From Epithemia pelagica (Eukaryota; Protista; Bacillariophyta), in contig OX337234.1 in assembly GCA_946965045.2 (NCBI GenBank), forward strand, positions 3,286,001 to 3,350,000: 64,000 bases of DNA. Direction: 5' to 3'. The notes under the pieces were generated by a model that was not told where the DNA came from, ran no database searches, and worked only from the letters and a program-made list of their open reading frames with translations. The number at the start of each line of letters is the position of its first letter. Positions within the stretch are counted from its first letter, which is position 1. The position numbers were made by a program, and so were the translations under genes. Of the stretch, positions 1 to 64,000 are shown piece after piece.

Positions 1-1
1 G

Positions 2-1624
<1,623 letters not shown>

Positions 1625-2140
1625 AACAGGGCGGCCACCAAGTGCAAGACACAAGACGAAACAGACCACAAGCGGATGCATGAAAGGCTCGTCCAGAGGG
1701 GAACCGTGAACGGCAACGGATTGAAACTGTTGCTTCCACACTACTAGAGGTACGCTGCATGGGGTAGTTTGAAACTCGGCGTTCCTAAATATTATTATAA
1801 AGGGTGGAGCGTTTCAATGAAAGTTTAGAGCTACGTAGACATGTCGCGATGGCGCGTCTGCGCTCGTCCAAGTAGGAGCACAAAGTCCTCGTGGTATTTT
1901 GTTTCGCGTTTGAGGTTCTATGATCATGGTGGAAAGCCACAGCCGCGTCAACATCCGTTGGGTAGGGTCCATGTGGTCGCGTATGAGACGCGTCTTGCCG
2001 CATGACCGACAACAAGGGGAGCCTCATTTCACCCCCAGAAACCAGAGACGTGCACCCAAAACCAAAACGCACTCCACCACCGCACAAATGACCACAAAAG
2101 TTCATCTCGCATTCGCACCGTGCATTCAACCACCACCACC

Positions 2141-3196
2141 ATGGTATCGTTTGCGTCCAAATCCACGACGGCACCCGCTCTCTTGTTTGAAGACAGCTCC
2201 AATACGTCCAACACAGCCAACGGAGTAGCTGGAACCTTGAATTCGGGTACCACGACTGGTGAATCGTCAGCCTCGGCGGTGCAAGTGCTGGTCCATCCCT
2301 TGGTCTTGTTGCATGTCTTGGATCATCATACACGACGTCAAGAAGATGGCGGCCGTGTGATTGGAACATTGTTGGGACGTCGTGATGGATCGGTTGTGGA
2401 GGTCACCAACTGCTTTGCTGTCCCTCACGCCGAACGAGGGGAAGAAGTGGCCATTGGGAAGGATTTCAACAAACGCATGATGACCCTGTACACACGCACC
2501 AATCGACGAGAAACCGTGGTAGGATGGTATGCCTCGGCTGCAACAGGAAATTCCAATGCCACTGATAACGAGTCCTCGGAGGCCACGCCTCCTCCACCCT
2601 TGATTGCCGATACGTCTTCCTTGATTCATGAATTTTATGCGGGCGAAACCGATGAAGGAGCCGATCCCATTCATTTGGTGTTGGATACTCGATTGTTTAC
2701 CAATGAATTGTCGATTCGTGCCTACAAAAGTTCGCAGGTGGTAGTGCAGGGCGAAGCTGTGGGTAGTTTATTTCATGAATTGCCCCTCAAGCTCAAGAGC
2801 AATGAACCTGAAACCATTTGTTTGAATGAAATGATTGCATCGGCCAACAAGCAAAGCAAAAATGGCGATACGGAAACCACAATGACAACGACTACCACCT
2901 CACCTACCAAAGCCTTGGAAGCCTCCATGACCAAATTACATGGTTTGTTGGACCAAACCTGTGACTTTGTCGATTCGGTCGTGGACGGCAAGGTTCCCGC
3001 CAATGCCGAAATGGGTCGTCAATTGGCCGATGCCTTGGCCAGTGTGCCACGCATTCGACCACAAGTATTGGATCGCTTGTTTCATGACTCCTTGCAAGAT
3101 TTACTCATGGTCACCTATTTGGCCAATGTCACCCAAACCCAAGTCGATATCGCCGAAAAACTCAATGCCACCCTGGGAGTCGAACATGCCGCCTAA
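2141..3196 (+). CDS. EIF3F: Eukaryotic translation initiation factor 3 subunit F (MPN/JAB1 domain)
   Basis: VHPLVLLHVLDHHTRR...RVIGTLLG...EVTNCFAVPH.E...E.VVGWYAS MPN motif and C-terminal LQDLLMVTYLANVTQTQ..IAEKL typical of eIF3f; intronless; first ATG at 2141. Confidence 0.9.
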   Translation: MVSFASKSTTAPALLFEDSSNTSNTANGVAGTLNSGTTTGESSASAVQVLVHPLVLLHVLDHHTRRQEDGGRVIGTLLGRRDGSVVEVTNCFAVPHAERGEEVAIGKDFNKRMMTLYTRTNRRETVVGWYASAATGNSNATDNESSEATPPPPLIADTSSLIHEFYAGETDEGADPIHLVLDTRLFTNELSIRAYKSSQVVVQGEAVGSLFHELPLKLKSNEPETICLNEMIASANKQSKNGDTETTMTTTTTSPTKALEASMTKLHGLLDQTCDFVDSVVDGKVPANAEMGRQLADALASVPRIRPQVLDRLFHDSLQDLLMVTYLANVTQTQVDIAEKLNATLGVEHAA

Positions 3197-3777
3197 TACA
3201 CTATACCGCCTAATATAATACACTTGCACTTGACCCAACAAAAACACTTTCAAACAAACAAACAATACCACAAATATTCACGACAATTACTTACGTACCA
3301 AACAACAAAATCACCAATTACCATTTCTCTACCAACAACTACCGCCATCATTGCTCTGACACTATCAACAAACCCCAACAAATACTTACGAACAATCATT
3401 TGTCAGCCTACAAACAATCCTATCCTTCGCTTTTCAAGGGAAACGGTACCACTAAAAGGCAAACTCAGTAACAACACATATCTCAACTCTACAGAAGACA
3501 CACACAAAAGTTGATCCAGAACAACACTCGAAAATGGTAGACACGCAGCAGAAAATAACAAGAATAGTAGTTGCAAACAGTAAGAGAAAGAAAGAAAGTT
3601 TGATTGTACTCGGATAGGGCTAGCTTTGTAGGAAGGTCTCATTGTGCGGTGCCGATTATGGGTGTAGAGAATCGTTTGTGCCCAGGACCGAAAGACACAC
3701 ACACATCACAGGTCCGTACAACTGTTCCGAAGCGTCTAGCTAGATGAAACAGACAACGAGGCAAAACAGCGCAGTGT

Positions 3778-6057
3778 CTATCGGAATTCTCCGTCAAAGC
3801 CTTGAAAGCCTGAAAGCATAAAGGCATGATAATACGATTTTTTCACCAGTCTGCTGGTCCAATTCCAAGATGATGTAAGACGACCATCACTGTCCGTGTG
3901 GAATCCAGAACAAGTAACAAATCCGTGAGAACATGCTAGTGACAAACCATGATCCTGCCGTCTTTCTTCATATATAGTGTGTACGTACATGCAGGATCCT
4001 CCGTCGTCGCCACTGCCATCAAAGCCATGTTTGAAGTAATCGGACAAGACGGTTAATTTGAGTTTTTCCGGTGACCCAAATTGATCCTCAATGTAGGACA
4101 AGATGCGTTCGTCGTGACACAAATCACCCTGTTCCAATTCTTGCAAAAACTGTACCAAGGGATTGAGGAAACGAGGAATTTGCGTATACTTGTCAATGAA
4201 AATCAAGGCATTGGGGACATCGCGATCGCCCAAATGAATGACGGACAGGCCCACCCAGGAAGTACCGGCTTCTTGCTGCGTTTGATGCAACAAGTGACTC
4301 ATGACCTTGCGGACACGGGGACAATTCTGGACACGGTTCAAGCCCTGGCCGGTATTGTACAAGTGATAGCTCGAGGATGTCGACAACAAGTCTTCGTCGG
4401 CACAGACCCACTATCAAAACAAACACAATGAAGAAAGTTCACAATATGAGACGTGAGAGTGGAAATCCACATGCCATTGAAGCCCTTTGTATCACTGTGG
4501 TCTTGTTTCCGTGTTTGCCATCGTTGTACGTACCAGTCGATGCATGTGTCGCATTACTTTGCACCAGAGTCGGAGGGATTGCCACACAAAGACATATTGT
4601 GTACTGTGCGAATGGGACAAGGTGGGCCCTTCCGACGATCCGGAATGGTAGGCGGACAAGCCATACTTGGAAAAGCTACTACTACTATTGCTCGTCAAGG
4701 CCCCGCGTCCTCCACGAAGGGCCAAGGAAAATGGCTTTTCCTCTCGTTCGGGATCAAAGCAGGTTTCCAAATACTGCAACATTTGTTGCACCGGCCGAAC
4801 ATTGCTTTCCATGTACTCCATGGCATCTGCCAGGGATTCGACCACTCGTAAGACATCGGCCTTGGTCAAGAGCTTTGGGCGTTTGGACTTGTGATGTTTC
4901 TTTTTGCTGGACTTGCTGCTGTCCGCAGGCGAAACCTTGTCTTGTGCCGGATTCACCTCGTGTGGTGGCACCGAGTCGTCTTGTGGGTTTTCATTCGTTC
5001 CCTCATTCGTTGGCCCCTGCGCTTGTGGGTTATGTTCCTCCTCATCCTCCATGCCATGGTGGTGCGTGTCATCCTCTGTAGTATTCTCGTCGTCGTCGTC
5101 CGTGTGATCGTGTCCATAGAGCTGTACCAATTCTTGTGTAACCTTGTGTTTGCCCTGCACGAGCGATTGGACATGATCCCGGGGCAGTTTTTGTCCGGTT
5201 CGCGGATCGCGATCGGAAATGTATTGAATGGCACATTCCAATCGTGGATCGGTCAACAATTGCAATCCATTGTCGTATTGCTCCAAAAAGGGTTGGACCA
5301 GGACCAAGTCCTTGTGCAAGGAAAACCCTAACGATTTGGTCACCGTGGCATTGGATGCATCTTGCAACAAGTACATTAATTTGCCATAGGTGGTTCGCAT
5401 CGAGGCTGGGTTCAAGACCTTGTTGCGACGGCCGACTTCAAACATGGTTTGGAGCAATTGGGCATTGTCTTGTGGATCGCGCGAGGCCCAGGCCGAGGTT
5501 TCGGCCGGAGTGTCCATCTCCATGGTATTATTCAAAGCGCCCTTTTGCTTCTTTCCCTTGAGTTTCTTTTGTTGATTTCGTTTGAGTCGTTTGTTCTTTT
5601 TGTTCTTTTTGCCCTTTTTGGGAAAGAGTCCCAGACTCGGTTCGTCCTTGTCGTCGTCTTTGGAGTCGCCCGGTGGGACCAGGGTGGTTGCGGCCACGGC
5701 GGCTTGTGTCATTTCCCGTTCGTGTCCACTGGCCGTGACCAAACCGGTGGCAATGTGACAGGCTTCCAAAATTTGTTCCAAAATGCGTCGCGTCTTGGTG
5801 GGAGCACCACCACCCCGGGATCGGGCATACGAGGAGGAGGAAAAGGAGGAGGAATAATACATGTAGGACGAGGTGGAAACATCGACATGATCGGTATATT
5901 CCGAAACATTCAAGGTTTGTTCCAAGACTTGGAGCAATTTACGTTCGTGGGCCGACAAGCGCAGGGGAACCCATTGGGCCAACTCCATCAAGTTCCATTC
6001 ATCCTTGGCGGCACTTTTGGACGACGAAATGGATGATCCACGACCCATTAATCGCAT
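3778..6057 (-). CDS. DUF2009/UPF0652 family (non-canonical E2-like) protein; exons 6057-4534, 4410-3989, 3889-3778; 5' end may extend upstream
   Basis: Family motifs WVPLRLSAHERKLLQVLEQTLNVSEYTDHVD, RRNKVLNPASMRTTYGKLMYLLQD, LSHSHSTQYVFVWQSL and, after splicing, GSC|IDGRLTSSWNW...FMLSGFQGFDG; GT-AG introns 4533-4411 and 3988-3890 restore the frame. Confidence 0.85.
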
Positions 6058-7629
6058 CTTTTTGGAGACGGGAAAGATATCCGAGGATGCGACACTGTCG
6101 TCGTCGTAGGGGTTGTTGTTGTTGTTGTTCCAACCAGAAGAAGACTGGAGCGCTTGTGCAGAAAGTTCCTCGTTGTCGTGTTCTTCTTCTTGTTCTTGTC
6201 CGTAGTGAGGAGGAGAGGGTGTAAAGGGGGACGGATCCGAGCGTGGTGTCCACCACGACGATCCAGATAAGGACGTACAGGAGGAGACGGAGGAAGAATC
6301 ACTCGTGGTGGCGGCAATGGTTGGATTGAAAAATCCAAAGGGTTTGGAGCTGGAATTTTTAGTGTGGACCAGAGAATCCGTTCCACCAAAAAGTTGCCAC
6401 TGCTTTCTTGACAAAGTCAAGAGAACCTCCAATTCAAAAAAGACAAATGATGTGGACCAGGAAGAAACAAACAACGACAACCCTAAGAGCCGATTTTCGT
6501 GTTTGGTAATCTGGGTTTTGTGAGGAAGACTAACTGTGGCTCTTCTTCTTCTTCTCCTCTGCTTCGTTGATTTCCTGCAGGCTTGTCGCTGGCTCTCTGT
6601 TGGACTGGTAACAGTCTTTCTTGTTGGAGGTAGTCTGGTTTGGAGAACACAGTAAGGTGTATTCTTTGTCGTTTGTTGTTGTGGTTGTCGTCGTATTTGT
6701 GCGGTTCCCAGTTCCCACTCCGAAAAACCGCCGTGACTTCCGGGACTCCCTTTCACGAGTCGTCTTCTGACCGACGACGATCGGACGCGCTACATGTGGT
6801 AGGCGCGCTACACATTTTTTTAGGATATGCATCTCCGAGGGGATCAATCCAATGAATGTATCTCCAGTTGTGATCATTTTGTTCATGAACCCGAACGACC
6901 GAGGCAGATGTCGGCATTCTACTCCTACTGTAAGAAGTGGTTTCCTCAACGACATGGTGGATCGTTTCCTCTACACGCTACTAGAGAGTTGGAGTGAACC
7001 CATTCACAGGGGGTGCGCCTTGTTTCTACAAACAACATATGCGCCAACGAATGTTGCATCCGCTGCAGTTTGTCCTTTTCCTGGCTTGAATCTCCGTAAA
7101 CGGATCATCATTCTTTCTCGAGCGTCCTTTTTGGAAAGGCCCTCGGTTGCAGTTCCGGACGTGAAACAGACCAGATGGATTTGGTTTGGAGTTTTGCCGC
7201 TCCTTCGCACTACTGAGGCGGTTGAATCTCCCATTGCTGCTCCGATTGCCTCTCCAGTAGTTGCCGCACTGGCAGTTACTGGAGGGTACCCCAATGGTAG
7301 CAAATTGTGCTCTGGAGTCCAGTCGCGAAACCCTTTCGTACTCACACACCCTTTTCTCGTCATCTTGAGCCGAGTCTTGTTTCTGAGGTATAGTGGAAGT
7401 ATCCGAAGGAAGGCACAGCTCCAGATTTTGAGAAAAGGGTCGAATCCGAAAGGGTGTTGCACAACTGGCGCGGAATTTCTCTGTCGAATTTTGCTCCAGC
7501 TCCAACCATTGCGAGTTCTCCAAAGAATGCCAGAAATTTGGCTGTGCTGCAGAATGTCGGAGAGGATGCCGCTTCGAGCAGTTGACACCAGACCCTGTTG
7601 CTTGGACGAATGCCATCCAAAGTCTCCCT

Positions 7630-8165
7630 CTTCACTGGAGCCTCAGGCTTGGACAATGAATCGCTGCTGTTCTGATCCGGAGGCACTCTTGGTTTTGGTG
7701 GCTCGTCGGATGGCGCTGCCGTGGCATCCATATGCACCTCTTCAAGATCCGTCATGGAGACTCTTTGGAATGTTGTCGTAGTGGCAAGAGTCCCATCTTT
7801 ATCTAGATCTACTTTGGTAGATCAATCTAAAGAAGCTAGATCATGCCAAAGACGATACTCTTGCCACCACCAAAACAATTTGCAAAAACCAAAAGAGTTT
7901 ATCCAACTTCACTGGAGCCTCAGTCGTTGACAATGAATCCATCCTTTGATCCTGTTGCACTCACAGTTTCGGTTGCCTCCCTCCGACCCGTCGAATGGCG
8001 ATGCCGTGGAATCCATGTGCACCACTTTGATCACTGTCATTGAGACTCTTTGGACTGTTTGAGTGGTGGCAAGAATCCCAATTTTATCCGGGAGGGCTCA
8101 AGATCAAAATGGGATTGTCGTCACCACCACCAGAACATTTTCCAAAACCAAAGAAAGACTCGATC
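7630..8165. repeat. Degenerate tandem duplication (~270-280 bp period) with an internal hairpin
   Basis: cttcactggagcctcag at 7630 and 7907; gagactctttgga...gtggcaaga.tccca in both copies; ccaccacca.aaca.ttt.caaaacca at ~7863 and ~8124. Confidence 0.75.
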
Positions 8166-9050
8166 CAACTCAATGTTTGTAGTGTCGTGGAACTGTGTCG
8201 CATATGGCATGCCCCTACTCCCTACCTCCTAGGTAGACAGCCAATCCTAGCGAGTCGGCAAACGACCACCAGCTTGTGCGCGTTTGTCGTAGTTGTAATA
8301 GGATGCGTGCGGGTTCCAGTGAATCGAACAGTTGTGCGTTTCAGTCCCAAAGCGTTGGGTTTCTTCACTGTCTGTCACTTTGACAGAGAGAGAGAGAAGT
8401 CCTCTCTCGTCCGTTTTCGGCAGTCATGGTGGTTTTTCTCTCTTGTTGAGAGAGCTGAATTGTGGAGGTACGCGCCAGGTTGAAGTGGACTTTACGAGAT
8501 TTTCATGTGAACCTGTGTGGGGGAAGCAGAAGCAGCGGCCAGCTCACTCGCGCCTGCCGTGCCTAAGTTATCGTCATGCCACGTTGGACCACGAAAAATC
8601 CACGCCGGCACCATGTCGTTGCAATGTCGTAGTCTTAGCTAGTTTCAGTGTCTTGCGTCAGCAGAACAATGGCCACAGCAGGCACACCACGATGACGTTG
8701 GCCAAGTTCGATCGTTTGTTCGCCCACGTTGCCCTCACTTTTTGCCAAAACCATTCGAGGTGGCCTGTGATTGGCGCGTACGTGTGTGTGTGTGTGCCGA
8801 TTGGAACCAATTCTCTTGTTCTCGTCCTACAAATACCCATTCTTCATACACTGCTCCCTCCGATCGGGACGAGAACCTTTTTGTGGGCGAGACAAGAGAG
8901 AAGCATTGCCACAGCTTGTGTCGGTTTTCTGCAGCACAGCAACAATTGAAATCACCGACACTTCTGTTTCTTTTTGTGATCCTTGAGTTCCATTTCATTC
9001 CGGCTTTTCCTGTCATTGCCAAGTGTTTCAATCTTTTTGTCCCATTCACA

Positions 9051-10580
9051 ATGATCTCTTCTCTCAAGACATGGTTGCTCGGGGCCGTGGCCCTCGTCAT
9101 GGTCGCCACCCATACGACCGAGGCCTTTGTGGCAGGACCCGGAGCGTCGTCGTCGACTGTGCGGTCCTGGACTCGAACGGTTGTTGTCGAGCCACATGAT
9201 GCAACCCGACGCATGTCGAGGATTGCGGCAACCTTGTTGAAAGAGGACGTGGCAACGGAAAAGAAATCGGCATCATCGGCAGCCACCCTTGTCCAGTCGG
9301 ACAACGACGAGCAAGACACCACGGCCAATGGTGCCTCGGACTTTACCAAGGGCTTTGCCATTATTGGGTTAATCACACTCTTTAATGCCTCCCTCTCTCC
9401 CGTATGGCATGTTGTCTTTCAAGATGGCGTGGCTCCTCCACCCTTGTTTCTCAATGCGGCCGTCAGTGTCACAGCCTTTTTGGGACTACTGGCCGGTGGA
9501 CCCCTTTTGGACAAGAGTGTCGATTCGATTGGAGGCATTGCGCAAGCCCAAGACCAAAAATGGTCCGCCAAGAGTTTTCGGGGCGGTATGGAACTCGGAT
9601 TGTGGAAGGGCATTGGTACGTGGAGAAAATGTGGTCGTCGACGGTCGACACGTTTATCGTCGAAACCACTGGACAGGACGACCGCTTGGTCATTGGCATT
9701 CGATGCTTTGTCTGGTTTCAGTATCAACACTCACGCTGTTATGCTCTTGTCATTGTTGCAATCGATCGGCACATGGACCATTTCGGTTTGCAGGTACCAT
9801 GGCTCACATTGGTGGCATGTCCTTGACGACGGCCAATCACGGTGCCTTTTTGTTGCAAATGACCACCTTGATTGTCCCCGTCATGCAAGGCTTTTTGGGT
9901 GAACAAATTCCGCGCAAACTCCAAATGGCGGTGGCGTTGGCATTGCTGGGTATTGTCACCTTTACTCAAGATCCCACGGGTACGCAGGATGCCTTGGCCA
10001 ATGCCGACCAAATCCGTTTGGGCGATGGCCTCGTCTTGACGGCCGCCTTTTTTTACTCGCTCTACGATTTGCAAACCTTTTATTGGGGACGAGAAATTCC
10101 CCGCAATGAATTGGTGACCATCAAGGTGGGATTTCAAGCTGTCCTCTCCTGTATTGTCTGCGCCGTCGTGGCCTCGGGCGACACCATGGAGTACCTGTCG
10201 TCGGAACCCAACTGGAGTCTCTTTGTTCCCACCATTCTCTGGAGTGGTCTCATGTAAGTCGTCTCGTGGGACCGGCTGATTCGGTCCGGATATCATTGCC
10301 ATGGTACAACTCACTCTCTTGCTTCTTCCTTGTCAGTGTCAATGCGTTGGCCACCTTTTTGCAAATTGGCGGCATGCAAGCCATTGGTCCGACTCGAGCG
10401 CAAACGATTTTTGCCAGTCAGCCCTTGTGCGCCGCCGTCATGAACTTTGTCTTTTTGGGTGAAATTATTGGCACTCAAGGCTTTTTGGGTGGCGGAGCCT
10501 TTATTGGGGCCCTCGTCTTGGCCGCTACAAGTGAATCCTCACCACCGTCGGACGAGGAACCGGCCCCTCAAAACGCCTAA
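9051..10580 (+). CDS. EamA/drug-metabolite transporter family protein, probably plastid-targeted; exons 9051-9615, 9794-10253, 10337-10580
   Basis: Signal peptide ending TEA-FV (bipartite plastid motif), about 10 hydrophobic helices, EamA motifs GMELGLW, GLSLTTA.HGAFLLQMTTLIVP-like and RAQTIFASQPL; canonical GT-AG introns preserve the frame. Confidence 0.85.
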
Positions 10581-11576
10581 GTCTCCTTCTGCTTCCAGAG
10601 AGTGGAATGGGCACCCATGGCCGTCACGACAACAACAGCAAAGAAACCCGCATTGTTCTCGCACAAATAGCCGCGGTGTTGTTGTTGTTGTTGTTGTTGG
10701 AACTATAGGGAGGCATGGTTTGAATTTTTGTTCTACTGGAATCTCGGGTTGGTTGCGCAGCACATGTGTGACGGGAATATACACTAGAGGATACCCGCAG
10801 ACACACACCGACACAAACAATGACTCAAGAGTCGCAATCAAACAAGGGATTCCACCATCATTTCTCGTTGGTGGTAGGTAGCACACGGAACAACAACAAC
10901 AACACCTGTAATACTAGAATACTGATGAAATTAGGTAGCTGATCCAACAAGCCTTATTGAACTATCTACGCTCGTCTTAGGCAAAGATACGCGCACCTTG
11001 TCTCATCCCCATGCTGGCTGGTGTAGTTACCATCTCATTCCTGTATCCACAAGACGTTGCATCGGTTGCCTCAACATTGGCTATTGGCGACGTAGAGCCG
11101 GCTCGCATTTTCGCAAGCGTTATGCGACCAACCCAACTCAAACTAACGCCCCTGCCATTCATCTCGGCTGCTATGCCTTCCCCCAGCCCCTACCAGAACC
11201 CACGATCACATTCGGCTCATCGAAGATTCCAAGTTCCGATGGAGATTCCGCTTCCGTCAGTGACAATTCTTACTTAGACCGATTGAGGAATGCCTCTGAA
11301 TGCAGCCTGTCTCAAAGTACACCCAACAGGAATCAGAATAAGGTCATCTGTCAAAAAATTTTGTCATTTCTCATTTCACATTTCACAGATCGAAAACAGC
11401 ATGAAATTCACGAGACGCGAAAAGAAAGTCCAAGACAAAAAGGAAAAAGGAAAAAGGACAAGGGGGACAAAAAGGACAAGGGACCTTCAACCTTCAATGG
11501 AATTTCAGAATCTCATTGGTCCAGCACGAATACAGTCATCAGTCATTGCCAAAAGAGAATACAAGGTAGAGCCAAC

Positions 11577-11615
11577 ATCTGCAATCTGCAATCTGCAATC
11601 TGCAATCTGCAATCT
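11577..11615. repeat. Heptamer microsatellite (ATCTGCA)x5
   Basis: Read directly from the sequence. Confidence 0.95.
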
Positions 11616-11848
11616 TCATCGCCTCGCAGGCCCCAGTCAGAGTTAGACCAACAAAGAAGTTCTAACTTTTCTCTGACAACTGACAATAGTTCTTCACCAT
11701 CAATGACTGGGACTGGTAGCTGGTAGAGATAAAATTTTTAAAAAATTCATCTAGGTAGCTAATAGCTACTATTCCTCTTGTTCGTAGTTCGTGCCTTCTT
11801 GCTTCGTGGACTTGTGTACTATGAAATTTAAATAATGGTGGTAGGTGG

Positions 11849-11883
11849 TAGACGATAGACGATAGACGATAGACGATAGACGA
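11849..11883. repeat. Heptamer microsatellite (TAGACGA)x5
   Basis: Read directly from the sequence. Confidence 0.95.
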
Positions 11884-12182
11884 CATCATAAATCATCAAT
11901 CACATTATGTATTATGTCATACAAAGTACGAGTACGTAGGACTAGGATCTAGGATTCATTTGAAGCCACTACAAGTACTGTAAGGGCTTTTATCAAATGG
12001 GCAGAGAAAGCTCGTTGGGATCTCTTGTATGCAAGAATGCCAAGAACAGAACTTCAATTGCTCTGGCTACGTGGCATGTGCCTAGCTAGCCCTATCGCCA
12101 CACCACCAGCTGCACACCACTTTCTCATCTCACCACATTTTTTGGGTCACAAAAGAGCAGTGCTCTCATATTAAAACTCATC

Positions 12183-15100
12183 ATGGAGGAAAACGATTCG
12201 GTGGTGTCTTCGGTGGAAGACTTTAGCAGCAAAGACGGTGGAACTGATCCAGAGGTTTCGGATGGCGATGAGGACAGAAAGAACGCCGAAATTGGAGAGG
12301 TAGAAAATCTTATCAAGGAAGAAACGCGGGTTATTTCGACATGGCGGGTGCTTGTTCTTATGGCCATGGTCTTAGCCTCAACCGCAGTGACCTTTGCAAC
12401 ATACGTCATTCTTTCCAATCAAGAGGACAATGACTTTGAGAGATCGGTGAGTAAACCAACAGAATGTTGCAAAGTTGCTTGTCCCACATCACAGTTGTCT
12501 CATTCGATATGTGTTGCAATAACAGTACGACGACTTTGTGTCCACAATCGTCGATTCAACGAATTCCCGGCTTTCCGCTATTCAGTCAAGCTGCAAGGCC
12601 TTCGGGGATCAGTTGATAGCGTCTCAGTTGACTGGGGGTGGCGACGGCTGGCCCTTTTATACAAATGAGCATTTTTCAACTCTGGCCAAGAATGTCGAAG
12701 AACAAACAGGCTCTGTTGGTCTCTGGTTGCTCCCCATCGTGTCTCAACACGAAAAGGTTTCCTGGAACAACTATTCAGTATCCAACGTAGAATCATGGCT
12801 GGCACCAGGAGAGACTTCGGAACCGGACAACGAAGAACTTTTCACACCATTCATACATTACGTGAAGGAGGGTGACGAAACCAAAATCGCAGCTGATTAT
12901 GCTGGTCCCTACATGCCGATTTGGCAAATCGACCCTTTGCCCATAAAGCCCGTTGTCAATCTGGATATGCAGAAGGCTTTTCCGAAACTGGAAGAAAACG
13001 TAAATCTGGCTCGCAGTCTCGGGGAAGGAATTGTCGGGTCAACAGTGCCCCTTAGTTTCATAACACCTTTTTGGCCCTTCTTGATGGAACTTTTGGGAGG
13101 CGACACTAGAGAGCCATTCTCTTCTTTCATCCAACCCCTCTATGATTCTTTCGACGAGACAACGAGACAACTTGTCGGGGTGATTCAATTTGTGCTACCA
13201 TGGGGCACGTTTTTCTCCAACGCCTTGCCTGAAGATGTTCGTGGTATCTACCTTGTCTTGGAAAGTTCTTGCGATGAGTCCAGGACATGGGAGGTTCAAG
13301 GAAAGGACGCCGTGTTTGTCGGAGTTGGTGACCTGCACCAGAACACTTTTGATTCTTATAAAGTTGAGTCGGCCTTCGCCATCTACCGCAACAATGACAT
13401 GGCAAGTGATCTGGGGACACTTCTACACATTGAACATTTATCCCACCCCTGTCTTTGAAGATAACTACAAGACATCCCGGCCAATTATCTACACTGTGGT
13501 AGTTGGCGTCGTCTTTGTCTCGGTTATTGCCGCATTTCTCGCGTATGACTGTTTTCAAAGGAAACGAAACACAAAGGTGATCCTCGCTGCGGCGAATTCA
13601 AATTCCTTGATCATGTCCTTGTTCCCCAGCAACTTCAGGGATCGACTTCTGGAGCCTGTTCAAAAACAAAATGAGAAGAAAAGTAGCATATTGGGTATGA
13701 TGCCTTCCAAGACCAAGCAGCTCGAAAACTTCCTTGAAGTCGGCGGTCATGCGCAGGACGAAGATGGTGTTCACACCGGAGCTATCGGAAGGCCCATTGC
13801 TGACTTCTTCTTGGAGGTGACAGTCATGTTTGCTGACATTACAAACTTTACAGCGTGGTCGTCGGTTCGAGAGCCGTCGGATGTCTTGACACTTTTGGAG
13901 ACTGTCTTTGGTGCACTTGATCGAATTGCAAAGCGACGGGGTGTTTACAAGGTCGAGACAGTTGGTGATTGCTATGTTGCAGTCGCTGGAGTGCCGAATC
14001 CTCGCAGCGATCATGCTTTGGTTATGGCAAAGTTTGCTCGTGACACCATGGTCGCAGTACAAGACCTTGTCAAACGATTGGAGCTGACATTGGGTCCTGA
14101 CACAGGTGAATTGGGTATTCGTATCGGCCTTCACAGTGGACCAGGTAAGCGACTTTGCATGACTCACATTCGACCATATCTTCACATTGGCTCTCTAACG
14201 GCTGCTTTGATTGCCAGTGACCGCGGGGGTCTTGCGTGGAGACCGGGCACGTTACCAATTGTTTGGTGACACCATGAATACAGCGGTAAGCCCTATCTTT
14301 CTGCATGTCGTAAAACAGGACAAACATCTGTAGCACTTGCTAACATCGTTACTGTCTTGTACACAGGCACGAATTGAGAGTACAGGGCATCGAAACCGCA
14401 TTCACATGTCACAAGAGACTGCTGATCTTCTAAAAGCCACTGGAAAAGGTCATTGGGTGAAGGCACGTCAGGATCCCGTTACTGCCAAGGGCAAGGGCAC
14501 TTTGCATACTTTCTGGCTGGATCTCCTGGAAGTGAAGGGAAATTATGGCGGTACATCGTCGTCTAGCTCTGGTGGACAGCAATCGGATGGTGCAGAGCGC
14601 GAATTGCGAACACTTCCGCTTCCCCAAGCCGTTACAGAGAGCAGCAAGTTGAATCGCCTGATTGACTGGCAAGTCGACATGTTTGTGAGTTTGTTGAAGC
14701 AAGTGGTTGCCCGTCGTGGACGCGTGAGTTCTTCTTCCGCTAGCCGCAGAGACGCCATGAATCTTCAGTGGAAGCCCGAGCCTGGAAAAATTTGTTTGGA
14801 TGAAGTGCAGGAAATCATCAAATTGCCAGCCTTCGATGCCCGAGCGTCAAGACAAAAGGAAGATCCATCCAAGATTGACCTTGGTGCGGACGTTACGGCT
14901 CAACTTCGCAACTTTATCACAACCATCGCACGGCTATATCGTCCCAATCATTTCCATAACTTTGCTCACGCCTGTCATGTAACCATGTCTGTCAAGAAGC
15001 TCCTGTCACGGATTGTTGCTCCGGAACACGTGGAAAATGTCGCTCTGCTTGAAGAACAGGACGAACGTCGTCTCCAGGGAAAGATTGCATCGAGCTTGCA

Positions 15101-16211
15101 TGATCACACGTACGGAATCACATCTGATCCTCTCACGCAACTTGCCATTGTGTTTTCTGCCTTGATTCATGATGTGGATCATCTGGGAGTCCCAAATACG
15201 ACCCTCGTTGACGAAAACACCACCTTGGCCTCCAAATATCGCAACAAAAGCGTGGCGGAGCAAAACTCGATTGACATTGCGTGGGATTTGTTGCAAGAAG
15301 AGCAGTTCAAGGAACTTCGTTCCTGTATCTACTCTACCAAATCCGAGTTTGATCGATTCCGACAGTTGGTGGTTCAGGTAAGAATCCGATGACTCTAGGT
15401 ATCATGGACATGTTTCGAGTCGTTTTCTCACGCCACTGGTCTGTGCTTTGGTCGTTGTGACCACCACAGACGGTCCTGGCAACCGATATTGCCGACAAGG
15501 AATTAAAAGTCCTTCGCAATACACGTTGGGATAGTGCCTTTGCCGAGACGGAGCGCGAAGAGAATCCACGCGACACGGTGAACCGAAAGGCAACCATTGT
15601 CATTGAGCATTTGATTCAGGCATCGGATGTGGCTCACACCATGCAGCATTGGTACGGTCATGTTGTTGTGCCTTGTATGTGTGCGTTCTATGAAAGGCCT
15701 CTTTCTCACGGTTGCGTCTTGTTTTCTTTTTCTCGCACAACAGGCACATTTATCGCAAATGGAACGAAAACTTTTTCCGGGAATGTTACCAGGCCTACAA
15801 GGATGGCCGTACCGCCACGAATCCAGCCACGAATTGGTACCAGGGAGAGCTTGGCTTTTTGTCTTTTACATTATCCCCCTGGCCAAGAAATTGAAACGCT
15901 GTGGTGTTTTTGGCGTGGCCAGTGATGAATACTTGAATTATGCTGTCCGGAATCGCAAAGAGTGGCACGATCGTGGACAACAAGTTGTGGAAGAAATGAT
16001 TCAGGCCATTGCTCCCACCAAACCAGCTTCCACCTCGTTCCAGACAGAGACCGAGGCCATACCTTTGACCACCACCACTAACAACATGAACTCTGTTTTG
16101 GAACAGTCTGTGTCCGAGGTTCAATCAGATCGTAAAACTCTTGGTAGCTTGTCACCGGAGCGTGCTCCAAACAGCACAGAAGTGTTTTTGGATGAAGAAA
16201 ACCACGTTTAA
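12183..16211 (+). CDS. Receptor-type guanylyl cyclase-cyclic nucleotide phosphodiesterase fusion (2 TM, CHASE-like ectodomain); exons 12183-12446, 12526-14144, 14218-14285, 14367-15377, 15470-15651, 15744-16211; two apparent 1-nt frameshifts
   Basis: Class III cyclase motifs VMFADITNFTAWS, YKVETVGDCYVAV, RIGLHSGP|VTAGVLRGDRARYQLFGDTMNTA|ARIES; PDE motifs FHNFAH, LIHDVDHLGVPN, ATDI, QASDVAH; frame breaks at 13413-13416 (GGGG) and 15856-15860 (TTTTT). Confidence 0.9.
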
Positions 16212-17406
16212 AGAGACTTGCGCTTCCAAGTCTGGGAGAGATTGTCAGGAAAAAGGGGATGGGGATCAGAGTTGTCACCTTGTTTTCAAAGAGAGAAGAG
16301 TCATTGCATGTTGTTTTCTTGTGCTTTGTACATGGAAAATGAAAAACTATCTACATATTCGAAGTTATAACCAGCTGATAAAAAAACATTCGTTGTCAAA
16401 AAGCATGAAGAGTTGAAGACCATGATGATCAATTGTTCAAAATCATAGAAAAATTGAATGAAAACGGAGGAGAGACGAAATCAGAAAAGACTTCCTCTTG
16501 AAACAAAGAAACAAGTAGGACGTTGCCACATTTCCAGTCTCATTTATGTTTACCTTCCAAATTCAACGCCTCAGGGATTCATCCTTACGCCATTGCCTCG
16601 ATTTCCCCGAATGATCGTCATATATTGTTGGACCCAACGCCATCCTATCGATGGATCTCTCAAGACAAGATACAAGACAGATGCAAAGCCATTGCTGAAG
16701 TTCTTGTTTCGAGTTTCGACCATCGATTTGGATTTTGGATCTTTTTGTCGAACAGTCGCGGATTTTATTCTTGACAGCATCATCCTTTCGATTGTCTTCA
16801 CCCCTGTTAGATAAGTCCTAGCGCTTTGTATGTAAGATCCCATCCAAGACACTTGGTGTCTTGCCTGGTCCCAATCCCGAACGTCTCCTCCAACGCACCT
16901 TTGTACAATAACTTCTACAGTCAACAGTCCGCTTGCAGTCCGCCGGGTGTCTTGTCGCGCCGGATGCTGCATTTTCAACGCATAAGTACATGATAGGGTG
17001 TGATTCCGAGGCGCTCCGGTTCTCGTCCCGCTGCAGTGCATCGATTACACTATAATTAATAGTCCATACTCATTTCTTTATAGTACCCATTTCCGAGAAT
17101 ACGGACTTGGTTGAACTGGGACCCAGCACCCCGTACCCGGTTTGCAGGAGTCCTCGTGGACGACTTCCTTCGAACAACACGATTACACTCGTGACTGAAA
17201 ACAACGAGCCAGTTTCTACACCGTCACAAAATTCTCTCTCTCGTCTTTTTGAGCGAAGGTGGTTGGTGTGCGGTCGTCGTGTTGTTTGTGCTTGGGTCGT
17301 GGAGAGGAGTCTGCATGTCGCCAACCTTTGATGAACCAGAATACGATCTTGCTCTTTTGACGGCCCATCCTCCTTCTTCTGGTCCATATTCATCATCATC
17401 AGTACC

Positions 17407-18890
17407 ATGAGCACCAACACCAACACCAATGACGACAACCAGTACCATATCGTCGAGGATACGCCTCGCATGCGAAGCATGCAGATTAGGGCACCGGATG
17501 CCTCACACATGTTGATCCGGCCACCATCCTACTCCTCCAAGCCCAGCATGGTTGCAAAAGCACCAGTACAACGGATCGTTACTGCCTCACCCATTCCTCC
17601 CGAACAAGCTCATGAACAACAACAAGACGAATGGTGTTTGACATCTCTTTGTCCTGTTCCACCCATTTATGTACTGGAACGCACGCACGTGTGTGTCCAA
17701 AACGAGTCGCTCGATACGGTGACGAATCGCATTTCGGACTGTTGGAGAATGAATTCCATGGCAGCCGTGTACCATTCCAATGAGGTAGGTGGTTGATTCT
17801 TAAAACGGACGACTGATGAGTGATCTAGCAATATCAGTAGAATGCCATGGATGGAACTATATTGTGTCTGATGACCTTTTGATGTGTGGGCTATGCTTGC
17901 TAACTATGCTACGTCTATGCGATGGTTCCTCCTCAGGTGGCAGCGCATGTGGAAACCTCGGACCATGTTCAATTGACGGTTCATGTGTGGCAAGCTACGA
18001 AAAGCAATGGTTTGTTGGTCGAAGTACAAAAGGTTTCGGGATGTGGTTATGCCTATTGTCGAGCGGCCAAGGCCATTCTTCGGGCGGCCAAGGGAATTGG
18101 CCAACCTTCCAACTCTACGACAACTACTGTTCCACCACGCCCTGTTCCACAAGCACCCATGGCACGTTCCTCCACGATTCCACCCATTCCTTCTCGAGGT
18201 TTGGCGCGAGAGGAAGTGACATCCCAGTCGAACGAGTCCGAACAAGCATCATCATCCGAAGAAGAACAAGACGACAGTGTGGACGCCGACACTCGAGAAG
18301 GCTTGTCCATTGCGACAGAATTATTGGCGCAAGAACAAGACGATGCTCGATTGTTGGCGTTGGAAAGTTTGGAACAACTGTCACGGGCCACAACGCAGAA
18401 ATGTTGGGTGGCCAAGTCGATTTTGACCAACGAAATTGGTCGGTCGTTGGTGGAACTCGTGGAGACTCGAGCACCGCCTCCACGACACGAATGGAGTCGT
18501 GAAACGGTTGCTGACAGCCCTGTTCAAAGGATGCAAGACGAATTCCTCACCCGGAAACGCCGCTTTGCCCTGATGGTGTTGTCCAATTGTGTCCAAGCCT
18601 TGGAACAATCGGGCGAATTGGCCTCTCTGCTTCTAGGTGAAGAGGGTAGTCTTTGGACGTCGCCCTCCGTGGTAATGGCCTTGGTGCAAGAAGTTTCGGC
18701 AGCCTCGGAACGACCCCACGAAGCGTGTCAGGCCACGCACTGTTTGCGTGCTCTCTCGACAGCTGTGGGAACAGGGAATTGGGTGCAGAAATGGGGTTTG
18801 TCGGACATTCTCCCACAAGCGCAACAAGTAGGGGCCTTACGACATGTGGAATTGGAACGAGCCTGTCACAAGTTTCGAGGCACCTTGTAG
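17407..18890 (+). CDS. Uncharacterised protein (N-terminal alpha/beta KA1-like region, C-terminal helical/ARM-like region); exons 17407-17784, 17937-18890
   Basis: Two long ORFs joined in phase 0 by a GT-AG intron (17785-17936); fold guess is tentative. Confidence 0.6.
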
Positions 18891-19467
18891 TAGATCTCTT
18901 GAGTATAGAATGGGCACAACCCTATAGTGCTACGGCATGGACTTTTTTCTACTAGAGAAGCGACTCGTCGTGGAAACCAGGGCGACGAAACCTGCATGGT
19001 GGTTTTCTCCTCTCGGAACAAAGACAATGGTCGGTTGTTTGCCCGCACCCGAAAGCACTATACCTTTTTACGGTCCATCCTCATGTGTAACGTCGTGTCG
19101 GTGGTCGACAACATGCACTACCCATCAATTCGACGTATCTATGGTTAGGACTCCTAAGCGGTGAGTAGGAAAAAGAGTGGTGCGTTGACACTTGGTCCGG
19201 TTGTGACTGGGGCAACGCGAAAGCTGGGTCGTTAGAGTTTGGTCATGAATGGCCATAGTGAAGAGACAATGGCGACACTTTGGCGTAGTGGCCGATGGAG
19301 TTGGTCTAACCTTCAAAGTCTCAACAATTGGGCACTTGCGAACTAGACTCCGAAATGTTTTGTGAAATACTCCCAACAATTTGAGCCACCGAAAAAGACT
19401 CCAACGCAAACCTTCTTTCTGGAGCGCTTAGATTTCTCGCTTTTTTCCATTGCTTTGGTTGTTCATC

Positions 19468-21090
19468 ATGGCAGATGACAACATGGACGTCGAAACCAGT
19501 ATTCTGGATAAGATTCACATGGCTAGCGGGAAGCAAGGATTTCCACGACTCCAGAAGTGCACGGTTCAGCTTCCTTGTGAGAATGGACTCACAAACACTG
19601 ACGGTCAGTTGGGTGATACATCAGTGGACAGTTTGGTGGACCTTTCCTTTCTGAATGCGTTACGCGGTGGAGACGATGACTTTGTTCCGGAACGATTGTT
19701 CCTTCATCAGGAAGTGCAGGACATGTTTACGAAGCTCGCTGCCCCTCATGAGAGACGGTTACAGCGGCGCATTCTGACCGGCTCACCAGGGGTTGGAAAA
19801 TCTCTCGTGTTCTTCCTAGCTGCGTTGCAAATTGCGTTTACGATGCAGACAAGGGTTATTTATGTGCGAAACGTGGAAGAGGAAAAACGATTTTCCATCT
19901 TTGTTATGGAAAAGAATCCTGATGGTGGAGGAAAAGTAGATGTCGCGTTTGGTTTAGATATTTCAAAACTTGATGTCGCACAAAATCATGCCGTTTCGAT
20001 GGTTGTTGCCGTCATTCAGGCTAGCGGGCTGAGGGCCATGTGTTTTTACAAAATGGTGGACGGACCCAAACATAATGCTCCGGACTATGATTTTCTGTAC
20101 GGTGATTATGAAGCGCTTTGTACCTCGGGTGGATATCCGGCCCCCAAACAAGCGGCAATCGGTAAAGAGAAAATTCTGGTGATGAGCGGCTGGACCGAGA
20201 AAACGCTGAAATTGGCAATGGGACACCTAAACATTGCGCAAGTCGACAAGAAGTACGAACTAGCTGGAGGTCGGATTCGCTTGGTACTCGTCTCGGAAGA
20301 TGAAATCAAGAGTTGGTTCGACTCGATTATACAAAGTATAGGTCAAGACGCTGTCGTCTTGGCGATTACTTCCGACGTTGCCACAGGATGTTTGGAAATC
20401 GAAGATTGGCTACGAACTCGCTTCTTCGAAGATCAAAATGGAACAATCAACAGTCGGATGATTGTTGATTCGCGATATGCGTTCAATAAATTGAAACAGA
20501 GACTTGGGGTAGCAGAGATACTGGCAGCATACAAACTTGCATGGGGGCTTGAGTTGAAGGCCGCATCCGGTTGGTTCTACGAGGAGATTCTGCATCGGCA
20601 ATGCAAGGAGCTCACAAAACCATTGGATCCGATGATGCCTCCGCGGATCAAGGAGTGGATACATGAAGAGAATATCACTGGTGCTCAGGGAATTGCCTCG
20701 TTGGTGGCGAAATGTAGAGAATCGACTGACATCTACTGGTGCCCTCCCATTTCAAACTTTTGCAACATTGATGCAGCAGTTTACCATCATTCACGGACCC
20801 TCTTGTGTTATCAGTATACTGTCCAAAGCACACACACGTTTGACCGGGGCACCTTCTGGACAGACTTTGTGAACCATCTGGTGATTGGACAGGTGCCTAT
20901 AAAACGTGTACGCGTGGTCTTTGTAACTCCTTTGGAAGTATCGTTTGATTTGCGCCCTCACCCAAGCTACAAAGAGAACGTCTCGACCGGACTGCAGCAA
21001 ATTCCAGTCCGTTTTCTTCATGTCTCTCTGCCTGCCACGAGTTCTATCAACAAAGTCGCGGGAAGTCTGTTGAATGTTAATGAAACATGA
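19468..21090 (+). CDS. Crinkler (CR)-type P-loop NTPase + restriction-endonuclease-fold protein, intronless
   Basis: Walker A ILTGSPGVGKS, Walker B-like KMVDG, LAGGRIR, and C-terminal GWFYEEILH...NIDAAV...YQYTVQSTH resembling the D...QxT...H REase signature of CR proteins. Confidence 0.7.
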   Translation: MADDNMDVETSILDKIHMASGKQGFPRLQKCTVQLPCENGLTNTDGQLGDTSVDSLVDLSFLNALRGGDDDFVPERLFLHQEVQDMFTKLAAPHERRLQRRILTGSPGVGKSLVFFLAALQIAFTMQTRVIYVRNVEEEKRFSIFVMEKNPDGGGKVDVAFGLDISKLDVAQNHAVSMVVAVIQASGLRAMCFYKMVDGPKHNAPDYDFLYGDYEALCTSGGYPAPKQAAIGKEKILVMSGWTEKTLKLAMGHLNIAQVDKKYELAGGRIRLVLVSEDEIKSWFDSIIQSIGQDAVVLAITSDVATGCLEIEDWLRTRFFEDQNGTINSRMIVDSRYAFNKLKQRLGVAEILAAYKLAWGLELKAASGWFYEEILHRQCKELTKPLDPMMPPRIKEWIHEENITGAQGIASLVAKCRESTDIYWCPPISNFCNIDAAVYHHSRTLLCYQYTVQSTHTFDRGTFWTDFVNHLVIGQVPIKRVRVVFVTPLEVSFDLRPHPSYKENVSTGLQQIPVRFLHVSLPATSSINKVAGSLLNVNET

Positions 21091-21938
21091 GCTTTCAAAA
21101 TTGGAGGATTCCACTCTTGGAGCTACTGCACCCAGTCTAGTTCTATACGAATGAATGAACGGATTTGACTCAATCTTTTCTATACAGCACACAAGAATTT
21201 GTGATTGTCATGGGAGGTGTCCACAATTCTCCTCGCCCCAAATTCATGTACGAACATGGCGTACCCGGACGTAGTCGAAACGCAACACTGCACGATGTTT
21301 CTAGGCAGGTAGTTTTGTGACACAATCCCTCGTTTGCCGCAATCTAACGTTGCAGATGCTTCGAATGTCGTACTCAGCGGTCCAATGATCGCGCTATGGT
21401 CCATTCGTTGATGAGGAAGACAACAAGGAAAGTAAGGAAAACTAGATGCAACAATCAAACAAATCGGAAAAATTACTCCTCCCCCCATGATTCCAAACTA
21501 TGTGATGCGACATCGAAATAGGTGTCTAAGACATGTCGGCTGACACGATTCAGTCGCCCTTAGTGACAGATGTTCTGTGTCGAAAAAAGATACCTTCTCT
21601 CACAAAATCAACAAACCCTCGCTTTGTTCGTTCGGATTGACAACTCCAATCATCCTTTTGATGGATCATATGGTTTGGATCTCTGTCCATGGCTATTATT
21701 ATTAGTTTTTCGAGAGAAAGAACTTTTGTGTACGCTGCTCATGGAGCAAAGAACCAGAAAATTGCAATCATCCATCACCATCTGTTTCAAATCCGTTTTG
21801 GAACGATCCACGACAATACCAATCAATCAAGTACACTGTCTTGAAGAAACACGGAGCAAGGAAGCAATTTGTTTCATCATCATCGAGACAACCACGACAC
21901 CACTCCCAAAAGACCAAGTTGCGCACATCAAAAGAGTC

Positions 21939-22380
21939 ATGCCGACCACAACGACCGCCGCTGCCGCTGCGCGTCGAATCGCACACAGGGCCATCCAACC
22001 ACCACAACAACCACAAGACTCGCAGCAATTGTTGATGATTCGCTTGTATCGGACCGCCTTGAAATTGCTTCGAGATTTGAAACACTCCATGGGAACGGCC
22101 GAAACCTTGTCGGTGCACTATCCACCACCACCACCACCACGACAAGCAGGAGCAGGTGCAGCCTTGGCGGAGCAGCCGCACAAAACCCCCCAACAATTTG
22201 TGTCTCATGTGCAGCTGACACTCCCCCAATTGAATCAGTACGTTCGAACCTCGTTTCGAACACCACCACCCGCCACCACAAATCACAACAACAGCCGAGA
22301 TGATTCGTTGATGACTGCGGCGGTTCCCACCGCTATTCAAGGCGTGGCCACGTTGAATACCTTGGTCCAAACCGTCCTGC

Positions 22381-22433
<53 letters not shown>

Positions 22434-22598
22434 CCGACCGCAAAGAACGGCGACGGTCCAAAGACGAGGCAGCATCCATCATTCGAAACACCAAAGGACC
22501 CTACCATCACCACCACCACAACCACAAAGGACAAGGAGGAGGAGGAGCAAATGGAATCGACCCAGCACACCACCACCATCACAAGCGCCCAATCCTAG
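21939..22598 (+). CDS. Small low-complexity protein with a LYR-like motif and polyQ tract; alternative ATG at 21741
   Basis: RLYRTALKLLRDL followed by YVRTSFR resembles the LYR motif; (CAA)n tract near 22380-22432. Confidence 0.5.
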
Positions 22599-23741
22599 CA
22601 CCAAACAAGTGCCGGTCACACCTCTCGCGTCTGCTGCTAGAACAACTCCACACCATGACCACAAGAAGAACAAACGAACGAACGGACGAATCTACCACAA
22701 GAACAAGAAGAAGAAGAAAAAAGCTCATTACACGCAACACCCACACACTGTGGTTTGGGAATGGGTCGTCTGCAGACTCGTGTAGTGTGTGTTTGTGAGT
22801 GTGTCGAAACGGGTATTGCCCACACTCTCGGATCGATTGCCTGTTCCGAATGGTATACGCACCTCTGTTGTGGAGAGTAGTGGGTGTTGTCTGGACCCGG
22901 TACACCTACACATTGGCAGCAATGCCGCCGTTTATGTATTGCAAAAGATATACTTAGGTTGGAGCGCATCCGAGAGACACGACACACAAGAGAACGTAAT
23001 TACCGTATATAGGAGTAAGATAAAACAAACTCGTCTATCGGCAAAGTTGTCCCTGAGCGGATCGCGGCAAGGTGTTTTATCGCATATAGGTCGCTGTTAG
23101 ATCGTCAAAGGAGATTGGGGCAACGACGTACCAGAACGGCTTGCGTAGATACGATGCTTTCTCCATATCTTTGTTCTGTTCTTACCAAAAGGACACGCCA
23201 CCACGGCAGCATCCTGTTGCAGTTCTTCCAGCTGCGTGGTTGTTCTTCTTTTGTTTCGTAGACGGAACGACAACAACAACAACAAAAGCAACAACAGAAC
23301 AACGGCACGCTCCTCACCTCGAGTGTGTGTCATTGCGAGAGAATAGAGAATCCATTCACTGTGTTTGTCTCCCGCCGTGTCCTTCTGTTCGGATTGCTCC
23401 CTTGCTTGTGTGTGGTTTGTGGCTTGCTCTCTCTCGGTGTGGGGGAATCCTGTCGTGGGGGTAGACGACCGATTACGCAACAAGAGCAAGAGGTGTGTTT
23501 TGGGATTTCGGGTCCTTTCTTTCTCGTCGTACTTCCTGGAGCAAGCAATAAAACGTCCGTGGCGTGTCATTTGTAGTGTGTGTGTGGGAGGTAGAGTATC
23601 ACCCATACAAAAAGAGCAACACACACCCTCCAACGTGTGTGTGTCGTCGCAAACGACGAACCACACAAAGGGAACGAATCGATTCAATATACTCGAACAA
23701 GAGCGTGTAGTACCTAGGAGAGTCACGATTGGTTCGCCAGA

Positions 23742-26700
23742 ATGACCCAACATGAAGAACAGCCGCAACCGCAGACGCTCGATCCCTCCTCGGGCAACAA
23801 CAACGACGGCGACGACAACGACAGGGAGCCCAATGGTGAGGAGGAGGAGAAACAGGAGGAGGAGGAGGAGGAAGTACCCCTCCAAGAAGAAGAAGAAGAA
23901 GAAGAAGAAGAAGAAGAAGAAGAAGAAGAAGAAGAAGAGGAGAATTCTCCAACTACTAGGGAGCAAATGGTCGAGAAGGAGGATCCTGCTGCTGCTGCTC
24001 CTGCTGCGGTGACGACCCCGAATCCTCCTCCACCCAAAGACGACAAATCACCACCATTCTCCTCCTCATCGTTGGACCTGGTCGACCAACCAAAGGACGA
24101 CAACAACAACGACAACGATATTGGACAAGAGCAACCAGAACAACCAGAAATTATGAACCATGATGATCATGTTGAGGAACAACCACAACAACAACAAGAG
24201 GAGGAGGAACAAGTCGATGCACCAGACGGACACGTCATGGAACAAGAACGAAACGATGACGAAGAAGAAGAAGAAGAAAAGTTTGCCATTGCCGAACCGG
24301 AGCCACTGGAATTTTCGCAACACCTGGACGAGGAACACCCTGCATCTTCTCCACCACCCGAGGCCGTCCTGCCGCCGCCATCCTCCTCCGGATATGCCCT
24401 GCCTCCTCCCTCGTCGACCTCGTCCTTTGTCACGGCCTGGTACGAATGGGGTGGTCCTACTACGACGACAACAAATACGACAACAACGAACGACGCCACT
24501 CCAATCCGGTCGTCGTCTTTGGCACTCCCGAAACAACCAGACGACGACAACAACAACAATGACAGGGATGAGCCTCGGGACCAGAATTTGGACCATCCCA
24601 CGACAACTGGCCCATCATCAGCAGCAGCATCATCATTGCCCTTGGACTATCCTCGAGCCGGTTCGGTACAATCCGACGAAGATGTTTTTTTTGATGCCGA
24701 ACAAGGCCGAGCCTCCTCGCCCAGTACGAGTGCCGTCTATTACAATTTGGACCGGAGAGGATCATGGCCCCTTCAAGAAGGCGACGAACAAGAAGAAGAA
24801 GAAGAAGAAGCACAAGAGGACCGCAAGGTTCCAGCCAACGACGACAACTATCAGGAACAGGAACCCGATTTGGAACAGGCCGAACTCACTCGATCCGAGC
24901 CAACCGAATGGCAACCGGCCAGTCGACTCTTGGTACCATCACCACCACAACAGCACGACGAGGATGACGACGACCATGAAGAAGCAGAAGAAGAAGAATC
25001 CAGACTGGCGCACCACTCTTGGACCAACACCATGAGTCTGCCACTGTCCGAGGCGGCAGTGGCTGCCGCCGCAACGGCTAATAGGGAGCAAGAAGAGACC
25101 AACCCCTTGTTGGTGTCATCCTCGTCCTACCAATCCACAACCACATCCACAAACGTCAATCTGCCACCACCCAACCCATCGTATCGTGTGATTCCTTCTC
25201 GTCGGGATCCCAATTTTGCCTGGTTCAAACCACATCCCGATTCCCAGCATCACATGACACAGCAGCAACCCCAGTCACCACCCAAAGCACCACCTACCGT
25301 GTCTCCCTCTCGACGATTGTTGCGCGGCATTGCCGCTCGAAACCAGGAAGCATCGCCACCCCCTCCTCGTCCCTCCCCCGCTTCCGTGTCGTCCTCGGTA
25401 CCCTCCAATTTGGATGCCGATGTCGTGACGGCCTTTTATTATTCCGATCGTCGCGTCCCGACTCCCAAACACCACCGACGACGACGAACACGACGACGAT
25501 CGGGATCGTGCTGTGGCGAATCGCCATCGTCCCTGTGTCTCTTGACGCGTCGGCAACAAACCATCTTGGCCATGCTATTCCTCTTGCTCTTGTTGATTCT
25601 TGTCTTGAATGAAAGTTTTTGGTCCCCACTGCCCATCGATCCATTGGAGAATACTACTCCAAATGGAACCAAGTCTATTCGCCGACCCATTTGTAGCGAT
25701 CCGCAATTCTTTGAGGCCCATGGCATTGTTCACTTTCAGCCCCTCGATGGATTCTTGGAGTATTGGTCACCGCAAGAACCATTCGCCACGTTCACCTCGG
25801 TACCCACGTGTCCTGGGTTGTCTTCCCAATTGCAACAAGCACAAGCACAACCACACCAACAACAAACGGAACAATCACAAGACCAACCACCCGCCGAGTA
25901 CCTTTGTCTCTTGGTCGAAACCAATTGTCGCACGTACTGGAAACCAGTGGCACGATCCTATGCCGGACGGCCCCTCTGGGAACCTTACACGGTTAATCAT
26001 GGATCGACTTTGAAATCTGCAACCTGTCGATATACAACAGCAACGACGACGACGACGCCACACGACACTCCCGGTCCGCCTCACAAGGCTCACGACCATC
26101 CAGTTCTTCTCAATGAGACAATGTCAGTAGAAGAATGGGAAGAAGGAGACGACACCAATAGCACTCTTCCGACGGATGACGTACTACTACAAGACAGGAA
26201 CGAAACGGACACCCACCATGATCCCTCCCGTGTACCCTCCTCGTCGCCATCAATGGTACCTGTACAAAGCCTGGTCTGTGATTTGGTGGTTCCCCATTCC
26301 TGGGAAAACCTTCCAGGCATGGCGGACGACAACCACTGTGACGACGACGTCCCGTTCTATGCCATTATTGTGCGAACCTTGCCCTCGCCAGCCGCTACTA
26401 GGAGTAGGTCCGTCCCTCATTACCACTCGACACCGAACGTCAGCGAGACCACCACCACCATATCCAATCATTCCATTCTGGACAATAACGACGACAACAA
26501 CCACAATCACAACATGGGTCAACATCATGATCATGTCATGGCCATGGACGATCCCTTGGACGACCATGACTCGAGTCATTTTCGTCATGCTCACGAGTGT
26601 GCCTGTTGTCAACGTCGCAAACAAGAATTTGCGCGATTTTTGGAACAAGCCACTTTTGGCACCACACGACGAGACATTCATGTGCTCATGGATCGATATC

Positions 26701-29700
26701 AAATGCTTCAACAAGAACGCAACTTTGAGGCGTCGCAAAAACAACAAGAACAAGAGAACGAGGATATGGACGATGCTACAGAAACAGCACTGCCACACAG
26801 GAACGAGGAAAACATGGAATTCCTAGGAGACGTAGACGACATATCCTTGGACAAGGGAGAGCAAACTCCCGTGAACGGGGATATGACAACAATGGTCATG
26901 GCCCAATGGATCCAGGAGCAAATGGTATCGGAACGGCCATCCTTTCATCGAGAATTTTGGCGTCGACATGCCACGGGGCGGAGTCACCACTACCAGACCA
27001 GTAAAATAAGTGGAAAGAGGACTCTGTCGTACTTGTCTCCCACTGGACGGTCTACGCATCCCTGTCAAGCCAATGCCGCCTATCGGAACTTTGCCTTGAC
27101 GGAACAACATGCCGGACAAATCTTGGAGTTGGTCAATCTCTCCTCGTCGTCATCTTCTTCACGAACGTCGTCGTCGTCGGCGAAAGAACCGCCTTCACCC
27201 AGATTTTTAGTGCTCGTAAACCACGTGGCCTTGACCATTGTCGATGGACCCATTCAATTTGTTCCATTGGACGATCCAGCGTTGAATGTGGATACCAATG
27301 GAAAGCAAAAACCAACGGATGCTCACCTGGGGGATGACGACTCTGACAAACTGGCTGCCTGGGTGTTTGAGGCCGGAAGGTAAGTACGGTGAAACTGTGT
27401 GCCGGACATGATGCACGCAAAAACAAAAGAATTACAAGTTGATTGTGGAGTTGATGCTCATCTTGAACAATTTTATTCTCTCTCCTTGTTCATCGTGTGG
27501 TTCATTCTCGTCGTGTTTGTTTGTTAATGTCGTATACACCAATTGAACAACCACTGTCATCAAAACAACCAACCCGTGTCTTTGTCCAGTTACGAAATTT
27601 GCTCCAACAATCGTCCTGAGCCGTTTGTCGGTGGCAAAGTGTGGCTGAAGCACCCTAGAAACAATGACTGTACTAGACCAGTACAGTTTGGTTCCTACTC
27701 AGGAAATCCATTGGTGCAATTTGACCAAGAAATACACCCACTCTTCCAGGTGGAACTAAGTGACAAGGCCGTGCGAGCCATGGACGTCGAATACTTTTCC
27801 CAAAGGCAGCCATCTCCGCAACGTCTCGTGACAACACGTGTCTTGATTGATCCATATTGTCAACTGATTATGGATCCCAGCGATGAAGAAGTGAGCATGC
27901 CGGTGGTGTTTGGTCGATATCACTCCGACTATTGGATTCATGACTCCCGCTTTGTGCTGCAAGAAAATTCATTGACCAGTCCATTGGCTGATGGTGGAGG
28001 AACTCTTGTGAGAGGAAACGAGATGCTTGATAATTCGGACTGGGCAAGTCTTTCCGTGTCAACACCTTCTTCGTTTGGGGCCGTGTGTGCAAATGTGCCA
28101 CGATCTTGGTTGAATGAACAATCGTGTTTTCTAAGTACCCGTGCTCATGCTTGTTCTAGCCGAAGTGGTCCTGTTACCACGGATACGAGTGTAGGTACGG
28201 TGGTTTGTGGAAGTCCTGGAGAAGTTTCGAATGACTTGAGTCTTGACGGCGAAGCTTCCCGAGGAGCATTTGATGTGTATACAACCAAATGGCACAATAC
28301 AACTCGTGATCTGGAAGCTCGTCATATTGTATGGACCACGTTAGCCCTGTCGGCAAAGGACCAATTACGGCAACGAATGGCATGGGCATTGGGTCAAATT
28401 TTGGTACGTTCGCCATTCTAACTTTGCTTATTGTGTCATTTTTTCGAAGCCGTCTAGTTCTCATCTCATTCCCAACACTCGGTGTCTGTGTTATCAGCCG
28501 ATTCACCATCCAATTTTTCCTTCAACGACCTCGGAAGCATATGTTGCATTTCACGATATTTTCGTTCGAAATGCATTTGGGAACTACCGCGATGTTTTGA
28601 AAGAAGTTTCATACAGCACCCTGATGGGTGATTTACTCACTTACCGCGACTCGAAATCAACTGGATACAGATGGCTGATTAACAATGGATCTGATGTAGT
28701 AGAACACGCCGACGAGGTGAGTCATTATGCGGTCTAGAATGAAGCAGCCTTTTGCGTCTTGAAACGATTGCCAAAGCGTCTTTTCACATTTGTTGTTGTA
28801 CGACGAAGAATTATGCACGAGAAATCATGCAATTCTTTTCTATAGGAATGTATGAATTGAATCCCGACGGAACGCGCAAGCTAGATGAGAACTCTCGTTT
28901 CATCTCATCTTATTCAAATGACGACATAATGGAGTATGCAAGGGTTTGGACCGGTTTTCGACAGGCTAAGCCTCGAGGCAATATCGAAAATGCCCTGTAC
29001 AACAATATTGACCCCATGGAGATTCACGTGCCATGGAGAGATGTCTTTCCAAAACTGGGATTGGGTCAGATATACATTGGAGATGGTTACCCACTATGTG
29101 TGGATCGTCCTAAACATCATTTCTTGAAAAAGGGCGCAAAATACATTTTGTTGGGACACAACCCGTTGCCGGAACTACAAAAGGACACGGAGAGCTGGGC
29201 AGTGGACCCGTGGGCGATCCGTTTTGTGGCCAATCCAGCCGGCGCACTAAACCATATGCTATGCGATGCCACTGGAGATATTAACGCCCCTTGTGGATAC
29301 CCTTCTATTGTGACGCTGAAAGAAAATCTTGATTGTGAAGGACACGAATGCAACGTGGACACATTGCGTGTCGTCGAAGTAACAGGTGGAGTGTTCTACG
29401 AGTATGTTCCTCTTCCATGTGTTAGTGAAGCGTTCTATGAGAATCCGCAGAAAGTTAAGAAGAGGTCGGGTCCGAAGGGAACGGCCTCGATGTGTGCGGA
29501 TCCGCGTTTGCCAGTGGCATCAACCTCGTGCTGCTCAAGTTATTCCTCTGAAACACATGTGGAAGATACGTTCTGGGGAGAAAGGGTTAAGTTCGCCACT
29601 GCGGAACAACGGTGTTCCGCAAGCGGTAGTATCATGTGTAGATCGACGGGCGAATTCACAATCAGCGACTGTCAGAGACCATCGTGTGACGGTGATATGT

Positions 29701-32688
29701 TTTATTGGATGTCGAAAGATGAAGCATGTCACCTGAAAGCAAAGATCGATCGAAAGGGAAAAGTAGCATTGGTTCATTCCGTTGAGCGAGAGCAGACTTC
29801 GACCAAAGAAAAACGACAAGAAGAAGAGGACAATAAAACCTTCTTCCGGGTCCAATTTTTTACATACGAAAATGTAACCGTTGGTCTCGATGAGCAGTTA
29901 GAATCCAGTCCAGAATGTTCCATTTCGAACGACGGTTTTTGGATTTGCGACGTGGTTATCACCAACGAGCAAGCGTATTCTTCTCTCCCTACGCAGGATC
30001 AAGTTCTTTCGTCCCTTACGATCGGATCTTTCTCTCCCGAAACACTAGATGGGCCTTTTACCGTCGTTGAGGAAGGAGGTGTCAAAGCTCATCTTAAGGA
30101 CGAACAGTATTCCCAGGAAAGCGTCTTTGAAGTTGTGGATCGCTTCGGGGTAATGCATCTACGTAAGAATGTCAGGTCAACCGTTCGCATTGAAGGCACT
30201 CACGTGAAGTTTCGAAACCCAGTTCATTTCATGTCGCTTACCGAACCCACCCTTCGTGATGCACAATACGAGACGGATGCCGCGATTGATCATCTTTTCT
30301 ACAATCAGAATACGGCGCCTTTCTTGGCTGTTCGACTAGCACGGCGATTTGGGTCCAGCAATCCTTCCCCTGGATATGTACAGAGAATAGTCAAAGCCTT
30401 TCAAACTGGTACATATGTCTTCACGGATGGCATTGTGTCGTTATCTTTCGGTAAGGGACAGTATGGAGATCTCGAAGCGACCTTGGCAGCGATCTTGCTT
30501 GATATCGAAGCACGAGATATTGTTCTCGATGCCGACCCAGCTCATGGCTGGCTCAAAGAGCCAATATTGAAGGTCACAGGACTTATGAGAAACCTTGAAT
30601 TTCAGGAAACCGTAGAATATCCATTTCCTCGATTCAGGAAGAATCTTCAAAATACAATAGGGCAAATGGTGTACGATGCACCAAGTGTCTTTTCTTTCTT
30701 TCACCCGGAGTTCCAACCCAACGATTTGATAGCGAGTGCTGGGATGGTGTCCCCCGAAGCGCAAGTGCACTCCTCCCCTCAAGTTGTTGGGACGATGAAT
30801 GGTCTTTTGTCCATGATCAAGTATGGATTAGACCGTTGCTTTGGTGGATTAGGATACAGCAGAAACTGGAAAGGGAGCAATGAGTGCCAATGGAGAGTCC
30901 CAGGCGACTATGAAAATTCCTCGAGTTATCCCGAGTTTGTTCCCAAAGATGCAAGCTCAGTGGATGGAATCGTCAGCGAACTTGCCATGGTAATGACGAG
31001 CGGCAGACTTAGTGAGGAACATGTCGAAATGATTATGGACGTCGTGGAAACAGAGGAGGATCCCATGAGTTCTATTCTAAAAGCAGAACAATTGATTGCC
31101 GCGACGAGCGAGTTTCATAGCACTGGGACGATTTCCAAAGCAGAAGGGATTCGCAACCAAGAGAAACGAGTAACTTCCACAAAAAGACCATACAAGGCAT
31201 TCGTGATGGTGTTGCTCAACGGTGGTTTGGACTCGTATAACTTGGTTGTCCCACATAAATGTGAAGGAACGAATCAAGATGGTTTAACAGTTCTGGAGCA
31301 ATACACACAACAACGAGGGCATATCGGACTTCAACCTCACGAGCGCAATTTGTTAATTCATGCCGAAGGACAGCCTTGCGAGACGTTCGCTATTCATGAC
31401 AGGATTCCTATTGTGAAGGAACTTTATGAACAAGGTGACTTGAGCTTCTTTCTGAATGCTGGTGTGGTGAATGCGCCATCGACAAACGAAACGTTCGAGG
31501 ACGTGACCGTGTCACAACTATTTGCTCATGATACCATGCAAAACGAATTACAACGAATTGATCCGTTTGACCAAGTTATTTCTACAGGTATCTTGCGTCG
31601 CATTTCCCAACGTTTGAACAATTCCACGTATGGTTATCAGTCGCAGACCATATCCCTCAATTTTCTGAACCCGTCAGTGTACGGCAATGACGAGCACTCA
31701 CCACGACCACTTGTCGTGAGTCAAGATGGTCCTCAAAAGTTCAACGAAAGGCCCAAGACAGAACACTTTGATCCTCTCGATCAAATCAAGAGCTTGAATG
31801 GACCGAACTATATAACAAGCAACATGTTTGGTGATTTCTGGTCCGACGCCTTTATGCGGGCTCTTGACGAGAACGACTTTCTCGAGGATTTGTTGGACAA
31901 GGTGACTTTGGACGATTCGTCGTGTGGGTCCAAAGCTCTCAATATGGTGGTAAAAATGATGGAAACCAGACGTGGACGAGGAAACGATCGGGATCTGTTT
32001 TATGTGAATATGGATGCGTGGGACCACCACTCCAATGTCAAGGAGCAGTTGAGCTACAAACTGCGAGAATTGAATGAAGCATTGGAGTGTTTTATGAAGA
32101 ATGCAAAGGGCAAAGGGTTGTGGGATCATGTGACGCTCCTTGTAGTGTCCGAGTTTGGTCGTACCATGACCCCCAACACAAACAATGGATCCGATCGTAC
32201 GTACTGTTGCCCCAGAACCCTTCTAGGATTGCCAAAACTCACCCATTGCGTTTCCTCGTTTCTTATCATTGCTCCTTTTTTATGCATGGCTTTTTTGTTT
32301 CTCTTGTTACTGTTGTCGTTACTATTGTTGCGGTTTCTGTTGCTGTCTTTGGATGATTGAATGCATAACCACGACTATCCCATGTGGCATTACAGACGGC
32401 TGGGCCGGTCATTACTTTGCCATGGGTGGCGCCCTGGCCGGCGGTCAGATGCACGGAAGCTATCCCACCGATGTGACACCGACCAGTCCCTGGAATGCCG
32501 GACGAGGCCGCATGATTCCCACCCTGTCGTGGGAATCGATTTTGGCTCCCATGGCGGAATGGATGGGAGTGCATCCTCTGGAAAATGACGATGCGGAGGA
32601 ATGGGACGCCTTTGTCTTTCCCAATGCCCACAAGACGGGGACACCCCGGTTACCGGCGTCGGCCGTGTTTCAACCGGATACATTTTAA
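23742..32688 (+). CDS. Giant single-pass membrane protein fusing DUF1800 and DUF1501; exons 23742-27379, 27590-28403, 28498-28716, 28809-32196, 32396-32688 (about 2783 aa)
   Basis: DUF1800 motifs FARFLEQATFG, DQLRQRMAWALGQIL, DIFVRNAFGNYRDVLKEVSY, ADE|NYAREIMQFFSIG, LKEPILKV; DUF1501 motifs FVMVLLNGGLDSYNLVVPH, LFAHDTMQ, WDHH, SEFGRT, SD|HGWAGH; exon lengths sum to 8352 nt, a multiple of 3; the exon 3 acceptor is the least certain. Confidence 0.85.
23886..23936 (+). repeat. (GAA)x17 microsatellite encoding poly-Glu
   Basis: Read directly from the sequence. Confidence 0.95.
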
Positions 32689-32937
32689 AACCAACAACCA
32701 CACAAAACACAAACGAGCTTCGTTTTGGGTTCCCCCACCACGACGCGCATTCGAGTTACGAGATTTATACGAGACACTCTCAATGTGTGGAGATATACCA
32801 GCACCGTGTGTGTCCTGGAGCAACGACCGTTTCCGTTTCCAAACAACCAAACAACAACCACCACCACTACTACTCGTACATTTGTCGATTCTGTACAAAC
32901 ATATATTCGCTATTAGTATAAACACAACACAATATTG

Positions 32938-33350
32938 TAAACAAACCTGATTCTTGTGGACGATATATCTATTATAGTGCAATGCCCTGTGGTTCTCTCT
33001 CAACCATGCATTAACCGATAAAAGCTGCCACAAACAAACACTTTCCAGGATAAAAGATGTTTACGCGCAACCCAGTGTATATCCAATTTTGTCCAGCCAA
33101 GAAGCAGATTCAGTTGGCAACACTCTAGTAGAAATCCTTTAGAGGTAGACGTACCACACTTCCAAGGAGATACTCGAGAGGAAAAGAGCCAAGAAATGTT
33201 CGCTATAGTAGACACAAAACAATTCTTGTAAACAAACTTGATTCTTGTGTACGATAGTGCATGGTTCTCCCAGTCAAGCTGCCACACACAACCACTCTCC
33301 ATGAACTAACGAGTTCACGGGCAACCCAGCTGGTGTCCCAGTTTGTCCAT
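32938..33350. repeat. Degenerate direct duplication (32938-~33095 vs 33228-~33350)
   Basis: Shared blocks gtaaacaaac.tgattcttgtg.acgata, aagctgccaca.acaa.cact.tcca, gcaacccag and tttgtcc in the same order. Confidence 0.75.
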
Positions 33351-33383
33351 TCGAGGGGATCGATACTCCACAAATAGAGCATA

Positions 33384-33637
33384 CTAGAAATGTGTTGTGG
33401 TTGTTGTTGTTCTTCTACTTTATAGAAATGGAGCTATGGTACAAACTCTCAGTGCCGTGTTCTCTGGATACTCATACACTTGTGAAGCCTGGTCGTGACA
33501 GGTTAGCCTAGAAATGTGTTGTTGTGGTGGTTGTTCTTCTACTTTATAGAAATGGAGCTATGATACAATCTCTCAGTGTCGTGTGTTTCGTTGGCTGTAT
33601 ACTCGTATACGTTTGTCAAGCCTCGTCGTGACAGGTT
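33384..33637. repeat. Tandem duplication of ~125 bp overlapping the prolyl hydroxylase stop codon
   Basis: ctagaaatgtgttg...gttcttctactttatagaaatggagctatg.tacaa.ctctcagtg...aagcct.gtcgtgacaggtt at 33384-33504 and 33508-33637. Confidence 0.9.
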
Positions 33638-35172
33638 TCCTCCTCCGAGGCTCGTTGTTGTGGTTCTTGTTGGGGAGTGCTTTGTGTTGGTTGCTGTCGT
33701 CGTCGTCGTTGGGACGATTCGAGTTTCATGGTATTGGTATCAAAGGAATCCCAGGGATTCTCGGCGTTGACGCCCATTCGCATCCATTGCACGGCAATGC
33801 GTTTCGTCCCCTCCCAGACGGGACATCCCGAATGACTGGTAAAGCCCGTCTCCATGAGCTGCGTGGTGGGATTGTAATAGGAAAAAAAGGCCGCCGCGCC
33901 GACGGTTGGTTGCACAAGGACGCCCGCGTTTTGAAAATTGGTCCCCCCGCCCAGGGTCGGTGCATCGCAATACAGGACCATGGTGGCAACGCGACCGCCC
34001 GTCTTGTGGGGACGACCACTGCACTCGCCATCGCAATGGGGCATGTACCGGTCCGGTGTGGGATCGGCCGTCCCATGGCCAAAATATTGAATGGACATTA
34101 AATCTTCTTGTCCCTCGTGGGACAAGTTGTACCCCGTGGCATGATTGGTATAGGACAAGATGCGATGCGACACAATGGCAATGGGATCCAAGAGTTGCCA
34201 ATGGGGTGTCAATCCCCGCCTGCCAGGCTTTGCGATTGTCCGACAAGCGACTTCCTCCCTTACCGTCGGCCACGGTGCCGCGATGCAAGGTTTGAGCGGC
34301 CGCTTTTGTTGAATGGCCTGACATTCGGCGGGGGAAATAAAATTGTGCACCAAATGAATCTGACTGCTCGCACGACGATGCAAGACATGAACGACATGAT
34401 CCTGTGAAAAATTGGTGGCCAGTTCGTTTTGATTCGTCCAGGTTTCCACGGCAATGGGGGGCGATGTGGCCCGATGAGGATCGGTACAGGTATAATTCTC
34501 CGTCGCCTGCGACAGATCCAATCGCAATCGTTGTTCTTGTTGCAAGGCATCATTGGCTTCCACCAACAGGTTGGCCGTGTGGCGGGTCAAACACGCTGAC
34601 AAGTGGTGAATCAAGTCCTGCTGCTGGGTGGCATCGTTATGCTTTTGATTCTTGGACAAGGCCTCCAAAGCTTGGGCTTGACAGTCGCGAATGACACGAT
34701 CGTGGACCGTTTTCGTGTGCAATGGGGAGGAGGAGGCCTCTTCCTGTTGTTCTTCCAGAACCATGCCTTGTCGAAGGACAAAGACTTGATGGCGCGACGT
34801 TTCGGGGGAAATGGTAATGGTCACTTGGTGTTGTTCTTGTGGTGGTGATGATGCGTGATTCGAGGTGGGAACGGGCAACTCTGGTTGTTTCTCAGTATCA
34901 TAATTCGTGTGGGATGGCACGACGACAAAGGTATGATTGACAAAGGTGTTGAGTGTCACTTGGTGTCCATGGTGCGTGGCTTTTCCCATGGGAATGGTTT
35001 GACCGGACACGGGATGGACCCATTCCACCGAAACTTGCTGGCCACTTTGATTAATCACTTGCACGGTGCGATCGTCCAACGTTGAAGTCGAAGTAGTGGT
35101 ACGTTGGGCCCACGTGGGTGAGAAGCATAGCAAGAGAGAGACCAACGTCCGGACTGTCCTGTGGTGGTTCAT
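33616..35172 (-). CDS. Prolyl 4-hydroxylase alpha-like Fe(II)/2-oxoglutarate dioxygenase with signal peptide; compensating frameshift pair at ~34200-34307
   Basis: Signal peptide MNHHRTVRTLVSLLLCFSPTWA; catalytic YMPHCDG (HxD), RVATMVLYC, GGTNF, HSGCPVWEGTK.IAVQWMR (distal His and Lys). Confidence 0.85.
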   Translation of the reverse strand: MNHHRTVRTLVSLLLCFSPTWAQRTTTSTSTLDDRTVQVINQSGQQVSVEWVHPVSGQTIPMGKATHHGHQVTLNTFVNHTFVVVPSHTNYDTEKQPELPVPTSNHASSPPQEQHQVTITISPETSRHQVFVLRQGMVLEEQQEEASSSPLHTKTVHDRVIRDCQAQALEALSKNQKHNDATQQQDLIHHLSACLTRHTANLLVEANDALQQEQRLRLDLSQATENYTCTDPHRATSPPIAVETWTNQNELATNFSQDHVVHVLHRRASSQIHLVHNFISPAECQAIQQKRPLKPCIAAPWPTVREEVACRTIAKPGRRGLTPHWQLLDPIAIVSHRILSYTNHATGYNLSHEGQEDLMSIQYFGHGTADPTPDRYMPHCDGECSGRPHKTGGRVATMVLYCDAPTLGGGTNFQNAGVLVQPTVGAAAFFSYYNPTTQLMETGFTSHSGCPVWEGTKRIAVQWMRMGVNAENPWDSFDTNTMKLESSQRRRRQQPTQSTPQQEPQQRASEEETCHDEA

Positions 35173-36210
35173 TGTGGATGGTGTGGTTTGGAGGAGGAGG
35201 AGGAGGAGGAACAATCCATCAATCCATTGACTGAGCACACACACTGTTTTTTTGGGTCCGTTGGATTGTTGCTTGTTTGGTTCGAGCATGGTACCAATCA
35301 GAACCATGGACCGGTCGCAATCCGAATCATGGTTGCATTGGTTCGCATTGTGGAACCGCCATGGTCATTGATTGTCTTTTGTGTGTGTGTGACTCGCGCG
35401 CCAAGACCCAAACGGTCACGCAACAAAAAATGAGGGCCTTGGCATCGCCGGGCGTGCAATCGTGACATTGTCACAAGACTCCTGACTCACGAGTCAGGAA
35501 TGGGTATCTTTTGTGTGTATATGTGTATAGCCTTTCAAGAAGGACGGGGGCGGAAGCAACCGGCGCCCGTGTCGTTTTGCTGCTCTCACGTATATACCCA
35601 TCCAAACAGAAGAGGATTGAACGGATGCCTCCAACCACACTGTCAGTTCCATCCATCTTCCTCCAGTATCATCATCATCATCATCAACTTTTGTGTCTCA
35701 TGAGAGATGTGGCTGTATGGTGGCCGGCCTTGCAGACTGCCGCCGTCAGCCATTGATGGGGGAATGGATGCGGATGAACTATGATGGAGCAGCTGGACCC
35801 GAAGAATCTCCTATCCCACAATCATTGTGCAAAGAATGCCTGTTGGTGTGGCGGTTGTGTGGTTGTGTCCCTCCCAAGTCACGACGGCACCCACTATACG
35901 ATACGATTGTTCCTAGTGCTCGTAGTGGAGTCGAACAGGAACGACACTTTGTGGCAACATGTCTCAGCAGCGTTAGCCCCATTGACATTGATGATAGTAT
36001 TTGTACGAGTATTATATCATGTCTCTATCGCTATCATCACCATCATCATACAACGTGTCCCTCGGTCGAATCGTATCGATGAGATCGATCGAATCGCCTA
36101 TACCAACAAGCAACAACGGCAGAGAGATCGTGCCCTCCTCCTCCTCCTGTGCGCTTTTGAGGAGAATGTATGGGAGATGGGAGAAACCATTTCCGTATTC
36201 GACTGCAACG

Positions 36211-36260
36211 TTTTGAGTTTTGAGTTTTGAGCGCTCTGTTTTCTGTCTTCTGTCTTCTGA
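36211..36260. repeat. Adjacent heptamer runs (TTTTGAG)x3 and (TTCTGTC)x2-3
   Basis: Read directly from the sequence. Confidence 0.8.
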
Positions 36261-36777
36261 GACTTGGTTGAAGTTGCACTGACAGAGGGCAATAGTGTTG
36301 TCCATTATCATTGATATCTTCAGAAATGGAAGTGCAACAAATAATATTGTATTGTACTGTAGACTTCGATAAAGCGAATTTCCATTGGGAAGAACAACAA
36401 GCTTCGGCAGTTGGTAGGGTAAGCCCTAAGCCCCAATCTTCTCCGATTCATGAATGTTGTTCCGTTGTTCCGATTTCCGATCTTTGCAGAAGATTATATT
36501 ATTTATTATTTTCTCTCTTTTGCTCTCGCTTTCTTCTCACTTCTCACCCTGGATGACTTTTCGAAAAAAAGTTTTTGAGCCAACCAACAAACAACACTAC
36601 CAAACTCCTCTGTTTCGTCTCGACGATCCTGTTCCACTTGATCAGCAGCTTCGGGACGTTGGTTCCTCTCCAGAATCTTGTTGGCGTTTCAAGAAACGAG
36701 TGCAGTCTCGTCCGTCTTGTGTTTTCTCTCTTCTCTTGGTCGTCGTCGTCGTTCCCTTGCACAATATATATAGAATC

Positions 36778-37709
36778 ATGGGTTGTAGTCAATCCTTCAC
36801 CAAGCAATCCTCCGAAAAGCATGTACCATCCGACACTCTAACGGAATCCTCCTCTTACAAGGGTACCTCTACTACTTCTGTCGACAAGAACAAGAACAAC
36901 AACAACAAGAAGCCGACGCGTCCCATGGTCTTTGCGATCATGCGCAATGGTCATGAAGTCATTCGAGGGGGCATGAAAGATATTCAAACGGCACTCGACG
37001 AACACAGGGTCGAGGAGGCCATGGACATATATCTCCAACTCGACAAGTGGATGAAATTGCACTTTCTCATGGAAGAAGGACGTCCCGGTTCCGCTGGCGA
37101 CACGACTCCCATGGGCATGTTTCGGTACGTGGGTCGACCGATCCTACCTAAGACTCCGGATGACTCCAAATTGTTGCGGCCCATTTCTCTCGACTCGTTT
37201 CCTTCTGACACGTATAGTTCTTTTTGGTTTTCAGGTTGTTGGACCACAAGTTTGACAATGTGGCCACCAAAGCTGGATTGAGACAAGACCATGAGGCTGT
37301 CGACGAAGTCGAGGCCGAAGCGATGCGGGCCGTTCAAGCCAGGGACGGTGAGGCCTTTTCCATGGCCTTTGTCGAATATCAACAAATCAATATCGATCAC
37401 ATGGAGAAGGAAGAAAAAGCCATGATGCCCAAGGTTAAGGAAATGATCAAGGAAGGTGCCAGCATGAGACAATTGGTCCGCGACGAATTAATGGCCTTGA
37501 TTGTGGACTCGCCCGATATGGAACACTTTGTCAAATATGCCAATGAAATATTAGTACGACATGCCGACAATATGCCACGTGCTCGTGTCTTTGATCATGC
37601 CTTGTTGGCGGTTTCGACACCCCAAGAATGGGACAAATATGACGCATGGATAAAGGAAACCATGCCGGACGAAGTCTATCAAGAAATTAACAATGCCATC
37701 CATGCCTAA
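36778..37709 (+). CDS. Hemerythrin-like (HHE cation-binding) protein, paralogue 1, N-terminal MGCSQS; exons 36778-37124, 37235-37709
   Basis: Pattern H(RNGHEVIR), HxxxEE(LHFLMEE), H(QDHEAVD), HxxxEE(DHMEKEE); 110-nt GT-AG intron in MFR|LLDH. Confidence 0.8.
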
Positions 37710-38042
37710 GACCAAGTGGAGGAGGAGACTTTCTCTCAGCGAACCAATGGGGTAGAGTAGCAACGGATGCTCGTCGCTAGATTCGCATAGTCAATGTACT
37801 GTGGGGGGAACACAAAGTAAACAATTGTTGTCGATGGTGTCCTAGATCTAATATGCAGATTCAAAACCACCACTCGAACCATTCGAAAAAATCTTATTCG
37901 AGGAACAAAGGTCCTATATGGTCGAGTGTGACCTATGGCACACTACAGTCTGCATCATCTAGATACAGCAAGCAGACAGCATTCCAGCCAACTTTCGCGG
38001 CACAGAGAAAAGTTTAGGTCACAGTCAGGCGCACTTTCGTAT

Positions 38043-39053
38043 TTAGTTTTTCTTGCTGACTGTCTGTTTTGTTTTCTTGTTCTTTTTGTTTTCCTCTTCC
38101 TCTTCTTGGGCTACCAACAAATCTCGTCGTAGTTGATACACCTTGAGTACATGACGTGATACCTGGTCTTGTTGTTGATCCATGAACCAGACACAGGCCG
38201 TGACCAGGACATGATAGACAACCACAACGGGTAAACTCCGTTGTCGTTCAACGGGTTCAATTTCGGCCCGTTGCAACAAGTGTCCATCCAAACAGGAATC
38301 CATGGAGGGTTCCAAATTGCGATGGGCAAAGTACAAGGCCAAGAGGGGAGCAATACAGGCATTGGCCACCATGTACCGACCATCGGAAAATAAGGCTTGC
38401 TTTTTCAATAAACGGGGATCCACGTCCAAACCAACTTTATTCTTGGTTTTGGCATCACCATGATCGTCATCGTCCTTTTTGTTGGTCCAACTCGCACTCT
38501 GTTCTTGTCGGCGTTTCAAGGCGGTTTGTTGTTTTTGCAAAAAGAAGGAGAGAAAGCAGGACATGACAATGGCCAAAATATGAACCAAGGAATCTGTCAA
38601 GACCAAGCCGACCGCCTGCCAGCCGGAGATGGGTTTGGTATCGCCTTGGACGGCGTTGGCATTGAATTGTTTGACATCTTGTAAACAGGCAGTAGATGGA
38701 TTTTGCATTTGATGAAAGGCAAGCAACATTACCATGTAGGACAAACGAACCAAATAGGTAATCCATTGTTGATGCAAGGTTTGCACCTTGAATTCATTTT
38801 TGCGAACCGCCAATTCCGCCCGAGACACTTGTTCTTCCAAGGTTTCCACCACTGATTTTTCTTTCTTATTGTCGTTGGTTGTAGTTTTAGTCTTCTTCTT
38901 TTTGCTGGTCGTTTTTGTGGTTGTTTTGTTGGGAGCTGTCGTAGGGTTCATGTCGCCGTCGTCGTCGTTGCTGGACGATGGTGGCACTTGAAACTCGCCA
39001 CTGCTATGTTCCAAATTGTAATAGCCTTGTTGCGATTGCGTTTCCTTGCTCAT
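38043..39053 (-). CDS. Uncharacterised multi-pass membrane protein
   Basis: 336-aa ATG-initiated intronless ORF with about 4 hydrophobic segments and Lys-rich termini. Confidence 0.6.
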   Translation of the reverse strand: MSKETQSQQGYYNLEHSSGEFQVPPSSSNDDDGDMNPTTAPNKTTTKTTSKKKKTKTTTNDNKKEKSVVETLEEQVSRAELAVRKNEFKVQTLHQQWITYLVRLSYMVMLLAFHQMQNPSTACLQDVKQFNANAVQGDTKPISGWQAVGLVLTDSLVHILAIVMSCFLSFFLQKQQTALKRRQEQSASWTNKKDDDDHGDAKTKNKVGLDVDPRLLKKQALFSDGRYMVANACIAPLLALYFAHRNLEPSMDSCLDGHLLQRAEIEPVERQRSLPVVVVYHVLVTACVWFMDQQQDQVSRHVLKVYQLRRDLLVAQEEEEENKKNKKTKQTVSKKN

Positions 39054-39822
39054 GGTTGTTTTGTGTATCTATAGAGTGTTTGGAAAAGTCGATGAGAGAG
39101 CGAGAGGAGAGATGCTTTTTGGACTATCGACACCCTCTTTGGAGATGAGACAGGAAAAAGTAACCTTATCTGCAAAGATACGACATCAATCGTGTCGCAC
39201 TGTTCGTTGTTCGTCCCTTTTGCCTCACCAAAAAAGCGACACAAAAGCGAAATATCATTTACTACGGGGTAGCAGAGCTAGCTATTTTACAAAACTTGTT
39301 TGGTGCTGGATGATGAACCGCTTTGTGGAATTGTGAGATCGAGGTAGCTTTTTCGAGTGGAACAACTCCTGTCCAGTCTTTGATGGAGGAGCGTCAGTTT
39401 GCAATCCACGTGATGTTTCACTGGAATCCAGAGGGCTTCTTCCTTCCTCCCATTCAATCATGAAAAAAGTCCTCCGTCCCGCTTGTTGTCGTCTTGTGGT
39501 GGTGGCTGCTGGCCGGCAACTCCACGCAGTATGTGACTGGGTGCTTTTCTTGATGGTAAACCAGCCAGTCGTGGTATGAGACAATATAGTACATCCGATG
39601 GATAGCGATCGTAACCCACTTGCTGAGCGGGTCCAAGTCCGATTCCTTCTTTGTCTCCTCTACCGGGTGTTCCCAGTGACATGCTTGACGCACCGACAGG
39701 TCTAACATAACAGTGGTTGTCTTTGTTTGCCAGTGCACGGTCCACGTATTATTCATCCGTTGTCATGAGTAGGTTCCAGTGGAGCAAAAAGTGTTTGCTC
39801 TTTCGCGATCTCCAGAATCAAA

Positions 39823-40189
39823 CAGTCCTCCCATTGCCCCCCAATCCCAATACGCAAGGAACCATTGCTCCTTTTGGCATTGGATGCAAGACGATGGAAC
39901 GTGAAATGTGAATGGAGTGTGTATTCTGTTCTGTATGTTACATCATGTATGTATGTGGCATCATCAGACCCTCGATCCTCGAGGAGATTACGACTTCGGA
40001 GTTCCAGTCCTCCCATTGCCCCCCAATCTCAAAACGCAAGGAAACATTGCGCTTTTTGGCATTGGATGCAAGACAATGGAACGTGAAATGTGAATGAAGT
40101 GTAGATTCTGTTGTATGTTACATCATGATGATGTATGTGGCATCATCAGACCCTCGATCCTCGATGGATTACAACGACTTCGGAGTTCC
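39823..40189. repeat. Two-copy tandem duplication, period ~182 bp
   Basis: cagtcctcccattgcccc...ggcattggatgcaagac...catcatcagaccctcgatcctcg...acgacttcggagttcc starting at 39823 and 40005. Confidence 0.95.
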
Positions 40190-40632
40190 GTGGTCTCCGA
40201 ATATGTTCCAGTGGGACTCGCGTTCCTTGTTTTCGTCATGGGCGGTTGTTTCAGTATTATTTGGCTTTGATAAACCTCTATCAGCTATTAGGTCGACGTC
40301 CCATGTGTCAGCCGTGCGGCGAATGACGTCAAAGAGGTCAAAAGTCCAAATCCTCTCTACAATAGGAGTTGTAGAGAAGTATCTGATCCTCTAGCTAGAG
40401 GAGTATCGATTATCGATCCGTAGCTAGGATAGTTTTTTGTCGCACCCTCTGGCTCGCCATCCGGAGCGCCAGAAGGTTCCGTGACTGATGGACAAGGTGT
40501 CAACTGAGTCACGGTTGAAGTCGCACAAACCAGTCCAAAGATCGCACTCGAATGAGGTGTTTTCTGTTGACATCAAGATCTCTCTCTGTTTGGGGTGCTG
40601 TGCCGTCACCAAGACATTGCAACGCTGATACA

Positions 40633-41706
40633 ATGTGGTCCAAGTCTCTTCTATCCCTTTTCTTGGTCGGAAATGCCTCTGTAATGACGACGACTGCCTT
40701 TGTGGCACCATCGTCGTCCATGTGCAGCAGCAAGATTGGGTCGTTGGATGCGACGGTTCGTGACAACGACAACAACGACCTGACAACCCGCCGTCACTTT
40801 GGTCAACAAGCCTTGACGACCAGTATTGTGACCTGGACCAGCACTTGGTTTGGTCCCTCGGTATTCGTGGCCGATGCGACGGGTCGTGCGACTTTGGAAC
40901 CAGTGTATCGTCGGTATGGTCCTCGCATTCGCGCCGGTGGAGACTTTTATCAAACGGAATTCAAACAATTGGTCCAAAAGGGTGATTGGGAAGGCATTCA
41001 AGCGGCTCTCCGCGAAATACCCGATCGTGTCAAGGGAGATTTGAACAAACCCGATGCCGGTGTCGCTCAACGAGCGCGATTGGCGGGAGGCTTTTCCGAT
41101 GCGCGTGTCTTGGTAGCCGGTACGTACATGATGAACGACAGTGTATAGCGAATGCATTCCGTGTGGCACAATGAAAGGAGTGGTCGGAGAGTGCGCATGC
41201 GAGGGGAGGAACTGTGTTTCTTGTGATCGTTGCTACCATTTTATCAATTGTCTACTATTCTTGGGCAAGATAGATTCATCACTGACCGCTGACCGTGTCT
41301 CTCTCAATTGTTGGTTTGGACATGGACGCATTTTTTTTGCAAACCACCTGCGGGGCTTCTCGGTCTATACACACCTACACACACCTACACACATGCAGCC
41401 GACTTGTTTGCCAGTGCCTTTTCGAGTCAGAATTCCATTTCTCCCAAAACCAAGGCCATGAAGGCCTCCGTGACCAAATTGCGATCCATAATCGCCGAAA
41501 TGGATGGCCTTACCAAACAGGCCCTGGGTCAAGACACGGGCGGTGGCTTTTTTGGATTGGGTGGCAAGAAAAAGGTCAACGAGGCCGAACTCTTGCAACA
41601 AATGCGAGTCCTGTACGCGCAGGGTGGCAATGCCTGGAACGAATACATTTTTGCCGCCAATGACGAATTGGCCTTGCAATTTGACCGATTTGAATATGTC
41701 AAGTAG
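40633..41706 (+). CDS. Plastid thylakoid-lumen protein (possible PsbQ-like helical bundle); exons 40633-41119, 41399-41706
   Basis: Signal peptide + TTA-FVAP plastid motif, then twin-arginine TTRRHFGQQALT with hydrophobic stretch ending ADA; GT-AG intron restores RVLVA|ADLFA. Confidence 0.65.
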
Positions 41707-42140
41707 AATCAAAACCCATCAATCAGAGAGTCAAACACGGAAACTCGCAGAAACAGAAATTGCACGCACACACACAACCACAAAGATTGAGACACACACC
41801 TGTTTCTACTACAACGTCACATCTGTCGTGACCAACCACCCAGGAGCACACAGGGATCTATTCTAACAGTATATAGTAAATACAGTCGAAAAGTATAGTA
41901 GTATTTGGCTGTCTGTTGAAATGAATTTGTCTTGTTCTGTACCATGAATCGAGCAAAAGACGATTGCTCCTACCAACAAAGAACGAATGCACTTCCCAAT
42001 AAAGCCTCGAGAGAATCACCACAAGTTTCGAGGATTTGCGAAACAAGCGTTCCTTCTCACTTGTTGTTTCGGAATTCGATACCGACACTCTCTCTTTTAT
42101 CTCATTTTGGTTGGTGTGTGTGTGTCTTGGTTCCTCCATG

Positions 42141-43078
42141 TTAGGCATTAATGGCGTCACTAATTTCTCGGTATTGTTCTTCCGACACGGTTTCTTGGAT
42201 CCAGGCGTCATATTTCTGCCATTCGTCGGCTGTCGATACGGCCCAGAGGGCATGATCAAAGACACGCGCCCGTGGCATGTTGTCGGCATGTCGTTCCAAC
42301 ACTTCATTGGCATATTTGACAAAGTGTTCCAAGTCGGGCGAGTCGAGAATCAAGGCCAACAATTCATCCCGCATGAGTTGTTTCATGTTGACTCCTTCCT
42401 TGGCCATTTGACTCACTTTGGGCATCATGATACTTTCTTCTTTTTCCAAATGACTCAGATTGAGTTGTTGGAGTTTGGCGTAGGCCACGCAAAAAGCCTC
42501 GCCGTCCTTGGATTCGACGGCACGATTCGTTTCGGTTTCCACCTCATCCAAGGCCTGATGATCTTCCAACAAGCCAGCCTTGCTGGCGACATTGTCAAAC
42601 TTTTGATCCAACAACCTGAAACAAACGCAAAGCAAAGCAAACAAAAGCAACACGCAAAAATTCAAAGATACAATCAGGAACTGAGACAAGGAATTGCGTC
42701 GCACGCAACGAAACTCATACTGGTTCCTTGTAGTGGTTGCATGGTATCCTCTTGATTCGGAAGAAGAGTCGACTACACGTACCGAAACATGCCCATGGGC
42801 GTCTCGGTGGAATTGGGGTGTCCTTCTTCCATGAGTTTGTGCAAGTGCATCCACTTGTCGAGTTTGCCATAGGTTTCCATGGCCTCGTCCATGTTTTGGG
42901 CATCCACGGCGGCTTGAATATCTTTCATACTCCCTCGAATCACTTCATGACCATTGCGCATAATGGCAAACACCATGGGACGCGGCTTATCAGGCGATGA
43001 AGCCGAAGCAGCAGCCGCCGCAGGCTTTTCCGGTGCCTCCGTGGCAGGGGTGGCCAATGTGGATTGCAGACATCCCAT
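42141..43078 (-). CDS. Hemerythrin-like (HHE) protein, paralogue 2, N-terminal MGCLQS; exons 43078-42783, 42615-42141
   Basis: Same His/Glu pattern and the same intron position (MFR|LLDQ) as paralogue 1; shared PMVFAIMRNGHEVIRG and RHADNMPRARVFDHAL. Confidence 0.8.
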
Positions 43079-43794
43079 GATCCAGGTGGTACGAGGATGG
43101 TGTTTCTTCCGTTGCAACTGACTACTAGGTAGAGAGCGAGGACAACAAAAAAACTGGATGTTTTCCACCAAGCTTGCGAATTGGATTCAATGACGACGAC
43201 GAGGCCCGTGTTTGAGGGGAAAAAGCTTGTCGTCGAACCGCAAAAGAAGAAGAAGAAGAAGAAGAAGAAGACTTGGGTGATGCTGCTATTGCTTGTTGAA
43301 TCCAAGAGGAACAAGGTCGAGCGCCAACCACTGTCCGCAACATGCTACAGGAGAAAGAGAATGGGGGCAACGGCGATAAGGTTCTCCTCGTCCTCTTCCT
43401 CATTGTTCCATCGCGACCGACAGATGGACCGTAGGTTGGATCTTTTCGCGCGTGACGGGTGCGCACCATGCGCGAGCCACTTGGATTCGCATGGCTGGCG
43501 CGTCGAGTGCATGTTTCAACATGACCACAAGTGTAGGTCTCTGTATCTGTAGCTCTATCAACATAGTTTTCATACTAGAGTTACAAGTTACTCCTACAAC
43601 TCGCTCTTTTTGCCTTCAGATTTGGGTAGTCTCTAGAATTCAACGTCTTGCCGGTAATCTCTTGTTGTGAGGGGACGATGCCGGGGGAGAGGGTTACTGG
43701 TATCTGTGGTTTGTCGTACCTCTATATGCTTGGTTTGGAGTCGTCAGAGCAGGAACCAGTACAGACAGCAGCATGATGGTTTCTTGTCCTTGAC

Positions 43795-45168
43795 CTAGAA
43801 ATCCTCTTCGGATGTGCAAGCCCTATTGACCTCTTCCGACCAAGTCAGCCACTCTCTTCTCTTTTGGGCTTCATCGTCTTCCGTGACAGCCTGGTTGTTG
43901 TTGTTGTTGTTGCCTCGTCTGGTGGGGTTGGGATTCCAATGCGGCGATACAATCTTGTTGGATCCACAGTCGGCATAATGTTTGCAGGCATTCATGGTTT
44001 TGACATGTTCGCCTTCGTCTTGACAAATATTCTGAAACACGTCGTAAAGGGTACCACACGGCGGCGTTCTCGTTTGGGGCTTTTTGGAGACTTGAAAATC
44101 GTCAAACATGTAGGGATTGTCCGCTTGGTAATAGGCAATGGCCACTTGGGGTGCCGGCAGCGACACGAGTCGCTCCTTGTTTTCTTTGACAAAGGTTCCG
44201 TAGGTATCCACGGCGTGACTTTCCAACAACTCCATGAATTCATACGCGGCCTTGGGACTGCACAAAAAGAGCCCGTTAATGGCCCAGTAGTAGCCAAAGG
44301 CCACGTGGTAGCCCAAGAACCGATCGCGCCATCGCGCATTGCCTCCCAAGGCTTCCATGATGAGCAAATGATGCAATTCATTGTATTCTTCCGCGTAATG
44401 AATTTTGCGGAGTTCCGGTTCGCGCCACCAGCCAAAACTTTCGTACAAGTGCAACATGGACACGTAGGAAAAGTAGGGAATGCGGGCAATAATTTCCAAA
44501 AACCAAAATCGGGCAATGGGTCGTCCGGGAAACAATTCGTCCAGCGCAAAACATCCCACGTCGTAGAGCCATCGCGACACGACATTGGTTTCCACTTTTT
44601 GGCCGGCCACGACTTCGCGTCGGTGCTCGGCCTCCTTCACGGCCTCATTGTCCAAGGTAAAGCCCAAACAATCGGGCAGTCGCTGACTGCGTGGTACGTA
44701 CGATTCGTGACGGAGTTTCAGGCCCGTCTCCTCCAACAGTTCCTGCACAAGGCTCGATCCTTGACGCCGGAAATTGTCCAAGGCCAATTCAAAGGCACTT
44801 TCGGGCTTGTTTCCGTCACTGTAGGTTGTCGAGTCCAGGTACGAACGCGCATTGACACGGGGAAGAACTCGACCATTCTCCTCCTCCTCCTTGGGTGGGT
44901 TTGTTGGGTCCTCGTCGTTTGGTAACACAGGAGGAGGAGGAGAGGAGGAGGGTGGTTCCGTTTGACGTGTCGAGTCGACCGCCATGAGTGGCTGCGGATA
45001 ATGGTGTGGCGTCCTCCTTTGGATGACACGGGTGCTAGCCGGCGTCACAACAAAGCCTTCCGACGGCGTTGCCCCAAACGTGAGGAAAAGAATCGCATGC
45101 AGCGGTTGGAATCGAAGGATTCGTCGTATCGTCGTGGTTGTTGTTGTCGTCGTTGTCGTCGTCTTCAT
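43795..45168 (-). CDS. PTOX: Plastid terminal oxidase (alternative oxidase family, di-iron)
   Basis: FWFLEIIARIPYFSY, AEEYNELHHLLIME, ELLESHAVDTY and DEGEHVKTM iron-ligand motifs; bipartite presequence (SEG-FVV). Confidence 0.88.
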   Translation of the reverse strand: MKTTTTTTTTTTTIRRILRFQPLHAILFLTFGATPSEGFVVTPASTRVIQRRTPHHYPQPLMAVDSTRQTEPPSSSPPPPVLPNDEDPTNPPKEEEENGRVLPRVNARSYLDSTTYSDGNKPESAFELALDNFRRQGSSLVQELLEETGLKLRHESYVPRSQRLPDCLGFTLDNEAVKEAEHRREVVAGQKVETNVVSRWLYDVGCFALDELFPGRPIARFWFLEIIARIPYFSYVSMLHLYESFGWWREPELRKIHYAEEYNELHHLLIMEALGGNARWRDRFLGYHVAFGYYWAINGLFLCSPKAAYEFMELLESHAVDTYGTFVKENKERLVSLPAPQVAIAYYQADNPYMFDDFQVSKKPQTRTPPCGTLYDVFQNICQDEGEHVKTMNACKHYADCGSNKIVSPHWNPNPTRRGNNNNNNQAVTEDDEAQKRREWLTWSEEVNRACTSEEDF

Positions 45169-46180
45169 GATGATGATTTGGATTCCGACTCAGTTTCCTG
45201 GTTGCAGCAAGCGAGATGGATGATGAAGCAGAAAGCAGCTTTACGATCTCTCTGTCTCGAGAAGGAAGCAATGGATCGTGATGTGTCTGGGTTTGGAAAG
45301 GCCATTGGAATCATGGAGAGTTCTTTCGGGGGAATGATGTCATTCGGGTTGGGGTACCCGGATATGCAGCATATTGTACATTCTCAATTCTCATACCTAT
45401 ATATTCTATATTGTGTCTTTGTTTTACGAGTATACGATTATAGCATTCTCGTACTTATTTCTCGGAGTAATAGTATATTAAACAAAGTACCTCCAAGGAG
45501 AAGCAAGGTAGTCTACATAGCAGATAGCAGCAGTTCAGGGTCCAGGATGCTATAGATACCGCTTCTTTCTTTGGTTGCTTCTCTATTATTTCTAGTAGAG
45601 TAGAATCGCTGACAAAAGGACGTGTTGTCGAGGAAACAACAGTGGAGAACCGCGTTGTCATCATCATTATCGTCGTCGTCGTCGTCGTCGTTCCAACAGA
45701 GCGAACCACAGTCGTTCAGGACTGCCTGCCCTGTGCCCACACACATGTGTGGTGCTGGAGAGAGAGACAGCTTTGGTGCGTCAGGGGACGAATCAAACGG
45801 AACAAGAGTCGTGACGTACGAATGGAAAACAAAAGTTCCCTACCATTGGGGTCGTGGTCCATTGTCATGTGTGGCTACTACAACTTAGTCACTCTAGTAG
45901 ATCTATTCTGGTCGACGCGAGTCCAGAGAGGTTGTAGTCCGCACACCAGAATATATTTCAGGACAAGAGAGCTTGACTGCACAAAGAGTGTGTGGGCGGC
46001 GATTTCGACCTAACAGGTCTTGACGACAATCATGGAGCCGTCTGTTTCCCAGCAGTACTTGGTAGATCCCTTAACAGGGGAATGGAGTGCGGGAGAGGAG
46101 ACAAACAAGTGGTTCTCTCTGTGTGTTTCTGCCGAACGGACACGAACCAAATTGTGTGTGTGTGTGTGGGACCATCATCA

Positions 46181-49100
46181 TCAAGTCGTTTGGAGTTCCT
46201 GAATGGCTCGACCAATTCCGTGTTCATGAGCAAACAAGTAGGATCCCGAAACCAGTAGATTGGCTCCAGCATCCACCATGCGACGTGCCGTTTGGGCATT
46301 GACGCCTCCATCGACCATGATATCCAAGGAATTATCCACCAAGCCTTGTTGCTTCCAGGTACCAAGTGTTTGCACCTTGCTCAACACATGAGATTGAAAG
46401 ACTTGTCCCCCAAAGCCCGGTTCGACGGCCAAGACGTCCACAACCGAAAGTAGGCCCGATTGCAAGAGGGGATAAATTTCTTCGACGGCCGTTTGGGGAT
46501 TGAGGGAGACACCACATTCCATGTGATTGTCGATAAGGCACTTGGCCAAAAACAAGGCCTTGTGGAGACGACCCCATTTCGGCAAGCCTTCCCATTGAAA
46601 AATAAAGCGACAGGGGACACCCCGGGTTGCCTCGGCCATGGATTCGACAAAGCGTTCCGGTTGATGGACGCACATGTGCAGATCCATAGAAGGTTGTTGT
46701 TGTTCTTGTTGTGTCGACGCTTCGGTTGGTTTCCGGTTCAAGAGTGTCTTGGCAATGGTTTGGACCATGGCCGGACCAAAGGTAAAGGCATCGGGTGATT
46801 TCAAGGCGACACCATCAAAGACATCGACATGGAGTCGTGAGGCTCCGGCATCCAAACACCGATGGATTTCACGTTGCATGGATCCAAAATCACAGGCCAA
46901 CAAGGAAGGTGAAATGGTCACGTCCTTCCAAATGGGGTCCACTACCATTGACTCGTTGTCGTCGTCGTCCTTGCTGTCGTTGTCGTTGGGAGCGGATTCC
47001 TCTTCCTTGTCAGTCTCAGTCGTAGTGGATATCGTTTCGTCCCTGGTAGAGGATTCCATTTTCAAGGATACAGAACCCACCTGGTTTGATGCTGGACCGA
47101 CCGTGTCCGGTTCACGGTTGCTGTTCCAGTCTAGTTCTTCTTGTGGAGTATTGGACGACAAGATATGAGTATGAATGGCATGCACCAGTGGTCGGACGGT
47201 CGAGGCCACGTTTTGGTAGACCTTTTTGTAAATGCGATCGTAGATAGCCGCCGTTTCGGGATTGGGATAGATCACGGTCGAGGGTGGCAGCATGGCCTGC
47301 ACGGCATCGTGCCACGAGGCATGAAGGCCCACACCGACACTGGCCAGCATGGCACAGCCCAAGAGGGGTGCATTGTGTTGCGGACCAAAGACCCGAATGG
47401 GACGATTGGTAATATCGGCATGCAATTGCAACCACAAGGGACTGTTGGCAATGCCACCGGCCAAGATGATTTCCGAACAGCGAGGAATGGGTTTGGTCGT
47501 GGTGCTCGTGGAGGAATCGTTATCGTCGTCGTCCGCTGCCGATGCTGCCGCCGCTTCTTCCAAGGCTTCGAGACAGGCACGAGTGCCAAAACACACGCCT
47601 TCCATGAGGGCGCGCCAGACATGTCCCTGCGTATGGGACAAGGTCCATCCCAGCAAGGCACCACGGGCCAAGGGATCCGTGACGGGCGTCCGCGATCCTT
47701 GAAAGGTTTCCAAGGCCACCAGGCCATTGCTGCCGGGTGGAATGGTGGCCGCCCAGGCATCCAATTCCGCATACGACAAGGCGGATGTTGTGGGAGTTGG
47801 AGAGTTGTTAGTGTCGTCCTTGTCGTCCTCTGGTTGTGGTTGTGGTGGTTGTCTGACGGCCGATGGAGCAAACAATTTGGAATGGGCCCACTTTAGGAGG
47901 GATCCCGTACTGGATTGTCCCCCTTCGGCAAAGGCGATACCGGGGAGGGGGGCATCTTGGTAGGGTCCCCACATGCCGCGACCACCCCGCACAACGGCGG
48001 GGTAGGGACGAGCGGGAACAATGAGGCAATGCAAATGCGACGATCCCGTAATCAAACACAATTGGGGAGACGGCGATGCTGATGATGAAGTAGAGTCCTT
48101 GGGAATCTGTGGCGACTGCCTGCTCTTGCCCCATATCCTGGATGGAGTCGTTGTGGTTGTGGATGTACTAGAAGTTGTGGTAGTTGTGTCGTTGTTGCTG
48201 CTGCCGAGGAGCGATCCAAGACATCCCAATCCAATCATGCCGACAAAGGCATCGGGTCCTCCTTGAATGACGATGGGCAAGTCGTCGATGGTTGGGCAGA
48301 GAAGGGTGGTATTGGTGGCGGTGTTGAAAAATCCCAAGTCTCGAGCCGCCCGTTCCGTCAACTTTCCCACGGTTTGTCCCATGGCCAAACAGGTTTGGGG
48401 CAATTTTTTGGCCAAGTCCGAAATGCCCAATTGTCGATACAAGGACAGGGGTCGACCGGGGTAGGGATCCATTTCGTGGTGATGGTTGTTGTGGTTGGTT
48501 TCGTCCTTGTTCTTGTCCTCATTGGTGTCGTTATTGTCAGTTTGGACCACGGCTCGTCGGGCATCCCAATGCCATCGGACCGCGGCATTGCAAGCGGACG
48601 CGACCCACCGGTTGGTCAATTGATAATTGAGATAGTCTTGATATTCTCCAATGTGTTGGGCGCGTTGCCACGTTTCCTCGTATTCGTGTTGGTGCAACCA
48701 CAGGGCCTTGGGAATCATCCATTCGGCCGAAATTGTTGGGCAATGAGTGCCGCCATTGAGGGACAGCGTGGGATGGCCGGCGGCGACGGTGGCCATGTAT
48801 TTGGTTTGAGCCGCACTCCGTTGATCCATCCACAAGAGGGCGGGACGCAGCGGTTGATACTGCGCGTTCAAGGCCACGACGGAACAGCACGTGGTATCCA
48901 TACACAGCGCGACAATCTGCCACTCCTCCTCGTCCGGATTGGCTTGTTGTTGTTGTTGTGCTTGTTCCACGACAACCGTTTGGAGCGTTTCGTGAACGGC
49001 TTGGCACAAGCTGCGATACCAATCGTGCGGATCTTGTTCGGCCCATCCGGGATGGGGATGGTGGGTCGGATACGGCACACTGGTCGGAGTGCCGACAATG

Positions 49101-49519
49101 TGACCCGTGCGGGCATCAAAACAAGCGACGCGCAAGGATTCCGTTCCCCCATCCACACCCAACACCAAGGGACGAATCATTCTCTTTTTTGTCGTGGTGT
49201 CGTCATTCCGTGGTGTTGTTGTGGTTGGAGGAGTCGCATGTGGTGCAGTGGTGGTGGTGCTGGTTGTCTTGGTGGATACAGGAGGAGCACTCGGAGTTTG
49301 ACTGGCCTCTACGACTGCCAGTATCAGGAGTATTAGGATCATGGGCCACAGTGTGACACACGGTCCAAGCCACTGTTGCTGCCTCTTGGAATTCACCATG
49401 CATGTGTCGTGACGCATGGTTCTTGGTGGTTGGCTTGTCATGGTGCTGGTGGTTGTGGTTCGGTTGGCCTTTGGCGGGGCCATGCCTCGATGGTCGTCCC
49501 GTGTCGTTGTCATTTTCAT
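46181..49519 (-). CDS. FGGY-family pentulose (ribulo-/xylulo-) kinase fused to ribulose-5-phosphate 3-epimerase; start uncertain (49519 or 49399)
   Basis: Kinase motifs LGVDGGTESLR, LWMDQRS, EWMIPKALWL, GGPDA, ITGSS, FQGSRTP, AGGIANSPLWLQLHADIT; epimerase motifs ISPSLLACDF, LHVDVFDG, DLHM, GVSLNPQT, VEPGFGGQ, VDGGVN, all in one intronless ORF. Confidence 0.9.
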   Translation of the reverse strand: MKMTTTRDDHRGMAPPKANRTTTTSTMTSQPPRTMRHDTCMVNSKRQQQWLGPCVTLWPMILILLILAVVEASQTPSAPPVSTKTTSTTTTAPHATPPTTTTPRNDDTTTKKRMIRPLVLGVDGGTESLRVACFDARTGHIVGTPTSVPYPTHHPHPGWAEQDPHDWYRSLCQAVHETLQTVVVEQAQQQQQANPDEEEWQIVALCMDTTCCSVVALNAQYQPLRPALLWMDQRSAAQTKYMATVAAGHPTLSLNGGTHCPTISAEWMIPKALWLHQHEYEETWQRAQHIGEYQDYLNYQLTNRWVASACNAAVRWHWDARRAVVQTDNNDTNEDKNKDETNHNNHHHEMDPYPGRPLSLYRQLGISDLAKKLPQTCLAMGQTVGKLTERAARDLGFFNTATNTTLLCPTIDDLPIVIQGGPDAFVGMIGLGCLGSLLGSSNNDTTTTTSSTSTTTTTPSRIWGKSRQSPQIPKDSTSSSASPSPQLCLITGSSHLHCLIVPARPYPAVVRGGRGMWGPYQDAPLPGIAFAEGGQSSTGSLLKWAHSKLFAPSAVRQPPQPQPEDDKDDTNNSPTPTTSALSYAELDAWAATIPPGSNGLVALETFQGSRTPVTDPLARGALLGWTLSHTQGHVWRALMEGVCFGTRACLEALEEAAAASAADDDDNDSSTSTTTKPIPRCSEIILAGGIANSPLWLQLHADITNRPIRVFGPQHNAPLLGCAMLASVGVGLHASWHDAVQAMLPPSTVIYPNPETAAIYDRIYKKVYQNVASTVRPLVHAIHTHILSSNTPQEELDWNSNREPDTVGPASNQVGSVSLKMESSTRDETISTTTETDKEEESAPNDNDSKDDDDNESMVVDPIWKDVTISPSLLACDFGSMQREIHRCLDAGASRLHVDVFDGVALKSPDAFTFGPAMVQTIAKTLLNRKPTEASTQQEQQQPSMDLHMCVHQPERFVESMAEATRGVPCRFIFQWEGLPKWGRLHKALFLAKCLIDNHMECGVSLNPQTAVEEIYPLLQSGLLSVVDVLAVEPGFGGQVFQSHVLSKVQTLGTWKQQGLVDNSLDIMVDGGVNAQTARRMVDAGANLLVSGSYLFAHEHGIGRAIQELQTT

Positions 49520-50480
49520 CTCTTGCTCTGCCAGATCCAGAGGGGCTCGTCTCTTGTCCACAGAATCACAATCTTCAACTCCAAAGCAAGCAATCCGAAA
49601 CGTGTGAGCAATCCACAATCACAACAAGAACCAGGATCTCTGCTTTTTTGTTTGGTACACACACGCAAGCAAACAAGCAGAAGCAGCAGCAACGAATGGA
49701 GGATGATGGGTGTGTCCTCTCTCTCTCTCTCCTCCAGACTCCAGACACGCCACAAAGATTTTGATTGTGACACAAAAGATCTCATGGTCGTGCGTGTTCA
49801 CCTCCGTCTGTCTGACTGTGATCGCGTTACAGTCGCGTCTTATTCCCGAACCATCCGGAATTTGGAGAACTGTCAATCCCGAATTTGAGAATGGCCATGG
49901 CCGTTGACCGATAAAAATTACTACTGCCCTCGGCACTTTGAGCTTTGAGTCATGGTCGGCAGTATTACTTATGTGATGCTATCGGATAGGATCTGACGTC
50001 ATTATTGAAGTAGAGTACCCCTGACGTTGGATGCGTTATTCGGAAGCAAAGAGGCTTATGTAAAGTATATATGCTCTTTTATGAGCAGTACACGAGAATC
50101 GAGAATCCTTGCGAATCAGTTCGACATACGAGTACGAGTAACAAGATAACAAAAGGTCTACATTCGAGTAGTATTGTAGGGGTACAAAGAAGTACAAACC
50201 CAAAACCAGCGATGAGATGGTTCCAACGAGAGAAGAGATGAGAGAGGATCGACTCATCTTCATCATCATCATCATCATGGCCTCTTGCTCTCTTGTGTCT
50301 CCCTACTAGAACAATAAACCATCATCTCTCCCTGTCTTTTTGTTGCTGGCAAGAGCAACCGAGTCATTCACAGACGACGACTTCTTTGTACTACTATAGA
50401 ACAACAAAACCGGTTCCAGAGTGGGAACAACGAGAGGCAATGGACCCACGGAACGACGCGAGTTCTACTGCTACAGTGAT

Positions 50481-50512
<32 letters not shown>

Positions 50513-50521
50513 GACGATTCC

Positions 50522-53500
50522 ATGTCCGACCATGACGACGACGAAAGTGACCGCACACCAGCCATGAATGTTGTGGCTCCTCCTTCGCCAGATGACGACA
50601 ACGACAATGACACGAATGGGTTTACGCAGGCATTGAACCAGAACGACGACAACAAGCACAACAACAATGATCCAACCACCGACAAGAATGACAAGGACGA
50701 CGACGACGACCATTCTTCGGTGGATAGTCTGGAACAACGACACTTGGATCGTGTGCAATTGCAACACGAGACGCGGGCGAAGCAATTGTGGGGCATGGCG
50801 GCACCAGCGGGCATTGCCGTGGCCACCTTGTTGAGCAAATTGTCCTCGTCGGGGACGACAACCACGTCGGACGTGGTGGATCAGGACGATGTTGTGGCGG
50901 CCGCAGGTCTCCTTCAAGAATCCACAACGACGGCGGCGGCCGGAAGTCAAGCCACAACAGCTACCACAACCACAACAACGACGACAACAACAGCATCCGC
51001 TGCCTCCAGTCTCAGTACGTACAATAATTCCATTTCAGTAGGAGGGTTCCATCGTTTCTCCCTGTTTGGTTTCTCATTTCATTCATTTTGTGTGGTTGGT
51101 TGAGGTACTCCTTGTTACCGAGCACCGAGCCGTCTCAATCTCCATCCATTTCTCCCAGCAACGAACCCTCAAAAGATCCATCCGAGTCACCGAGTCAATT
51201 TCCTTCGACCAAACCCTCCGCGCTTCCGTCGCAAGCACCATCGTGGTTGCCGAGTGGCTTTCCGACTGCCACGCCATCCGAGCTACCATCACTAGATCCA
51301 AGCAAGAGTCCATCCTCCTCTCCGTCATCGTCCCCCAGCGTGATGCCCAGTGCATCTCCTACAGTAATACCGACCGCGGGCCCTTCCCACGAACCTTCAC
51401 GACAACCAACTGTGTCTCCCAGTGATTTGCCTTCGGTGGAACCAAGTTGGTTTCCTACCCATTACCCGAGTCCTCTTCCATCCAGTACCCCATCGACAGA
51501 TCCGACCATTTTGCCGAGCTTCCATCCGACAAGTGGACCGAGTCAATCGCCAAGCACAAATCCGTCGTCCTTCCCCAGTCGAACACCAAGCAATTCCCCT
51601 TCCGAAGAACCTTCTTCTCGACCAAGTGCACTTGCTTCTTCAGAACCAAGTTCCGATCCTAGTCTATCTCCGAGCTCTTGGCCTTCTTCCAATCCGACAA
51701 TCCATCCCAGCACACTCCCCTCAGAATCACCGAGCATCTTGCCTTCAGATCATCCAAGTATCTTGCCATCCCAGTTGCCATCTATGATTCCAAGCATCAA
51801 TCCCAGTTCTGAGCCGACAACGCAACCCTCTCAAGAGCCTTCCAATAATCCAAGCATTGTTCTCACTTTGTTCCCATCTGTGAACCCAAGTTCTTTACCA
51901 TCCGACTCCCCCACAAACGAACCTTCTGTCTTGCCCCGCATTGTGCCGACCGAGTTGCCAAGTCATGTTCCATCCTCTTCCCCGTCTTCACATCCTTCGG
52001 TGAATCCCTCTTCCACGCCAAGTCTCAAGCCGAGCAGTGATCCGTCGTCGTATCCCAGTATCCACCCCAGTGATACACCGAGTACATCACCTAGTCAAAA
52101 TCCTTCGGCTGCGTTGAGCCAAACTCCAAGCATGACTGGATCAAAGAGTCCCAGTGACTCCCCGAGTATATTCCCAACGTTAACACCAAGCATGGATGTT
52201 TCAAATTCACCTAGCCGTACAGTCTCAGAGGCCCCGAGTAACCTTCCGAGCAACTCGCCAAGCTCGGTCCCGAGTTCCGGGCCGTCCACTCTGCCGACCT
52301 TGAGGCCCACTCAATCAAGCAATGACCCAAGCTCATCGCCCAGTGACACGCCTTCATTTGCCCCCAGCGAAGAACCAAGCGCACAGCTGAGTTCTGTGCC
52401 TTCAACAAATCCCACAGACTCTCCGAGTTTCGTTCCATCTCAAAGTCCCTCCGGAAAACCAAGTGGTACACCAATCGTCCAAACATCGGAGTCTCCCTCA
52501 TTGCCACCTAGCACGAATCCTAGCGCTGTTCCGAGCAGTTCTCCGAGCTTTCTTCCAAGCGTATTTCCGTCATCGAGTCCAACCAGCACTCCGAGTTCAA
52601 TCCCTTCTACGGAGCCAAGCATGGACCCAAGCGCCGTTCCGAGTAGTACACCAAGCGTTGCTCCGAGTGACCGACCTTCGTCAATGCCAAGCAACAGACC
52701 CAGTTTTTCGCCTTCTGAACAACCAAGTGAGATTCCTAGTGCCATGCCTTCGCTCTATCCGTCATCACTTCCAAGCGGGATACCTAGTTCACTGCCGAGC
52801 GGGATTCCTTCATCATTTCCCTCCGAGGAACCTTCTGATTTGCCCAGTGACGCACCCTCGGTTGAACCAAGCAGTTTTCCGACACAGGATCCCAGTAGTG
52901 CTCCGAGCTCATTACCAAGTTCAGTTCCATCGGTTGAGCCCAGTATGACACCTACCAGTATGCCGTCACAATTCCCATCGGAGTCTCCCAGTGAGACACC
53001 TTCCAGTCGGCCCACATTCATGCCGACCACTTCTCAGCCAAGCAAGGAACCATCCGAATTCCCTAGCTCGCAACCTTCCGTTCTTCCAAGTACATTACCA
53101 TCCAAGTCTCCGTCATCATTCCCATCCTTGGATCCTTCAGACGATCCTTCGGTTGCACCATCTCCGCTGCCCAGTCATTCTCCTTCCGCCTTCCCATCGA
53201 CGTCCTTTCCGAGTGATAACCCCAGCTCAGAACCAAGTGGCTCTCCATCTTCTTAACCAAGCACATTTCCCTCAATGGAGCCCAGTTCTCTACCCAGCGT
53301 ACCTCCTTCGTCTGCTCCATCCGCCTCCCCATCCGATGTCGTGCCTCGAGTGGAATCGTTAGAATTTGTCAGTTTGCCAAGTCGATCAATCCTTGCGCCG
53401 GTGACCATGAATACCGTATACGGATGTGGGGTATTTGATGAACCCGTTGGAACTGATCCAGCGCTTGCTACTGTTCTAATCACTTCAATCGTCCCGACCT

Positions 53501-53684
53501 GGTGGAACAAATTAACCTGCTAGTCACGGTGGATTCGGTCCCTATTGTGGAAGAACAAGACTCGCAATCAATTGGGTTTCGCACATTTTCCAGTGGTCAG
53601 TATAGTGTCACTATATCTGTCTTTTCCGATGTCAATACTCTGGCCAGCGTCAAATCCATCAACTATGAGGTGAATTGTCCTTGA
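50522..53684 (+). pseudogene. Pro/Ser-rich (PSxxPS) repeat, mucin-like protein; disrupted
   Basis: About 720 aa of PSxxPS repeats (51088-53253); in-frame TAA at 53254-53256 after which the same repeat pattern resumes; frame change near 53470-53500; joining to upstream ORF 50522 is not cleanly phase-compatible. Confidence 0.6.
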
Positions 53685-54266
53685 AGACGTCGCTTTCTGT
53701 CTTAAATACTCAGCTAGCCTCGAATCGATCAGCTTTGCTGTGAATTGTCAACAGAGCGAGTAGAGTCCGTCCCCAGCAATCATGGAGTACGACGGATGAC
53801 CGTGTTCCCATAATGAGAGAAACGCAATCGACCAGGTGATTTGGCATTTTTTCTCCCATGGCAACGGTTCCCAGGGAGAAGGATCGGTTGTACAAGACAT
53901 TGAGGACAGCAGTTCTATGAGTGAACGGCTCAAATCAAAGTCCACATAACAACAACTATTGCTGAAGCACTTCCTCCTCACTTTTTCCGAGCGGAAAGAA
54001 AGGGATTCAGACAGAACGGATTCAGCACGAAGCGTAGGGCGTGAAATGCACCCCGGGCCACCTTGATTTGTCCGCTATGGACTGCCTTCGAAACGTATCA
54101 GCTCAAACGCTACTCTGAAATGCTTTGATATCGATTATTGAAGACAGAGACTTCTCGGTCGTGGTCATTCCCGAGGTATTCGTCAGGTTTTGAGGGGAAA
54201 TTGGAAGATTCACCTCAAACCCTCAACATTTCCATCTGCGATTTCCATTACAGTGACAATAGCAAC

Positions 54267-55670
54267 ATGGTGTTTTCTCGCAATAGTCTTAAGGACGGTC
54301 CCCGTCGTAAGAAGTCGAAGGTTTGTGAGTTCTTTTCTAGAGGAACTTGCAAGATGGGTGACCTTTGTAACTTTTCTCATGACCCGAAAGCTTTACTTGC
54401 TACGGTTGGAACCAACAAAGTCACGAAGACAATGGGTGAAACTGCAAAGACAAAAGCTTCTCAGTATTGTGGAAACAAAGGACGGAATGATGGAAACAGG
54501 GGAGTTCTATCCCTCGGAGAAGCCAAAGCTATTGAAGTATTCAAACTTGTGAGACCGTTTCTGAGCATCAAAGACTTGAAGAGATGTGAGCAATCAGGTC
54601 ATGCAGGTATTCGACAGTTCAGTAAGACTTTTACGTTTCAGGAAGTCCTTGAAAGAAAGCGCATTACCATCCGAGAATCAGATATGAGTGTGCTCCAGAA
54701 ACGAGCATTAAAACTCAGCCCTCGTGTGCAGAAACGTGAAATCCGGAAAAGCAAGGGGGCCAGTTTTTTGCAGTTCCATCCCGATGAGCTACCATATATT
54801 GATTCCTTGCTTCAAGAGCATCTGAATTCTCGCGATCTGCTCCTACAGTTCTTCTCTAAGGGGGGAGTTGGAACCACCTTGTTTACAAACAATATTGCTC
54901 CTTACCTCACAGTTGGCGACATGGTTCAATGCGCGAAAACTGGAAAGTCTCTTCACCGCCTTTGTAGAACCTACACTGTACCGGAACTGCTGCGTACCAA
55001 GCCACTGGAGCTCTCACGAGACCATCGAGTCCAACTAGGATGTGATGTGATGAAACAGGTGACAGCATATGGTTCCAGAAAGGAAAGGCCCACACGGATT
55101 ACCATCTTGAGTCCTTCCGAGTGCTTCCGGGCAAAGCTCTATCACCCGCAAGAACTAGATCAGGTGAACAGTTTAATTGATAAATACATGGCACTGCATG
55201 GGACACCCAAGGTCCTTCCATCAGCATCGAATTCGACGGAATCGGAAACAGCTCTGGTGGACGATTCGGAAAAGAACGAATCAAGTCGAACCCAAGGGGG
55301 CCAAGGCAATTTGGAGGACACTCCAGTTCTCGTGTCGACAGTATTCGGTCCTCGTGAGAGCTCCGTAAAGAGAGGAACGGACTCGAACAGTCTCGATGTG
55401 ACTGGTAGAATCAAGGAACTCGTCGTGACCGAGGGAGGTGGACATCGGTTGGTTCTTGTTCCTCCGCCGATTGTCAGGAATGCACATGGGAGTCGTAAGC
55501 GGGCTCCAACGACGATGCATTACTGGTACACCCGTCTTTTTGGCGATCCGTGCCCAAGGACCACGAAGGTACTTTTGGTCACGGTTTGTAACCCAGTGAC
55601 AAGAAAGAACACTACATTCAAGTTTGAAGAAAACCAAGTCGTAGATATTCCTCTTACCATTGAACCATGA
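54267..55670 (+). CDS. CCCH zinc-finger protein with two internal ~100-aa repeats starting with F-box-like segments
   Basis: CEFFSRGTCKMGDLCNFSH = C-x7-C-x5-C-x3-H; repeats VRPFLSIKDLKRC...FHPDELPYIDSLL and IAPYLTVGDMVQC...YHPQELDQVNSLI; intronless. Confidence 0.7.
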   Translation: MVFSRNSLKDGPRRKKSKVCEFFSRGTCKMGDLCNFSHDPKALLATVGTNKVTKTMGETAKTKASQYCGNKGRNDGNRGVLSLGEAKAIEVFKLVRPFLSIKDLKRCEQSGHAGIRQFSKTFTFQEVLERKRITIRESDMSVLQKRALKLSPRVQKREIRKSKGASFLQFHPDELPYIDSLLQEHLNSRDLLLQFFSKGGVGTTLFTNNIAPYLTVGDMVQCAKTGKSLHRLCRTYTVPELLRTKPLELSRDHRVQLGCDVMKQVTAYGSRKERPTRITILSPSECFRAKLYHPQELDQVNSLIDKYMALHGTPKVLPSASNSTESETALVDDSEKNESSRTQGGQGNLEDTPVLVSTVFGPRESSVKRGTDSNSLDVTGRIKELVVTEGGGHRLVLVPPPIVRNAHGSRKRAPTTMHYWYTRLFGDPCPRTTKVLLVTVCNPVTRKNTTFKFEENQVVDIPLTIEP

Positions 55671-55982
55671 TGGCATACTCTGGGCTATGAGAGAAGATTC
55701 ATGCCTTGAAGACCAGAGTTGTGGACTGACAAGGACCTGGTTTGTAGATTTCCTGCAAAGACTTTCTGCAAGGTATCAACGTATTAGTGATTCTCTGATA
55801 AGATTGATCTTGTTGACTCTTTTGTCTTAGACAAGCGTTGTTTGTATTGAGATTCAAGTCCGTAAGTATCGTCTTTAATTTTCGAGAACTTATTTCCTTT
55901 TTTTCGTTTCCCAGTTTCGTTTTTGTTGCGACGCATAGCTGGACTAGCTAGAGAGTTGAGGGGCAAAAGTGGGGGAGACGAC

Positions 55983-56024
55983 GACAAAATGGGGCAGCAA
56001 AATGGGGCAGTGCCCCATTTTGTC
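55983..56024. repeat. Perfect 14-bp inverted repeat with an extra copy of the arm in the loop
   Basis: gacaaaatggggca (55983-55996) and tgccccattttgtc (56011-56024); caaaatggggca at 55998-56009. Confidence 0.95.
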
Positions 56025-56110
56025 AATGAGAGTTCAGACGGAAACAGCGGAAATGGAGAGAAGATTTTGTGGATCTACGTCTATCCTACGTAGCCCAGTA
56101 CCAGAAGCCT

Positions 56111-56932
56111 GGTCATTTCTGGTCAATTTGGTCATTTCTGGTCAATTTTAGACGAGGCATGGCGTGCGCGGGCACGGACACTCAGGCATAAAAGTGACTG
56201 TCGCACGACAACGTGAGCCGATCAGACCATCTCGCAGAGCCCCACCCCATAAACAAGAACCCCAAATGCTATCTCTCGACTCTCAATTGTCTCATTTTTC
56301 CCGAAGAACAAAGAAAGCAAACCCTGGGGATGGATCCAATACATGCAACAATCAAACAAAGCTGTCAACACTACTTTATAAGGTAGAAAACGAGGACATC
56401 CTGTTACAAAGGATCCTGCATCCTGCATGGAAAAGCGAAAACTCTTGACCATCTATTCTACTTGGGATTGTAGCCTCTCGGCTTGGCTACCTACAAAAGA
56501 TGGGCTTAGGTAGATCGTCACAGTTCATGCAATAAAATATGGATCCATCCATGTCCACAACAAGCTGGAATGTGTGAATTGGAAACTGGTAGCTTTTCCC
56601 TTTCCAGTTTCCAATCAATAGATGATAGATATAGCTAATGCTACTGGTCGTCTAGGAGTACCTAGCTAGATTATCCTTTTCCTAGCTAGATGAGCCTAGT
56701 ATAGGTAGCGATCCTGAGTCCCGTATCGTATACATACTCGTGGACTCGTACTCGTAGGGGTCAGAGTCAGACTGGTTGGGACGGGATCCCAATCCCATCG
56801 GGCGTGGGGTGGGGGGTGCTGATTTTAGAACGGCTTAAATAAAATCCCGCCTACGCGGAAAATGTCGGCGCGCTCTGTAATGGCCTCTCCGACTCTAACC
56901 TAAAAAGTACAAAAAATTGACCAGAATTGACC
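56111..56932. repeat. 19-bp motif as a tandem pair (56111-56148) and an inverted copy (56914-56932) bracketing ~800 bp; possible MITE-like termini
   Basis: ggtcatttctggtcaattt x2; aaattgaccagaattgacc matches the reverse complement at 18 of 19 positions. Confidence 0.8.
56578..56615. repeat. Perfect 12-bp stem hairpin with 14-nt loop
   Basis: attggaaactgg / ccagtttccaat. Confidence 0.95.
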
Positions 56933-57301
56933 ATCGCCAGAATAGGATCTTCTGACCAGTACATAGCGGATAGAAGAAGACATAGAAGTCTCCTCCTCAA
57001 GACGACGGCTTAATGTGCTCAAGCTAATCTGGCGATAAAGGCCCAAGAGACTAACTGACGAATGCACAACTGACACATCGACAGAATATGCGACTGACAA
57101 TCCCAAGACGATCTCGTGCGTATCTTGAAGATCAAAGATCTACCAGTTTGCATGAAGACGACTTTGGATTGAAAGTTGATCGGGTCACTGTCTTTCAGGT
57201 TGATTGTTGGTTGAGGTGCTATACGCTGCAGGTATTGTATCTCCTCTTGTGATCATCTGTTTTTTGTTTTCTTTCGTCGTTTACGCCCTGCCACTGCCCC
57301 C

Positions 57302-60148
57302 ATGTCGTCGTCTGGCTTTTCTGCTCGTGCTTCGCTTTATCGCGATTTGCGTTCTGGTTCGCGTACCGAGCGTTCCGCTTCTCCGGTGTCTTTTCCGCCT
57401 CCTGCTCCTCCGCTTACGTCTCCGTCTGGAGAACTTGCGGTGGCTTTGTCGGACCTCGGCTTGGGGGTGGGCGTATCGACTGGGCAGGACCCTTCGGCGC
57501 AGGGCTCTCGTGGTGCTGCGTCGGCTAGTACGGGGGGGGAGTTTGTGTCGGTGCCTTCTGTTCGTTCGTTCGGTGACCAGTTCTTAGTGGATGCCACTAT
57601 GGATCCCGGTGCGAGCACGGAAAGTCGCGAGTCTTTTTCGTTGGGCGGACTCACGGAGGCGGAGTTGCTTGCAGCTACTCTCCGTGTTGAAGCGCAGCGT
57701 GGAACGGTTCCGGAAAGTCTGAGTGAAGGACGTGCTTCATCCGCAAGTCTGTTCAAGAGCACTACCAAACCTGAACCGGTGAAGATTGCCCGGGACACGA
57801 GTCAGTTCGTGGACTATGGTCTTGCGAGCAGTGCTCCGTCGGACTCGCGTGAGGTGTCGTTCCATCCGGACGCCCGTTCCAAACTTACCAAAGGTGAGCT
57901 TCCCGCGATTGCAGAGACTAACATGAGTGTTAATTCGTCTGCCGAGTTGCAAAACTCGGTTTCGTTGATTGCAGTCAATTTAGCGGAGGATAAGTTTTGT
58001 GGAGCAGTCGTGGGGGTTGCAGGCAAGTTCTGCCTCCATCCTAAGGGACAGTGTCCCAAGAAGTCACATCGGAAAGCGACATCGTTCCTAGGAAGTCTAC
58101 GGGAACAAGGGCTAGAGGAATGTCTGTTTATTTGCGTTCCCATGCCGAAGAGTAGCAATGGTCATGGTCAACTACCTACGCTTGCTTTTCAGGATCCTTT
58201 CTTGGAATCCACCCAGTTGGGCCGATCCAAGGTCCAAGAAATGCTCCAAGCGCACAAACCAGTGTGGCTGTGGTCTTCGATGTTCGCGATGCTCAGTGGT
58301 GAGACGCAAGGTGACCATCATGGTACCACCACACTTAGTGATCTCCCCGGGACGCCGCGTCGCCACAAGACGCTCGACCAAATTCAAGCGGAGGCGACTC
58401 AGACGGCGTTTACTCCTGCTCGACGTCTCGAGTTGGAAGATGTGGAGGTCCCATCTCCAACCAGCGAGGAGAGTGACCTCGAGGATGTTGATCCTCTTCT
58501 CGATGAGGACACGTTCAGGAACCGTGTTGCTCGCAACACTGTGACGACGTCACAAGTCCAACGTGCTACAACCGCGGAACTCACGACCATGCGTTTGCGC
58601 CAATCTGAACAAAACCAGTTGTTGAATGTTTTGGTTGACAAGGTCAACGTCCTCAGTGGATTGTTGGGAGCGCCACCAGAAGATTCGGGGGCAACGACGG
58701 TGTGGCAAGCCATCAGTGAATGGCACCAGCAACAAGAAGAGAAGAAGATTAACCCGTCGCTGTTGGAAGCCATCAAGGAAACGCAAAAGTTGCATGGAGC
58801 AAGCTTTCAACGCATGTATGACAGTATCAACGCTCTGTCAAACAAGTTGCACGACACCAAGATTGAGGCTATCCATTCGTCCAGGAAGGAAGTAGTGGCC
58901 ATGCTCACAGGCGAGGTGAACAAAGCCATCTGGACTGAACTATCAAAGGTGTCACCCACGCTCAAAGTAGCAGAGAAGTTTTTTATTCGCGGCGGTCTCT
59001 CCGAATTTGAAGAACACATACGCAAGACGACAGCCGACGCTGTGCGAGCAGCAGGAGGGAACAACGGCCATTCATCGTTATTCAACCTGTCGCAAGCCGA
59101 GGTGGACAACATCAAGCGGTTGATTGTCAAGTTAGAAGAAGAAAGCGAATTGAACAAGGTTCGGCTCACTGACATCGAAGCCAGATCCGAGAATTATACC
59201 GTAGAGGTAGAAGGCCATCAGTTTTCTTCGTTGTCGCAGGTGGCGGCATTTGTTGCGTCCAATGGCGTCCCAGACTCGGTGCTAAAGTTTGTTGACGCCA
59301 TCAGTTTGATGGAAAAATCGACCACAGGTTCTCAAAGTTTCACCGAGAACGTGGACGTGCATTACCGGGGTCAACGCTCCAACATGGAGTCACCCAGTGA
59401 CCAAAAGGGGCTTTACTCCTTCCAGTTAATTGCGCCCACCGCCTTGGCTGGAACTCCTGATCAAGCGAGAAACAACCCAAGAAAGTTAGTGCGCATGGAA
59501 ACCTACCAGAAATTCAAGGGGTCAGGGTCTCGTGACATGGGAGCCGCTAACATGATCCGCAAAATGATCGCCGACAAATACCCGCCTTTGCTGTCGGAAA
59601 TTGAGGCCTCCACCATGTCACGCGAAGCAAAAGTCATAGCCCGGTTCCTTCTTTCTGAGTCTCGGAGTTTTCTGGACTCTCTTTTTATTTTCATGAAGGA
59701 TCAAGTTGAGGACTATGGGGCGGATACTCAACTCTCTGAAGTTCGCAGATGGGACCTCGTGCAAAACATCACGAGGATCGTCTTTGAAGTCATCAGCCAA
59801 CCGAGGCGTGGGTGCAGCGAGATCACGCTGAATCAAGCCACATCCCTCGAACGGGCTCCAGAGTTATTGTGGTCGGTTCTTCAATCCCACCGCTTACAGA
59901 AGGAGTTTCTGGACCATAATTTTAAGAACCATCCCAAGGTAGGGCCAATGTTGACTCACTTCTTGCTCGACGTGGTGAGCTTTCACGACGACGTCAATCC
60001 CATCGTGGACGATGTAAAAAAGGCATTGAGTGAGGCACAACAAGCAAAAAGAAAGGCAGACGCTGTGGAAAGTCAGGTCAAGAACTTACAAGGCCGCTTG
60101 CCATCGAAGAAAGCAAAGCCATCAAAAGAAGGAGCGGAAGCATCATGA
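57302..60148 (+). CDS. Retroelement ORF1 (gag-like) with a C-x10-C-x6-C-x4-H motif and coiled coils
   Basis: 948-aa ORF; CGAVVGVAGKFCLHPKGQCPKKSH at 57998-58069; lies directly upstream of the RT ORF. Confidence 0.7.
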   Translation: MSSSGFSARASLYRDLRSGSRTERSASPVSFPPPAPPLTSPSGELAVALSDLGLGVGVSTGQDPSAQGSRGAASASTGGEFVSVPSVRSFGDQFLVDATMDPGASTESRESFSLGGLTEAELLAATLRVEAQRGTVPESLSEGRASSASLFKSTTKPEPVKIARDTSQFVDYGLASSAPSDSREVSFHPDARSKLTKGELPAIAETNMSVNSSAELQNSVSLIAVNLAEDKFCGAVVGVAGKFCLHPKGQCPKKSHRKATSFLGSLREQGLEECLFICVPMPKSSNGHGQLPTLAFQDPFLESTQLGRSKVQEMLQAHKPVWLWSSMFAMLSGETQGDHHGTTTLSDLPGTPRRHKTLDQIQAEATQTAFTPARRLELEDVEVPSPTSEESDLEDVDPLLDEDTFRNRVARNTVTTSQVQRATTAELTTMRLRQSEQNQLLNVLVDKVNVLSGLLGAPPEDSGATTVWQAISEWHQQQEEKKINPSLLEAIKETQKLHGASFQRMYDSINALSNKLHDTKIEAIHSSRKEVVAMLTGEVNKAIWTELSKVSPTLKVAEKFFIRGGLSEFEEHIRKTTADAVRAAGGNNGHSSLFNLSQAEVDNIKRLIVKLEEESELNKVRLTDIEARSENYTVEVEGHQFSSLSQVAAFVASNGVPDSVLKFVDAISLMEKSTTGSQSFTENVDVHYRGQRSNMESPSDQKGLYSFQLIAPTALAGTPDQARNNPRKLVRMETYQKFKGSGSRDMGAANMIRKMIADKYPPLLSEIEASTMSREAKVIARFLLSESRSFLDSLFIFMKDQVEDYGADTQLSEVRRWDLVQNITRIVFEVISQPRRGCSEITLNQATSLERAPELLWSVLQSHRLQKEFLDHNFKNHPKVGPMLTHFLLDVVSFHDDVNPIVDDVKKALSEAQQAKRKADAVESQVKNLQGRLPSKKAKPSKEGAEAS

Positions 60149-63100
60149 GTGCAGCCAACATCAAAACAAGTACCCAGAGAAGAAGACTTAGAAGAAGACA
60201 ATGCCAAAAAGAATTGCGGCAAAGAAGCACCGATCACCGAATCTTATTCATCATGGATTCGTCGTCAGGTATCGTTGTCACCGGGAAGTTTGCGCTTGGG
60301 AATCATTTCGGAAGGGCTACCCGCATGGCTGTTTCTGTCAGACAATCTGACGAACGGTAAATTGCAGTGGTTGATGATTCCAGACAACCAGCAACACTGG
60401 GAGAATCTCATTCCAAGTGACACCGAGGTGTACTGGTTAAGAGCGAAACCAGAGGATGAACTGGGCGCAGCATCGATGGAGTTCGCATTAAAAGACAAGG
60501 CTGATTGTGATGTGATTCTTTTCGAAGGAAAGTACCGGCCTCCAAGATCGAACTCGGAGTTCTGGAAACGCTCCACTCAACTGGTATTATCTCAGCGGTC
60601 TCTCAGAGGTAAACCTCCGGTGGGGTGGACTGCATCATCACGAGTTTTGAATCATGCCCAGTTAGGCGGTGTCACTAATTGGAGTTGTCGCATGCATGTG
60701 TGGAGCAATACGGAATCAACAGTCACGCCCTTTTGGGAGGACGAGATTCTTCAAGGGGCCGACAGCTCCTTCGAGGATTTGTTAGACAAAAGACAAACAG
60801 GGAAGCGAGTACGTGAGGACTTTGAATCACCGCATTCTTCCCTCAAGAATCAAGTCGACTGTGCGACGATACAGAAGAAGAGAAAGAAATTATGGACCCT
60901 TCCCACGGTGTTTGGGTCTATGCGCACCAAACGTTGCTTGACCGTGTCTGAGGCGAGTTCGTGTTTGGATGTCCCCTCGTCTTTGGCGAAAAAGTTGAAT
61001 GAATCCACGAGCGAAGTTGTGGTTCGAGAGCTGACAAGTCCCATCAAGGTGGCAGCAGCTCTCGGAGCATGCCTTGTTGAATGGACGAAGAAACGAAGAC
61101 GCAGAGAAGAAGAGGACGACAACTCCAGTCCACGAAGCAGGGAATCGAAGCAGAGTCGGGTTCAATGCGGAGTAGCATTGACGCTCAACGCCACCACAGG
61201 TGACGGGCCCAACTCCATTGCCAGAGAGGCACCATTGTCTACCAACACGCGCCGGGACCGAATGCAAGCATACCAACGCTTGAAAGATACAGGAGCGGAT
61301 ACCACCACCGAGAAGGCCGTTAAACATGACAAAGCGGCTGTTCCTGTGGAATTGTGGGACGACAGAGTCCGTTACTTGTTGGGTCTTTCGAAGATTGATG
61401 ATCGCCACCGACGTGCCTTCACCAAGATGCGATCTGTGATGTTACGTCGCTGGAAGCGAAATGTTCTGCGATCGTGGGTTGATTGGTGGAATAAGAATAA
61501 AGATAAGATAAAACATAATGAACCTCGCTGGTGGACGTTGTTGTATGAGCGAGGATACCAAGCGTGTCGCCAAGCTTTTCAAGCAGACTTCTGGAGCTGG
61601 CCAAGCGGATCCGGAGTATTCTTCTGGCGATGGCCAACAGAATATATTCGCGACGTTGCTTTGGGAGTGCCTCCTTTATGGACAGGCGTTCCTCGCCAAG
61701 TCTTGGAACCACAACAAGGTCTTGGAGACGAGGACACAATCTCGAAGATCAAGGAGAAACTCGACGACGTACGCCAGAAGAAATACGTCGGCCCTGGGCA
61801 ATGGAAGGCAACCATGAACTATTTTGCAGTGCCCAAGGGTGAGACAGATATCAGAATGGTGTATGATGGAACAAAAAGCGGTCTGAATGACTGTTTATAC
61901 GCACCATGGTTCCCCCTCCCTGATGCCGACGTTCTGATACGAACCCTCGATGACTTCTATTGGTGTGTGGACAACGATTATGGGGAAATGTTCCTCAACT
62001 TTTGGATACATCCCGAACTTCAGGAGTTCAGTGGGATGGATCTCACGCCACTATTTGGCAAAACCGAATCGGGAGAATTGTACATTGAAGGGTGGTACAG
62101 ATGTCCTATGGGACAAAGCCCGTTTCCATTTAACACTGTCCAACAGACAAGGCGACTGAAACGCGTCATGATGGGGGATGCGGCTGACGAAGAAAACGTG
62201 TTTCGATGGGCAGGTGTACGAGTGAATCTACCAGGATCAATTGACTACCAGCCGGGAATCCCGTGGATAGCTAAGTATCGTTCGACAGGCGAATTAGCTG
62301 CGGACGCACATGATTATGTGGACGATTTACGAGGCACTGGACCCACGGCCGAGGACGCTTGGCAAGTAAGTTCCAGAATTGCAAAGACGGCCTCTTTTCA
62401 TGGCGTGCAAGACGCCGCACGCAAACGAAGGGAGCAAACTCAGAGCCCTGGGGCTTGGGCAGGTGTGGTCTGTGGAACGGAACCTCGACGTCCCTACAAA
62501 ACCATCACACAAGAAAAATAGGAGAAAACTAAGAAAGAAGTAAGCCGACTCCGAGATGAGCTAGATGCATTAGAGGACGCTTCGCCCAAGAACACTATGA
62601 ACAGCAAGACACTGGAGCAAGTTGCTGGGTTTCTCAATCATGTCGGTCGTGCATTCCCAGTCATTAGGATCTATCTAAACGGACTCTATGCGACGTTAAA
62701 CAGCTGGAGGCCTGACAGAGATGATGAGGGTTGGAAAATTGGCTCGGATACTCTTCACCTCCAAGACCCATTAGGGTTGGGAACACCAAAGCGAGTTCGC
62801 ATGGTTCCTCGTATGCGGTTCGATGTTGTGGCCCTGGAGGAGTTAACAAAAGCAGAAGCGCCGCCACGCCGCATGTTGCGACCGGATAAACAAGGAGCAG
62901 TCGTGAGATACTTCTTCGGCGACGCATCGGGTGCTGGTTTTGGGATGTCTGGATGGACGCCAGGAGACCAAGAAGTCGAGGTTGATTTTGGCGCGTGGGA
63001 TCAAAAGGCCATGAGCGGATCCTCGTCAAACTTCAGAGAATTGGCCAACATTGTCATGAAAGTAGAGCAAATGGACCAGGAGGGCCGATTAAATTCCCTG

Positions 63101-63940
63101 ACCGAAGTATTCATTTTCACGGACAACATGCATGCCGAGTCCGCCTTCTACCGCGGGACAGCTAAATCACCCGAAGTCCTCAAGCTGATGTTTCGCCTTC
63201 ATAGAGTACTGATGAAGGGAGAGGCCTTCATACACGTAGTATGGGTGGCCGGAAAGAGGATGATCACGCAAGGGACAGACGGGTTGTCGCGTTCCGACTT
63301 GACAAGCGGCGTCATGAGGGGAGAGAAGATGCTCGACTTCGTCCCCTTGCATCTCACAGCAGATCAACGCCAACCACGTGTGCTTTCGTCTTTGCTTCGG
63401 CAATTGGTCGACGATACAGATGAAATCCACGTCTTGAAAATGAGCGATTGGTTTTCAAAACCAATGGACAGCGATGGAATCTTCGTGTGGATCCCACCTC
63501 CGTGTATTGCCGATGTTGCTGTGTTCACCATGGCAGAGGCGTGGCATATACGGCCGTGGAATACGCATGTATTCATTGCACCCTCGTTGATGAGCGGTCG
63601 TTGGCGGCGGATGCTATCCAAGGCATCTGACATGTTCTGTGTGCTACCTTTTGAGAATGCAATTTGGCCAAAAGATTTGGAACACGAACCGCTAACGATT
63701 GCCTTCACTTTTCCTCTGTTAAACAGAAATCCTTGGCGAGTTAGATTCACGGAGCTTCTCCGTAATGACCGAGATGTGTTGCGTCAGATGCACCGGAAAT
63801 CTTTCGCACACGCGAGGGATTATCTGCGCAAATTATGGGTATGCGCGAGGGCATTGGAAACCCTGCCTGGGGGCGTATCACGCTCAGTGTTATGTAGTCC
63901 CGGGAGACCAGGACCCATTTCCTCGAGACCTCAAGCCTAG
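60149..63940 (+). pseudogene. Retroelement ORF2: methyltransferase-like N-terminus, reverse transcriptase and RNase H, interrupted by one in-frame TAG (62519-62521)
   Basis: RT motifs YFAVPKG..DIRMVYDGTKSGLN, DYGEMFLNF, RCPMG, YVDD (62315-62326); RNase H motifs FGDASG, NFRELAN, FTDN, GTDGLSR; ORFs 60149 and 62597 are in the same frame. Confidence 0.85.
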
Positions 63941-64000
63941 ACAATTCGAAATGGACGGGCAAGGGAATCTAGTCGAAGAAGAAGAAGGCTGGGAAACAAC
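63765..64000 (+). CDS. Start of retroelement ORF3 (Cys/His-rich N-terminus), overlapping the RNase H ORF and running off the window; candidate tyrosine recombinase ORF
   Basis: ATG at 63765 opens a stop-free frame MTEMCCVRCTGNLSHTRGIICANYGYARGHWKPCLGAYHAQCYVVPGDQDPFP... to the window end; absent from the ORF track because it has no stop. Confidence 0.6.
   Translation, partial: MTEMCCVRCTGNLSHTRGIICANYGYARGHWKPCLGAYHAQCYVVPGDQDPFPRDLKPRQFEMDGQGNLVEEEEGWET

Follow-up and report, generated by a model that had tools for sequence, protein, structure and literature searches.

Retrotransposons that carry a DNA methyltransferase (DNMT) form a recent and small class, comprising dinoflagellate DIRS and LINE elements, charophyte Gypsy elements, and EpiLTRs. 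In dinoflagellates, the DIRS-like SymbioDIRS-Dnmt3 retrotransposons encode a DNMT3 domain within Pol (de Mendoza et al. 2018, PMC5890265), and the Symbiodinium domains are detectable with PF00145, have kept the key catalytic residues, and carry out de novo CG methylation in yeast (PMC5890265). DIRS1-class elements, including one of approximately 9 kb from Ectocarpus, encode a Dam-like N6-adenine methylase domain described as catalytically inactive (Iyer & Aravind 2012, PMC3537659). A 2026 preprint has described DAM-DIRS elements, as well as LTR elements that carry both a DAM and a DNMT domain (10.64898/2026.05.21.726589).

Here we describe a retroelement copy from the diatom Epithemia pelagica, located in a stretch of DNA of 64,000 nucleotides that was analysed as a whole (the window). 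A first-pass annotation of this stretch had proposed a degenerate C5 DNA-methyltransferase-like domain fused to the N-terminus of a retrotransposon reverse transcriptase (RT), and had referred to DNMT capture by dinoflagellate DIRS elements, a precedent that is real (PMC5890265). The diatom element resembles SymbioDIRS-Dnmt3 in being of the DIRS type, in combining a predicted C5-methyltransferase (C5 MTase) fold and an RT in one Pol ORF with a tyrosine recombinase in a separate ORF, in having an RT too divergent for the Pfam seed alignments, and in its host, which belongs to the SAR supergroup. In contrast to the dinoflagellate domain, the diatom domain goes undetected by PF00145 and has lost motifs I, IV, VI, and VIII, and the A-B-A-B repeats of SymbioDIRS-Dnmt3 were not found in the diatom element. 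With the Ectocarpus element it shares a stramenopile host, a length of about 9 kb, a Gag, an RT with RNase H, a methylase-like domain judged to be inactive, and a tyrosine recombinase whose N-terminus is Cys-rich. Nevertheless, the diatom domain lies N-terminal to the RT and its predicted C5 MTase fold differs in structure from Dam, an N-terminal domain of this kind has not been described for the Ectocarpus element, and the 159-bp terminal direct repeats of the latter were not found in the diatom element. The LTR elements with DAM and DNMT may be matched in that a single retroelement polyprotein possibly holds two domains of the methylase type; however, they belong to the LTR/chromovirus kind and have a DNMT4-related DNMT that Pfam detects, whereas the diatom element is of the tyrosine-recombinase kind, its DNMT fold is cryptic and without motifs, and its Dam-like domain is a candidate. 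In a literature search, no account of diatom retroelements with a DNMT-fold domain was found.

Outside the retroelements, DNMT3L is the product of a mammalian host gene, a catalytically dead regulator with a DNMT fold that works through DNMT3A/B. The diatom domain is comparable to DNMT3L in that a DNMT fold without cofactor and catalytic motifs is retained by selection, and differs from it in having no specific structural affinity to DNMT3.

Results

Layout and state of the element

The ends of the element were placed by blastn against two sister copies, L022 (95.7% identity over 8,801 bp) and L023 (77% identity), which put the start at 57009 or 57011 and, in both comparisons, the stop at window-equivalent position 65793, so that the window contains everything except the final 1.8 kb. 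The element has a length of approximately 8.8 kb and consists, in 5' to 3' order, of a gag-like ORF1, an in-frame TGA, a pol of approximately 1,260 aa, and an overlapping ORF3 of approximately 525 aa, with the following features:

57009..64000, forward strand: retroelement copy, truncated by the end of the window; the complete copy runs to window-equivalent 65793, approximately 8,785 bp
57302..60148, forward strand: ORF1, gag-like, 948 aa, without a Pfam family, located 5' of pol in most copies examined
60146..60148, forward strand: in-frame TGA between ORF1 and pol, putative read-through site
60149-62521, forward strand: ORF2, the open frame of the window copy, ended by TAG
60149..63940, forward strand: reading frame of pol (1,264 codons), with a single internal TAG in the window copy
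62519..62521, forward strand: TAG nonsense codon that breaks pol, TGG in L022
63723..64000, forward strand: start of ORF3, 527 aa, overlapping pol and running to window-equivalent 65303 (compare L021:723-2303)

ORF1 and ORF2 form one frame that is separated by a single TGA. This codon was found at the ORF1/pol junction in all 16 copies inspected (the window copy and 15 others), with variable flanking sequence and codons, and we infer that it may serve as a read-through site. ORF2 of the window copy is cut by the TAG at 62519-62521, and the intact pol of approximately 1,264 aa is found uninterrupted in L022 (4228-8019). As L022, which is 95.7% identical, reads TGG at this codon, the window copy is a recently broken member of the family. 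Assembly of three DNA read runs over the TAG site gave short collapsed repeat contigs only.

Reverse transcriptase, RNase H, and recombinase

No Pfam family, not RVT_1 or Phage_integrase either, was returned for any ORF of the window copy or of the three intact copies searched. The remaining parts of pol are as follows:

61823..62332, forward strand: reverse transcriptase core, from VPK...LN to YVDD, with motifs read directly in the sequence; not scored by Pfam RVT_1
62915..63298, forward strand: RNase H motifs FGDASGAGFG, SSNFRELAN, FTDNMHAE, and GTDGLSRSD, present in the sequence
63299..63937, forward strand: C-terminal domain of pol, containing the motif PPPC, candidate DIRS1-type Dam-like domain (a lead only)

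In agreement with the initial reading, the RT motifs FAVPKGETDIRMVYDGTKSGLN (61823-61888) and YVDDLR (62315-62332) lie in the ORF2 frame, 3' of the MTase-like domain. By direct reading, VPK..LN, YVDD, DASxxG, TDN, and DGLSR were invariant in 11 copies; the RT/RNase H region gave no Pfam match and no match among PDB sequences. The C-terminal 265 residues of Pol had a score of 0.91 to PF05869-carrying clusters, on language-model features only, and their motif is PPPC, versus the NPP catalytic triplet of Dam-like methylases. Since PF05869 (Dam) had no match over the whole genome, the Dam-like reading of this domain is a lead rather than a result; it may represent a DIRS1-type Dam-like domain, in which case one Pol would hold two methylase-like domains.

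ORF3 encodes a Cys/His-rich N-terminus followed by a predicted tyrosine-recombinase catalytic domain. Its structural model has a low overall pLDDT (48.7), with values of about 78-90 for residues 285-499, and it is this segment that matched XerH (Z 12.3), Cre (12.2), XerD (10.5), and lambda Int (10.1); all of the 29 best matches of the model had the recombinase/topoisomerase-IB fold. The combination of this modelled recombinase fold in ORF3 with the RT and RNase H in Pol indicates that the element is a DIRS-order (tyrosine-recombinase) retrotransposon, though one without detected terminal repeats. Elements of the DIRS order are expected to have terminal repeats, either inverted terminal repeats with an ICR or split direct repeats, and their replication proceeds via circular or ssDNA intermediates. 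Neither terminal inverted nor split direct repeats were found by self-blastn, local alignment of the ends, or repeat finding, and within L023:900-9901 direct or inverted repeats of at least 22 bp were absent and the best alignments of the 5' against the 3' end were at chance level.

Fold of the N-terminal Pol domain

The domain of main interest comprises approximately 280 residues near the N-terminus of Pol (residues ~47-325), and encompasses the stretch of 60290-61084 marked in the first-pass annotation:

60287..61123, forward strand: predicted C5-cytosine-methyltransferase-fold domain without the catalytic motifs (AlphaFold2 model residues 17-295 of window:60239-61168)

The AlphaFold2 model, made without templates, has a pLDDT of 80.5 and a pTM of 0.80, and was derived from a shallow alignment (A1) of 13 copies with identities of 22-73% to the window copy; the case for the fold is this one predicted model. 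In a Foldseek comparison with the PDB, the 40 best matches were C5 MTases without exception (best E 4.8e-7), and the C5 MTases matched include a C5-carboxymethyltransferase, Dnmt2, M.HaeIII, M.HhaI, MET1, DIM2, and DNMT3. An exhaustive VIA search, which is independent of Foldseek, aligned 255 residues with M.HhaI at Z 16.6 (model residues 3-292 to chain residues 1-327), and also matched M.MpeI (Z 15.9), DNMT1 (15.6), DNMT5 (14.2), and DNMT3A (12.6); the top 19 chains were all C5 MTases (Z 9.3-16.6). Other class-I methyltransferases reached Z values of at most 7.7, with about 130 residues aligned and only the Rossmann lobe involved. A shape search of the ESM Atlas recovered PF00145 clusters at a TM of 0.67. 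The MTase fold that had been suggested from the motifs is thus supported by structural similarity of the model. In the model, a Rossmann catalytic lobe, a target-recognition lobe, and a motif X helix can be distinguished, and since the match spans both lobes and the C-terminal helix it is specific to C5 MTases. Collectively, these comparisons support a complete two-lobed C5 cytosine methyltransferase fold for the modelled domain.

The assignment rests on predicted structure because sequence methods show no link to DNMTs, with the collinear motif remnants as weak support. At E values of 0.1 or lower, PF00145 matched none of 37 diverse members of the domain family, and a genome-wide scan with this profile returned host loci only (approximately 7, with intact PCQ/ENV) and none of the elements. 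Domain profiles built from 13 and 37 sequences found no C5 MTase among PDB sequences, and profile searches of the same sequences with alignments A1, A3, A4, and A5 gave no meaningful match. Comparison by hhalign of the domain family (13 and 100 sequences) with 7 host DNMT domains was not significant (E 0.22-0.75), the only segments that paired being motifs IX-X, which did so in register.

Methyltransferase motifs

M.HhaI served as the reference for the C5 MTase motif layout. The motif positions given here are putative, since this layout was taken from established knowledge and was mapped by following the succession of modelled strands and helices rather than by residue-level superposition. On this mapping, the order I-IV-VI-VIII-TRD-IX-X is collinear in the domain. 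The five strings on which the first-pass annotation was built, i.e., LGIISEGLPAW, CDVILFEG (60506-60529), and the three segments assigned below to motifs VIII, IX, and X, are all present in ORF2, in the order and at the positions originally reported:

60296..60328, forward strand: motif I position, strand 1 and loop, LGIISEGLPAW, with SEGLPA in place of FxGxGG
60506..60553, forward strand: motif IV position, CDVILFEGKYRPPRSN, with Tyr at the expected site of the catalytic Cys
60647..60682, forward strand: motif VIII position, LNHAQLGGVTNW, with near-invariant H and GGVT
60932..60976, forward strand: motif IX-like segment, RCLTVSEASSCLDVP, with near-invariant R, E, D, and P
61040..61075, forward strand: motif X position at the start of the long C-terminal helix, PIKVAAALGACL, with P in 113/114 and K in 110/114

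The motif tables were compiled from 15 intact copies in the genome and from 150 representatives of public clusters. The FxGxGG of motif I, the SAM loop, is found neither in the window copy nor in the family, and its glycines are not conserved: among 57 members the first position is G in 39%, the next is variable, and then follows P. At motif IV, where GxPC is expected, the window copy reads FEGKYRPP, L026 and L027 read FEGTCRPP and FEGTCRPS, respectively, and L028 and L029 read FEGPCRPP. A Cys near this position occurs in only 18 of the 158 members, and the family as a whole lacks the Pro-Cys nucleophile; the GPC form is restricted to L028, L029, and P0002, in which FEGPCRPP is plausibly a relic of G-P-C. 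Erosion of both Pro-Cys and FxGxG, as noted earlier for the window copy, therefore holds family-wide, and of the two hallmarks that other copies and homologues might have kept, FxGxG was encountered in none and the G-P-C form in a few lineages.

Motif VI reads SQR in the window copy and WIG, SDR, WxQ, or similar elsewhere in the family; ENV was seen in no member, whereas all host DNMTs have it. At motif VIII, the GxPQxRxR of C5 MTases is represented by LGGVTNWSC, in which the Gly is retained and the PQ and both Arg residues are replaced; here the family conserves H in 130/133 and the two glycines in 132/134 and 131/134. The motif IX pattern R.(L)T..E......(F)P is present in RCLTVSEASSCLDVP, with R in 129/132, E in 126/129, and P in 124/127 members. 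Motif X reads PIK in the window copy instead of the expected GN. The near-invariant residues that are the family's own are a Trp after strand 1, H...GGVT, R..E..D.P, and P.K. The family is most strongly conserved in the segments resembling motifs VIII, IX, and X, the retention of which among homologues had been at issue.

Family size and selection

A search of the 60.5-Mb genome returned 43 matches to the domain, with identities of 24-92%; many of these are located in open frames of approximately 1,260 aa. Its motif segments align across 15 other intact copies (22-92% identity) and 150 public cluster representatives, and the motif pattern is therefore not due to chance. When a profile was searched against 1.84 billion representatives of public protein clusters, 402 clusters were recovered at E values up to 1e-3, 144 of them at or below 1e-10. 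Full-length public homologues (1,160-1,300 aa) mostly keep the order of GGVT domain, YxDD, and DASxxG/TDN/DGLSR. All public homologues are unnamed or designated 'hypothetical protein', and several are located on metagenome contigs of 8-9 kb.

The dN/dS values, calculated by the Nei-Gojobori method for unsaturated pairs only, were 0.06-0.17 for the domain and 0.04-0.15 for RT-RH, and were higher for the flanking linkers in most pairs. The domain is under purifying selection and is not decaying. The qualification 'degenerate' is better taken to denote an apparently ancient module under selection than one in decay. The possibility of a recently decayed capture of a host DNMT was rejected in view of this constraint, the occurrence of the domain in lineages with as little as approximately 22-30% identity, and the lack of sequence similarity to host DNMTs.

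Discussion

The observations are probably best explained by an ancient, selected, non-catalytic DNMT-fold module in the Pol of a DIRS-order element, descended from a DNMT, with a putative nucleic-acid-binding role in retrotransposition, an explanation that leans on the structural model. The domain would derive from a true DNMT, of which the G-P-C surviving in some lineages would be a relic. The glycines of the SAM loop (motif I), the Pro-Cys (IV), the ENV (VI), and the arginines of QxRxR (VIII) are missing from it, whereas motif IX is kept and the near-invariant W, H...GGVT, and P.K have been gained. Read-through of the TGA would place the module in a gag-TGA-pol polyprotein, ahead of the RT, the RNase H, and the C-terminal domain, and the tyrosine recombinase is encoded in the overlapping ORF3. 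Cytosine C5 methylation would no longer be carried out, and is presumably impossible because nucleophile, ENV, and SAM loop are all missing. Instead, the domain would bind nucleic acid during reverse transcription or integration without being catalytic, and the old DNA-binding cleft would hold cDNA or target DNA. As a part of Pol, it is most likely a nucleic-acid-binding one.

A rather doubtful extension sees the domain as a repurposed base-flipping module with a new active or recognition site, for which His...GGVT and an acidic residue would occupy the former cytosine pocket. The module would then be essential to a large, unannotated clade of tyrosine-recombinase retroelements of marine protists, and would function as a new nucleic-acid-modifying enzyme or as a reader of the cytosine state of integration sites, perhaps paired with a second, Dam-like dead methylase.

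A rebuilt active site has also been considered by itself. The His, the GGVT loop, and the acidic residue after strand 4 would then line the old cytosine pocket and the domain would still be an enzyme, running a different nucleic-acid reaction or a non-canonical methyl transfer. Conservation does peak at the loops that form the active site in DNMTs (F-[E/D]-G of motif IV, and H187 with GGVT of motif VIII), and purifying selection on the domain is almost as strong as that on the RT, but a conserved motif IV Cys is lacking (18/158 members) and the motif I glycines are not conserved, and we regard this enzyme as unlikely.

It is very unlikely that the domain acts as a DNMT3L-like regulator or decoy, i.e., a dead fold that binds a host DNMT or 5mC chromatin and thereby blocks silencing or steers integration. 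DNMT3L itself provides a precedent for an inactive DNMT fold that works via protein contacts, DNMT3A-3L entries occur among the structural matches (Z 12.5-12.6), and the host has approximately 7 PF00145 loci in which PCQ/ENV are intact. Against this, the domain is no closer to DNMT3 than to bacterial MTases, and the CpG o/e is approximately 1.0 in the elements versus 0.92 in the flank, which shows no footprint of heavy methylation and gives no indication in either direction.

Finally, an artefact, in the form of a generic Rossmann-like fold or a model bias without real relationship to C5 MTases, is barely credible: the sequence and profile comparisons were all non-significant and the model alignment is shallow at 13 sequences, but both lobes and the C-terminal helix are matched with a Z twice as high as for any methyltransferase outside the C5 group, the motif order is collinear with motifs IX-X paired in register by hhalign, and the relic G-P-C of a few lineages falls exactly at motif IV.

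With the non-catalytic module as the preferred reading, what this locus adds to the small class of DNMT-carrying retrotransposons is a diatom lineage that keeps the DNMT fold under selection after the loss of its catalytic hallmarks. Selection of the fold without these hallmarks argues for a role in retrotransposition other than methylation, and such a role would bear on the original reason for the capture of the active versions. Judging from the modelled domain, hundreds of 'hypothetical' proteins from marine metagenomes appear to carry a DNMT-fold domain that is missed by profile libraries, and Pfam-based surveys of epigenetic domains borne by transposable elements would consequently undercount them. 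The pathways by which diatoms, a group of ecological importance, silence transposable elements are under active study.

Coding regions of the element

Features of the coding regions:
Window 60146-60148, + strand: TGA between gag and pol, with an equivalent site in the other genomic copies (L022-L036)
Window 61310-61640 (pol residues ~388-496): highly conserved segment reading EKAVKHDKAAVP...LWDDR...RWKRN...FFWRWP
Window 63299-63937 (pol residues ~1050-1264): conserved domain 3' of RNase H, in which the motif W.PPPC is invariant
L021:723-1600, in the locus covering the 3' part of the element (window-equivalent 63723-64600; ORF3 residues 1-290): Cys/His clusters in the first half of the recombinase

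In all 16 copies, which represent two deeply diverged clades, a TGA stands between gag and pol, and the two genes lie in one frame. The TGA is constant while its adjoining codons vary among these copies, which suggests that Gag-Pol is produced by programmed read-through.

Within pol, the conserved stretch located after the MTase-fold domain and before the RT core belongs to no known family. For the C-terminal domain, language-model features point to the DIRS1-type Dam-like methylase clusters. It carries PPP where those methylases have NPP, and PF05869 gives no score on this domain. The N-terminal half of ORF3 contains the invariant clusters C..C, C...C..H..C, and F.C..C.F, which are reminiscent of the zinc-ribbon/ALOG-type DNA-binding region of Ectocarpus DIRS1-like elements; this likeness is drawn from the Cys/His pattern, the structure model being of low confidence.

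Element ends and metagenome homologues

Element ends:
Window 57009-57330: 5' end
L021:2304-2793 (window-equivalent 65304-65793): 3' end

Comparison of copies showed both ends to be sharp and reproducible. DIRS, PAT, and Ngaro elements are described as having terminal repeats, whereas no terminal repeat of at least 22 bp, whether inverted or split direct, was found in the diatom element, either at the two ends listed above or in the 77%-identical sister copy (L023:900-9901). An 847-aa open frame begins directly at the 3' end (L021:2778-5318; window-equivalent 65778-68318).

Full-length homologues were encountered in L048 and several further public metagenome contigs of 8.2-9.8 kb, near the element's own length, which is consistent with assembly of the repeats into separate units or circles.
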